DNA of 32,000 nucleotides, taken from the NCBI GenBank assembly GCA_016700015.1, contig CP064995.1, forward strand, positions 480,001 through 512,000, in the 5' to 3' direction. The DNA is from Candidatus Saccharimonadota bacterium (GTDB taxonomy: Bacteria; Patescibacteriota; Saccharimonadia; Saccharimonadales; Saccharimonadaceae). Below the pieces are notes generated by a model, which saw only the letters and a program-made list of their open reading frames with translations, searched no databases and had not been told where the DNA came from. The translations under genes were made by a program, and so were the position numbers. Every line of letters begins with the position of its first letter. Position 1 is the stretch's first letter. This document shows, piece after piece, positions 1 to 32,000 of the stretch.

Positions 1-99
1 TACAAGAACGGTAAGTGGAGTAACATCGGTGTGGTTACCGCGTTTTTGTTGATGGCAGCAGCAAGCTTTGTATTATTCTATTCTACTCTGCCACGCTAA
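1..99 (+). CDS. 3' end of a CDS running in from upstream; hydrophobic C-terminal tail (..VVTAFLLMAAASFVLFYSTLPR*)
   Basis: Frame 1 is open from base 1 to TAA at 97-99. Too short to assign a family. Confidence 0.3.
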   Translation, partial: YKNGKWSNIGVVTAFLLMAAASFVLFYSTLPR

Positions 100-333
100 A
101 TATGATTGTGTCATGGTTATGATAATTTTGACAGACGAGCAAACGCCATCGTAACCTACAAGTACACCATTTCAACATGTGACAAATTCACTAGACAAGT
201 ACAAGTGTTTCCGTTTGCATGGGTCTGTAACTGCTAGGTAAGTGTTTTCGCTGCACACAGCTTCTAGCACACCACACATAAGTGTACATGGTACCATGCG
301 ATAGCATAGTACTATTGTGATACAATACTTGAG

Positions 334-1635
334 ATGAAAAACGTGCGACATGCCACCCTATCGCTCGATAAAGTAGTCGGTGGCGGACAAACCATCGGCA
401 CGCTTGCAGATGGCCGTAAAGCACTGGTGTGGGGCGGACTACCCGGTGAAGAGGTCGAGATACAGATCACGAAGAAAAAGTCCCGTTTCGTAGAGGGGGT
501 TGTCGCACAAGTGCTCGCAGCATCGGACGAGCGCATCGAGCCGCTTGATCCCACCAGCTACCTCAGCACAAGCCCGTGGCAGATTATGGATTTTGCAGCG
601 GAACAACACTACAAGGCCGCGCTCATCGAAGAAGCATTTGAACTTCACGACATCGTACTGCCCAACCCAATCGAAGTCTATACAGATGGTCAAACAGTGC
701 ATTATCGCAACAAAGTTGAATTTAGTTGGTTTGGTGATACGGGTGAGCAAGGTGATATTCTGAATCTCGCTTTTTTCCATAGAGGCAGTAAGGGAAAGAT
801 CGTAGTGGATGACTGCTCACTGCTGCCGCCCCCAGTAATGCAACTTGCGCGCATAATTCGCGACAGCTTGCAGGCTCGTGGTGCAAGCGCAAGGCAGCTT
901 AAAACACTCCTTATTCGCTGCGATCAGCAAGGAAATTGCGCCTGGCAGCTTTATGTCAAAGATCCAGACTTTGATTTTATCGATGCAACAACTGCGAACG
1001 CACTACCTGCGCTGGGCGGTGAAATTATATATAGCGACCCCAAAAGTCCTGCGAGTCGCATTACTCGGCGACTAGCGTCATTTGGGGCACCAGTTCTTAA
1101 TGACAGTATTTTTGGTAATCATTTTCAATACTCTCCAGAAAGCTTTTTCCAGGTCAATCTCCCTGTCTACAAAGAGGCGCTAAAGGACATGATGGACTGG
1201 ATAACTGATGGGCGACTTGTCGACCTTTATAGCGGGGTCGGAAGTATTGGTCTAAGTATCACCAAAGGTAGCGTTGACCTAGTGGAGATCGACGAACATG
1301 CCGTAAAAGAAATGAGGGTCAATATAGCGTCTCAACAACGCTCAGCAACAGCCCGCGCGATACTAGCTCCAAGCGAAAAAGCGCTTGCGTACATCACCTC
1401 TGACGCAGTCATCGTCGTTGACCCGCCTCGAGCTGGATTACACCGCGACGTTATTGACCGCCTGCTTGAAGTACGACCAGATTGCATTATTTATTTAAGC
1501 TGCAACCCAGTAACACAAGCTCGTGATATTGCTTTGCTATCTTGTGTTTACGGTATCCGCTACCACAGAGGCTACAATTTTTTTCCTCGAACTCCACATA
1601 TCGAACATCTTATCATTTTATACAAAAAACACTAG
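334..1635 (+). CDS. RNA (uracil-5-)-methyltransferase, TrmA/RlmD(RumA) family (TRAM domain + class I SAM methyltransferase)
   Basis: 433-aa ORF. N-terminal TRAM-like beta-barrel region. SAM-MTase motifs VDLYSGVGSIG, VVDPPRAGL and catalytic IIYLSCNP. TACAAT at 321-326 lies 7 nt upstream of the ATG. Confidence 0.85.
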   Translation: MKNVRHATLSLDKVVGGGQTIGTLADGRKALVWGGLPGEEVEIQITKKKSRFVEGVVAQVLAASDERIEPLDPTSYLSTSPWQIMDFAAEQHYKAALIEEAFELHDIVLPNPIEVYTDGQTVHYRNKVEFSWFGDTGEQGDILNLAFFHRGSKGKIVVDDCSLLPPPVMQLARIIRDSLQARGASARQLKTLLIRCDQQGNCAWQLYVKDPDFDFIDATTANALPALGGEIIYSDPKSPASRITRRLASFGAPVLNDSIFGNHFQYSPESFFQVNLPVYKEALKDMMDWITDGRLVDLYSGVGSIGLSITKGSVDLVEIDEHAVKEMRVNIASQQRSATARAILAPSEKALAYITSDAVIVVDPPRAGLHRDVIDRLLEVRPDCIIYLSCNPVTQARDIALLSCVYGIRYHRGYNFFPRTPHIEHLIILYKKH

Positions 1636-1667
1636 CATTATTGTATATATGTTTGTATAATGACCCT

Positions 1668-3290
1668 ATGAAGTACGGTGCTCGTAGGGGTTTTACGCTA
1701 GTTGAAGTGTCGGTAGTAATTGCGCTACTCTCTGTCCTGGCATCAGTAACAGTCGTATCGTTCTCGCAAGCACAGCGCCAAGCGCGTGACAAAAGCCGTG
1801 AAGCAAACGCACAAATTATCGCTGGAGCATTAGAGAAATATTATGTCGCCAATGGCGAATATCCCGGCTGCAACAGAATTTCCCTCGATGCCGCTACTGT
1901 TACGTCGCAATACCTAATTGGCGTCGACAAGTCTGTATTGCGCATGCCACAAGACACCGCACCCGACGACAACTCCATTACTTGCGGTGAGGCGACACTA
2001 GCGACCAATGACATCTACGCTTATGTTGGAGAAACAAGTTCGACATGTAGCACCGGAACTTCCTGCCTAGAGTTCACTCTAAAGTGGCGACAAGAGGCCG
2101 ATAACCAAACACGTTCAATCAGCAGCGAACACAAAGCTGTCATAGCCTCCTCGGGGGCAATAACCGTGTCTGCTTCGCCGACTGGCACTACGACCGGTGC
2201 CGCCTCATGGACAAGCATCCCCAATGCGCTGTCCTATACATTGCAAATCAGTACAAATGCTACCTTCACTGCGCCTACTTCATCGACCTACACAACAACA
2301 AATGGTACTTTCACTGGACTAAGCCAGGGAACAACCTATTGGGTACGCGCCAGAGCCAATTCGGCCAGTTCAACGGGAGATTGGTCAAATACCGCAACCC
2401 TGACTACCAATGCTATCGTCGCACCTACTATCAGCGTTTCTGCTCAATCTGCGACTCAAGTCGGCATATCGTGGGGAACGGTGGCGGGAGCATCTGGTTA
2501 TAATTTGCAATACTCTGCCAACAATACAACCTGGTCGACTCTCGTAAACAGCACAGCAACAAATTCCTACACACATACGGGACTTAACCAGGGCGTACGC
2601 CTCTATTACAGAGTGCAGGCGATTGTTGCTAGTGTCCCTGGCAACTGGGCAGTGGCAAACGTTGTCACGCCTATTAATGCCCCGGCAGCCTTCACAACAA
2701 CTCTTTCTAAACCATCGTGGAACTGGTGGACAATAGGGGCTGACCAGGCAATATGTCCTGCCGGCACCACCAGGTCGTGGGATTGGTACTACTATTCAAA
2801 CATTCGCGGATCTCAGTTTTGGGCGAGCGGTACCGCATACAATTTTGTCGGCTTTAACGCAATGTGGGACGAATCAGTCAGCGTGAACGCATTTGCTCGC
2901 TGCTATACAGCAGAAACAACTAGTGGCTTTACGCAGGGTAGCCCTAATCAAGCATTCTCTATGCCATCAACATACACCTATATTGAAACTGGTAGTCCTT
3001 ACCAGCCGCTATGGCGAAGTACTCACTGGGTTGCCTGGTGCCCTTCGTATACTACTAGCTGGAACTTTCATGTCTGGACTTCGCCTGCAGTTGGCATCGA
3101 CTTCTGGACAACAGTGAATGATGGTTGGTATGACAAAGAGAATATTGCATGGGGGGATGGTAATAGCTGGCTGCAGTCACACTGCTATGGACCATGGGGG
3201 GATCTTGTGATTGAACGAAGTGCCAGCTATGGCAACGGTTGCATGCCACCGAATCCTGTAGCGATATGTTATTCACGATCACCGTACTAA
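1668..3290 (+). CDS. Large type IV pilin-like protein with two FN3-like repeats and a Trp/Cys-rich C-terminal domain
   Basis: MKYGARRG|FTLVEVSVVIALLSVLASVTVV is a prepilin cleavage/N-methylation motif plus hydrophobic helix. FN3-like repeats: AASWTSIPNALSYTLQ..YWVRARA and ISWGTVAGASGYNLQYS..YYRVQA. Start moved from the ORF-track 1542 to ATG 1668: 1542-1635 overlaps the upstream gene, and TATAAT 1656-1661 sits 6 nt upstream. Confidence 0.8.
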   Translation: MKYGARRGFTLVEVSVVIALLSVLASVTVVSFSQAQRQARDKSREANAQIIAGALEKYYVANGEYPGCNRISLDAATVTSQYLIGVDKSVLRMPQDTAPDDNSITCGEATLATNDIYAYVGETSSTCSTGTSCLEFTLKWRQEADNQTRSISSEHKAVIASSGAITVSASPTGTTTGAASWTSIPNALSYTLQISTNATFTAPTSSTYTTTNGTFTGLSQGTTYWVRARANSASSTGDWSNTATLTTNAIVAPTISVSAQSATQVGISWGTVAGASGYNLQYSANNTTWSTLVNSTATNSYTHTGLNQGVRLYYRVQAIVASVPGNWAVANVVTPINAPAAFTTTLSKPSWNWWTIGADQAICPAGTTRSWDWYYYSNIRGSQFWASGTAYNFVGFNAMWDESVSVNAFARCYTAETTSGFTQGSPNQAFSMPSTYTYIETGSPYQPLWRSTHWVAWCPSYTTSWNFHVWTSPAVGIDFWTTVNDGWYDKENIAWGDGNSWLQSHCYGPWGDLVIERSASYGNGCMPPNPVAICYSRSPY

Positions 3291-3309
3291 TAATTGGAGG
3301 CTCAGTCTG

Positions 3310-4152
3310 ATGAAGAAAAAAATTCTTGTTACCGTAGCGTCAGTGCTTTTGGTCATATTGCTTGCGGCATTCACTTATTATTTACTCAGTACTTTCGTAA
3401 AACGACCTTCCAATAAAACAATCTCCACTCCAGAGCTAACGGAAGTGAAGAGCTTTGACGAGATCGCCAAACAGTACGGCCGACTTTCTACTAAGCTACC
3501 TGCCTACAGTCCTTTGGCCGGCAGCTATTCGACACTATCGTCATATTCCTATACACCCCAAGGGGCAACTTATAGCGTAACGGTAAATCTCCCATTTGTC
3601 GGTGGGTTTGAGCATAAAAATAAACAGTCCGAGGACCTCACCGATGTAACAAAAATAACGACTGAACTATTGGTCTCGAAGGGGTTCAAGGAAACTAATT
3701 ATCCGGGTCGGTCGGCGAAGCTCTTTGACAGTAAAAATGTTATATGTCTTGTTGGCTCGGCTGCTAAAACCAAGGAAAACGCTGCCTATTCTGCCCTCTA
3801 CTGTTCGCAAAAAAATGAACGTGGCGTGCTAGAAACTGAGTCCAAAGAAGTAAAGAAACTTATTGAACTTATCAAGGACTCTCCGTCTCCACTTGATAAC
3901 TCACCAACGATTAGCAGATATACTGTCACAGAAAACGAGAAAAAATTTACCACGCTTATGTTTGTGTACAGTGGCAAACTGCCGTCACGTGCGTATTTTG
4001 CATCTGTCAACGATAAAACGTATTATTTAGGCTCAGCACTCCACAGCTCGTACGATAATGATACTCCCAGCGAATTACCTGTTGGGGTTCTAAAGGCCGC
4101 AAACGATACAGCACTCTATGGTGATTTCATAAAACGTCAGTTTAGACTCTGA
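3310..4152 (+). CDS. Hypothetical membrane-anchored protein (single N-terminal TM helix) between two pilin genes
   Basis: 280-aa ORF with N-terminus MKKKILVTVASVLLVILLAAFTYYLL. GGAGG at 3296-3300 precedes the ATG. No recognisable domain. Confidence 0.6.
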   Translation: MKKKILVTVASVLLVILLAAFTYYLLSTFVKRPSNKTISTPELTEVKSFDEIAKQYGRLSTKLPAYSPLAGSYSTLSSYSYTPQGATYSVTVNLPFVGGFEHKNKQSEDLTDVTKITTELLVSKGFKETNYPGRSAKLFDSKNVICLVGSAAKTKENAAYSALYCSQKNERGVLETESKEVKKLIELIKDSPSPLDNSPTISRYTVTENEKKFTTLMFVYSGKLPSRAYFASVNDKTYYLGSALHSSYDNDTPSELPVGVLKAANDTALYGDFIKRQFRL

Positions 4153-4157
4153 TACCT

Positions 4158-4883
4158 ATGTCTTCTAGGTGGAAAAAGCATAACTTACGCTGCTACGATA
4201 ATAATTATGCTCACGCCTGGGGTGGTTTTACTCTATTAGAGATTGCTTTCATAACTGCAGTTTTAGCGGTCCTGTTCACCATGGCAGTGGCTACTTTTAA
4301 CCGGGTTCAGTCGGGGTCTCGCGATAATAAGCGCGATCTTGATATGCATATTCTATATAGTGAACTCGAAAAGTACTATGAATCTCACGGGGAATACCCT
4401 GCTGGCTGCCCGGATACTGACTCTTCCGTTCTTGCCGGACAATGCTGGTTACTATCGACTAATGCGATGGCAGCGCCGTCGCTTGACTCGAGTACGTCAT
4501 TATCAAGTCTGCAGACTATTCTACCTGGAATTGGCGACGACTGGGGCGACCCACGTTTTCCAGTCAATAGCGATGGGTCTCCAGTAGCAAGTCCCGGCGA
4601 TATAAAACCTTTCATGTTACGCGACACATCAAACGACGATGGAAGGTACTTTTACCTGGGCTCAAGTAGTACCGGCGATGTCAGCACAAGCCGACCATCC
4701 TATTTCAGCCTACATTGTACTTTTCTCTTACCGGCTTCGAGTATAATCCCTAGTAATTATATGGCAGGTTATTTCAGCGAGGTAGATACAAAATGGCACC
4801 TGTTTCATGGTCTGCACGGTGAAAAGTGGCAAATCGAAAACTGCACCGAAGGCGTGGAGTATATTATTGATACAACAATCTGA
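4158..4883 (+). CDS. Type IV pilin-like protein (paralog of the N-terminal region of 1668..3290)
   Basis: ..HAWG|GFTLLEIAFITAVLAVLFTMAVATF is a prepilin motif. It shares LEKYYESHGEYP with LEKYYVANGEYP in the first pilin. The leader is unusually long (about 22 aa). Confidence 0.75.
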   Translation: MSSRWKKHNLRCYDNNYAHAWGGFTLLEIAFITAVLAVLFTMAVATFNRVQSGSRDNKRDLDMHILYSELEKYYESHGEYPAGCPDTDSSVLAGQCWLLSTNAMAAPSLDSSTSLSSLQTILPGIGDDWGDPRFPVNSDGSPVASPGDIKPFMLRDTSNDDGRYFYLGSSSTGDVSTSRPSYFSLHCTFLLPASSIIPSNYMAGYFSEVDTKWHLFHGLHGEKWQIENCTEGVEYIIDTTI

Positions 4884-5375
4884 CTAGCTAGTCTTGATCC
4901 GACGATAGGTAAATTTGGCGGCCGCACGCCAGCCACCACGCGCATCACTATCGGCCTTGCGGATAGTACCATCAATTATTTCACTTACAAGAAAAAGGGC
5001 AGGAGAATAGGGCGCAAGCGTGCGATAAAACATAATATCTGATTCATGCACGTCTTTACGACCCGGAAACACAGTGCGAAATTTTTCGCGGCCAATATCG
5101 TCGAAATAAGTAGGCCTGCCTTTTGGCGGAAGGTACATTTCAGGCCTCAGATTCATGCGCGCAGCGATTTTTTTGACGTCACCAAGCAACAGACGCGCCG
5201 GACCGTAAATATAGCAGTAAAGTTGCTTCTTGGTCGATAAAAACACTGTCGCTTTGGCAGAATGCCCGACATCGACCCCACGTACAATGACTTTTTCGAT
5301 GTCCAGCTGCACACCAAATTGGCTTTTCGCCAGCCGCTCGAGTGCGAAATCATCAAATATATCGCCGTTATCCAT
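4884..5375 (-). CDS. Hypothetical protein, 163 aa
   Basis: Clean ORF with normal composition. TGATATACT -10 (5383-5391 on the minus strand) lies 7 nt upstream of the ATG. No family recognised. Confidence 0.6.
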   Translation of the reverse strand: MDNGDIFDDFALERLAKSQFGVQLDIEKVIVRGVDVGHSAKATVFLSTKKQLYCYIYGPARLLLGDVKKIAARMNLRPEMYLPPKGRPTYFDDIGREKFRTVFPGRKDVHESDIMFYRTLAPYSPALFLVSEIIDGTIRKADSDARGGWRAAAKFTYRRIKTS

Positions 5376-5450
5376 AGCAAAAAGTATATCATACCATAGA
5401 ATAGCTGTCGAAAGTAACGGGGGTGGATTTCAAAATCGTAAATATGACTA

Positions 5451-5479
5451 TTGACAATTTGTTTGATTTGATATATAAT
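5451..5479 (+). promoter_or_regulatory. Consensus sigma70-type promoter TTGACA-17-TATAAT
   Basis: TTGACA 5451-5456, exact 17-nt spacer, TATAAT 5474-5479. Confidence 0.6.
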
Positions 5480-5485
5480 GATATT

Positions 5486-5862
5486 TATACTGTTCGTCGG
5501 TCGGGCGCCCGACACATGGCCTGGGCCACCGACGAACAGCGCACCTTGAGGAGAGTCGCGGTACCCGCGCGTAAGGGTATCGCAACCATTGCGAAAGGCA
5601 CGACGCCTGCCGCGACTCTCCTCCCTCACACCCCGACGGAAGTAATTCTGTCGGTAAACCCTGCGGCAGTGGTGCTCCGCAGGTGGTCACGCAGGTGACC
5701 GATAGCGCACCTACACGCAGTATCCGCAGCTGCGTGGCGCCCAATGTGCAATCGATGGCGTTTCGTGCGGCCCTCGGCGCCCGGTATATCCAAGTAGCCA
5801 CTCGCTACGTTCCGGGCCCCGAGGGGCTCACTTTTCCCGCCCGAAAGCGGGTTATTTTATTT
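5486..5862 (+). ncRNA. Unassigned GC-rich, highly structured RNA (~375 nt)
   Basis: Bounded by the promoter above and an intrinsic terminator. Hand-paired helices: 5490-5501/5528-5539 (12 bp); 5548-5561/5610-5623 (14 bp) enclosing 3 hairpins; 5633-5641/5646-5654 with a GUAA loop; 5660-5666/5677-5683; 5685-5690/5695-5700; 5714-5720/5730-5736; 5770-5784/5812-5827. No SD-led ORF. Confidence 0.6.
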
Positions 5863-5864
5863 TC
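5836..5864 (+). terminator. Intrinsic terminator of the structured RNA
   Basis: CCCGC-CCGAAA-GCGGG followed by TTATTTTATTTTC. Confidence 0.65.
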
Positions 5865-5880
5865 TCTGTATAATAGAGAG

Positions 5881-8800
5881 GTGGCTGAATTCGAAAAAAG
5901 ATATAAGCAGCTGAACAAAGCGCAGCGCGAAGCGGTGGATAGTATTGAAGGTCCGCTCTTAGTTATTGCTGGCCCCGGCACAGGTAAGACTGAGTTACTA
6001 AGTATGCGCGCCGCCAACATATTACAAAAGACCGACACGCTGCCCCAAAATATACTTTGTCTCACATTTACCGATAGTGGTGCTGCTGCTATGCGCCAGC
6101 GACTGGCTAGTATTATTGGCCCCGATGCCTATAAAGTCGCTATCCATACTTTCCATAGTTTTGGGAGTGAAGTTATCAACCAGAATAGCGAATACTTTTA
6201 CCATGGTGCCGCATTTAAGCCGGCCGATGAGCTGACGAGTCATGAGATACTGACTGGGATTTTTGACGAGCTCGACTATACCAACCCGCTCACCAGTAAA
6301 ATGAATGGGGAATACACCTATCTTAGCGACGCCAAAACGGTTATTAGCGAGCTAAAGCGTAATGGTTTGACGAGCGATGAACTACTGACCATCATCGCCT
6401 CCAACGACATCGTTCTCGACAGTGTTGAAAAAGAACTGAGTAGGATATTTTCTGAGCGGCCAAGCACCACCATGCTCCCACTCTTAGTGCCGCTTGCAAA
6501 AAAGGTCGCAGAACTCGCGCCACAACCTATCCCATCGGCCTATACGCCACTCTCAAATACCTTGTCGCTCAGTATGGCGCATGCGTTCGACCACGCCGTC
6601 GCAGCAAATAGTACGAAACCCCTTACCGCGTGGCGCGATGAATGGCTGGAAAAAAATGACCAGGGTAGCTTCGTGTTCAAAGATCGCAAACGCCACGCCA
6701 AGCTGCGAGCCCTAAGCCACATTTACTATGCTTATCTGACGCGCATGGAGCAAGCCGGACTATACGATTTCGATGACATGGTACTGGGCGTTATTCACGG
6801 ACTCGAAACGCAGGCAGACCTTGCATACAACTTGCAAGAAAAGTACCACTATATTATGGTGGATGAGTTTCAAGACACCAACCTTGCGCAGCTCCGTGTG
6901 CTGTTCGCGCTCACCAACAGTCCACTCTATGAGGGCAAGCCGAATATCATGGCAGTCGGTGATGATGACCAAGCAATTTATAGTTTTCAGGGCGCCGAAG
7001 TCAACAATATTCATCGTTTCCGTAGTCAATATCCGGGTATGCGCCTGGTAGTGCTAACCGACAATTACCGGTCGGCAAAACCAATCTTACTCCACGCACG
7101 TGAGGTGATAATACAAGGCGAAGATCGACTCGAATCAACCATGAGCGATCTCGGCCTGGTAAAAGAGCTCGTCGCCCTCACCACGCCCAAAGCGCCCAAA
7201 GTTCAGCTGATGCCATTTGCTTCCCAAGTTGAAGAGTACAGCTGGATTGCTAGGGATATCGCCAATCACATTGAGAGTGGTCAACCGGCCTCAACTATCG
7301 CCATACTAGCGCGCCGCCACAGCGAGCTCGTAGCTATGCTGCCGTATTTATATGCTAATAATATCACTGTCAACTATGAACGCCGCGATGACGTCCTTTC
7401 GATGGACGTCGTGATAGCGCTCGAACTTATCGCTTCGATTGCAGTGCACCTGTTCGACCGGGATATCGAAGCAGCCGATAGCCTATTGCCCGAACTGTTG
7501 GCTCATCCGGCATTTTTATGTGACCCTGAAGCGGTCTGGCGCATAAGTTTAGTAAGCCATCGCAATCATTTGTCGTGGCTCGAAAGCATGGCAACAACAC
7601 CTGAGTTTGCGCCCTTACAACAATGGCTTGTTTCGCTTGCGCTCGCCGTACCACACACCCCGCTTGAGCAATTTCTCGACATGCTTCTTGGCATGCCGGC
7701 CGACTCAACAAAAGACGATGTCGTTTCGTATCGGTCGCCCCTTTATGAGCACTACTTCAGTGCCGAACAACTTGCTATTAATCCCGAAGCTTACCTTGTA
7801 GCGCTTGACGCACTTCGTACTATTCGCGCCCACTTACGCGACTTTAAACCAAATAGCCCGCTTCACGTCCGTGACTTTTTGGAGTACACGACGATGTATC
7901 GACAGATAGGAACAGGCATAACAAGCCTGCGTAGGCAGGCCGACGAGATTGCCGGCTCAGTGCATTTGATGACCGTTCACAAAGCCAAGGGGCTGGAGTT
8001 CGATTCGGTATATATCGCCGGAGCCCATGACGGCGCCTGGGGCGAGCGGGTTCGTAGTCGTAGCCGACTGATTGGCTATCCCGAAAATCTTCAATTAGCT
8101 CCTGCCGGAAACACCTACAGCGAACGTCTACGACTATTCTATGTCGCGATGACCCGCGCCAAGCAACAGCTATCGATAAGCCACCCGACCGTCGCCGAAA
8201 ATGGCAGTACACTGCTGCCGGCTAGTTTTTTGACCGGTACTTCGCTGACAGCTATTGAGCAGCTGTCAATTCCGTCGTCGACCGAGCAAAACGCGCAAGC
8301 CCTGGTAGCATGGCACGATTACTATACACGCGCGACGACCGACTCCATGCAGCTACTACTTGCGCCGCTACTAGAAACCTACAAGCTGTCGGCAACGCAC
8401 TTGAATAACTTCATCGATCTATCCCGCGGCGGCCCTGGAACCTTCTTGCTCAACAATCTTTTGCGGTTCCCGCAGGCCAAAAGCGCCAATGCAGCGTACG
8501 GCACTGCAATCCACACCACTCTTCAGCGAGCACATGCTCATTTGTCGGCAACCGGCAGGCGAAAACCAATCGAAGATGTCCTGGGCGATTTCGTAAAAGA
8601 AATGACAAATCAGCATCTCGACAGCAGCGACACAGAGCTGTTCATACAAAAAGGCCAAGACAGTCTGAGTGCTTTTTTGTCGCAGTATTATAACAGCTTC
8701 ACCCCGTCGCAGCGCACAGAACTCGGCTTTGGCAATCAGTCAGTTGTGTGCGACGGCGTGCGCCTGACAGGTTCACTCGACCTAGTCGAGATTATCGATC

Positions 8801-9183
8801 AAAACATTACGGTCACTGACTACAAAACCGGCAAACCCAGCACTAGCTGGAAGGGGAGCACTGACTACGAAAAAATAAAGCTACATAAATATAAGCAACA
8901 ACTCATGTTTTACCAACTTCTCGTCGGGCATTCGCGCGACTATAGCAAGTATTCCTACCTAAAAGGCATCTTGCAATTCGTCGAACCAGACCGAAGTGGG
9001 ACTATCTATACCCTTGACGTGGTGGCAACCGAAGCAGAGTTGCATGTATTTCGTCAGTTACTGAAGGCAGTTTGGCACTGTATACAAAACCTCACCCTTC
9101 CCGACATTAGTCAGTTTGAGCCGACCTACAAAGGCATACTACAGTTTGAGAAATATCTTATTGACAATTATTCCAATAACTGA
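5881..9183 (+). CDS. UvrD/PcrA/AddA-like SF1 helicase fused to a C-terminal PD-(D/E)XK (RecB-family) nuclease
   Basis: Helicase motifs AGPGTGKTE, MVDEFQDTN, VGDDDQAIYSFQGA, TDNYRS, TVHKAKGLEFDSVYI, YVAMTRAK. C-terminal nuclease motifs LDLVEI..VTDYKTGK and QQLMFYQLL. Start set to GTG 5881 (TGTATAAT 5867-5874 is 6 nt upstream). The ORF-track extension 5683-5880 lies inside the structured RNA and its terminator. Confidence 0.85.
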   Translation: MAEFEKRYKQLNKAQREAVDSIEGPLLVIAGPGTGKTELLSMRAANILQKTDTLPQNILCLTFTDSGAAAMRQRLASIIGPDAYKVAIHTFHSFGSEVINQNSEYFYHGAAFKPADELTSHEILTGIFDELDYTNPLTSKMNGEYTYLSDAKTVISELKRNGLTSDELLTIIASNDIVLDSVEKELSRIFSERPSTTMLPLLVPLAKKVAELAPQPIPSAYTPLSNTLSLSMAHAFDHAVAANSTKPLTAWRDEWLEKNDQGSFVFKDRKRHAKLRALSHIYYAYLTRMEQAGLYDFDDMVLGVIHGLETQADLAYNLQEKYHYIMVDEFQDTNLAQLRVLFALTNSPLYEGKPNIMAVGDDDQAIYSFQGAEVNNIHRFRSQYPGMRLVVLTDNYRSAKPILLHAREVIIQGEDRLESTMSDLGLVKELVALTTPKAPKVQLMPFASQVEEYSWIARDIANHIESGQPASTIAILARRHSELVAMLPYLYANNITVNYERRDDVLSMDVVIALELIASIAVHLFDRDIEAADSLLPELLAHPAFLCDPEAVWRISLVSHRNHLSWLESMATTPEFAPLQQWLVSLALAVPHTPLEQFLDMLLGMPADSTKDDVVSYRSPLYEHYFSAEQLAINPEAYLVALDALRTIRAHLRDFKPNSPLHVRDFLEYTTMYRQIGTGITSLRRQADEIAGSVHLMTVHKAKGLEFDSVYIAGAHDGAWGERVRSRSRLIGYPENLQLAPAGNTYSERLRLFYVAMTRAKQQLSISHPTVAENGSTLLPASFLTGTSLTAIEQLSIPSSTEQNAQALVAWHDYYTRATTDSMQLLLAPLLETYKLSATHLNNFIDLSRGGPGTFLLNNLLRFPQAKSANAAYGTAIHTTLQRAHAHLSATGRRKPIEDVLGDFVKEMTNQHLDSSDTELFIQKGQDSLSAFLSQYYNSFTPSQRTELGFGNQSVVCDGVRLTGSLDLVEIIDQNITVTDYKTGKPSTSWKGSTDYEKIKLHKYKQQLMFYQLLVGHSRDYSKYSYLKGILQFVEPDRSGTIYTLDVVATEAELHVFRQLLKAVWHCIQNLTLPDISQFEPTYKGILQFEKYLIDNYSNN

Positions 9184-9189
9184 TATTAT
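9161..9189 (+). promoter_or_regulatory. Promoter TTGACA-17-TATTAT embedded in the 3' end of the helicase gene
   Basis: TTGACA 9161-9166, 17-nt spacer, TATTAT 9184-9189. Confidence 0.5.
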
Positions 9190-9226
9190 ACTTATATTCT
9201 GACCAGCCGATAAAGGGGTGAGGGCT

Positions 9227-9391
9227 TTGTTCAAGTCGGATAAAGACAAGGAGCGCGAAGCGCGTGAGCGCGCAGGCGCCAAGACCTGCCCCAAATGTGG
9301 TGGCAGAGGTGGCTTCGGCCCAGGTGGCTGTGGCGCGATAAGCCACGGACACTGCACAGTGTGCAATTGCACCGGCAGGGTCAATAAGTAG
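9227..9391 (+). CDS. 54-aa Cys-rich microprotein with DnaJ-type CxxCxGxG zinc-finger motif
   Basis: Below the ORF-track cutoff, so I translated it by hand: (TTG)FKSDKDKEREARERAGAKTCPKCGGRGGFGPGGCGAISHGHCTVCNCTGRVNK*. SD-like AAAGGGGTGA at 9212-9221. An alternative in-frame GTG lies at 9218. GC-rich. Confidence 0.5.
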   Translation: MFKSDKDKEREARERAGAKTCPKCGGRGGFGPGGCGAISHGHCTVCNCTGRVNK

Positions 9392-9555
9392 ACCTCGCTC
9401 GCTGCCGACGCGGCGGGCATTCGCCCTCAGTTCGGTGTTGGCCCACCATGCTGAGGGCAGAGAGGTGCTCCTTCAAGGAGCTGGCACACTGGGCAGGGGA
9501 TGAGACCTACTGCCGTGGAACTTTGGTGCCGCTTTAGTGAGGTCGAGCTCTCTCC

Positions 9556-9604
9556 GGCCGACAGACGCGCATTCCTCCAGCGCGCCTGTCGGCCTCTTTT
9601 TATT
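9556..9604 (+). terminator. Intrinsic terminator ending the 9161 promoter unit
   Basis: GGCCGACAG (9556-9564) pairs with CTGTCGGCC (9586-9594), with an inner GCGC/GCGC pairing, then TCTTTTTATT. Confidence 0.6.
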
Positions 9605-9612
9605 GGTTGTGC

Positions 9613-9641
9613 TTGCATTACACCACCCCTCATGCTAGGAT
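9613..9641 (+). promoter_or_regulatory. Candidate promoter TTGCAT-17-TAGGAT for the tRNA-like/tRNA-Arg unit
   Basis: TTGCAT 9613-9618, 17-nt spacer, TAGGAT 9636-9641. The -10 is weak. Confidence 0.35.
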
Positions 9642-9694
9642 ACGACAGCGGTCTTGTTCGGTGTGTCTACCAGACAGACAGGCAGGACCGACCA

Positions 9695-9760
9695 GGAGAG
9701 GTAGTTTAACGACTAAGAACGGCGCACCGCGCAAACCCGGGTTTGAATCCCGGCCTCTCC
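9695..9760 (+). ncRNA. tRNA-shaped element 1 (66 nt) lacking an anticodon arm
   Basis: Acceptor GGAGAGG/CCTCTCC. D-like stem GTTT/GAAC. T-arm CCGGG-TTTGAAT-CCCGG. The anticodon arm position holds only a GCGC-ACC-GCGC mini-hairpin. Confidence 0.4.
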
Positions 9761-9764
9761 CCCC

Positions 9765-9837
9765 CGAGCCGTTAGTGTAGCAGGGCATACTCTGGAGAAC
9801 CCCAGAGAAGCGGAGTGTTCGAATCCTCCCGGCTCGA
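9765..9837 (+). ncRNA. tRNA-shaped element 2 (73 nt), non-canonical; possible degenerate tRNA
   Basis: Acceptor CGAGCCG/CGGCTCG plus discriminator A. D-loop with GGG. Anticodon stem CTCTG/CAGAG with an 8-nt loop GAGAACCC (or a 6-nt loop in the other register). The TTCGAAT T-loop sits on a stem that pairs only after a 1-nt register slip (GGAG/CTCC). Confidence 0.4.
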
Positions 9838-9841
9838 CCGC

Positions 9842-9878
9842 GGTCGCACCACTTGACCACCAAATCGGTGGTGCGACC
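9842..9878 (+). other. 11-bp perfect hairpin between tRNA-like element 2 and tRNA-Arg
   Basis: GGTCGCACCAC (9842-9852) pairs with GTGGTGCGACC (9868-9878). The loop is TTGACCACCAAATCG. Confidence 0.4.
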
Positions 9879-9888
9879 CGCAAAACCA

Positions 9889-9960
9889 GCCTCATTAGCT
9901 CAGTGGCAGAGCGCTCACGTTCTAAGTGAGAGGTCACAGGTTCGAACCCTGTATGAGGCT
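9889..9960 (+). tRNA. tRNA-Arg (anticodon TCT)
   Basis: Canonical cloverleaf: GCCTCAT/ATGAGGC acceptor, GCTC-AGTGGCA-GAGC D-arm, CTCAC-GTTCTAA-GTGAG anticodon arm, ACAGG-TTCGAAC-CCTGT T-arm. CCA is not encoded. Confidence 0.9.
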
Positions 9961-9962
9961 CC

Positions 9963-10006
9963 GCTTCTGGCTGTCAGTTTCGACTGATAGCCAGGAGCCG
10001 CTTTTA
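9963..10006 (+). terminator. Intrinsic terminator after tRNA-Arg
   Basis: GCTTCTGGCTGTCAG (9963-9977) pairs with CTGATAGCCAGGAGC (9984-9998), with a few G-U pairs or mismatches, then CGCTTTTAAT. Confidence 0.6.
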
Positions 10007-10026
10007 ATATTCGCTATACTAATTAT

Positions 10027-11001
10027 ATGCAGACCTTTTGGCACAGACTCCCTACACCCTTTTTCATCCTTGCGCCCATGGAGGCGGTGACCGATGTTGT
10101 GTTTCGTCATGTCGTCGCCCAAGCTGGCCGGCCCGACGTCTTTTTCACGGAATTTACCAATGCCACTGGCTGGCACAGGGCGGGTGACAAAGCTATTGGC
10201 GGGCGACTTATCAAAACAAGCGACGAACACCCAATTGTCGCGCAGCTATGGGGGAGCGACCCGGGGGCGATGGCTGCACTTGGCATCCATTGTGCGCACC
10301 TCGGCTATGATGGTATCGACATTAACATGGGCTGCCCCGATCAATCTGCCGTTAAGGCCGGTGGCGGAGCTGGCATGATTCGCACGCCAGAAAAGGCCTA
10401 CGAAATGATTGCAGCAGCCAAACAGTCAGGGCTGCCCGTCAGTGTCAAAACACGGCTTGGCTATAGCAGCGTCGATGAGTGGCGTGATTGGCTCGGTGGC
10501 CTACTCTGCCAAGACATAGCCGTGCTTACTGTACATCTACGCACCAAAAAAGAAATGAGCAAAGTGCCCGCGCATTTTGAACTTATCCCCGAAATTATTG
10601 CTTTGCGCGACAGGCTTGCTCCTCAAACGCTCATCGTGATCAACGGCGACGTCCGCGACCGCAAGCATGGCCTGGAATTTGCAACACAGCATGGCGTCGA
10701 CGGCGTCATGATTGGTCGCGGTGTGTTCGCAAATCCTTTTTGTTTCCAAATGCTACATGGCGATGCAAGCGGCCATGAGCGCAGTGAGCTTATTAGTCTA
10801 CTACTATTTCATCTTGACGAATATGACCGCTATCACGAGCAAACGGGCCGGCCATTCGAAACCCTCAAGCGCTTTTTCAAAATCTATATCCGCGATTTTG
10901 ACGGTGCGAGTGATCTGCGCGACCAACTAATGCATTGTAAAACTACGCAAGACGTTCGTGCTTTACTAGAAAAGATCGATGTAATACTATCACATACGTA
11001 G
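10027..11001 (+). CDS. dus: tRNA-dihydrouridine synthase (Dus family)
   Basis: 324 aa. FILAPMEAVTDVVFR, GYDGIDINMGCP and VSVKTRLG are typical of the Dus TIM barrel. TATACT at 10015-10020 is 6 nt upstream of the ATG. Confidence 0.9.
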   Translation: MQTFWHRLPTPFFILAPMEAVTDVVFRHVVAQAGRPDVFFTEFTNATGWHRAGDKAIGGRLIKTSDEHPIVAQLWGSDPGAMAALGIHCAHLGYDGIDINMGCPDQSAVKAGGGAGMIRTPEKAYEMIAAAKQSGLPVSVKTRLGYSSVDEWRDWLGGLLCQDIAVLTVHLRTKKEMSKVPAHFELIPEIIALRDRLAPQTLIVINGDVRDRKHGLEFATQHGVDGVMIGRGVFANPFCFQMLHGDASGHERSELISLLLFHLDEYDRYHEQTGRPFETLKRFFKIYIRDFDGASDLRDQLMHCKTTQDVRALLEKIDVILSHT

Positions 11002-11045
11002 CCCGGTGACCTATCAAAAGATAGAGTTCGCCAGGAGTATCCACA

Positions 11046-11094
11046 CCCCGATCTTCCTGCCATCGCGCGCAGGGAAGGTCGGGGTACTTCTTTT
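11046..11094 (+). terminator. Intrinsic terminator after dus
   Basis: CCCCGATCTTCCTG pairs imperfectly with CAGGGAAGGTCGGGG, followed by TACTTCTTTT. Confidence 0.6.
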
Positions 11095-11120
11095 GTATAT
11101 ATTCATGCTATCATAACAGA

Positions 11121-12191
11121 GTGAAGCAGCCACTTGTTAGTATTATTGTGCCAGTGTTCAATGCAGCCCCACATCTGGAGCAGTGTGTTGAAAGTATCCT
11201 CATGCAAACATACCCTCACCTTGAGCTCCTGCTTATTGACGATGGCTCAACCGATGGCTCGAGCAACCTATGCGACCAGTTGGCGACCCATGACGCACGT
11301 ATTCAGGTGCTGCACGGTGCCAACAAGGGCCAAACTTATGCACGCACTGCTGGCCTGAAGCTTTCCAAGGGCGCCTATGTTCATTTTGTCGATGCCGACG
11401 ACTGGCTATCGCCAAATATGACCAAGATCATGGTTGGGTATGCCGAAAAACATCAAGCGGATATCGTTACTTGCGGCGCAGCGTTCCACTATGCCAAGCA
11501 TCATGTACCAGTCGGACAGCGTGTCCCGCTTGGTGTCTATAACAAAGCACGCTTAAAAAAAGAGCTCTACCCAAAAATGCTCTATAGTGGACAATTTTTC
11601 TATTTTGGAATCTACGCGGCGATGTGGAATAAACTTTTTCGCCGCGAAATTATAGAACCAAATATTTTAGCCGTTGACGAAACAATCAAAATCGGTGAAG
11701 ATGGCGTGGCGACGTATGGAGCGTTTCTTGATGCGAAAAAGGTAGTTGTGATTGAAGATCACCTTTATCAATACCGCGACAACAACGACTCGCTGACGCG
11801 CAGATATTGTAAGGAGCAATTTGATAATGCGCTACTGCTCATTCGAGAGCTGCGATTACTAAGCGACCGCAAGGGAGTGTATGATCTAAACCCGCAGATT
11901 GACTACTACTTTATGTACAACGTACGGAGCATCTTGCTCGAGGAGTTCTACTATCGTCATAGGAAGCCACTCGGTAGGCGCCTTCAGTATTTACGAAAGA
12001 TAGTTGCACACCCCGATGTTGCTACAATCGCCAGGCATATCAATCTTGACCACGGATTTAACGCTGTACAAACCCGCTTTTTCAAATTGCTACGTAGTGG
12101 CGACTTTACTCCACTTATTGCAGCCACTATGCGCGAGGCTTACTATATGCGTAGTCGCAAGCTGCTTCGTAAAGCACTTGGTCGGTATTGA
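11121..12191 (+). CDS. Family 2 glycosyltransferase
   Basis: VSIIVPVFNAAPHLEQCVESILMQTY..LLLIDDGSTDGS and VDADDW motifs. GTG start with TGCTATCAT (11106-11114) 6 nt upstream. Confidence 0.85.
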   Translation: MKQPLVSIIVPVFNAAPHLEQCVESILMQTYPHLELLLIDDGSTDGSSNLCDQLATHDARIQVLHGANKGQTYARTAGLKLSKGAYVHFVDADDWLSPNMTKIMVGYAEKHQADIVTCGAAFHYAKHHVPVGQRVPLGVYNKARLKKELYPKMLYSGQFFYFGIYAAMWNKLFRREIIEPNILAVDETIKIGEDGVATYGAFLDAKKVVVIEDHLYQYRDNNDSLTRRYCKEQFDNALLLIRELRLLSDRKGVYDLNPQIDYYFMYNVRSILLEEFYYRHRKPLGRRLQYLRKIVAHPDVATIARHINLDHGFNAVQTRFFKLLRSGDFTPLIAATMREAYYMRSRKLLRKALGRY

Positions 12192-12214
12192 TCCAAAAAT
12201 CGTTTGATATGATG

Positions 12215-12640
12215 CTACATTCGGCGTTTACGTCGATGTAGGTCGGCAACCTTGAGCCGGACAGCATGACGATCGACTAACTGGTGGGCCTTCTCGAGTT
12301 CAACTTGGTCTGTGGCTTCATCGCGAAGCTTTAAGGCGCGGTCAAGTGCAGCTTTGCTCTCAGCCTCAACAATGTCATCACCATGCTCAGCCTCATCAAC
12401 TAGTACCCGTACATGGTTGTTGCCAACTTCAATCACACCGCCACTAATCGCAAAGTACTCAAGTTGCTCATTGCTGTGGTGTTTGTCGCGACGGACACAT
12501 ATGACACCGGTCTTGGCCACACTTACGAGCGGCTCGTGGTCGGGAAAAACAGCAATCTCACCATCAACAGTTGGCAAGATAACTTCGTATACCTTTTCGT
12601 TGATCTTGCTTCCTGAAAGAGTAATGAGTTCGAAATCCAT
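12215..12640 (-). CDS. atpC: F1 ATP synthase epsilon subunit
   Basis: 141 aa, last gene of the atp operon, with an epsilon-like N-terminal beta-sandwich (..ILPTVDGEIAVFPDHEPLVS..). Confidence 0.9.
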   Translation of the reverse strand: MDFELITLSGSKINEKVYEVILPTVDGEIAVFPDHEPLVSVAKTGVICVRRDKHHSNEQLEYFAISGGVIEVGNNHVRVLVDEAEHGDDIVEAESKAALDRALKLRDEATDQVELEKAHQLVDRHAVRLKVADLHRRKRRM

Positions 12641-12646
12641 GTGTTG

Positions 12647-14293
<1,647 letters not shown>

Positions 14294-14294
<1 letters not shown>

Positions 14295-15160
14295 TATTTC
14301 ATCGCCTCCACACCCGCACTAATTTCACTCAGCTCCTGGGTAATTGCGCCCTGACGGGCTTTGTTCATCGCTAGCGTCAGATCGTCTACTAGGTCGGTTG
14401 CATTGTCGGTTGCATTTTTCATCGCTAACATACGCATACTATGCTCACTGGCGCGCGCATCAAGGAGCGCCTGGAAAAGTCGCGAACCCACTAGCCGATA
14501 AGCCACATCATCGAGCACGCGCTCGACCGACGGCTCGTACTCGGCATCGCGCACAAATTCGCTCACTTCCGTTTCGACAAATCCAGCAGGGAAGAGCCTT
14601 ATCACATCAGCGGTTTGCGTAATGCTGCTGACGAATTTGGTATAAATAACATCAACCGCATCAACTTTTCTCGTCTCGAATGCATCTTTTGCTGTGTTGA
14701 GAATTGCATGAAATTGTGAACCCTCAGGGTGATCTGGTAAATCTTCGTAGGTCCCAACCACTTCCGTGTGCTTAATTCTCGTGACAAAGCTTGCTGCTTT
14801 GCGACCTACAGCGACTGTGTAGTTCTTCACACCGTCTTTGTCATCAGAGCGCAAATTCTGTACATAGGCTTTGAGAACATTGGCATTGTATGCGCCAGCC
14901 AAGCCCTTATCACTCGCAATCACGATGATCATGCGAGACTTCACTGGTCGAGCAGTAAACCATCTATGGCCATTGGTTGCCCCCTGGCTCGACAAATAAC
15001 TCAGCAGCTCGTTGGCCGCATGGGCATAGGGCGCGCTGCCCTTAGTTGCATCTTGCGCACGACGCATTTTACTCGCTGCGACCATTTGCATAGCCTTGGT
15101 AATCTGCTTAGTGGACTTCACCGAGCGGATACGCGATTTTAGCTGCTGCGTCGAGGCCAT
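14294..15160 (-). CDS. atpG: F1 ATP synthase gamma subunit
   Basis: 288 aa with typical gamma termini (MAS..LKSRIRSVKSTKQITKAMQMVAASKMRRAQ ... ITQELSEI). Its start overlaps the atpA stop (TAATG). Confidence 0.95.
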
Positions 15161-16695
15161 TAGCCTTCAAATCCCTTCGCCACTAGTTTCGCGGTCTTGG
15201 TAATCAGTTTGCCAGCCGCACTGTCGTTTCCGAGCTTGTCGGTACCTTTTGTCAGTTCTTGCATAGCTTTTTTGTCATCGGCCCACAGGCGGGTCAGCAA
15301 GGCTTTTTGAGCATCCTTGATCTTGCTTGACGGCACTTCGTCAAATAAACCTTCGCTCACCGCAAACACACTAGCCGCTTGTTCCCACACGCTCATCGGC
15401 TGGTACTGTGGTTGTTTCAAAAGCTCGGTGAGGCGCTGACCGCGCTCAATTTGCGCCTTGGTGGCTTCGTCGAGGTCGCTCCCAAACTGCGCAAAACTGG
15501 CAAGCTCGCGGAACTGGCTCAGACCTAGCTTCAAATGACCCGATACGCTTTTTACAGTTTTGGTCTGGGCATCACCACCCACACGACTCACGCTAAGCCC
15601 CGCGCTAATAGCTGGCCGAATACCCTGGTAAAATAGATCAGTTTCCATGAAAATCTGCCCATCGGTAATGGAAATCACATTCGTAGGAATATAGGCTGAA
15701 ATGTCACCGGCTTGAGTCTCGATAATCGGCAGGGCAGTCAGTGAACCGCCACCCAGGTCGTCACTCAGCTTGCTGCTGCGCTCAAGGAGGCGCGAGTGTA
15801 GATAGAACACATCACCCGGAAACGCTTCACGGCCCGGTGGACGGCGAAGAAGAAGTGACATTTGGCGATAGGCGACAGCGTGCTTCGTGAGGTCATCATA
15901 AATCATCAGCGCATGTTCGCCCTTATCGCGGAAGTATTCACCCATAGCAGTACCGGCATACGGTGCCAGGTATAGTAGTGAGGCTGGGTCGCTAGGACTG
16001 GTCGCCACTACAATAGTTTGCTCCATCACACCTTCTTCTTTAAGACGCTCTACTAGCCTAGCAACTTTGCTGAGTTTCTGGCCAACAGCAACATACACGT
16101 TCACCACACCGGTTTTCTGGCGTGCCTGGTTGATCATAGTATCAATGGTAATAGCAGTCTTGCCAGTCTGACGATCGCCAATAATCAGCTCACGCTGACC
16201 GCGACCAATAGGGAACATGGAATCAATAGCCATAATACCGGTCATGAGCGGTTCGTGCACGTGCTTGCGCCCGAGTACACCCACCGCTTCGCGCTCTACA
16301 CGACCACGCGCTTTAGTGGTAAGTGGCCTGCCGCCGTCGAGCACTTCACCAAGCGGATTAACCACGCGGCCCAGTAGATCTTCGCCAACCGGCACGCTGA
16401 GCACTTCACCCTTAAGTTTTACGCTGTCACCGGCGGCCACACCTTGGTCGCTACCTAAAAGTACAGCACCGATTTCATCTTCCATGAGGTTCAGCGCAAA
16501 TGCTTCGACGACACCGGTTTTAGTCTCGATTTGAAGCACTTCACTGTAGCCAGCGTTTGTGAGCCCGTGCACCCATGCCACACCGTCACCCACACGGGTC
16601 ACAATACCTACTTGTTCCATATTGCCATCAAGGTCTAGCTTCGCAATCGCATCACGTAGGCCCTTGGATAGTTCTGTTACTGCTATATCAGCCAT
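15160..16695 (-). CDS. atpA: F1 ATP synthase alpha subunit
   Basis: 511 aa with Walker [11 protein letters not shown]. Unmistakable alpha sequence. Confidence 0.97.
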
Positions 16696-16708
16696 CCGTT
16701 TGTCCTTC

Positions 16709-17092
16709 CTATATCTTAGCCCGGCTAAGCGCCAGGAGTTTATGCTTTATAGTTGCGTCGAGTTTCAACCCAGGCGTTTCGACAAGTACGCCGCCAATAA
16801 CTGAAGGGTCAACTTTCTCGCGGATATATAATGTATTGGCTGCAATCAATGCCTCAACCCGCTGACGCAGCTCGCTGTCGAGCGGGCGAGCAGTTGTAAC
16901 CGACGCAATGACCGTACCGCGGCGAGCGAGCGTGTCTTCAATTGCTCGCACCACTAGGGTACACTCACGAATCCGGCCAGACTCGACCAGGTAGCCAGCG
17001 ACATGTAGCAGGGCCTGGTCGAGTGAACGACCTGCTAGCATTTCATCAGCCACGTAGGCGGCCAGTTTACTGCGAGAAAGCTTGTCAGCCAT
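16709..17092 (-). CDS. atpH: ATP synthase delta (OSCP) subunit, short form (127 aa)
   Basis: Lies between atpF and atpA. C-terminal OSCP-like signature [25 protein letters not shown]. The ORF cannot extend upstream because it abuts the atpF stop. Confidence 0.8.
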
Positions 17093-17632
17093 TTACTTTG
17101 TCGCCTCGAGTGCTTTAGCGATGACTTTTTCGTCAATCGCCGGTGTTATCGCACCAGTCACTACTTTTTGCGTCGCCAGCGCCACGAGCTCGATCGTCTC
17201 ATTGTGAAGCGCCTTCTTGGCAGCAATGACATCTTTCGCGAGCGACTCACGTGCCATCGTGACAATGTGCTCGGCCTGCTGCTTGCCCTTTGTCTCGGCA
17301 TCAGCGACCATACTTGAGGCTTCGTCTTTCGCTGTCGCAACGATCTCACGTGCTTCCACGCGTGCTTCTGTCAGCAATTTGTCGATCTTTGCTTGAGTTT
17401 TGGCCGCGTTTTTCTCGGCCTCAACAGCTGCCCGAGTGCTCTCTTCAATCATTGCTTGGCGTTTATCAATCGTGCGAATGAAAACTGGGTACACCCATTT
17501 CCCAAGCGCAAATGTCAAAAGCCCAAACGCAACAATTTGAAAAATCAGTAGTGTCCCATCAATGCCAAGTGCAGTAACGACGCTCTCTTCTGGAGCCTCC
17601 GTTGTACTTGCAAATGTTGTCAGGATATTCAT
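17093..17632 (-). CDS. atpF: Fo ATP synthase subunit b
   Basis: One N-terminal TM helix followed by a long charged helix. Start moved to ATG 17632 (MNILTTF..), because the ORF-track start 17695 would overlap atpE. Confidence 0.8.
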   Translation of the reverse strand: MNILTTFASTTEAPEESVVTALGIDGTLLIFQIVAFGLLTFALGKWVYPVFIRTIDKRQAMIEESTRAAVEAEKNAAKTQAKIDKLLTEARVEAREIVATAKDEASSMVADAETKGKQQAEHIVTMARESLAKDVIAAKKALHNETIELVALATQKVVTGAITPAIDEKVIAKALEATK

Positions 17633-17639
17633 GCGCGTA

Positions 17640-17855
17640 CTATGCCTTTGCGATAAATGCCACAATGATACCAATGATTGCGAGTGAGTCAGCAAACACG
17701 ATCGCAGTGATCATGAGTGTGCGGATATCACTCAATTTTTCTGGGTTACGACCAAATGCGCTAAGCGCACCAGAACCAATCAACCCAATGCCGATTGCCG
17801 CGCCAAATGCAGGCAATGCGTAGGTTAGCCCAAATGCAAGTTCTTTTAGCTCCAT
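17640..17855 (-). CDS. atpE: Fo ATP synthase subunit c
   Basis: 71-aa hairpin proteolipid with a Gly-rich helix 1 (GAAIGIGLIGSG), an RNPE loop and a carboxylate in helix 2 (VFADSLAI). Confidence 0.9.
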   Translation of the reverse strand: MELKELAFGLTYALPAFGAAIGIGLIGSGALSAFGRNPEKLSDIRTLMITAIVFADSLAIIGIIVAFIAKA

Positions 17856-17902
17856 AGTGTTCTCCTTTTATCCTTATTGCTTATCTTTTACACCTATTAT
17901 CA

Positions 17903-18697
17903 TCAGTCCATTGCTCCAACAGGTATTGGGGCAGAGGAGTGATCGGGTGATGTATGACCGCCGTGGCTCATAGTAGCGAGCGCAGCGAAAATAAGGGTTA
18001 ACATGTAGAATACATACGCCTGGATAAAGCCTATAAACAGCTCGAACGCCATAAACAATGGCAAACTGAGACTTGCAAAATAGCCGCTCAGTGCACCGAC
18101 AATCATCAGCAGCACCTCACCTGCGAATGCGTTGCCGAACAGTCGAAAACTGAGCGCAAGTAGACGAGATGCTTCGCCAACAATTTCAAGTAGCCCCTCG
18201 AATGAACCAATCGGATCTTTGAGTGGGTTGATGAGGTAGCGACCAATATTTTTGAAAAAACCGTGATGTTTGATTGCATACACTTGTACGGCTGTCATGG
18301 TGACAAACGCCAGCGCGGTTGTAAAATTAAGGTCAGTCGGCAAGCCGCGCAGCAATTCATGTCCATTGAGCTTTACCGAGCCGACACCAGGAATGATACT
18401 AACCCAGTAGGTACAGAGTACCGTGAAAAAGATAGTGAGCGCTAGCGGCGCAATGCTTGCGGCAATTTTTTTGTCGGGAATAATGGTATAGATATTGCCA
18501 TACATACCTTCAAACACCCATTGTACAAAGCCGGTGAAACGATTAGATTTTCCTGCCTTCACCTGGAGTGCCGCTGCGATGAGAATAGCTAGCATGAGAA
18601 CCACGCCAAGCCCACCGAGTATCATGGTATTGGTGATAGGAAGAGGACCGACATGAAAAAGTGTCGAAGCGGGCAAGTGAATAGGGGGAATTTCCAT
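17903..18697 (-). CDS. atpB: Fo ATP synthase subunit a
   Basis: 264-aa polytopic protein with the conserved LSFRLFGNAFAGE motif. Confidence 0.9.
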   Translation of the reverse strand: MEIPPIHLPASTLFHVGPLPITNTMILGGLGVVLMLAILIAAALQVKAGKSNRFTGFVQWVFEGMYGNIYTIIPDKKIAASIAPLALTIFFTVLCTYWVSIIPGVGSVKLNGHELLRGLPTDLNFTTALAFVTMTAVQVYAIKHHGFFKNIGRYLINPLKDPIGSFEGLLEIVGEASRLLALSFRLFGNAFAGEVLLMIVGALSGYFASLSLPLFMAFELFIGFIQAYVFYMLTLIFAALATMSHGGHTSPDHSSAPIPVGAMD

Positions 18698-18703
18698 ATC
18701 GTG

Positions 18704-18937
18704 CTATACGTCCTTTGCTAGCTGTTGCTTTATTAGCAGCCCGGCGATGAGCGCACCAATCGTAGCCCCGATGAGCAAGCCATACGGCTTGGTGTGCCAA
18801 GTGTCGTCTGCCAAGTTACCGAGTAGTATTAGGCTGATGGTGGGCACGAACATGCGCCACGTTGTATCAGCGATGGTCAATATCAAAACGCTCGCAGGTA
18901 GAACGGGCTTGTTCCCCTCGTTTGTATTGTTACTCAT
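18704..18937 (-). CDS. AtpZ/AtpI-like small membrane protein, first gene of the atp operon
   Basis: 77 aa with two TM helices, at the operon-leading position typical of AtpI/AtpZ. Confidence 0.6.
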   Translation of the reverse strand: MSNNTNEGNKPVLPASVLILTIADTTWRMFVPTISLILLGNLADDTWHTKPYGLLIGATIGALIAGLLIKQQLAKDV

Positions 18938-18977
18938 GTACTAGTATAGTATAGCAGAAGAAAGAGAGCTCGACTAG

Positions 18978-19190
18978 ATGCCTAGGCGCAACAAACCAAA
19001 ATATGTTTTATATCGTCGCGACCAGCCAGCCGCAGAAAAAAATAAAGTACGCTACGCCACCAAACAAGCTGCTGAGCGGGGCGCCGCAGAAACAATAAAA
19101 TACCAGCCCGACCTACAATTCAGCGTTTACCAATCACCCATTGATGGCGGTTGGTACTTAACTAGCCAGCGCGAAACGAATAATAAGTAA
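18978..19190 (+). CDS. Hypothetical basic 70-aa protein
   Basis: ORF with a purine-rich SD-like leader (AGAAGAAAGAGAG). No family recognised. Confidence 0.5.
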   Translation: MPRRNKPKYVLYRRDQPAAEKNKVRYATKQAAERGAAETIKYQPDLQFSVYQSPIDGGWYLTSQRETNNK

Positions 19191-19195
19191 CTCCT

Positions 19196-21403
19196 CTAGA
19201 AGTTCTCGGCGGTGTTTCGGTTAAGGCTCGAAAGAGTTGGCACCAGCACACGACTCGTAGTGCCATTGCCGAGCTGTCCCCACTGGTTGTTGCCCCAGGC
19301 ATATATACGACCACTTGCTGTTATGACAACTGTTGTCCCATACGAGCTCATCACAGAAACCGCTGGTGTATTAGTGTCAAACACCCCACTTCTTCTTACG
19401 CCCGCATTATTACCTTCGTTTTGTGTGTTCGTGCCCAGCTGACCATAGTCATTGTTCCCAGCCATATATAGCCCACCATCGCTGCCAATGGCGTATAGAT
19501 TGACCGTACCGACACTACCAATGCCAAAACCTGTGGCCGTCACACCGTTCGGCATGCCAAACTTCGCACATGTCGGTACATATTTGGCAGGCGTACCAGT
19601 ACCAAATGCTCCAAAGCCATTGTACCCAGCACTAAACAACTCGCCGCTGTCAGTTAAAAAGCTGAGCGATAGCCAGTCTCCAGCGGCATCCATGGGCCGC
19701 TTACCACTAAAACAGGTGTCATCCATTCTGGAAATCCAAGGGGAGTCCATCATGATATTTTGGTTACCGCTAGAATAATTGTTTGGATATAACTTAATTG
19801 TCGTTCCATTGGCCCCTTCATTCTCCAATGACTTACCGGCAGCTACTCCACCCTGTAGGGTCATGATATTGTAATAGCGCACCGCACCTCCAAACACTCC
19901 CCAGTATTGTTGAGCATTTGTACTACAGGCATTCAACTGAATATTATAGCCGTCGGCATTGGTATTCTCGAGACAACGGCTTGACGCCACATTTTGAATT
20001 CGACTATCAGTAAGTACGCGCCATTGCTGCGAAGTACCTTGGCTGCATGCATTCAGTATTACAGTTGTGCCGTCGCCAGCATTGTTGTCGATACATTTGC
20101 CACTTTGAGGATGGTATATCTCCATCGAAGTATTACCCGTTTGACCCCACACACTCCATCCCGACGAGTAAATTTGGTTGTCGTCAGCCATCACCCATAC
20201 GGTAAGTCCATCTGTTACAACTTTTGTGGCACGGCGTGAATTGCTGTTTCCAAAATCACCATATTGAAGTGGTGTTGATGAAGATGTATGGCCGTTTGCG
20301 ACACCACGTGCCAATTGACCTTCGCGATTTTCGCCCCATACATATACCCGTCCGCCCTGCATACGCAGCGCAACAAGTGACCCGTCAACAACAATATTGT
20401 CACTAGGCAGGGTATTTGGATTGGATGTATCAGGTGTGGGCAGCGCCACGCGCTGGGGAGTCGACTGGTTACTACACCCTGAGATCGTATAATTGTAGCC
20501 TAGGAGCCCATTGGCACAGGCACCCGCCGCATATACATTGCCATCTGTCGTAATAACAAACGTAGCCGAGGAGTGGCTGACTACCTTACGTGCAGTCTTA
20601 CCCCCTGGCAAAATAAACAGTGTCGGGGTAGAGACGGGCGATGTAAACGTTCCGTTTCCAAGCTGCCCGTAGTTATTAATACCCGCCCCGTACGCATTGC
20701 CGTCCGCGGTTATCCCAAATAAAGTACCGCCCATACCAGATGAATGAGCAGAGATAGAGGCAAAAGGACTTGTCGTTGGCGCATTGAAGCGCACCGGGTT
20801 CAAGGCCGTACTTGTACTGCCATTGCCCAGCTGCCCATAGTTATTTATTCCACTCGACCAGATTTGTCCGTCCTTACCGAGCGCTGAGATATAGACACCA
20901 TCGCCACTACCACCCATCACAACATTGTCTGTATCAATCGTCGACTTTGAAGTTTGATTGAGTTCGGCAGTGTATGTCTTCCATACTGCATTGGTACTAG
21001 TACGAAGTAGTTCTACCTTACCGGTTGCCTGAAGCTTCACGCCGTTATCGGTTGCCGAAACTGGCGAATCAACCGTGTAGGTACTCCGAAAAGTGCTGGT
21101 TTGTATTACATAGCACTTCGCTTGCCCCGCACAGCCAACACCCCCCGCACAGGTCGTGTCGGGGTGAAGCTCCGTTCCCGTCCACAGAGCGCTAAGGCCA
21201 CTAGCATTCAGACAATCCTGCGCATGCGCTAAACCTGACTCAGCTGCGTCTTTGGCAAGCTGCTGGTAGTATTGGTTGTCGAGTGCCACACTGGTGCTGG
21301 TCACGCTCGAGATCGTCGCCACAAGTACCATAAACAAAATCACCGTCGCTATGACAATGGTGGGGAGTGCAAACCCCCGTGCAGCCATCCGGTGCTGTAT
21401 CAT
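19196..21403 (-). CDS. PilX-N-like pseudopilin fused to an RCC1-repeat beta-propeller with an inserted ricin-type (QxW) lectin domain
   Basis: N-terminus MIQHRMAARGFALPTIVIATVILFMVLVAT..AKDAAESGLAHA fits the PilX N-terminal pattern. Repeated YGQLGNG/WGQLGNG/GQLARG RCC1 blades. The central CIDNN..SQQWRV..CLENT..AQQYWGV region looks like a beta-trefoil. Start set to ATG 21403 (TGCTACACT 6 nt upstream). Confidence 0.8.
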   Translation of the reverse strand: MIQHRMAARGFALPTIVIATVILFMVLVATISSVTSTSVALDNQYYQQLAKDAAESGLAHAQDCLNASGLSALWTGTELHPDTTCAGGVGCAGQAKCYVIQTSTFRSTYTVDSPVSATDNGVKLQATGKVELLRTSTNAVWKTYTAELNQTSKSTIDTDNVVMGGSGDGVYISALGKDGQIWSSGINNYGQLGNGSTSTALNPVRFNAPTTSPFASISAHSSGMGGTLFGITADGNAYGAGINNYGQLGNGTFTSPVSTPTLFILPGGKTARKVVSHSSATFVITTDGNVYAAGACANGLLGYNYTISGCSNQSTPQRVALPTPDTSNPNTLPSDNIVVDGSLVALRMQGGRVYVWGENREGQLARGVANGHTSSSTPLQYGDFGNSNSRRATKVVTDGLTVWVMADDNQIYSSGWSVWGQTGNTSMEIYHPQSGKCIDNNAGDGTTVILNACSQGTSQQWRVLTDSRIQNVASSRCLENTNADGYNIQLNACSTNAQQYWGVFGGAVRYYNIMTLQGGVAAGKSLENEGANGTTIKLYPNNYSSGNQNIMMDSPWISRMDDTCFSGKRPMDAAGDWLSLSFLTDSGELFSAGYNGFGAFGTGTPAKYVPTCAKFGMPNGVTATGFGIGSVGTVNLYAIGSDGGLYMAGNNDYGQLGTNTQNEGNNAGVRRSGVFDTNTPAVSVMSSYGTTVVITASGRIYAWGNNQWGQLGNGTTSRVLVPTLSSLNRNTAENF

Positions 21404-21488
21404 GCATGTAGTGTAGCAAAAAACAGAAGCGATTTGCAATCCCAGCCTCTCTTACGCTATACTAGTAGCAAAGAGAAGAGAGGAAACT

Positions 21489-21764
21489 ATGGCAGATACA
21501 GCAGCAAAAGTTATTATTTATAGCACCCCGTGGTGCGCGTTTTGCAAAACTGAGAAGCAATACCTTGAACACCTGGGCGTGGCATTTACAAGTAAAGACA
21601 TCGAGGAAGATGCTGGCGCATACGATGAGCTAATGGCCAAAGTTGACCATCAAAGCACCGGTGTTCCCGTCACAGATATCGATGGCGTCATTATCCGCGG
21701 CTTTGATCGGAAACGGATCGACGAAGTATTAAAAGAAAAAGGCCTGGTCGCACCCCAGGCCTAG
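21489..21764 (+). CDS. Glutaredoxin-like (NrdH/YruB-type) thioredoxin-fold protein
   Basis: 91 aa. KVIIYSTPWCAFCKTEKQYL contains a CxxC active site, and a ..GVPV.. motif is present. Confidence 0.8.
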   Translation: MADTAAKVIIYSTPWCAFCKTEKQYLEHLGVAFTSKDIEEDAGAYDELMAKVDHQSTGVPVTDIDGVIIRGFDRKRIDEVLKEKGLVAPQA

Positions 21765-21817
21765 CGGCACTAGCTGTGGGCACGCTAGCAGTAGTGTGCC
21801 AAAAGGAGTAGTGGGGC

Positions 21818-21851
21818 AATAAATACCCTCTTTGCCCATGAGCAAAGAGGG
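21818..21851 (-). terminator. Intrinsic terminator of the 28-aa ORF
   Basis: On the minus strand, CCCTCTTTGC-TCATGG-GCAAAGAGGG is followed by TATTTATT. Confidence 0.6.
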
Positions 21852-21868
21852 TTGCCTGATGTACGTGA

Positions 21869-21955
21869 CTACTTGTTGGTGGGGCAGTTGGGATTCCAGC
21901 AGCGCTCACCAGGCTTCAGCGTCATTCCGCAACGCGGACACGTCGAACCGGCCAT
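21869..21955 (-). CDS. 28-aa zinc-ribbon-like microprotein
   Basis: Hand translation: MAGSTCPRCGMTLKPGERCWNPNCPTNK* (CxxC..CxxxxC). AAGGAGGTG (21961-21969) precedes the ATG, with about 5-7 nt between SD and start. Own TGGTATAAT promoter (21980-88) and own terminator. Confidence 0.5.
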   Translation of the reverse strand: MAGSTCPRCGMTLKPGERCWNPNCPTNK

Positions 21956-22004
21956 TTCATCACCTCCTTAGGTATGACTATTATACCACCTTTGCTGCTG
22001 AATT

Positions 22005-23636
22005 TTATCCTCCGATATTGACAACTGTCCCGCTAATTTTACTACGGAAGTAATTGTCGTGACTCACATACAGAATTGCGCCGCTGTAGCGTTCCAGCGC
22101 CAGTTCCAGCTCCTCTATACTCGGAAGGTCAAGGTGGTTAGTCGGCTCGTCGAGGATGAGCAGCTGTGGATCGTTCGCGAGCATGCTTATTAGCTGAAAG
22201 CGGGCCTTCTGCCCACCGCTCAGCCGCTCAAGCGCGATGCCACCATCATTTTCAGTGAATAGGTAATCGCCCATGAGCTGGCGAATTTTCGTCTCGCCAA
22301 TAGCCAACCCTCGGTCGAGATACATGCGTTCAATTGCATCGTGCAGTGGCAGCAACAAGTAAGTAGGAGCGATCTCCTGCTCATATATCCCGACGCGCAC
22401 GTGCGGATCAAGCGTCAATAAGCCATCAAACATCATGATATCGGCGCCAAGTAACGCTTTAATGAGTGTCGTTTTACCGGCGCCGTTGCGACCGCGAAGC
22501 TCCACGGCTTCACCCTCACGTAGATCAATATTCACACCACTAAACAGTGGTGTGTCGCCATAGCCAAGGGCCACATCGCGTGCTTCTACCAGCTTGCGCT
22601 GGCTGCGCATATCGCCGTCTTTTAGCGACAAGCGAATGTTGCGAGCTTTGTATTTGTCGTACCGACCGGCTACTTTGTAGTCCAGTTGCTCTACACTGTC
22701 GCGGTCAATCCAAAACGTCGGCTTTTCTACCTTTTCAAGCTCGTTCAGCTCCACTTCCGCCTGCTGCTCACGGCGCTTAAACTGCTTTATAGTATCGGGG
22801 TCGCGCGCCTTTTCTTTGAGGCGGCGGAATTGTACCACTTTGTCGCGCAGATTGCGCTTACGTCGCTCCACTAGCTCGTACTCGGTCATGGCAGTGCCGG
22901 TACTATGAGCATTTTGTTTTAGGTAGGCATCGTAGTTACCTTTGTAGCTGACAGCTATACCGTCTTTTAGCTCAACAATTCGATCAACACACTTCAGCAC
23001 GTCTCGGTCGTGCGTGATGATCAGCATCGCCTCGCTGGCGCGGCCCACCCAGTCAATAAACTGCTGTTTGGCCACGTAGTCCATGTGGTTGGTCGGCTCG
23101 TCGAGCAGGGCAAGATCGGCGTCGCTGTGCATCACTTTCACTACTTCAATCAGGCGCTTCTGGCCACCGCTGAGTGTCGATAGTGGGCGGGACTCAACCC
23201 CAGAGAGCTGAAAGTTTTTGAGTTCTTCGGCCACCAGTTCTTCAAGCTGATAAAAACCACGTCGACCGTAGCGATCAAGCGCCTCAGTGTACTGATGGAT
23301 TTTTGCTAAATCATCGCCCATTGTCGCGGGCAGGGTAGTAATAGCGTGGCGCAGCTCGGCATACTCTGGTACTCCTTGCAAAATATATTCCATCACGCTC
23401 ATCTGGCCCGCGTGGTGCTCCTGGGCTGTCGCCACGACAGTAACACCGCGCCGAAACACCACCTCGCCGGTGTAGTCGGTATCAATACCAGCCACAATGC
23501 AAAACAGTGTCGACTTGCCCACGCCGTTGCGGCCCACTACACCGACTTTTTCCTTGGCATCAATCGAAAGTCTAACCCCTGTCATCAACTGCTTGGGGCC
23601 AAATGATTTTTCGGTGACCAGTATGTCGGCGATCAT
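22005..23636 (-). CDS. ABC-F family ATPase (tandem ABC domains, no TM domain)
   Basis: Two Walker A sites (GRNGVGKST, GRNGAGKTT) and two LSGGQK signatures, joined by a charged linker. Start set to the second ATG of MMIADIL (23636), which is 6 nt downstream of TGCTATACT. The first ATG at 23639 remains possible. Confidence 0.9.
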   Translation of the reverse strand: MIADILVTEKSFGPKQLMTGVRLSIDAKEKVGVVGRNGVGKSTLFCIVAGIDTDYTGEVVFRRGVTVVATAQEHHAGQMSVMEYILQGVPEYAELRHAITTLPATMGDDLAKIHQYTEALDRYGRRGFYQLEELVAEELKNFQLSGVESRPLSTLSGGQKRLIEVVKVMHSDADLALLDEPTNHMDYVAKQQFIDWVGRASEAMLIITHDRDVLKCVDRIVELKDGIAVSYKGNYDAYLKQNAHSTGTAMTEYELVERRKRNLRDKVVQFRRLKEKARDPDTIKQFKRREQQAEVELNELEKVEKPTFWIDRDSVEQLDYKVAGRYDKYKARNIRLSLKDGDMRSQRKLVEARDVALGYGDTPLFSGVNIDLREGEAVELRGRNGAGKTTLIKALLGADIMMFDGLLTLDPHVRVGIYEQEIAPTYLLLPLHDAIERMYLDRGLAIGETKIRQLMGDYLFTENDGGIALERLSGGQKARFQLISMLANDPQLLILDEPTNHLDLPSIEELELALERYSGAILYVSHDNYFRSKISGTVVNIGG

Positions 23637-23666
23637 CATACCAGTATAGCACGACCTCTGTTTGTG

Positions 23667-23695
23667 TTGACAGATATAAATAGACGTGCTATAAA
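23667..23695 (+). promoter_or_regulatory. Promoter TTGACA-17-TATAAA
   Basis: TTGACA 23667-23672, 17-nt spacer, TATAAA 23690-23695. Confidence 0.5.
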
Positions 23696-23730
23696 ATAGT
23701 TGACCTATCCATACGAGATTGGAGCACATC

Positions 23731-24096
23731 ATGGCTGTCGACCTGAAAACCCGCGAAGCCCGCCTGGCACGGCTCAATGACATCCTGGGCCTCAGGGAAA
23801 AGACTGAGGCGCTGGCCGCCGAAGCCGACCATCACTACACCAATGGTGGCAACCGAACGGCGAGCGCACGCTTCAAAGTCAAGCTCCCGAGCCCCCAGGA
23901 TCGCGCATTCGTCGCGAGCTTCAGTTCGAACGAGTTGGCCGCTGCGATCAAAGCAGTTGCCAAAGCAAACCTGGATGACTCCAGGCCTCGTCGAGGATTT
24001 ATGTCCCACCACACTTTCTGTTACAGTGGAGACATCAAACTTCCTGGTATCCTCCAAAGTGTCTGGTTCACTCTGGCGGTGACTCCCGGAGACTAA
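23731..24096 (+). CDS. Hypothetical 121-aa protein, GC-rich cassette
   Basis: MAVDLKTREARLARLNDILGL... High GC3 over the first two thirds. Weak SD (TGGAG). Followed by a strong terminator. Mirror-strand and alternative-frame ORFs look like GC artefacts. Confidence 0.5.
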   Translation: MAVDLKTREARLARLNDILGLREKTEALAAEADHHYTNGGNRTASARFKVKLPSPQDRAFVASFSSNELAAAIKAVAKANLDDSRPRRGFMSHHTFCYSGDIKLPGILQSVWFTLAVTPGD

Positions 24097-24098
24097 TA

Positions 24099-24161
24099 CC
24101 ACCCCCGCGGGGCTGCTCCGGATCTGTTCCGTGGTAGCAGCCCCGCAGAAGGGGTGGTTTT
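24099..24161 (+). terminator. Long nested hairpin terminator
   Basis: CCACCCC..GCGGGGCTGCT....AGCAGCCCCGC..GGGGTGG followed by TTTTA. Confidence 0.6.
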
Positions 24162-24170
24162 ACATTGGAA

Positions 24171-24199
24171 TTGTTTATTTAATAAAATAGTTGTATAAT
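24171..24199 (+). promoter_or_regulatory. Promoter TTGTTT-17-TATAAT
   Basis: TTGTTT 24171-24176, 17-nt spacer, TATAAT 24194-24199. Confidence 0.4.
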
Positions 24200-24241
24200 A
24201 TGTATGTTCATGCAGTTCGGATTCGACACCTTGGAGAGACC

Positions 24242-24433
24242 ATGTGTGATGCCAACGGCTCAGACGTCACCGAGAAGCAGAATGCCGTGCATGGTGGGCA
24301 TGGCGTCGAGACGCTCAGCAATCACCGCGCACGCCGCTTGCGACAGTGGCGTAGCTACGCCATCAGAACGGTGCTGATTGTCGGTTTCGTGGCGGCGCTG
24401 TGGTATGCCGCCACCCAACCACACCTGCACTAG
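24242..24433 (+). CDS. Hypothetical 63-aa protein with a C-terminal TM helix, GC-rich cassette
   Basis: MCDANGSDVTEKQN..RTVLIVGFVAALWYAAT.. SD-like GGAGAG lies 4 nt upstream of ATG 24242, an internal start of the ORF-track 24191 ORF. A hairpin plus ATTTTT follows. Confidence 0.45.
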   Translation: MCDANGSDVTEKQNAVHGGHGVETLSNHRARRLRQWRSYAIRTVLIVGFVAALWYAATQPHLH

Positions 24434-24505
24434 GCCACATTCCGGCCACTCACCCCGACAAAAGGGAGATGGGTGGCCATTTTTCATGGTTGTACATCAT
24501 TCGTA

Positions 24506-24534
24506 TTGACAAAATGTAAATTATCGTGTATAAA
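24506..24534 (+). promoter_or_regulatory. Promoter TTGACA-17-TATAAA
   Basis: TTGACA 24506-24511, 17-nt spacer, TATAAA 24529-24534. Confidence 0.55.
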
Positions 24535-24572
24535 TAATATGTCGGCCACCCATCTAGTCCAAGGAGGACACC

Positions 24573-24863
24573 ATGGCCAGCAGCGACACGACCACTGACG
24601 TGCAGGACGCCACCACCGAGACGACGGCCCCCGAGGCCTTCACCGTCCAGGTGAGCGGGCACGGCATCCAGTTCAGCTGGACGCCCCAGGGCGAGCACGC
24701 GCAGGAACACCTGCGCGAACTGGGCGAGAGCGGCCGCAGCGAGTTCGAGCAGCTGCTCGCCGGGATGCTCGGCGGGCTGGAAGAGGACCTGATGCTCGCA
24801 CTCTGCGAGCAGGCCAACCCCCTCATCTCGCTGCTGAGGGAGCTGTTGGGGCCGCACGCCTAA
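24573..24863 (+). CDS. Hypothetical acidic 96-aa protein, GC-rich cassette
   Basis: Perfect SD AAGGAGG (24561-24567) lies 5 nt upstream of the ATG. Nearly every codon ends in G or C. 50 of 70 nt at 24591-24660 are G+C by hand count. Confidence 0.6.
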   Translation: MASSDTTTDVQDATTETTAPEAFTVQVSGHGIQFSWTPQGEHAQEHLRELGESGRSEFEQLLAGMLGGLEEDLMLALCEQANPLISLLRELLGPHA

Positions 24864-24871
24864 CCCACACC

Positions 24872-24924
24872 CGCCAGGCGACTACGGAAGCTGCACCCCG
24901 CGTGCACACCGTAGCCGCCTGGCG
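24872..24924 (+). other. 16-bp hairpin in the 3' UTR of 24573..24863
   Basis: CGCCAGGCGACTACGG pairs with CCGTAGCCGCCTGGCG, with one A/C mismatch. Confidence 0.5.
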
Positions 24925-24950
24925 GCAACACATTCTATCAGCACCACACA

Positions 24951-24972
24951 CCCCAAGCAGGGGTTGTTTTTT
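24951..24972 (+). terminator. Intrinsic terminator
   Basis: CCCC-AAGCA-GGGG followed by TTGTTTTTTAT. Confidence 0.6.
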
Positions 24973-24977
24973 ATCTC

Positions 24978-25011
24978 AAAAATCTCAAGGGTCGTACCCT
25001 TGAGATTTTTT
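24978..25011. terminator. Bidirectional-looking terminator hairpin
   Basis: AAAAATCTCAAGGGT-CG-TACCCTTGAGATTTTTT: the stem is flanked by an A-run and a T-run. Confidence 0.6.
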
Positions 25012-25064
25012 AAGATTCGGGTGGAGTGCGTGTGTGCTGTGTGTTTTATTGCTACAATACTTTT

Positions 25065-25541
25065 ATGGGCAAAAAGCAGAAAACGTCATCGTCATCAGCG
25101 CCGATCGTCAACCGTCGGGCGCGGTTTGACTATGAACTAGGCGATGAAATTGTGGCCGGGCTGGTGCTGAGCGGCCCCGAAACCCGGGCCGCACGTGATG
25201 GGCATATTCAGCTCAAAGGCTCGTTTGTGTCAATCCGCAGCGACGAATTATGGCTCAACAATGCCAGCTTTAGCCTGAAGCTCAACGAACGCGGCAAGCC
25301 AGGTGCTCGAACAGTGGATACCGAGCCGCGCAAGCTGCTTGCCAGCCGCAAACAGATCACCCAACTACAGGCCCGCAAAAAGGACGGTATGTCGATCGTA
25401 CCTACCAAGCTGCTCAACAAAGGCCGCTTTATCAAGCTCGTCATTGCTCTCGGCAAGGGTAAGAAAAACTACTACAAGCGCGAAACCCTAAAGCGCCGCG
25501 ACCAGGAGCGCGATGCCAGAAGCGCGATAAAGCACCGTTGA
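25065..25541 (+). CDS. smpB: SsrA-binding protein SmpB
   Basis: ..IVNRRARFDYELGDEIVAGLVLSGPE..SIVPTKLLNKGRFIKLVIALGKGKKNYYKRE.. Start set to ATG 25065 (TGCTACAAT 6 nt upstream) rather than the ORF-track GTG 25026. Confidence 0.92.
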   Translation: MGKKQKTSSSSAPIVNRRARFDYELGDEIVAGLVLSGPETRAARDGHIQLKGSFVSIRSDELWLNNASFSLKLNERGKPGARTVDTEPRKLLASRKQITQLQARKKDGMSIVPTKLLNKGRFIKLVIALGKGKKNYYKRETLKRRDQERDARSAIKHR

Positions 25542-25708
25542 TATCCCTGTATTTAAGCGATCTTTTGCTACTTTTATCGCAAAAAAGTAGTGTTTTTCCT
25601 TCTTTTTGAATAAAAAGAACTATTTTATATTTGTAATTGCCTGATAATCAAATATATGTTAATATATGTTCAGCTACATCCGTAGTGCACCCGATCAAAG
25701 GAGCTATC

Positions 25709-25918
25709 ATGAAGGTTATCAGCGGCATCCTGGCGGCCATCGGGCTGCTGGCAGCGGTGTTCGCCGTCCCGCTCGGCGTCATCATTGGCGCCACCCACGG
25801 GGGGCTGACCAGTGGAGGTATCGTCACCGGACTTGTCTGGTGGGCGGCGCTCGAGATGGGCGGATTGCTCATCTTCTTCGTCTTCGGTGGCCTGACGGCT
25901 GTCAAATCACTGGAGTAA
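25709..25918 (+). CDS. Hypothetical 69-aa Gly-rich membrane protein (2-3 TM), GC-rich cassette
   Basis: MKVISGILAAIGLLAAVFAVPLGVIIGA..GLLIFFVFGGL.. SD AAAGGAG lies 5 nt upstream of ATG 25709. Confidence 0.6.
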   Translation: MKVISGILAAIGLLAAVFAVPLGVIIGATHGGLTSGGIVTGLVWWAALEMGGLLIFFVFGGLTAVKSLE

Positions 25919-25928
25919 GGAGAGACGA

Positions 25929-26186
25929 GTGGCTACCTACGCCGATCTGCGCGCACTTCGCGAACAAACGTTTGCGCACTGTGTAGAGGTCACGGAAGCA
26001 ATCAATCAGGCTTTCAGCACCGGTTCTTCCTACTGGTCTGATGGGCTTAGTCATGCTGGAACCACGCTCAATAGCCTTGTCCAAGCAGTGCGGCTGCTCG
26101 ATGACGAGCTGGCAAGTATGAAACCCCAGGACGCACCAGCGCCGAAGGATGAGTTATACAACGGGGTTATCCTCCTCGAGGGCTAG
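25929..26186 (+). CDS. Hypothetical 85-aa protein, second gene of the GC-rich cassette
   Basis: GTG start with AAGGAGAG 4 nt upstream, 10 nt after the preceding stop. Followed by a 15-bp perfect hairpin terminator. Confidence 0.5.
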   Translation: MATYADLRALREQTFAHCVEVTEAINQAFSTGSSYWSDGLSHAGTTLNSLVQAVRLLDDELASMKPQDAPAPKDELYNGVILLEG

Positions 26187-26199
26187 CCCATCCGCACCG

Positions 26200-26244
26200 C
26201 CCCGAGCCTTGGCAACCTGCCAAGGCTCGGGGCACTTTTCGTTT
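26200..26244 (+). terminator. Intrinsic terminator
   Basis: CCCCGAGCCTTGGCA-ACC-TGCCAAGGCTCGGGG followed by CACTTTTCGTTT. Confidence 0.7.
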
Positions 26245-26258
26245 GCTATACTAGCTAT

Positions 26259-27101
26259 ATGCGTCATGAACTGACTATCGGCACCCAGCACTTTGTGTAT
26301 TGGATTCATCATCCAGCGGCTACCAAAACCATCGTCATGATCCATGGTTTTACTGGCAATCACAAGGGGTTTCAGTATATCGTTCCACTCCTCCCAGATT
26401 TTCGCTGCATCGTGCTCGACCTACCCGGCTTTGGCGAGAGTAGCCTACCGGATCGTGAGAACTGGACTATTGATGCTATTGCACGGCTCGCCAACGATTT
26501 TGTACACTCACTTGACCTCAAAGAGCCACCCTATATATTTGGACATAGCATGGGTGGACTAGTGGTGAGTAGCATGCTCCACCAGGCGCCTGATTTGTAT
26601 GATCAGCGCGGTGTGTTGCTGAGCCCCGTACCTACAGCTATCCGTCGTAACGATAGCCGACGCGCCGGCGCTATTTTGGGCGCATTGCAATACGGACTCG
26701 GCTACCGCTTACCAAAAGCAGGTGAGCGAGTGGTTAAAAGCAAAACGATCGCACGCATCGCCACTAAACTGATCATGACCACCACTGATCGTGAGCTACG
26801 GCGGGCAATTCATGGCCATCACTTCGATAACTTAGACTACATTAGTAGTATTGAGTTTTATAGCAAATTACACCATGACATCAATCGCCGTGGGTCAATC
26901 GACTTTGCCAGCAGTTTACGAAAGCGTGAGCTACTGCTTGTCCTTGGAGCCGACGACAATGTTGCGCCCCTAAAAGAGCAAGAGAAATTCATTGCAGCTA
27001 TTAAGCCCCTTGTAGTTGAGATTATTCCCGGTGTCGGTCACCTAGCACACTACGAACAGCCCGCGCGCGTAGCACACGCTATCGCGCAATTCCTCACCTA
27101 G
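26259..27101 (+). CDS. Alpha/beta-fold hydrolase
   Basis: HGFTGN oxyanion region, nucleophile elbow GHSMGG and C-terminal GVGHLAH. TGCTATACT lies 6 nt upstream of the ATG. Confidence 0.85.
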   Translation: MRHELTIGTQHFVYWIHHPAATKTIVMIHGFTGNHKGFQYIVPLLPDFRCIVLDLPGFGESSLPDRENWTIDAIARLANDFVHSLDLKEPPYIFGHSMGGLVVSSMLHQAPDLYDQRGVLLSPVPTAIRRNDSRRAGAILGALQYGLGYRLPKAGERVVKSKTIARIATKLIMTTTDRELRRAIHGHHFDNLDYISSIEFYSKLHHDINRRGSIDFASSLRKRELLLVLGADDNVAPLKEQEKFIAAIKPLVVEIIPGVGHLAHYEQPARVAHAIAQFLT

Positions 27102-28388
27102 CTACTGTTCATCGTATTCGTCGGGGTCGGCTTCACGCCAGTTGCGCAGGTAGTCGGCCAAGTAGCTCTCACGCAAACGGTCGCGCCAACCTGTGGGGCG
27201 GGCGGCAACTTCTTTGCGTTTGGATTTGATAGTGCGCGTGTAGAGTGCTTCAAATTGCTTGAGCGTATGGCGCAGATCGTGTGTGCGAGCAATACGGAGC
27301 GACTCTTTGCTAAACTTTGCTCGCAACTTACGATCACGCAAAATTGCAATAATACCATCGGCCATCTGATCATCGTCATCAAGATCAAACAAATAGCCGT
27401 TCTTGCCATCATGACATAGCTCGGCTAGCGCACCCGCGTCGACAGCTACAACCGGCTGACCACATGCCATTGCTTCCAGCGTGGCGATACTTTGCAGCTC
27501 GGCAGGCGAGGGAATGGCATACAGCGTACCCACATGCTCAAGTGCCAGCTTGTCTTCATCTGACACGCGTCCAGTGAACGTCACATGGTCGGCAATGCCA
27601 TACTCATCGGCTAAATCAATCAACACATCAAGATCAACACCAGACCCCACAATAAGCAGATGTGCGTCAACCGCCTCTAGTACGGTCTTAAACGCGGTCA
27701 CAAGCACCGACAGGTGTTTTTCGGCATCGACCCGCCCGATATAGGTCACAATCGGACGATCAGTAGGCAGATCGTATTTGCCATAGATACGCGCATCGGG
27801 TGTAGCGGGCCCATACTCGTCGAGATTAACGCCGTTGCTAATGATCTCAATCGGTCGCGATACTTTTTCGGCACGCCCACCAAACGATTCCAGGCCGCTC
27901 GCCGTTGGGCTTGTGATCACGTCGGCGCGCGAGTGAAAACGCAACCCATACTCTGAGAGCATGTAGTTGATGGGTCGCGACAGTACGGCAGCCTTTTTGA
28001 GATTGTCCATCAAGTTCTCGGCCATCGCATGACTAGTGGTCACGACCGGAATATCTGCCCGTCGGCCAAAAAACATCGCCGCTTGACCAATCCAGAGCAG
28101 CATCTGAATATGAATGATATCAGGCTCAAACTCCTGGATAATCTTGCGCACCTCTAGCTGCGGCGTTGGACTGATGCGGAAATTCTGATAGAAGGGAAAT
28201 ATCGTTGAGCGAACACGGTAAATTGTGTAGTTGCCATCCACTTCAACCGACTTCTTACCATCCTGGCTGGGAGCAATCACGACTACCTCGTGGCCACGTG
28301 ATGCCATGCCTTGCGCCAAATTACGACTAAATGTTGCCACCCCGTTAATCACCGGCCAATGCAAATCACTCGCAATAAGAATTTTCAT
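27102..28388 (-). CDS. GT4-family (GT-B fold) glycosyltransferase
   Basis: MKILIASDLHWPVINGVATF.. N-terminus and C-terminal ..ELQSIATLEAMACGQPVVA.. (E-x7-E region). Start set to ATG 28388, because the ORF-track ATG 28397 overlaps the TGCTATAAT -10 box. Confidence 0.9.
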   Translation of the reverse strand: MKILIASDLHWPVINGVATFSRNLAQGMASRGHEVVVIAPSQDGKKSVEVDGNYTIYRVRSTIFPFYQNFRISPTPQLEVRKIIQEFEPDIIHIQMLLWIGQAAMFFGRRADIPVVTTSHAMAENLMDNLKKAAVLSRPINYMLSEYGLRFHSRADVITSPTASGLESFGGRAEKVSRPIEIISNGVNLDEYGPATPDARIYGKYDLPTDRPIVTYIGRVDAEKHLSVLVTAFKTVLEAVDAHLLIVGSGVDLDVLIDLADEYGIADHVTFTGRVSDEDKLALEHVGTLYAIPSPAELQSIATLEAMACGQPVVAVDAGALAELCHDGKNGYLFDLDDDDQMADGIIAILRDRKLRAKFSKESLRIARTHDLRHTLKQFEALYTRTIKSKRKEVAARPTGWRDRLRESYLADYLRNWREADPDEYDEQ

Positions 28389-28428
28389 GTGACTCATTAT
28401 AGCACCTGTTCTTTGCTATACTAGCCGT

Positions 28429-29529
28429 ATGAAGCTGATCTACGATGCCCGCTGGCTACCCCTTGACGGCAAGTTCGACGGTGTTGGTCGCTACAGTCAA
28501 GAGCTTGGTGCGGCACTGGCCACGCAGCCAGACGTTGATGTTACCTGGCTCGTACACGACGAGCGACAGCTTGAGCTACTGCCCGAGCGACCACATGTCA
28601 TAGGTAATAAACCCGATGATATATGGGGTGAGCTACGCCACTTGTCGTCCACACTAGAAACAGCTAACCCTGACATTGTTTATTCGCCGTTCTTTTTGGC
28701 AGCGCTCGCGCGCGGGAAGTACCGACTCATTGTCACAATCCATGACACCATCTACTACCACTACCGCACACCGCCCCATTGGCTGCCGTGGTATGTCCGC
28801 GCAGCCTGGTGGCTGTTTCATGCCAGCAAAACGCCGATGCGCTGGCTCTTAAACCGCGCTGACGCCGTAGCGACAGTAAGCGACACTGCAAAGCAGGAAA
28901 TTCTTGACTGGAAGCTCACCAAGCGGCCAGTCGTAGCAGTTAAAAATGCCGTATCTGACAAGTTTCAGGCCGATACATCGCGCCACACCTCACGCGCAGC
29001 GTCGAACATTGTCGTACACCATGGTGCGGTTACGCAGTATAAAAATGTCGAACTTATCATCGACGCGCTACCGCTGGTGCCTGACGTAGCGTTTCACATG
29101 CTCGGCCGAGTACCAGCCGCTCGTATGCGCAACCTCACTGCGCGTATACAAAGCAGGGGAGTCACCGAACGCGTTACAATTCACAATGGTGTCAGTGACG
29201 AAGAATTACTCGCCATGCTCGGCACCTGCCGCTGTCTCATAAGCCCTAGCCGTATCGAAGGCTTTGGCCTGCCGGTTATCGAGGCCCAGCTGCGTGGCGC
29301 ACCTGTCATTTGTGCCGACACTCCCATTTACCATGAGGTAGGTGGTGATAGCGTGCTTTATGTCGGTACTGATGATATCGAAGCTTGCGCTAATGCTATA
29401 CGGCAGCTCGCCGACCCACACCTTAGTGAACGACTAGTCGAGGCAGGAACACGGAACGCTCATACCTTTTCATGGGACAAAAGCGCCGCTCAAGCGTTGG
29501 CGATCTGCCAGTCACTTCGGCAGATATAA
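28429..29529 (+). CDS. GT4-family (GT-B fold) glycosyltransferase
   Basis: C-terminal SRIEGFGLPVIEAQLRGAPVI motif. TGCTATACT lies 6 nt upstream of the ATG. Confidence 0.85.
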   Translation: MKLIYDARWLPLDGKFDGVGRYSQELGAALATQPDVDVTWLVHDERQLELLPERPHVIGNKPDDIWGELRHLSSTLETANPDIVYSPFFLAALARGKYRLIVTIHDTIYYHYRTPPHWLPWYVRAAWWLFHASKTPMRWLLNRADAVATVSDTAKQEILDWKLTKRPVVAVKNAVSDKFQADTSRHTSRAASNIVVHHGAVTQYKNVELIIDALPLVPDVAFHMLGRVPAARMRNLTARIQSRGVTERVTIHNGVSDEELLAMLGTCRCLISPSRIEGFGLPVIEAQLRGAPVICADTPIYHEVGGDSVLYVGTDDIEACANAIRQLADPHLSERLVEAGTRNAHTFSWDKSAAQALAICQSLRQI

Positions 29530-29533
29530 AGTA

Positions 29534-29559
29534 CCGGAAGTGGCGAGTACCACTTCCGG
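29534..29559. terminator. Hairpin between convergent genes
   Basis: CCGGAAGTGG-CGAGTA-CCACTTCCGG (10 bp perfect). No clear U-tract on either side. Confidence 0.45.
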
Positions 29560-29568
29560 GTGGGCCAA

Positions 29569-30150
29569 TCATCGAGGTGATTGGTATTGTTCTGCTTGAG
29601 TGCGTGTCTCTGGGCGCGAGGTTGCGCGGCTCCATTTGAGAGCGAGCGCCGGAACAGCACACGCACCGAGGGCAATCAGCGTGAGAGTAAGCACGTCGGC
29701 TAGGGCAGCGAGCTGCACCAACACCGTGACAAGCGTCAGGGTAAACCACCACCCAAACACAACGTCAGTGATTTCCGCCGCCCGCGGCCACCCGAGTCGT
29801 ATAAATGACTGAACGAGCACGATAAACACCAGGCTCACTCCCATGAATATCCCCGCGATCAACAGCCAGTGCGGAACGGCGGCAACGAGAGCCACCATAC
29901 CACCAATGCTCAGCGCGCTATCAGGGATGTTGTCGAGCAAGTGCGGGTCGATGCGCCGCCAGGGTAGACGCCGTACATCCTCAGAGCTATACGGCCATCG
30001 TCGTGCAGCGATGCCGTCAAGCATGTCGGTCACGATCGCCACACAGTACATAATGAGTGCCGCTAGCCATAGGTGCTGCAGTATCGCGACCACTACGGTG
30101 CCCGCAAGCAGCAGGCGGCAGAGCGTCAGCAGATCGGCAAAGTACTTCAT
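29569..30150 (-). CDS. CDP-alcohol phosphatidyltransferase family protein
   Basis: 193-aa polytopic protein with DMLDGIAARR (D-x2-D-G-x2-A-R). TGATATAAT promoter and AAGGAGC SD lie upstream. Confidence 0.85.
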   Translation of the reverse strand: MKYFADLLTLCRLLLAGTVVVAILQHLWLAALIMYCVAIVTDMLDGIAARRWPYSSEDVRRLPWRRIDPHLLDNIPDSALSIGGMVALVAAVPHWLLIAGIFMGVSLVFIVLVQSFIRLGWPRAAEITDVVFGWWFTLTLVTVLVQLAALADVLTLTLIALGACAVPALALKWSRATSRPETRTQAEQYQSPR

Positions 30151-30320
30151 GGCAATAGCTCCTTGTCTCTTGTCTACGTCACGAAAATTATCTGTATTAT
30201 ATCACTTCATAATTGTTATCGCAAATCAATCGTTATCCATGTTTGTGTTTTATGAATAAAGATAGTATAATATTGCATGATAGGGTGCCGCTGGCGCTCT
30301 CGTACCAGAGGAGTGTCCTC

Positions 30321-30830
30321 ATGAACCGTACTCACAGCCCCTTCGCATGGCTGATCGGCCTACTAGCCGCCAGCTTCATCGTGTCAGGTGTGGCGACCGT
30401 CATCGCCTCCCCCAGTGGCATCAGCGTGCTCATCATACTTTGCACTGGTTTTGCATGCGTGCTAGTGTGGGCGGTAAGTCTCGATTACTACCGCAAACCT
30501 CGCCTACACACATCAATCATGACAGACTTGTGGGTGATTCGCAGAAACCCAACACTTCACAAGAACTTCACGCTGAGCGATCTGGCCGAGAGCGGCAATG
30601 ACGTCGCCTACATGACCCTCAAGTCCGGTGCGTCGTATCGACTCGGGCCGGTGAGCACCCTGACTGACTTCACGGCACGCGTGGGTGACCTCGTGACCAT
30701 CAAGCGCACGGGTGGCATTGTGACTGGTAACTGGAGGGCCGAGGTCATCTCGGTCGTGCCGGCCGAGCTGCTGCCGCTGGCAAAAGGAACGCCCGCGCCC
30801 AGCCAAGCTCCACCCAAGGCCGCATCGTGA
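30321..30830 (+). CDS. Hypothetical 169-aa protein (2 N-terminal TM helices plus a soluble domain), GC-rich cassette
   Basis: MNRTHSPFAWLIGLLAASFIVSGVATVIA..VLIILCTGFACVLVWAV.. SD-like AGAGGAG lies 7 nt upstream of ATG 30321, an internal start of the ORF-track 30213 ORF. Confidence 0.55.
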   Translation: MNRTHSPFAWLIGLLAASFIVSGVATVIASPSGISVLIILCTGFACVLVWAVSLDYYRKPRLHTSIMTDLWVIRRNPTLHKNFTLSDLAESGNDVAYMTLKSGASYRLGPVSTLTDFTARVGDLVTIKRTGGIVTGNWRAEVISVVPAELLPLAKGTPAPSQAPPKAAS

Positions 30831-31021
30831 TCTGGGTTATTGTCGGCCTGCTGGCAATCGTCGTTGGCGTCGTCCTCACCACGCACGGCTTCACCATGCA
30901 CATGCTCGGCTCGGGCGGCGGAGATACGTTCTCCGACCTCGGCATGGGCAAGTGGGTCATGGTACTCGGGGTTGTCATTGCGGCAACCGGAGCATGGCTC
31001 ACCCTTGCTCACGTCGGCTAA
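30827..31021 (+). CDS. Hypothetical 64-aa two-TM protein, translationally coupled to 30321..30830
   Basis: The GTG start overlaps the upstream TGA stop (GTGA). Sequence: MIWVIVGLLAIVVGVVL..WVMVLGVVIAATGAWL. Confidence 0.5.
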   Translation: MIWVIVGLLAIVVGVVLTTHGFTMHMLGSGGGDTFSDLGMGKWVMVLGVVIAATGAWLTLAHVG

Positions 31022-31029
31022 CCGACACT

Positions 31030-31070
31030 GGCGTCTGCGCGTTCACGCGTGCAGGCGCCGTTTTCATTTT
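31030..31070 (+). terminator. Intrinsic terminator of the 30321-31021 unit
   Basis: GGCGTCTGCGCG-TTCA-CGCGTGCAGGCGCC (12 bp with a 2-nt bulge) followed by GTTTTCATTTT. Confidence 0.5.
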
Positions 31071-31084
31071 GCTATAGTAGAGGT

Positions 31085-31492
31085 ATGTCGACACTATTTG
31101 ACCACATCGCCATATGGCTGCTCGATCTCGTCAGCAGTACCAGGCGTGTCGCAGGGCTTTACCTCGCCAATTTCATATTTTGTACGCTCGTGTATATGTT
31201 TGCCGAACATGTGAGTTTGTTCGACGCTATGTGGTGGTGCATTGTCACGTGGTTTACAGTAGGATACGGAGATAATATCCCGCACACAATAGAAGGTAAG
31301 TTATTTACGATGTATGCCATTATTACGTCGCATGCACTCATTGTGCTGATTACTGCTAACTTTGTGATAATGCTGGGCCGCTACCGCAATAAACGTCATG
31401 CCCACCGTTATGACTTTTGCAAAAAACACCGTGAAGCTCTGTCCGAATCAGTCACGTGTGAGGAATGTAACTCTCCGCTATCATTTTTCTAG
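31085..31492 (+). CDS. Minimal 2-TM potassium channel (TVGYGD selectivity filter) with a Cys/His-containing tail
   Basis: ..MWWCIVTWFTVGYGDNIP.. pore helix plus filter between two TM helices. Tail: HAHRYDFCKKHREALSESVTCEECNSP. Start set to ATG 31085 (TGCTATAGT 6 nt upstream). Confidence 0.85.
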   Translation: MSTLFDHIAIWLLDLVSSTRRVAGLYLANFIFCTLVYMFAEHVSLFDAMWWCIVTWFTVGYGDNIPHTIEGKLFTMYAIITSHALIVLITANFVIMLGRYRNKRHAHRYDFCKKHREALSESVTCEECNSPLSFF

Positions 31493-31494
31493 CG

Positions 31495-32000
31495 CTAGAG
31501 TGTAATCAGTGTGCCAACTTGTTCGCCGGCCGCTGCTCGCGCTATATTGCCTTCGGTGAGCAGCGCACAAATAATCACTGGTTTTTTGTCTTCCATCGCA
31601 AGCCCAATAGCAGCCTTGTCCATAACAGCGATGTTGGGGTTGCTCAGTGCTTCTTGGTAGCTAATTTTGTCGAATTTTCGCGCAGATGAGTCTTTGGCAG
31701 GGTCGGCGTTGTACACACCATCGACTTTGGTCGTTTTTATAACGACATCGCACTTCATTTCGAGTGCTAAGCTCAGCGCCGCGGTATCAGTAGTGAGGAA
31801 TGGTCGGCCAATACCACCACCGACTATCACCACACGACCCTTGCCAAGATGGTGCTCAGCGCGGCGATACGTGTAGCGATCAATAAATTGTTCGACTGGT
31901 ACACTACTCAGCGCCACGGTCGGCACATGCATAGCGTTAAAGATATCACTTACCACCACGGCGTTCATAATCGTCGCGAGCATACCGGTGTTATGCGCTG
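31495..32000 (-). CDS. pyrH: UMP kinase, C-terminal part (the gene continues past the window end)
   Basis: ..VVIVGGGIGRPFLTTDTAALSLALEMKCDVVIKTTKVDGVYNADP.. is classic PyrH. The ORF-track Met at 31983 is internal. Confidence 0.9.
   Translation of the reverse strand, partial: AHNTGMLATIMNAVVVSDIFNAMHVPTVALSSVPVEQFIDRYTYRRAEHHLGKGRVVIVGGGIGRPFLTTDTAALSLALEMKCDVVIKTTKVDGVYNADPAKDSSARKFDKISYQEALSNPNIAVMDKAAIGLAMEDKKPVIICALLTEGNIARAAAGEQVGTLITL

Follow-up and report, generated by a model that had tools for sequence, protein, structure and literature searches.

What is the GC-rich, densely self-complementary stretch at positions 5451-5864 of the window (the whole 32-kb stretch of Saccharibacteria chromosome analysed here), lodged between two core promoters that point away from each other, one of a conserved 163-aa gene and the other of a UvrD/AddA-like helicase(-nuclease) gene? 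The genomes of Saccharibacteria, like those of other CPR bacteria, are tiny and densely packed with coding sequence. A preliminary description, made from the letters of this DNA, had proposed an orphan gene for a structured RNA, equipped with a promoter and terminator of its own, and had hinted at a ribozyme or a large ornate RNA. According to a Saccharibacteria transcriptome paper, no small RNAs have been validated in TM7x (bioRxiv 10.1101/2022.03.25.485537). In the literature on Saccharibacteria and Patescibacteria non-coding RNAs, and on RNA discovery in GC-rich intergenic regions, we found nothing described that is like this unit.

The answer argued for below, from sequence signals and fold modelling, is that 5451-5864 is very probably (about 0.8) a genuine plus-strand gene whose product would be a stable non-coding RNA of ~375 nt, heavily folded and matching no known family. 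At somewhat better than even odds, this RNA would be a member of an undescribed, fast-evolving and dispensable family that occupies one slot in a minority of Saccharibacteria. If that is true, it would be among the first lineage-specific non-coding RNAs for the phylum, a predicted RNA that is dispensable and quickly diversifying and that has one fixed address. The unit would also mark an accessory slot within an otherwise core region.

Promoter, terminator and genomic setting

On the Saccharibacteria chromosome the unit forms a cassette complete in itself, made up of a promoter, an RNA body and a terminator. Its parts, and the genes that border them, are as follows.

4884-5375, minus strand: conserved 163-aa gene of unassigned function, divergent, forming the left border of the slot
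5451-5479, plus strand: sigma-70-type promoter, TTGACA-17-TATAAT, score 12/12
5487-5864, plus strand: predicted transcript, ~375 nt, non-coding, 61-64% GC, eight helical elements (from the fold; no Rfam match)
5836-5864, plus strand: intrinsic terminator with a 5-bp GC stem CCCGC/GCGGG (5836-5851), a 6-nt loop and the U-run UUAUUUUAUUUU
5867-5883, plus strand: the helicase gene's own extended -10 (TGTATAAT) at 5867-5874 and its GTG start at 5881 (read from the sequence)

The consensus promoter that had been picked out by eye is the sole perfect match of its kind within the 32-kb window. With at most one mismatch allowed, the window holds 4 matches to the pattern, as against 0.10 expected from shuffles. 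Transcription of the unit would start at about 5486-5487. The body is as GC-rich between AT-rich flanks as had been claimed, its GC fraction being 0.64-0.65 over 5500-5800, while the flanks have 0.37-0.45 and the window as a whole has 0.51. The proposed terminator is likewise found in place, its stem at 5836-5851 being followed by TTATTTTATTTT; in L158, a related locus whose unit is a close match to that of the window, the stem is kept and the loop changes from CCGAAA to AUGAAG. The last long hairpin of the body (H7 below), followed by CACUUUU, may form a first terminator in tandem with the one at 5836-5864.

The terminator occupies the position that a -35 box for the helicase promoter would take. 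The UvrD N-terminal domain of the helicase starts at residue 11 (numbered from 5881), and loci that are devoid of the RNA keep a TACAAT/TATAAT box with a start codon ~7-12 nt downstream. Compared with defence-system models, the helicase gives only generic UvrD-type matches, and it is a core gene. The 163-aa gene, which adjoins the helicase gene in most Saccharibacteria loci, has 923 homologues, all of them hypothetical; its product has no Pfam, NCBIfam or PDB match, and its AlphaFold model reaches a pLDDT of 57, too low for comparing folds. No reverse transcriptase, toxin or partner gene domains were found among the neighbours of the unit, and the flanking genes are core, with or without the RNA.

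A predicted string of independent hairpins

The plus strand of 5486-5864 folds with a minimum free energy (MFE) of -188.1 kcal/mol, compared with -145 +/- 6 kcal/mol for dinucleotide shuffles (z = -7.2), and 0 of 100 shuffles fold as well. An equally long coding stretch with 72% GC (24540-24918), taken as a control, reaches z = -2.5 only. Every helix that had earlier been paired by hand is present in the MFE/centroid structure. In the predicted fold, independent hairpins follow one another; no long-range helix closes the RNA, and its 5' and 3' ends do not pair. All of its elements, listed here from 5' to 3', are predicted on the plus strand.

5490-5501/5528-5539 (5490-5539), plus strand: H1, 12-bp hairpin at the 5' end, just past the transcription start
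5548-5623, plus strand: H2, 15-bp perfect outer stem (5548-5562/5609-5623) that closes a three-hairpin junction
5563-5578, 5580-5594 and 5596-5608, plus strand: small hairpins inside H2
5633-5641/5646-5654, plus strand: H3, 9-bp hairpin capped by a GUAA tetraloop, without change in L157 and L158
5660-5666/5677-5683, plus strand: H4, 7-bp hairpin with the conserved loop CAGUGGUGCU, first half of a shared module
5685-5704, plus strand: H5, 6-bp hairpin (5685-5690/5695-5700), then a conserved GAUA, second half of the shared module
5705-5740, plus strand: H6, hairpin 5714-5721/5729-5736 extended by 5705-5708/5737-5740, invariant in L158
5765-5831, plus strand: H7, long GC-rich 3' hairpin of 17 pairs (5765-5784/5812-5831)

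H1, in which two compensatory pair changes separate the window from L158 (U-A to C-G and C-G to U-A), would stabilise the 5' end of the RNA, and a 5' hairpin stands at the start of other family members as well. The H2 stem is the same in the window and L158 except for a 1-nt deletion at its base, the differences sitting in its hairpin loops (GUAA to GAAA, for example); the H5 tetraloop is GCAG in the window and GAAA in L158. H6 is missing in L005 and L125 and is therefore assigned to the variable part of the RNA. H7 is interrupted by an internal loop rich in A and U (UAUAUCCAAG) and capped by the hairpin 5794-5798/5804-5808. In its region 22 of 22 pairs are invariant in L158, and a comparable long hairpin lies directly 5' of the terminator in all family members. 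The H4 loop (AGUGG) could in principle kiss the H7 apical loop (CCACU), but the idea was given up because neither L005 nor L125 keeps the complementarity.

The minus strand of the unit folds almost equally well (-186.9 kcal/mol, z = -6.2), so that the fold alone does not single out the transcribed strand. Moreover, the helices are almost purely Watson-Crick, with 4-8% G.U, and since both strands fold alike, a palindrome at the DNA level would look identical.

Substitutions and a shared module

The RNAs of the window and L158 are 92-93% identical, with the changes concentrated in loops: 13 changes fall in 212 paired columns and 23 in 168 unpaired ones (p = 0.014), and they include two compensatory pairs as well as a C-G to U.G change. 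Identity between the two loci is mosaic, however, at 87-96% for the RNA in that comparison, 88-95% for the Dus gene and only 50-80% for the 163-aa gene and most of the helicase, so that the high identity of the RNA may reflect recombination rather than constraint. Between L028 and L029, 5 changes fall in 242 paired columns as against 22 in 162 unpaired ones (p = 7e-6), and all five paired changes keep the pairing via G.U, which is valid on the plus strand only. Within the window's own subtype, represented by few sequences, most helices never vary. The preliminary description had named helix-breaking substitutions in homologues as evidence against an RNA; those seen here spare or preserve the helices.

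One module is common to divergent members, and it is the sole one: H4 with its loop core A-GUGGU, one U, H5 and GAUA, found in at least four lineages. The H4 stem covaries (C-G, U.G, U-A) around a loop core that is kept in the window, L158, L005 and L125, and H5 covaries between the window and L005 (U-A/C-G and A-U/G-C). A covariance model of the module, R1, was built from the window, L158 and L005. It scores 85 bits on 5653-5711 of the window, finds L125, which lay outside model building, at E = 1.8e-5, and finds L004 weakly, at the expected place. Both partners differ in five of the module's 13 pairs, and a covariation score as high as the observed one was attained by 0 of 500 shuffles; the observed score comes from an alignment fitted to R1 and including one probable chance match. 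The module is kept across lineages whose helicases are only ~61-62% identical to that of the window. It was not detected in L028, L083, L160, L161 or L162, and thus marks a subgroup, not every occupant of the slot.

The slot in other Saccharibacteria

In ~10 other lineages (L004, L005, L028/L029, L083, L125, L158, L160, L161 and L162) the same slot is taken by similar units, 300-530 nt long and built likewise from a promoter, a folded GC-rich body and a terminator. All lie on the helicase strand, with fold z-scores of -4.1 to -10.8, and the promoters in cassettes of other loci are of the window's type, running from an A-tract through TATTGACA to TG-TATAAT-G. Between the 5' hairpin and the long 3' hairpin, the set of GC-rich hairpins varies from member to member. 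The window unit shares the slot, the helicase strand, a near-consensus promoter and a terminator with this proposed family of helicase-upstream structured RNAs.

The homologue search for which the preliminary description had called gives a sparser picture at the level of sequence. With the window RNA and each other slot RNA as queries, nhmmer returned only the queries themselves and near-identical pairs from 156 related loci; L158 is the close match to the window. All-against-all blastn of the slot RNAs yields short patches only, the sequences being mostly unalignable, and no k-mer motif common to nine lineages rises above shuffled expectation. A second covariance model, R2, covering H7, scores marginally in L083, L161, L125, L162 and L005 (E 0.04-0.7). 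Outside the H4-H5 module, the putative homology of the family is argued from position, layout and such marginal model scores. A regular-expression match in L014/L142 was rejected, as it proved to be no more than a terminator downstream of a coding gene.

Relatives whose helicases are 80-89% identical lack the unit, and it is missing wherever close relatives were looked up (for L125, L083, L004 and the window), which makes it accessory and dispensable. Pairs that differ in its presence, such as L125, which has the unit, and L175 and L176, offer natural comparisons. No target duplication was found at the L125/L175 boundary, and no direct or tandem repeats or flanking a1/a2 inverted repeats were found at the unit itself.

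Possible action and alternative readings

How such an RNA might act can be suggested tentatively, from its anatomy only: the leading candidate, at well below even odds, is a stable, abundant trans-acting RNA with a conserved recognition module. The RNA would be made in large amounts, the hairpins at both ends would protect it, and it would act in trans, with the H4-H5 module as the recognition site for a protein or RNA partner and the rest as a tolerant scaffold. Were it to bind a cellular machine, or to join a host/phage conflict, it would open RNA-based regulation in episymbionts.

An action in cis on the helicase is an unlikely alternative that nonetheless has the geometry of the locus in its favour. 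The unit would then be a long leader or attenuator with conditional readthrough, or else a strongly transcribed insulator or RNA-polymerase delivery unit immediately upstream of the helicase promoter. All slot units are co-oriented with the helicase gene, and in most of them the terminator ends 12-25 nt 5' of the helicase -10 box, at the -35 position. In L005 and L125, however, it lies 50-70 nt from the helicase promoter. Whether or not the unit is present, the helicase also retains an extended -10 of its own and a start that is essentially leaderless, and orthologous helicase loci function with no such element. Two hairpin and U-run signals stand in tandem within the unit, and the body is hypervariable, unlike leaders that sense a ligand or a protein. 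For the last reason, and given the helicase's own -10 and start, the unit does not fit a cis-regulatory leader or riboswitch.

A similarly low probability attaches to the idea that the unit is a selfish or neutral cassette whose RNA serves no purpose in the cell: GC-rich foreign or palindromic DNA that spreads among Saccharibacteria by homologous recombination via the conserved flanks and is incidentally transcribed. Close relatives do differ in its presence, the identity to L158 is mosaic, and the near-perfect Watson-Crick stems fold on both strands. Moreover, what fills the slot in L036 and in L094 (in the second case at 65% GC) is a protein payload that brings a promoter and terminator of its own, and in L037 it is a long palindrome. 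Against this stand the uniform orientation in all lineages, the retention of near-consensus promoters and terminators, substitutions that avoid stems and use G.U in the plus-strand sense only, and a module whose conserved loop sits on covarying stems across divergent lineages. The unit is also single-copy at each locus: a search of the window and of ~2 Mb of related loci revealed no second copy, phage and plasmid collections yielded no BLAST match to the region, and the nine loci from an H4-motif pattern scan of viral contigs were all at chance level with R1. Even a neutral cassette would document recombination-driven islet turnover in Saccharibacteria genomes.

Decidedly unlikely, in our estimate, is a reading in which the slot is an accessory site exchanged by recombination, with hypervariable, highly expressed RNA payloads that are conflict or host-interaction molecules under diversifying selection. 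Such payloads could be decoys, immunity RNAs or inter-bacterial effector RNAs, and their actinobacteria-like GC would mirror the high-GC hosts of the epibionts. What fits this reading is that units of one type are conserved, as the window and L158 show, that those of different types cannot be aligned, and that close relatives have gained or lost them.

Comparison with known systems

The claim that no known large RNA accounts for the unit was borne out by comparison with all 4227 models of Rfam 15. Over the whole window there is no match at gathering score, and at E <= 10 the region 5380-5900 gives only chance-level matches to unrelated models (E 0.84-7.8). The units of L083, L162 and L005 behave in the same way (E 0.15-9), with no family recurring between members. 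In the window, ARAGORN detects a single tRNA but no tmRNA.

Ms1 of Actinobacteria is a folded, GC-rich RNA of about 300 nt with its own strong promoter, whose relatives have been found by genomic position, next to genes for an HAD-IB hydrolase and an oxidoreductase (PMC9130861). By analogy, the unit RNA might be a functional counterpart of 6S or Ms1, an abundant RNA-polymerase binder. It too is a stand-alone gene of a few hundred nucleotides with a strong promoter and terminator, GC-rich, strongly folded, poorly conserved in sequence and traceable by position more than by sequence, and its 3' hairpin contains an AU-rich internal loop (UAUAU). We regard this as very unlikely. Instead of a rod with a central bubble, the RNA is predicted to form eight separate hairpins, and its ends do not pair; 6S RNA (RF00013) gives no match at E <= 10. 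Ms1 synteny is lacking, the neighbours here being the 163-aa hypothetical gene and the UvrD/AddA-like helicase gene, and dispensability, with loss in close relatives, is unlike a global regulator.

That the unit is a very divergent housekeeping RNA (RNase P RNA, tmRNA or SRP RNA) is highly improbable. Length, GC enrichment and a strong promoter would suit RNase P RNA or tmRNA, and GAGGAGAGUCGCGG is loosely like the 5' strand of RNase P helix P4. That segment, however, pairs locally, as had been noted before, within a 15-bp hairpin stem, and the RNase P models (RF00010/RF00011) give no match; the unit has no P4 pseudoknot, conserved regions or 5'/3' closing helix. For tmRNA there is no tRNA-like domain or tag reading frame, in line with the negative ARAGORN and Rfam results, and SRP RNA, riboswitches and ribozymes are likewise without a match among the Rfam 15 models. 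Neither absence from close relatives nor hypervariability resembles an essential, universal RNA.

A small protein-coding gene or type I toxin mRNA has next to no probability: although other GC-rich, strong-promoter units in the window encode small proteins, and stop-free frames of 55-117 codons run through this one (a consequence of its high GC), the unit has no Shine-Dalgarno sequence with a start codon, as first reported, and encodes no hydrophobic peptide, its sole internal ATG (5516) is lost in L158, 1-nt and 2-nt indels between the window and L158 (5517, 5549, 5601, 5745-5746) shift every frame, and its concatenated six-frame translation matches, among 5.8 billion proteins, only a mis-called (mis-extended) N-terminus of the same lineage's helicase.

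With no significant match to a housekeeping RNA, no conserved reading frame and substitutions that spare or preserve the helices, the reading as an orphan gene for a structured RNA, flanked by its own promoter and terminator, stands. The accompanying hint of a ribozyme or large ornate RNA does not find support, given the independent hairpins, the lack of a long-range closing helix, the very low conservation within the family and the loss in relatives.

Retron msr-msd and type III antitoxin RNAs, which belong to conflict systems, are also strongly structured, very variable between types, conserved within a type and strain-variable in presence. Both were set aside for want of an adjacent reverse transcriptase or toxin gene, of tandem repeats and of a1/a2 inverted repeats. 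REP, BIME and MITE elements are likewise dense, GC-rich, near-perfect intergenic inverted repeats of variable presence. The unit differs from a REP or MITE element in being single-copy within the window and the ~2 Mb of related loci, in its consensus promoter and terminator, in its fixed orientation and in its plus-strand-specific substitution pattern.

OLE, GOLLD, ROOL, raiA and HEARO were found as GC-rich intergenic regions in lower-GC genomes. The unit matches none of their Rfam models, and its family is much less conserved, with no long-range helices or conserved junctions detected; at 300-530 nt, its members are smaller than most of these RNAs. What the unit has in common with them is that they are long, multi-helix, lineage-restricted RNAs of patchy occurrence, whose function was unassigned at discovery.

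The RNA unit and its setting

The structured-RNA-gene reading of this region is supported, and we take the RNA unit to be a real feature: a promoter-to-terminator unit on the plus strand with an exceptional fold, non-coding and outside the known families. It lies in the slot, the intergenic space between a divergent gene and a helicase gene.

Features of the RNA unit and its neighbourhood
Upstream: tRNA U5-methyltransferase and pilin-like genes
4884-5375, minus strand: conserved 163-aa hypothetical gene, divergently transcribed, bordering the slot
5451-5479, plus strand: promoter of the RNA unit, TTGACA-17-TATAAT, score 12/12
5836-5851, plus strand: 5-bp GC stem of the unit's intrinsic terminator, then UUAUUUUAUUUU
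5867-5874: the helicase gene's own extended -10 box, TGTATAAT, ending 6 nt before GTG
Downstream: 1100-aa UvrD/PcrA/AddA-like helicase with a C-terminal PD-(D/E)XK nuclease domain

The promoter is the sole perfect match in the 32-kb window, in which four matches with at most one mismatch are found against 0.10 expected. From promoter to terminator the GC content is 0.64-0.65, as compared with 0.37-0.45 in the flanks and 0.51 in the entire window. The self-contained unit put forward in the preliminary description, with its consensus promoter, its GC-rich body set off from AT-rich flanks and its intrinsic terminator, is recovered in all of these parts, and every helix listed there is present in both the MFE and centroid structures. 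The plus strand of 5486-5864 has an MFE of -188.1 kcal/mol versus -145 +/- 6 for dinucleotide shuffles (z = -7.2), none of 100 shuffles folding as well. Because a same-length coding stretch of the window at 72% GC reaches only z = -2.5, the fold exceeds the effect of GC alone. Folding of the reverse strand is almost as strong (z = -6.2), since the stems are nearly all Watson-Crick.

The 163-aa protein has 923 homologues (65-81% identity among the best 120 of the 923), almost confined to Saccharibacteria records, with no relative in Pfam, NCBIfam, PADLOC or PDB; an AlphaFold model from 30 homologues attains a pLDDT of only 57. By its helicase relatives, the window belongs to Saccharibacteria and to lineages resembling Candidatus Saccharimonas; identity to the best species-representative genome is 64%. 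GTG 5881, right behind the helicase gene's own extended -10 box, is its most likely start, and the gene seems to have little or no leader; many orthologous loci share this layout, with TACAAT or TATAAT followed after 7-12 nt by the start codon. Mechanical ORF listing stretches the helicase ORF upstream into the RNA region, as does at least one gene call in public records (P0001, 1142 aa). The unit's terminator occupies the helicase -35 position, as would be expected were the unit to act in cis on the helicase gene, a reading that we consider unlikely.

The slot in related genomes

More than 100 related loci were compared; most have just ~45-120 nt between the 163-aa gene and the helicase gene, a short spacer holding two divergent -10 boxes and nothing else. 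A minority carry a slot insert of 300-530 nt with an anatomy like that of the window: an A-tract, TATTGACA, a 17-nt spacer, (TG)TATAAT, a GC-rich body and a terminator. All such inserts lie on the helicase strand, and every one folds far beyond its shuffles (z of -4.1 to -10.8). The slot RNAs are fixed in position and orientation and sporadic in distribution. The slot is a variable site, because it is also occupied by protein genes and by a palindrome.

Occupants of the slot in related loci
L004, L005, L028/L029 (same as L101 and L103), L083, L125, L161, L162: insert
L157: insert; the window's own lineage, 99%
L158/L159: insert; helicase 73% identical
L160: insert; 71%, contig holding just the 3' part
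L036 9440-9990: 136-aa protein gene with its own strong promoter and terminator
L094 3150-3990: 215-aa membrane-protein gene, 65% GC, with its own strong promoter and terminator
L037 ~9560-9760: long palindrome, a ~180-nt hairpin with long perfect arms

The RNA unit is accessory. Several sets of relatives are without it and have a clean gap of 44-65 nt.

Relatives without the unit
L175, L176: relatives of L125, helicase 88-89% identical
L178-L181: relatives of L083, helicase 84% identical
L182: relative of L004, helicase 80% identical
L183-L185: relatives of the window, 163-aa protein 74% identical

By helicase, the window, L158 and L160 are about equidistant (71-73%); the RNAs of the window and L158 are 92-93% identical, and that of L160 is clearly different. 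Over window positions 4882-11100, comparison with L158, the nearest other lineage, gives a mosaic of nucleotide identity, in which blocks of 84-96% (5472-5870, 8354-8950, 9630-9930 and 10090-11100) are separated by stretches of 45-75%. Across 5472-5870 identity is 87-96%; the 163-aa gene has ~72%, and the greater part of the helicase 50-80%. Higher values (84-95%) return at the 3' end of the helicase and in the tRNA region and Dus gene. This mosaic suggests that homologous recombination between Saccharibacteria lineages is likely, and for that reason we do not treat the high identity of the window and L158 RNAs as clean evidence of constraint. That the unit is a neutral or selfish cassette carries, in our estimate, the same low probability as action in cis.

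Selection on structure and a shared module

In two subtypes, substitutions spare or preserve the helices. Between the window and L158 there are 36 differences, 13 in 212 paired columns and 23 in 168 unpaired ones (Fisher p = 0.014). Among the predicted helices (H1-H7, 5' to 3'), H1 has two compensatory pair changes and H4 a C-G to U.G change, while the stems of H2, H3, H5, H6, H7 and the terminator are unaltered; among the tetraloops, GAAA replaces GUAA and GCAG. L028 and L029 differ at 27 positions, only 5 of them in 242 paired columns and 22 in 162 unpaired ones (p = 7e-6). All five paired changes retain the pair via G.U, which is possible only with the plus strand as the RNA.

Across subtypes, nhmmer and blastn connect only the window with L158 (92-93%) and L028 with L029 (95%), and no k-mer is common to the slot RNAs above chance. 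One covarying module with a conserved loop is nonetheless shared by four lineages (window, L158, L005 and L125). This two-hairpin H4-H5 module, at 5656-5704 in the window, reads AAAYCCUGYGG, a loop with A-GUGGU, CCRCAGG, U, a 6-bp hairpin and GAUA. A covariance model of it (R1), built from the window, L158 and L005, recovers L125 at 26 bits (E = 1.8e-5 in the 0.66 Mb searched) and weakly matches the corresponding part of the L004 RNA (E = 7.5). In the R1-fitted alignment, 5 of 13 pairs are altered on both sides and 97% of cells pair; no shuffle or slid register comes near this covariation, in an alignment that is model-fitted and includes one probable chance match. A second model (R2), of the window's 3' domain, matches the 3' domains of L083, L161, L125, L162 and L005 at the expected position with E of 0.04-0.7, and an unrelated terminator scores similarly; we take these matches as probably reflecting a shared layout, homology not being proven.

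Known RNA families and coding potential

The 4227 models of Rfam 15 were scanned against the window at gathering thresholds, yielding one match only, the tRNA at 9889-9960, and against 5380-5900 at E <= 10 with permissive filters, yielding three chance-level matches to unrelated models. This search, proposed in the preliminary description, places the unit in no housekeeping or other family. The L083, L162 and L005 RNAs, under the same settings, give scattered chance matches with no family recurring; ARAGORN finds no tmRNA in the window, and the unit's region has no match in phage and plasmid collections.

The claimed absence of coding also holds. A conserved reading frame is ruled out, since 1-nt and 2-nt indels separate the window from L158 (5517, 5549, 5601 and 5745-5746) and L158 has lost the sole internal ATG; six-frame translation searched against 5.8 billion proteins returns just the mis-extended helicase N-terminus of the same lineage.

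By analogy, the RNA might bind RNA polymerase, as do 6S or Ms1, which we regard as improbable. A divergent housekeeping RNA is poorly compatible with these results and very improbable, and a small protein gene, likewise poorly compatible, is the least probable of all.

Other features of the window

Shortly before the canonical tRNA are two tRNA-like genes that ARAGORN and the default Rfam run both leave uncalled; each has 93-94% identity with L158. With permissive filters the Rfam tRNA model gives the one at 9695-9761 a score of 44 bits, but the loop closing its anticodon arm has 3 nt (GGCGC-ACC-GCGC). The other, at 9766-9838, has a cloverleaf and a GTTCGAATC T-loop, but a 6-bp anticodon stem and 6-nt loop. 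ARAGORN labels the tRNA at 9889-9960 "Pyl, anticodon CTA"; covariance-model alignment gives the anticodon loop GUUCUAA, with U33, anticodon UCU (Arg) and A37, and the suppressor assignment is apparently an artefact of register.

A second promoter-to-terminator unit lies at 9161-9600, its TTGACA-17-TATTAT overlapping the helicase stop codon; it has a folded, GC-rich 3' region with a terminator hairpin at ~9557-9600 (z = -4.7). Many Saccharibacteria loci also show, at the 3' end of the helicase gene, a strong promoter with GC-rich sequence behind it, and in L161, L177, L178 and L182 this place has small called ORFs of 49-54 aa. Two further protein genes, without a Pfam match, have GC far above the genome's (up to 0.73), each with a near-consensus promoter, Shine-Dalgarno and terminator; they may have been acquired from high-GC donors.

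Small genes elsewhere in the window
9218-9391, in the 9161-9600 unit: 57-aa CxxC...CxxC zinc-ribbon-like small ORF
23731-24096, within 23667-24100: 121-aa protein gene
24573-24863, within 24506-24990: 96-aa protein gene

Interpretation and comparison with known RNAs

The slot RNAs are a new family within a known kind, the stand-alone structured bacterial ncRNA, without strong family-wide covariation; what is unusual is that this payload, hypervariable and dispensable, keeps to a fixed site. Judging from its consensus promoter, the RNA would be abundant, and a 5'-end hairpin and a long 3' hairpin with the terminator would make it stable. It would act in trans through the conserved H4-H5 module, with the remaining hairpins forming a tolerant scaffold.

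No Saccharibacteria ncRNA of such a kind is described in the literature searched, and TM7x is without validated small RNAs according to a transcriptome preprint (bioRxiv 10.1101/2022.03.25.485537). Like the large orphan RNAs OLE, GOLLD, ROOL, raiA and HEARO, the RNA unit is lineage-restricted; it differs from them in that none of their models matches. The closest analogue in working style is Ms1 of Actinobacteria, a structured, GC-rich RNA of ~300 nt with its own promoter; since the sequence of Ms1 drifts, synteny is used to trace it (PMC9130861). The two differ in fold type and neighbour genes.

Follow-up and report, generated by a model that had tools for sequence, protein, structure and literature searches.

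A predicted zinc-knuckle microprotein gene with a structured 3′ tail in a hypervariable slot of Saccharibacteria

Main

Microproteins shorter than 60 amino acids are routinely overlooked in genome annotation. Candidatus Saccharibacteria live as episymbionts with tiny genomes, in the human mouth as well as in the environment, and one of their genomes raises the question of what such a gap in annotation may hold. In a 32,000-nucleotide stretch of this genome (contig CP064995.1, positions 480,001 to 512,000; hereafter the window), the interval between a helicase gene and a downstream tRNA-like operon carries a promoter, a short cysteine-rich open reading frame (ORF), a GC-rich tail and a terminator. 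Does this unit encode a protein, act as an RNA, or do both? An earlier note on the same DNA proposed a dual-function transcript, both coding and structured, and named as its alternative that the ORF call was wrong and that the whole ~400 nt was RNA. From comparison with related genomes, we consider it highly probable that the unit is an autonomous gene for a zinc-knuckle microprotein, an allele of a variable genomic slot, that ends in a structured 3′ untranslated region (UTR). The protein family appears in the sources only as ‘hypothetical protein’ or without a name.

Results

A conserved short coding sequence behind its own promoter

The features at the 5′ end of the unit and its ORF, in window coordinates, are:

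9161..9189, + strand, sigma-70-type promoter: TTGACA at 9161-9166, a 17-nt spacer and TATTAT at 9184-9189, with TG before the −10
9212..9221, + strand, Shine-Dalgarno sequence AAAGGGGTGA, ending 5 nt ahead of the TTG start
9227..9391, + strand, CDS of a predicted 54-aa zinc-knuckle microprotein, with a TTG start and a TAG stop at 9389-9391

The TTGACA-17-TATTAT promoter proposed earlier is present and matches 11 of 12 hexamer positions in a consensus scan, with a spacer of 17 nt where sigma-70 promoters are expected to have 16-18. Its −35 element lies inside the last codons of the helicase ORF (stop 9183) and its −10 element begins one base past that stop, a placement relative to the helicase stop that sequence reading found to be identical in five other loci (L018, L019, L025, L032 and L034); the −35 block is also conserved with the closest relatives, G020 and G041. 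The proposed Shine-Dalgarno-like sequence was likewise found, and its counterparts include GAGGTGA-5 nt-TTG in L019, with spacing equal to that of the window unit, and GGAGGTGA or GGAGG ahead of ATG in L020 and L025. Transcription would start at about 9196, the 30-nt leader would carry a Shine-Dalgarno sequence that is close to perfect 5 nt ahead of TTG 9227, and the unit as a whole would form an autonomous, strongly promoted, monocistronic gene.

The ORF list enters this frame as 9218-9391 from a GTG (57 aa); homologues place the start at TTG 9227, which yields 54 aa and settles on TTG what had been described as a TTG- or GTG-started frame. The rest of that description, an ORF with six Cys and two His that includes CPKCGGRG, is borne out, the product running from an MFKSD N-terminus through CPKCGGRG and a GGCGAISHGH segment to CTVCNCTG. 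Full-length, open homologues with 37-45% identity were recovered by tblastn from about 13 of 104 same-genus genomes, and a profile search detected the family in 24 of 401 genomes of the bacterial family. A class-wide sample placed the microprotein in 9/168 genomes of its own bacterial family and in 0/232 genomes of 50 other families. Among 1.84 billion cluster representatives there were 26 matches, about 13 of them full length. A word-based protein search with the single microprotein sequence gave no match, a scan of metagenome contigs found no relative, and the ORF has no paralogue within its own genome.

Conservation at the protein level (35-50% identity) spans at least nine genera, across which similarity of the DNA is lost and the peptide is retained. 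Differences among homologues number 677, 637 and 1,071 at first, second and third codon positions, respectively, a third-position excess, and 451 of 834 aligned codon pairs that specify the same residue use differing codons. These matches supply the CxxCxGxG microprotein homologues with synonymous variation that the earlier note had named as a check. The Shine-Dalgarno spacing, the start and the C-terminal stop align across homologous loci, with TAA or TAG as the stop. Judged by this pattern of conservation, the 54-residue ORF is a real, unannotated gene, predicted to encode a zinc-binding microprotein.

A spurious ORF within a wholly non-coding RNA of ~400 nt could draw on the GC-rich ORF region, which itself folds, and on the fact that chance can produce short ORFs. 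It is rejected because protein-level conservation survives synonymous change, with invariant Cys and Gly residues and with the Shine-Dalgarno sequence, start and stop all kept. The sole broken copy found (genome G009, locus L036) also speaks against it, having lost the frame to a 46-nt deletion with no conserved RNA structure in its stead. A purely non-coding transcript is therefore extremely improbable.

Nor does the protein appear to continue past its stop. ARAGORN assigns the anticodon CUA, and hence the type tRNA-Pyl(CUA), to the neighbouring tRNA at 9889-9962, and suppression of the ORF’s TAG by such a tRNA would extend the protein by 20 residues into the tail. That assignment, however, requires a 6-pair stem with an A·A mismatch, whereas the Infernal register has five Watson-Crick pairs and the loop GUUCUAA, so that the anticodon is UCU. 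TAG is moreover the commonest stop among the long ORFs of the genome (197/427), and the homologues stop at the aligned position whether they use TAA or TAG. On these three grounds recoding or suppression of TAG was ruled out, its probability being negligible.

A zinc-knuckle family outside curated databases

We define the family, the MFKSED zinc-knuckle microproteins of Saccharibacteria, by two alignments made here (A1 and A2). Members have an N-terminal (M/L)FKS followed by a charged helix, with F2, K3 and S4 invariant in A1, and a CxxC...CxxC arrangement with a glycine-rich spacer and a Gly after each pair; the window protein has both traits. Across 15 sequences, C21, C24, C43, C46, G26, G28 and G50 do not vary, and the second knuckle of the window protein reads CxxCxCxG, not CxxCxGxG. 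The 54-aa product would combine a charged helix at the N terminus (MFKSDKDKEREARERA) with a zinc-knuckle module rich in glycine, and the AlphaFold model, of moderate confidence (pLDDT 72.6), has a helix at residues 5-16. C21, C24, C43 and C46 probably bind one zinc, like the motif pair of one DnaJ zinc centre. In the subtype to which the window protein belongs, the further ligand positions C35, H40, H/C42 and C48 are conserved, which suggests a second metal site.

Every match of the microprotein to a structure or a profile falls short either of significance or of a curated cut-off. Twelve of the 15 family members match Pfam DnaJ_CXXCXGXG (best E 1e-4) and 10 match Pfam anti-TRAP (best E 2.7e-4), both below the curated cut-off, and 8/15 match NCBIfam RtpA. 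The top Foldseek matches are the DnaJA2 cysteine-rich domain and anti-TRAP (rmsd 1.4-2.8 Å over 35 residues), and in a PDB profile search the DnaJA3 zinc finger and the DnaJ cysteine-rich domain rank first. The microprotein is thus outside any curated family, with a likeness to the DnaJ cysteine-rich domain and to anti-TRAP that lies below curated cut-offs only.

Anti-TRAP (RtpA; PF15777, NF058604; PDB 2bx9, 3lcz, 3ld0) gives the best superposition on the microprotein model and is likewise free-standing, with ~53 aa and two DnaJ-type CxxCxGxG knuckles round one zinc, which in the window protein is predicted. The window protein nevertheless reaches only 12.6-12.7 bits (E 0.13-0.15) against a membership cut-off of 32 bits, and it differs from anti-TRAP in the longer, glycine-rich spacer between its knuckles (14-18 aa), in the MFKSED N-terminal helix and in the extra Cys/His ligands of its subtype. 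The function of anti-TRAP does not apply here, because no TRAP gene (PF02081) was found in the 99.3%-complete genome by a search in which the B. subtilis control was positive.

With the DnaJ cysteine-rich domain (PF00684; PDB 1exk, 2ctt) the microprotein has in common the CxxCxGxG motif and an inter-motif spacing that resembles that of DnaJ motifs 2 and 3, the pair that makes up one zinc centre. It differs in carrying two motifs, CPKCGGRG and CTVCNCTG, where the DnaJ domain has four repeats and two zinc centres, and in lacking a J domain and C-terminal domains; PF00684, with a gathering cut-off of 32.7 bits, gives no match to it at E ≤ 1. The genome encodes its own complete DnaJ, cysteine-rich domain included (genome positions 48241-48885), so the microprotein is not a split-off piece of DnaJ, and the idea that it replaces a missing cysteine-rich domain was ruled out. 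BSD2 and ZnJ2 (PDB 6ekb), which are also among the Foldseek matches, are small proteins that consist essentially of one DnaJ-type zinc finger; they belong to plastids, contain two zinc centres and have clients that are known (PMC5818400), and the sequence likeness of the microprotein to them is confined to the motif.

Our best guess at a role is that of a fast-evolving zinc-binding adaptor or inhibitor, which would be dispensable and would bind protein or nucleic acid. As a strongly promoted accessory gene in a 1-Mb genome, it is likely to be relevant to the symbiont lifestyle.

Exchange of cassettes at the helicase-dus slot

Homologues of the microprotein are always flanked by the AddA-like helicase-nuclease gene and dus and, like the window unit, follow a promoter at the 3′ end of the helicase gene; the order of helicase, slot and dus is kept in all loci examined. 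Five of the slots (L020, L077, L078, L080 and L081) share 72-94% identity in the leader and 75-86% in the trailer. Identity of their ORF bodies reaches only 54-59% between differing cassette types, whose products are unrelated, and 69% between L077 and L080, which are of the same type. Of 28 further same-genus slots examined, 22 had a small ORF preceded by a strong Shine-Dalgarno sequence, and the filter found none in 4. On the evidence of these sequences, we read the window unit as one of the alleles of a hypervariable slot for microproteins in one Saccharibacteria family. Unrelated ORF bodies of ~35-60 aa would be exchanged between species while promoter, leader, Shine-Dalgarno sequence and trailer stay in place, presumably by recombination via the conserved flanks. 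This hypervariable, allelic context is absent from the earlier note.

Replacement-type slots and phage ‘morons’ are similar in that an autonomous promoter-ORF-terminator unit occupies a fixed site and its content varies between relatives. In contrast to these, exchange at the helicase-dus slot is ORF-precise, between a conserved leader with its ATG and a conserved trailer, and the cargo is always a microprotein of ~35-60 aa. Phage origin was tried as an explanation and rejected: a family member used as query had no match in IMG/VR, GenBank phages gave none, and PHROG matches were weak and to families of unknown function.

A species-specific structured tail

Downstream of the TAG stop, the transcript is predicted to fold into the following elements:

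9397..9418, + strand, tail hairpin 1, common to the minimum-energy and the centroid fold: stem of 9 bp, GCUCGCUGC/GCGGCGGGC, closing a 4-nt loop
9423..9458, + strand, tail hairpin 2: stem GCCCUCAGU/GCUGAGGGC (DNA GCCCTCAG/CTGAGGGC, 9423-9430/9451-9458) with an inner GGUG/CACC stem
9460..9554, + strand, tail domain 3: long irregular hairpin closed by AGAGAG/CUCUCU, with GCUCC/GGAGC, GGCAC/GUGCC and GGCAG/CUGCC helices inside
9556..9604, + strand, intrinsic terminator: interrupted stem of 14 pairs (9556-9594) around a 9-nt loop, then CUCUUUUUAUU

The helices first picked out by eye, namely GCCCTCAG/CTGAGGGC, GCTCC/GGAGC and GGCAG/CTGCC nested in GGCAC/GGTGCC, all recur in both the minimum-energy and the centroid fold. 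The terminator also lies where it had been placed, at 9556-9604, where a GC-rich stem-loop is followed by a U tract (CUCUUUUUAUU); it is missing from the output of the consensus scan, a probable reason being that its 9-nt loop exceeds the limit of 8. Folding of the tail together with the terminator (9389-9604) has a z-score of −5.02, with none of 200 shuffles as stable. The tail alone, that is, the first 165 nt past the stop, has z = −3.1, compared with a mean of −0.37 (sd 1.14) for random 165-nt windows of the genome, 2% of which fall below −3. Every homologous locus likewise shows structure past its ORF (z −2 to −4.3). Values of −3 to −5 are unusually strong for a mere 3′ UTR, and structure at this position may have a role at the RNA level. 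In the simplest model, the 165-nt GC-rich tail and the terminator would end the transcript ahead of the downstream tRNA-like operon, and the tail would probably shield the short mRNA against 3′ exonucleases.

The dual-function transcript of the earlier note goes further: the ORF would be translated and the 165-nt tail would be a functional RNA, for instance an sRNA derived from the 3′ UTR, a decoy that binds protein, or an element that regulates in cis either the microprotein or the tRNA-like operon downstream. The folding energies, the recurrence of structure behind the ORF in all homologous loci, and the lack of any promoter or terminator between ORF and tail are in its favour. However, searches for a homologue of the tail found none in 105 same-genus genomes, in 40 relatives compared at the DNA level, in 14 other helicase-dus slots or in L082, and its own genome contains no paralogue of it; even G020 and G041, where the flanking promoter blocks and the tRNA are shared, lack it. 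The check by Rfam covariance models, at gathering thresholds and at E ≤ 10, returned tRNAs only, with no family for the tail. These absences leave the dual-function claim unsupported. Nor is there an evident target or a structured domain conserved independently of the ORF, and the full-transcript fold pairs the Shine-Dalgarno region only in a structure of frequency 0.0002, not in the centroid. In SgrS/SgrT, RNAIII/hld and SR1/SR1P a short ORF and extensive RNA structure lie on one transcript, as here; the window unit differs from them in having neither a conserved base-pairing domain nor an identifiable target, its structured part not being conserved even in the closest relatives. We therefore regard dual function as quite unlikely. 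Known RNA classes were considered separately and set aside: Rfam gave only tRNAs, the genome has its tmRNA and RNase P RNA at other positions, and 6S RNA was found nowhere.

At the other extreme, the tail could be non-functional filler left by decayed tRNA-like genes, structured inserts or old cassettes, with the terminator as its sole working part. The slot is hypervariable, relatives’ slots are full of tRNA-like genes with inserts and of long hairpins, and the tail is unique to the species, all of which would suit such an origin. Against it, the tail holds no recognizable tRNA-like remnant; tblastn with 33 slot ORFs found nothing meaningful in the way of a cassette-ORF relic; and no motif is shared with the ~86-nt structured element at tRNA-Glu and tRNA-Lys. 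In addition, a streamlined 1-Mb genome is unlikely to keep a strongly folding stretch of 165 nt that has no use at all, be it only for mRNA stability. Filler is a doubtful explanation, though one with an appreciable chance. The best reading of the tail is a structured 3′ UTR, specific to the species, plus the terminator, with no separate RNA function indicated. Caution follows for the search for new RNAs: in this genome, strong folding z-scores of GC-rich intergenic cassettes are not evidence for a conserved RNA.

A bolder view joins slot and tail. The helicase-dus region might be a dedicated exchange site for microproteins, many of them zinc knuckles or ribbons, in which ORF-precise swaps maintain a small-effector locus that perhaps modulates the AddA-like helicase-nuclease or phage or host factors. 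The structured RNAs that invariably come after the ORF, tRNA-like genes in most species and the 165-nt tail here, would then be functional parts and not filler. We offer this tentatively, the odds being against it by a fair measure. One fixed expression slot with interchangeable, unrelated microproteins nonetheless provides a defined site for studying small-protein diversification in reduced genomes, and its cassette alleles form a short candidate list for functional tests.

A zinc-knuckle microprotein gene between a helicase and dus

The source genome is a single 1.01-Mb contig, 99.3% complete, of which the window covers bases 480001-512000; relatives carrying the same gene are labelled uncultured Candidatus Saccharibacteria in the database. 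The promoter, Shine-Dalgarno sequence, ORF, helices and terminator that the earlier note had described between the helicase gene and dus were all recovered where it had placed them.

Helicase ORF, stop at 9183: upstream neighbour, 1166 aa, AddA-like, with UvrD helicase and PD-(D/E)XK nuclease domains
9161-9189: promoter TTGACA-17-TATTAT, 11/12 positions matched plus a TG extension
9212-9221: Shine-Dalgarno sequence AAAGGGGTGA, one base off AAGGAGGTGA, the full anti-16S complement
9389-9391: TAG stop codon of the microprotein ORF
9556-9594: 14-pair interrupted stem followed by CUCUUUUUAUU, a terminator by fold prediction
dus, dihydrouridine synthase gene: downstream neighbour

The -35 element falls within the final codons of the helicase ORF, and across genera the 3' end of the helicase gene has a consensus promoter in this position. 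We note a GC-rich stretch (0.64-0.65) at 5500-5800, immediately upstream of the helicase start, so that the helicase is bordered on either side by GC-rich structured units.

Queried alone, the protein returned zero matches in a word-based search, and a six-frame search of relatives found open, full-length homologues of 37-45% identity in 13/104 same-genus genomes. A profile built on this family of zinc-knuckle microproteins (the MFKSED family, consensus MFKSEDxKRQEAA...CxxCxGTGT(F/Y/V)G(I/V)GGRG(S/A)..(S/T)..CxxCxG(T/S)G) matched 24/401 genomes of the taxonomic family; in a class-wide sample, matches were found in 9/168 genomes of this taxonomic family versus 0/232 elsewhere. A profile run exhaustively against 1.84 billion cluster representatives gave 26 matches, about 13 of them full length, and those bearing any source name are called 'hypothetical protein'. 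F2, K3, S4, the four cysteines and several glycines are invariant in the family alignments. Since the N-terminus is conserved among homologues, the translation start is placed at TTG 9227, which gives 54 aa; an identical layout of Shine-Dalgarno sequence, 5 nt and TTG occurs at locus L019. Across nine loci, codon differences at positions 1, 2 and 3 number 677, 637 and 1071, and 451/834 aligned codon pairs specifying the same residue use different codons. DNA-level similarity outside the ORF is already gone between relatives. The protein is thus conserved over synonymous change, and the alternative that the ORF call was wrong and the whole transcript is RNA is rejected; the coding reading with a TTG start holds, and the translated search for homologues with synonymous variation that the earlier note had proposed found them.

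Protein family and closest folds

No curated family accepts the window protein, and its family search returned only TerY_C (E 0.016) and Anti-TRAP (E 0.15). Among 15 family members, matches below cut-off were to DnaJ_CXXCXGXG (12/15), Anti-TRAP (10/15) and DUF5351 (10/15), and NCBIfam matches were to RtpA and DnaJ models. A profile search of PDB sequences ranked DnaJA3 and DnaJ zinc fingers and anti-TRAP highest, none significantly. In the AlphaFold model from the 15-sequence alignment (pLDDT 72.6), residues 5-16 form a helix, after which come short beta-hairpin knuckles. Foldseek matches this model best to anti-TRAP and to the cysteine-rich domain of DnaJA2 (rmsd 1.4-2.8 A across 35 residues, E about 1). 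Protein-atlas neighbours comprise small hypothetical proteins, DUF5351 and anti-TRAP-domain proteins, the latter mostly viral. On the basis of these sub-cut-off DnaJ and Anti-TRAP profile matches and the Foldseek matches, we read the protein as one putative DnaJ-type zinc centre in the form of a free-standing microprotein. A complete DnaJ is encoded elsewhere in the genome. The architecture resembles that of anti-TRAP, but the window protein lies outside that family; a TRAP gene was not found in this 99.3%-complete genome. Further ligand positions (C35, H40, H/C42 and C48) are conserved in a subtype comprising the window protein, the products of loci L018 and L037, and family sequence P0010, which suggests that this subtype may have a second metal site. 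The MFKSED proteins are a new, unnamed zinc-knuckle microprotein family, and our best guess is that they act as adaptors or inhibitors that bind zinc and evolve fast.

A hypervariable slot

At every locus examined, the MFKSED gene sits in the helicase-dus interval. In one clade (loci L020, L077, L078, L080 and L081), the promoter, ~185-nt leader, Shine-Dalgarno sequence and ATG are 72-94% identical, as are 75-86% of positions in the 200 nt past the stop. The ORF bodies share only 54-59% identity across differing cassette types, where unrelated DNA aligned globally would probably give about 55% at the least; the same-type pair L077 and L080 reaches 69%. The different cassette types encode unrelated proteins: the MFKSED type, a triple-knuckle type and two distinct kinds of CxxC...CxxC ribbon. 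An ORF of ~35-60 aa behind a strong Shine-Dalgarno sequence was found in 22 of 28 further same-genus slots, some encoding zinc ribbons and others Cys-free, charged helical peptides; two of the 28 hold doubtful ORFs only, distant from the helicase stop, and a filtered ORF search found none in the other four. The interval is a new, ORF-precise, hypervariable microprotein slot.

In the closest relatives of the window, genomes G020 and G041 (helicase C-terminus 65% identical), the slot holds another ORF, of 48 aa and rich in Cys and His. What the window shares with these two is limited to the -35 block and an internal promoter block at 9613-9645, the dus promoter, and the tRNA at 9889. In genome G009 (locus L036), a 46-nt deletion between GCGACGGC direct repeats breaks the MFKSED gene and removes the first CxxC; the gene is therefore dispensable.

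Other alleles show further peculiarities. At L034 (genome G466), the codon of the FKSED frame that aligns with the start elsewhere is ACG, not ATG, GTG or TTG; an ATT lies two codons upstream, behind GAAGGTGA, and the start may be non-canonical. At L032 and L034, an inverted repeat surrounds the microprotein ORF, with arms in the 5' leader and 3' trailer (a perfect 14-nt pair, GACAGAGATAGTGA / TCACTATCTCTGTC, at L032; arms differing by one indel at L034), which suggests a long-range processing or stabilising stem.

The structured tail

The GC-rich segment between the ORF stop and the terminator is predicted to be transcribed with the ORF, since the promoter and terminator scan found neither between them. 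The helices named for it earlier all appear in both the minimum-energy and centroid folds. Folding z is -5.0 for 9389-9604 and -3.1 for the 165-nt tail alone, against a background of -0.37 +/- 1.14 (mean) in random windows of the same genome. Post-ORF regions at other loci are structured too (z -2 to -4.3), mostly as tRNA-like genes with inserts. The Rfam search proposed earlier for the unit gave zero matches in the tail; it has no paralogue in its own genome, no similarity to other helicase-dus slots, no relics of other cassette ORFs, no tRNA resemblance and no variant sequences in the collections searched, and both tail and terminator are absent from G020 and G041. The proposal of a dual-function, coding and structural transcript accordingly finds no support, and the tail is best read as a structured 3'UTR that is specific to this lineage and ends in a terminator. 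The most economical roles for it would be protecting the mRNA and insulating it from the tRNA-like operon downstream.

tRNA-like genes downstream and elsewhere

9613-9641: candidate internal promoter TTGCAT-17-TAGGAT for the tRNA-like cluster
9695-9761: tRNA-like gene scoring 44 bits in Infernal; acceptor, D and T arms normal
9765-9837: second tRNA-like cloverleaf; 'anticodon' loop of 6 nt (AGAACC), 3' end A-CC
9840-9881: 14-pair hairpin following the second cloverleaf
9889-9960: tRNA, called Pyl(CUA) by ARAGORN; Infernal gives loop GUUCUAA and anticodon UCU

The candidate promoter lies in the block conserved with G020 and G041, and the promoter scan made no call for it. The tRNA-like gene at 9695-9761 has GCGC-ACC-GCGC, with a 3-nt loop, in place of an anticodon arm; it, the second cloverleaf and the hairpin are all absent from G020 and G041. 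At loci L019, L038, L040 and L002, insert-bearing tRNA-like genes stand directly 3' of the microprotein ORF, with inserts of 26-33 nt in the D loop, 39 nt in the anticodon loop or 23 nt in the variable arm.

For the tRNA at 9889, the ARAGORN CUA register requires shifting to a 6-pair stem that includes an A.A mismatch, and the Infernal register is better paired, with five Watson-Crick pairs. The 3' end is U-CC-G, without an encoded CCA. The G020/G041 orthologue keeps the acceptor and T arms, but its anticodon is GCC and its variable arm 23 nt long; conservation thus does not extend to the anticodon. Read-through of the TAG stop into the tail was rejected, given the UCU anticodon by Infernal and TAG being the commonest stop in this genome.

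Elsewhere in the genome, the sole tRNA-Asn(GUU) copy (913776-914058) carries a ~227-nt group I intron in the anticodon loop (Rfam RF00028, 70.2 bits); because the intron splits the gene, tRNA-Asn is missed by both ARAGORN and the tRNA model. The gene is uninterrupted in most relatives searched (anticodon-arm pattern matched in 13/18 same-genus genomes) and lies at another locus in genomes G018 and G009. On the minus strand at 205528-205601, between tRNA-Gly and tRNA-Phe, an unannotated 74-nt tRNA-like element without a normal anticodon arm has a 7-bp acceptor stem, a T arm and an encoded ACCA.

Follow-up and report, generated by a model that had tools for sequence, protein, structure and literature searches.

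The 32,000-nt window analysed here, from a Saccharibacteria (TM7) genome, contains, on the forward strand, a group of small RNA elements that form a single promoter-to-terminator unit (positions 9613–10005): a leader hairpin and two tRNA-like elements (E1 and E2), then a 14-bp hairpin, followed by a tRNA and the terminator. The fold of the complete unit has a z-score of −6.3. Each structure described in an earlier note on this DNA was recovered at the positions given there. The genes across the window are housekeeping only according to a Pfam scan, which pointed to no partner protein for E1 or E2.

The promoter (9613–9641) consists of the −35 box TTGCAT (9613–9618), a 17-nt spacer and the extended −10 box TGC-TAGGAT (9633–9641, with TAGGAT at 9636–9641). 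As judged by eye from the compared sequences, the pattern GCTTGC-17-TGnTAnnnT is kept in the related loci L161, L166, L082, L162 and L164, and the pentamer GCTTG is over-represented upstream of dus, with a z-score of 6.5 in 92 non-redundant regions. The leader (9649–9694) contains a hairpin, where 9649–9658 pairs with 9681–9690 around an inner stem-loop (fold z = −4.1), and an unpaired GACCA tail directly 5' of E1. The CGACCA junction right before the element recurs in L161, L166, L082, L162 and L001. In the leader of L161, the closest relative, the inner stem is retained and the loop UACCA is replaced by ACACA. The ACC loop, which the earlier note reports in the leader and in E1, is not supported as a recurring theme: in the leader of this relative it becomes CAC. 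Moreover, in the same 92 regions the motifs ACCAC, GACCA and CACCA have z-scores of only 0.4–1.8, and CAACG is weakly over-represented (z 2.7).

The spacer between E1 and E2 is CCC (9762–9764), shorter by one C in L161; if the precursor is cut, as predicted, immediately before E2, the 3' terminus of E1 would be C73-C74-C75(-C). The region between E2 and the tRNA (9838–9888) is occupied by the second hairpin (stem 9840–9881, loop UUGACCACCAAAUC, fold z = −5.6) and a tail ending with ACCA directly 5' of the tRNA. The L161 and L166 counterparts of this hairpin are 85–89% identical to it and conserve its loop; L082 has no such hairpin. We considered pairing of the hairpin loop with an upstream RNA segment (CACCAAA with UUUGGUG, 7 bp) and rejected it, since the helix shrinks to 5–6 bp in L161 and L166 with no compensation. 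The UUUGGUG segment sits partly inside a predicted stem.

The intrinsic terminator (9963–10005), identified by a terminator scan, has a 16-bp stem (9963–9998) followed by a T run, and its fold z-score is −7.7. Just past it lies dus, encoding tRNA-dihydrouridine synthase (10027–11001, forward strand, Pfam Dus 7e-47). The exact Dus protein of the window has no database record. The synteny of dus with the array position is kept in more than 170 loci, and in this respect the adjacency observed in the earlier note is confirmed. However, dus is outside the RNA unit, conserved as a neighbour and equipped with a conserved −10 box of its own directly past the terminator, seen in the relatives as GATAAT or TATAAT about 10–15 nt upstream of the ATG.

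E1 (9695–9761, forward strand) is a 66-nt tRNA-like RNA followed by the discriminator C73. It folds into a cloverleaf with a 7-bp acceptor stem, the D stem GUUU/GAAC and the T arm CCGGG-UUUGAAU-CCCGG, the anticodon arm being replaced by a mini-arm, GCGC-ACC-GCGC. The T loop carries U56 and the D loop lacks GG. In terms of geometry, the acceptor and T stems are 7/5, the variable region has 4 nt, and the helix at the anticodon position has 4 bp closed by a 3-nt loop. The element matches the Rfam tRNA model with 44.4 bits (E = 2.7e-8, gathering score 29), the match being seen in the sensitive mode only, as the filters of the gathering mode removed E1.

The E1 sequence of L161 is identical to that in the window at 66 of 66 positions, whereas the fourfold sites of dus are 71.6% identical; the chance of such identity under neutrality is about 3e-10, with the selection evidence for E1 coming from this single close relative and a single distant look-alike. 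Scans of genomes and metagenomes for other near-identical relatives yielded at best 75–76% identity, and L161 (94%) is the sole close one. The look-alike is a second E1-type element found in L001 (2767–2829). Most of its stem pairs differ from those of E1, and the two have in common the ACC triloop, the T loop UUUGAWU and the D loop without GG. The ACC triloop looks constrained in the E1 type only. E1 is not present in L166, L082 and L162. When E1 and its copy in L161 are set aside, the best match of the E1 model is tRNA-Cys(GCA) of L001 (40.9 bits), and the stem and T arm of E1 match the tRNA-Cys(GCA) of a relative. Judging by sequence, E1 appears to derive from a tRNA-Cys lineage. In a search of viral contigs for E1-type elements, at least 120 sites fitted CACCG-N7-9-GGTTTGAWTCC; the nine that passed the stem filters all resemble ordinary phage tRNAs, and a viral E1 type was rejected.

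E2 (9765–9837, forward strand) is a 73-nt cloverleaf with C1:G72 and A73. At the site of the anticodon arm it has a 6-bp stem with the 6-nt loop AGAACC or, in the other register, 5 bp and an 8-nt loop, and U33 is absent. The T stem consists of 4 bp, a bulged U and 1 bp, so that the geometry is 7/(4+1), compared to 7/4 in L166; the variable region is 4–5 nt with no variable arm. Orthologs of E2 are found in L161 (102.9 bits, 68/73 identical) and in L166–169 (43.7 bits; the L166 copy is too diverged for detection by blastn), the next matches being a family with the acceptor CGGGRYG...CRYCCCG-A. The loops of the three orthologs are AGAACC, CAACC and UAACC, that is, 6, 5 and 5 nt, or 8, 7 and 7 nt when the other register is assumed. 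U33 is missing in two of them, the window and L161, in either register, and position 37 is C.

Twelve other distinct sequences align with E2, and members of this family score 52–64 bits on the tRNA model. In the alignment of all 13 distinct members, pairing is kept in 97.5% of cells and both sides change in 13 of 22 pairs, although the alignment was model-fitted and is biased toward pairing. Covariation is seen in all four helices, including 6/6 pairs of the "anticodon" stem, and the observed score was reached by none of 500 shuffles. The compensatory changes for which the earlier note had proposed a comparative alignment are thus present. C1:G72 and G2:C71 are invariant, A73 is found in 12 of 13 sequences, and the D arms and elbow nucleotides are retained. 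On the other hand, the "anticodon" loops are unrelated in both sequence and length, and the loop is unconstrained; only a few members retain Pro-like loops (UUAGGGA in L062, UAUGGGA in L004). Elements of this family occur upstream of dus in many Saccharibacteria. Given C1:G72 and A73, E2 probably comes from a tRNA-Pro-like lineage.

The third element (9889–9960, forward strand) is a tRNA with the anticodon UCU on a Cys/Gly-type body with U73 and G32, apparently lacking A20 (Rfam, 65.8 bits). It differs from its L161 ortholog at one position (71/72 identical). The bacterial arginine identity set includes A20, C35, U36 or G36 and usually A73 or G73. The tRNA of the window has C35 and U36, while its D loop AGUGGCA places C at position 20 in the standard numbering and the discriminator is U73. 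ARAGORN misfolds it as Pyl(CUA). Further, the anticodon is not conserved: orthologs on the same body carry GCA (L166, L293) or GCC with an extra arm (L082, L083). The description of this gene as a textbook tRNA-Arg(UCU) does not survive these observations.

Labels assigned by ARAGORN at the locus include Val(AAC), Phe(AAA), Gly(ACC), SeC(UCA) and Pyl(CUA). It did not call E1 and E2 standard tRNAs, reporting E2 in the relaxed mode only, as "tRNA-?" with an abnormal loop, and found no tmRNA. Apart from the tRNA model no Rfam family gave a match, and E2 had no Rfam match at all. Models of the Y RNA type produced no match up to E = 10 in 9550–10050 and none at the gathering score in the window.

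Most of the 166 related loci examined have tRNA-like elements at the equivalent site. The density of tRNA-like matches in these loci is 0.72 per kb upstream of dus and 0.005 elsewhere, an approximately 135-fold enrichment. Out of 100 distinct elements, eight have a canonical anticodon arm (5-bp stem, 7-nt loop, U33, R37), while position 74 is C in 97; short leaders adjoin the 5' ends. We define the family as forward-strand elements at most about 1 kb upstream of dus, with conserved acceptor, T arm and C74 and a non-canonical helix at the anticodon-arm site; both E1 and E2 belong to it. In the Nanosynbacter-type loci that were inspected closely, the tRNA-like elements have no canonical tRNA next to them. 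Introns or split tRNAs do not account for the unusual interiors: by inspection, cutting out the long ones does not restore an anticodon arm of 17 nt, and forms as short as 63–70 nt have no room for an intron.

The interiors of these elements change rapidly. Among 911 pairs of loci with at least 88% identical dus, 631 have element interiors that are less than 60% identical. In the Nanosynbacter clade, genomes with 92–95% identical dus have interiors that cannot be aligned at all. The turnover is replacement, not drift, the swapping being demonstrated for the Nanosynbacter clade, to which the window does not belong. The array as a whole is absent from at least one relative, L296, and L166, L082 and L162 lack E1; therefore nothing here is essential at the locus.

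We consider it probable that E1 and E2 are tRNA-derived, non-decoding RNAs that are kept by selection and act as tRNA-shaped ligands. Both retain the acceptor stem, the D arm, the T arm and the elbow nucleotides, and what is left of the anticodon arm is a helix with a non-reading loop. As far as can be judged from the sequences, neither E1, with its 3-nt loop, nor E2, with a non-conserved loop of 6, 5 or 5 nt, should be able to decode. They are not neutral, because in the comparison with L161 the identity of E1 (66/66), E2 (68/73) and the tRNA (71/72) is to be set against 71.6% at the dus fourfold sites. In the proposed mechanism, RNase P together with the tRNA 3'-end and CCA machinery would excise E1 and E2 from the precursor as L-shaped molecules. 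These would then be bound by one or several tRNA-recognising proteins via the half of the molecule that holds the acceptor, the T arm and the elbow, away from the decoding site of the ribosome. As to the most likely role, speculatively, E1 and E2 could engage a tRNA-binding factor as its ligand, as a decoy or as a competitor. Among the suggestions of the earlier note, tRNA mimics without an anticodon provide the best fit for these conserved elements, which have covarying helices and seem unable to decode.

The exchange of interiors between near-identical genomes of better-sampled relatives hints at a function in recognition or conflict over a housekeeping one. A tentative extension, which we hold less likely than not to be right in full, is that the locus upstream of dus is the fixed place for a class of "tRNA-scaffold" RNAs. 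The conserved top half would enter tRNA maturation and the hypervariable "anticodon-arm" cassette, exchanged by recombination, would make the RNA a strain-specific device for recognition or conflict. It may be, for example, a decoy for tRNA-targeting toxins or nucleases, or a molecule involved in the relationship between the epibiont and its host. The alleles do not follow the dus tree. On this reading E1, whose ACC triloop is constrained, and E2 would be two members fixed in the lineage of the window.

The best surviving alternative, which we regard as rather unlikely, is that the tRNA shapes are punctuation, that is, they only mark the RNase P and RNase Z cuts that release and stabilise the hairpin RNAs or the last tRNA, like the t-elements of plant mitochondria. 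Indeed, the elements always share a polycistron with hairpins, and each hairpin tail stops precisely at the 5' end that comes next. In L166, the hairpin located between E2 and the tRNA is better preserved (85%) than E2 itself, and the E2 family shows no constraint on the loop of the anticodon-arm helix. However, a mere cleavage signal needs no such constancy as that of the whole of E1, loops included, in L161, nor do the retained D arms and elbow nucleotides of the E2 family and the replacement of interiors fit this role. The more specific proposal of the earlier note, modules for processing or stability of a tRNA-Arg precursor, is not supported by the distribution: the tRNA is present without E1 in L166 and without E1, E2 and the hairpin in L082, and the Nanosynbacter-type elements stand without a canonical tRNA alongside.

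It is improbable that E1 and E2 carry amino acids for a non-ribosomal reaction, such as aminoacylation of the cell wall or lipids, after being charged by an anticodon-blind synthetase. The conserved acceptor of the E2 family would suit this role, the absence of an anticodon would keep such molecules off the ribosome, and some elements elsewhere, e.g. the GGGUGUG group and L297, have the alanine set G3:U70, often together with A73. However, alanine identity was rejected as a general key, since G3:U70 occurs in just 6 of 63 acceptor types and both E1 and E2 have A3:U70. Moreover, the window encodes no transferase of the Fem or MprF type or the like, and bacterial ProRS and CysRS require the anticodon.

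Slightly less credible still is the possibility that E1 and E2 are neutral relics, tRNA genes dying out within a tRNA operon while the genome shrinks. As regards the origin, the decayed tRNA genes of the earlier note are confirmed: both elements are clearly of tRNA descent, E1 being similar to tRNA-Cys and E2 to a tRNA-Pro-like family, and the degenerate anticodon loops and patchy presence (no E1 in L166, no array in L296) agree with decay. The present status is another matter, given the low neutral probability of the E1 identity, the double changes preserving stems throughout the family, and the conserved promoter and 3' flanking C74.

Finally, decoding with non-standard anticodon loops, e.g. 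E2 as the expanded-loop or frameshift-type tRNA of the earlier note, is very improbable: E2 of L166 may be drawn with the 7-nt loop GUAACCC having U33, and L062 and L004 have their Pro-like loops, but the loops of the E2 orthologs conserve neither length nor sequence, U33 is missing in the window and L161, position 37 is C, and the E1 loop has only 3 nt.

Among the papers searched, none gave an earlier description of tRNA-like RNAs in Saccharibacteria or Patescibacteria. Pseudo-tRNAs recruited to other jobs have so far been known as scattered cases, whereas here we observe a class-wide dedicated operon under selection, in tiny genomes and with quick turnover of interiors. The same locus harbours a tRNA gene whose anticodon differs among close relatives (GCA, GCC, UCU). 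If confirmed, these elements would constitute a conserved non-coding RNA family in a lineage for which we found almost no described RNA biology, and a tractable example of reuse of the tRNA body after the loss of decoding. Automatic tRNA calls in Saccharibacteria genomes would then have to be treated with caution.

Several known systems share some of these features. Canonical bacterial tRNAs (RF00005) are similar in that E1 and many family members score above the gathering score, have the 7-bp acceptor, D arm, T arm and discriminator, are followed by genomic C74 and reside in a tRNA-type operon. Unlike them, E1 and E2 have neither a 7-nt anticodon loop nor, in the window and L161, U33; the loops vary among orthologs, and the T stem of E2 is bulged. 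The tRNA-like domain of tmRNA also combines the acceptor and T arm into a "top half" without an anticodon, but E1 and E2, at 66–73 nt only, lack G3:U70, the tag reading frame and the pseudoknot domain.

In YrlA, the tRNA-like acceptor is closed by a loop, the RNA ends form a helix that binds Ro, and the gene adjoins rsr, encoding Rsr of about 500 amino acids. In E1 and E2, the 5' and 3' ends are free and pair as a tRNA acceptor stem. There is no rsr in the window: none of the 20 window proteins scanned against Pfam is Ro-like, and the remaining ORFs are too small for Rsr. Thus the specific analogy to Y RNA drawn in the earlier note fails, and what is shared with YrlA and other bacterial Y RNAs (PMC4201824) is a non-coding nature and a tRNA-like domain without an anticodon that is handled by tRNA enzymes.

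The t-elements of plant mitochondria (PMC1920247) are tRNA-like shapes in polycistronic transcripts and possible marks for cleavage by RNase P and RNase Z; the geometry visible in the window comprises hairpins adjoining 5' ends and a C spacer of 3–4 nt between E1 and E2. However, t-elements flank organelle mRNAs and are often partial, whereas here we have complete bacterial cloverleaves with constrained loops. Among the allo-tRNAs and polycistrons of irregular tRNAs, which have highly diverse anticodons, some are apparently unused in translation, and for these a regulatory function or a link to toxin-antitoxin systems was suggested (Mukai et al. 2017, PMC5389517). These, too, are clusters of odd tRNA-shaped genes, but with 8/4 or 9/3 stems, a long variable arm and a normal 7-nt loop, in contrast to E1 (7/5, 3-nt loop) and E2 (7/(4+1), no variable arm). 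Finally, tRNAOther also derives from a tRNA and is retained although it acts outside translation; it is expressed as part of a longer transcript and affects the cell. It is one gene, located beside a genomic island in a single Bacillus group, whereas the array described here has its own promoter, is conserved across a class of Patescibacteria, and features covarying helices and swapped interiors.

The region 9613–10005 reads, from its sequence, as a single compact transcription unit. It starts at 9613 with a promoter (TTGCAT, a 17-nt spacer and TGC-TAGGAT), followed by a leader hairpin (9649–9690, fold z −4.1), the tRNA-like element E1 (9695–9761), a CCC spacer, the tRNA-like element E2 (9765–9837), a 14-bp hairpin 3′ of E2 (9840–9881, fold z −5.6), a tRNA with anticodon UCU (9889–9960) and a strong terminator (9963–9998 and a T run, fold z −7.7). 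The fold z of the complete unit is −6.3, and the structures claimed here by the earlier note are borne out by the sequence, the folds and the terminator. The downstream gene is dus (tRNA-dihydrouridine synthase, 10027–11001; Pfam 7e-47), whose homologs assign the window to Candidatus Saccharibacteria (TM7, Patescibacteria). As dus in the relatives has its own −10 element 10–15 nt before the ATG, it is a syntenic neighbour, outside the RNA unit. A −10-like GATAAT/TATAAT/TATACT is conserved before the ATG (window 10000–10027, same site in relatives) and no Shine-Dalgarno sequence is obvious, suggesting a leaderless or near-leaderless dus mRNA. The neighbours in the window are housekeeping genes (an AddA-like helicase-nuclease, the ATP synthase operon, glycosyltransferases); Ro/Rsr, RtcB, a Fem/MprF-type gene and an integrase are absent from the window's genes.

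E1 and E2 had been described as tRNA shapes devoid of a normal anticodon arm, and ARAGORN calls neither of them a standard tRNA. At the gathering threshold, the only Rfam match in the unit is the tRNA at 9889–9960 (65.8 bits). In the sensitive mode E1 scores 44.4 bits against the Rfam tRNA model (gathering score 29), three positions standing for the nine anticodon positions in the alignment, and E2 has no Rfam match. ARAGORN in the relaxed mode reports E2 as "tRNA-?" with an abnormal loop; its only default call in the unit is the last tRNA, misfolded as Pyl(CUA) at 9889–9962 with a 6-bp anticodon stem containing an A·A mismatch. At the dus loci of relatives ARAGORN yields Val(AAC), Phe(AAA), Gly(ACC), Pro(AGG), Ile(AAU), Asp(AUC), SeC(UCA) and "???", and such calls probably pollute the automatic tRNA annotation of these genomes.

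The closest relative, L161, has a Dus protein 94% identical to that of the window, and the fourfold-degenerate sites of dus are 71.6% identical. Since all 66 positions of E1 are retained, it is not a decaying pseudogene at this timescale. The tRNA is identical at 71 of 72 positions and E2 at 68 of 73, while the terminators and the upstream small ORF cannot be aligned. The E2 differences (G·U to G-C in the D stem, G57 to A in the T loop, one change in the variable region, and the loop AGAACC replaced by CAACC) are of the kind tolerated by structured RNA. Two details of the earlier reading do not hold in this comparison: the ACC loop of the leader is CAC in L161, and the CC following E2 is CU.

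E1 looks like a tRNA-Cys derivative with the 7-nt anticodon loop collapsed to ACC. Besides E1 and its L161 copy, the top match of a covariance model built from E1 is tRNA-Cys(GCA) of locus L001 (40.9 bits), which shares with E1 the GGCG/CGC stem and the CCGGG/CCCGG T arm. One further E1-type element was found, at L001 2767–2829; L166, L082 and L162 lack E1. The stem sequences of the L001 element differ from those of E1 with pairing kept, both sides being altered in five of seven acceptor, two of five T-stem and one of four D-stem pairs. The two elements have in common an ACC triloop with a C-G closing pair, a UUUGAWU T loop (U56, not C56), a D loop lacking GG, and a 4-nt variable region. U56 together with the lost G19 has the look of a covarying elbow pair and may be one.

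The E2 covariance model matches L161 (102.9 bits), L166–169 (43.7 bits) and then a widespread family with acceptor CGGGRYG/CRYCCCG, discriminator A, and D and T arms resembling tRNA-Pro (L086, L070, L091, L016, L008, L062, L066, L011 and L004 among others). Among 13 distinct sequences, standard pairs fill 97.5% of cells, a value flattered by fitting the alignment to the model; the margin is still large, as pairing falls to 30–54% when partner columns are slid. The compensatory changes which the earlier note proposed to seek in relatives are thus present in E2 (both sides changed in 13 of 22 pairs) as well as in E1-type stems. The covariation score was reached by none of 500 shuffles. C1:G72 and G2:C71 are invariant, and a few members retain Pro-like remnants (UUAGGGA, UAUGGGA). 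All six "anticodon"-stem pairs covary and the loops are unrelated (AGAACC, CAACC, UAACC, CAUGG, AAG, CAAAA, GCAA, CUUGA, a 45-nt insert); hence selection acts on a helix at the anticodon-arm position, not on an anticodon.

Loci of the Nanosynbacter clade contain another strongly conserved RNA (L055 2863–2935, L072 2860–2935, L013 2862–2940), about 75 nt long and placed between the tRNA-like element and the dus terminator. Its predicted fold is a four-way junction (GGGCUCGCGAGAUUC...CGAGC-AGAACC-GCUUGAGCCC), in which one hairpin loop, AGAACC, is identical to the E2 loop of the window. In the one Nanosynbacter-clade locus searched with Rfam in the sensitive mode (L021), all matches are tRNAs.

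A strict scanner (5-bp T stem, NTNRANN loop, 7-bp acceptor, length 55–150 nt) produced 117 matches in 162 kb of the coding strand upstream of dus (0.72 per kb) and nine in 1.68 Mb elsewhere (0.005 per kb). At least one match is seen in 98 of 166 loci, and L001 has six Rfam-level tRNA matches plus two more by the scanner. The elements are 63–141 nt long; a canonical anticodon arm is present in 8 of 100 distinct elements, with GCA in four. The promoter word GCTTG is enriched. Position 74, next to the discriminator, is C in 97 of 100 elements (L001–L172 and the window), which suggests a common constraint from 3′-end processing or RNase P. Position 75 is C or U, and a full encoded CCA is uncommon.

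In five Nanosynbacter loci with dus 92–95% identical, the interiors, that is, the middle sections of the elements, are just 42–54% identical; the leaders are 74–95% identical and the T arms remain recognisable. Conversely, one locus with dus 71% identical shares the interior at 83%. Overall, interiors are below 60% in 631 of 911 locus pairs with dus at least 88% identical, and at least 80% in 50 pairs with dus below 78%. This mismatch in both directions reflects replacement by recombination, not drift. In L296 (Dus 77% identical), the region 1205–1300 has no tRNA-like array, just about 90 nt with two hairpins between the small ORF and dus; hence the array is dispensable or relocated in some lineages.

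Upstream of the unit, 9218–9391 (+) is a 57-aa Cys-rich ORF of the CxxCxGxG type (...KTCPKCGGRGGFGPGGCG...CTVCNCTGRVNK). L161 has an unrelated zinc-ribbon ORF at this position, and Nanosynbacter loci carry one of at least three unrelated types; L056 has that of the window. Like the RNA interiors, the small ORFs are thus exchanged among genomes that are nearly identical. Between this ORF and the unit, 9393–9605 holds a conserved structured RNA (about 170 nt) with its own terminator; its identity is 87.5% to L161 and 79% to L166–169, and the preceding ORF cannot be aligned. Of the 69 pairs predicted by RNAalifold, 11 show compensatory changes. The motifs GGCACACUGG and CCGUGGAACYUUGGUGCC are conserved, and no Rfam family matches.

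The tRNA at 9889–9960 had been taken for a textbook tRNA-Arg(UCU). Its cloverleaf is indeed standard, but U73, G32 and an apparent C, not A, at position 20 are not textbook features. U73 is the discriminator of tRNA-Cys and tRNA-Gly. In relatives the same body (GCCUCAU...AUGAGGC-U, same D and T arms) bears other anticodons. L166 and L293 have GCA, accompanied by two compensatory anticodon-stem changes, and L082 and L083 have GCC and an additional arm of 26 nt. Either this tRNA is re-tasked by anticodon switching, or it is another of the elements whose anticodon is free of decoding constraint.

Other loci contain tRNA-Cys(GCA, U73) with unusual arms (L164 ~765–835, L170 ~1258–1325, L172 647–714, L297 ~1140–1215): the D region is odd, and the T arm, approximately CUGGU-GUAAU-ACCGG, has a loop of 5 nt. 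The L172 copy reaches only 32.7 bits with Rfam tRNA, and ARAGORN calls none of the copies scanned (L164, L170, L172). This tRNA may serve these genomes as their working tRNA-Cys. A subset of the tRNA-like elements combines G3:U70 with A73, the identity set of alanine: L072 2757–2825 (the GGGUGUG...CACAUCC-A group), L297 ~1050–1122 and L001 2271–2411. Their "anticodon" loops are variable and not those of Ala (AUUCGAA, AUUCAAA and a UACC tetraloop among them), or the arm is extended to 70 nt. As AlaRS ignores the anticodon, these elements could be chargeable.

At the level of sequence, the comparisons show E1 and E2 as predicted tRNA-derived cloverleaves under purifying selection, in an operon of their own with tRNA-like flanks and with anticodon arms incapable of decoding. 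They are probably functional non-decoding tRNA mimics. RNase P and the 3′-end/CCA machinery would excise both; given the C spacer of 3–4 nt, a cut at the E2 5′ end would leave E1 ending in C73-C74-C75. Both would fold into L shapes and be bound as tRNAs via acceptor, T arm and elbow. Of the possible roles we tentatively prefer that of a ligand or decoy for a factor that binds tRNAs, in view of the full constraint on the E1 loops and of the replacement of interiors in relatives.

The same loop constraint makes it unlikely that E1 and E2 are pure punctuation or processing modules in the manner of plant t-elements (PMC1920247). Good conservation of the spacer hairpin speaks for such modules, but the tRNA can do without E1 and E2. 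That they are aminoacyl carriers is improbable: G3:U70, often with A73, occurs in a subset elsewhere, but neither E1 nor E2 has it. Slightly less probable still are neutral relics, against which both the compensatory changes and the conservation of E1 speak. The possibility that they are odd decoding tRNAs can be practically dismissed, as the loops differ among orthologs.

Among known systems, YrlA, tmRNA and allo-tRNA were rejected for E1 and E2, which lack the defining features tested. A literature search returned no paper linking Saccharibacteria or Patescibacteria to tRNA-like RNAs. The two nearest precedents are tRNAOther of B. cereus, a pseudo-tRNA put to use inside a regulatory RNA (PMC3399842), and what Mukai et al. 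noted as "polycistrons of irregular tRNAs", whose anticodons are diverse (PMC5389517). The present case is a locus-fixed, conserved, class-wide family of probable anticodon-less tRNA mimics with fast turnover of the interiors.
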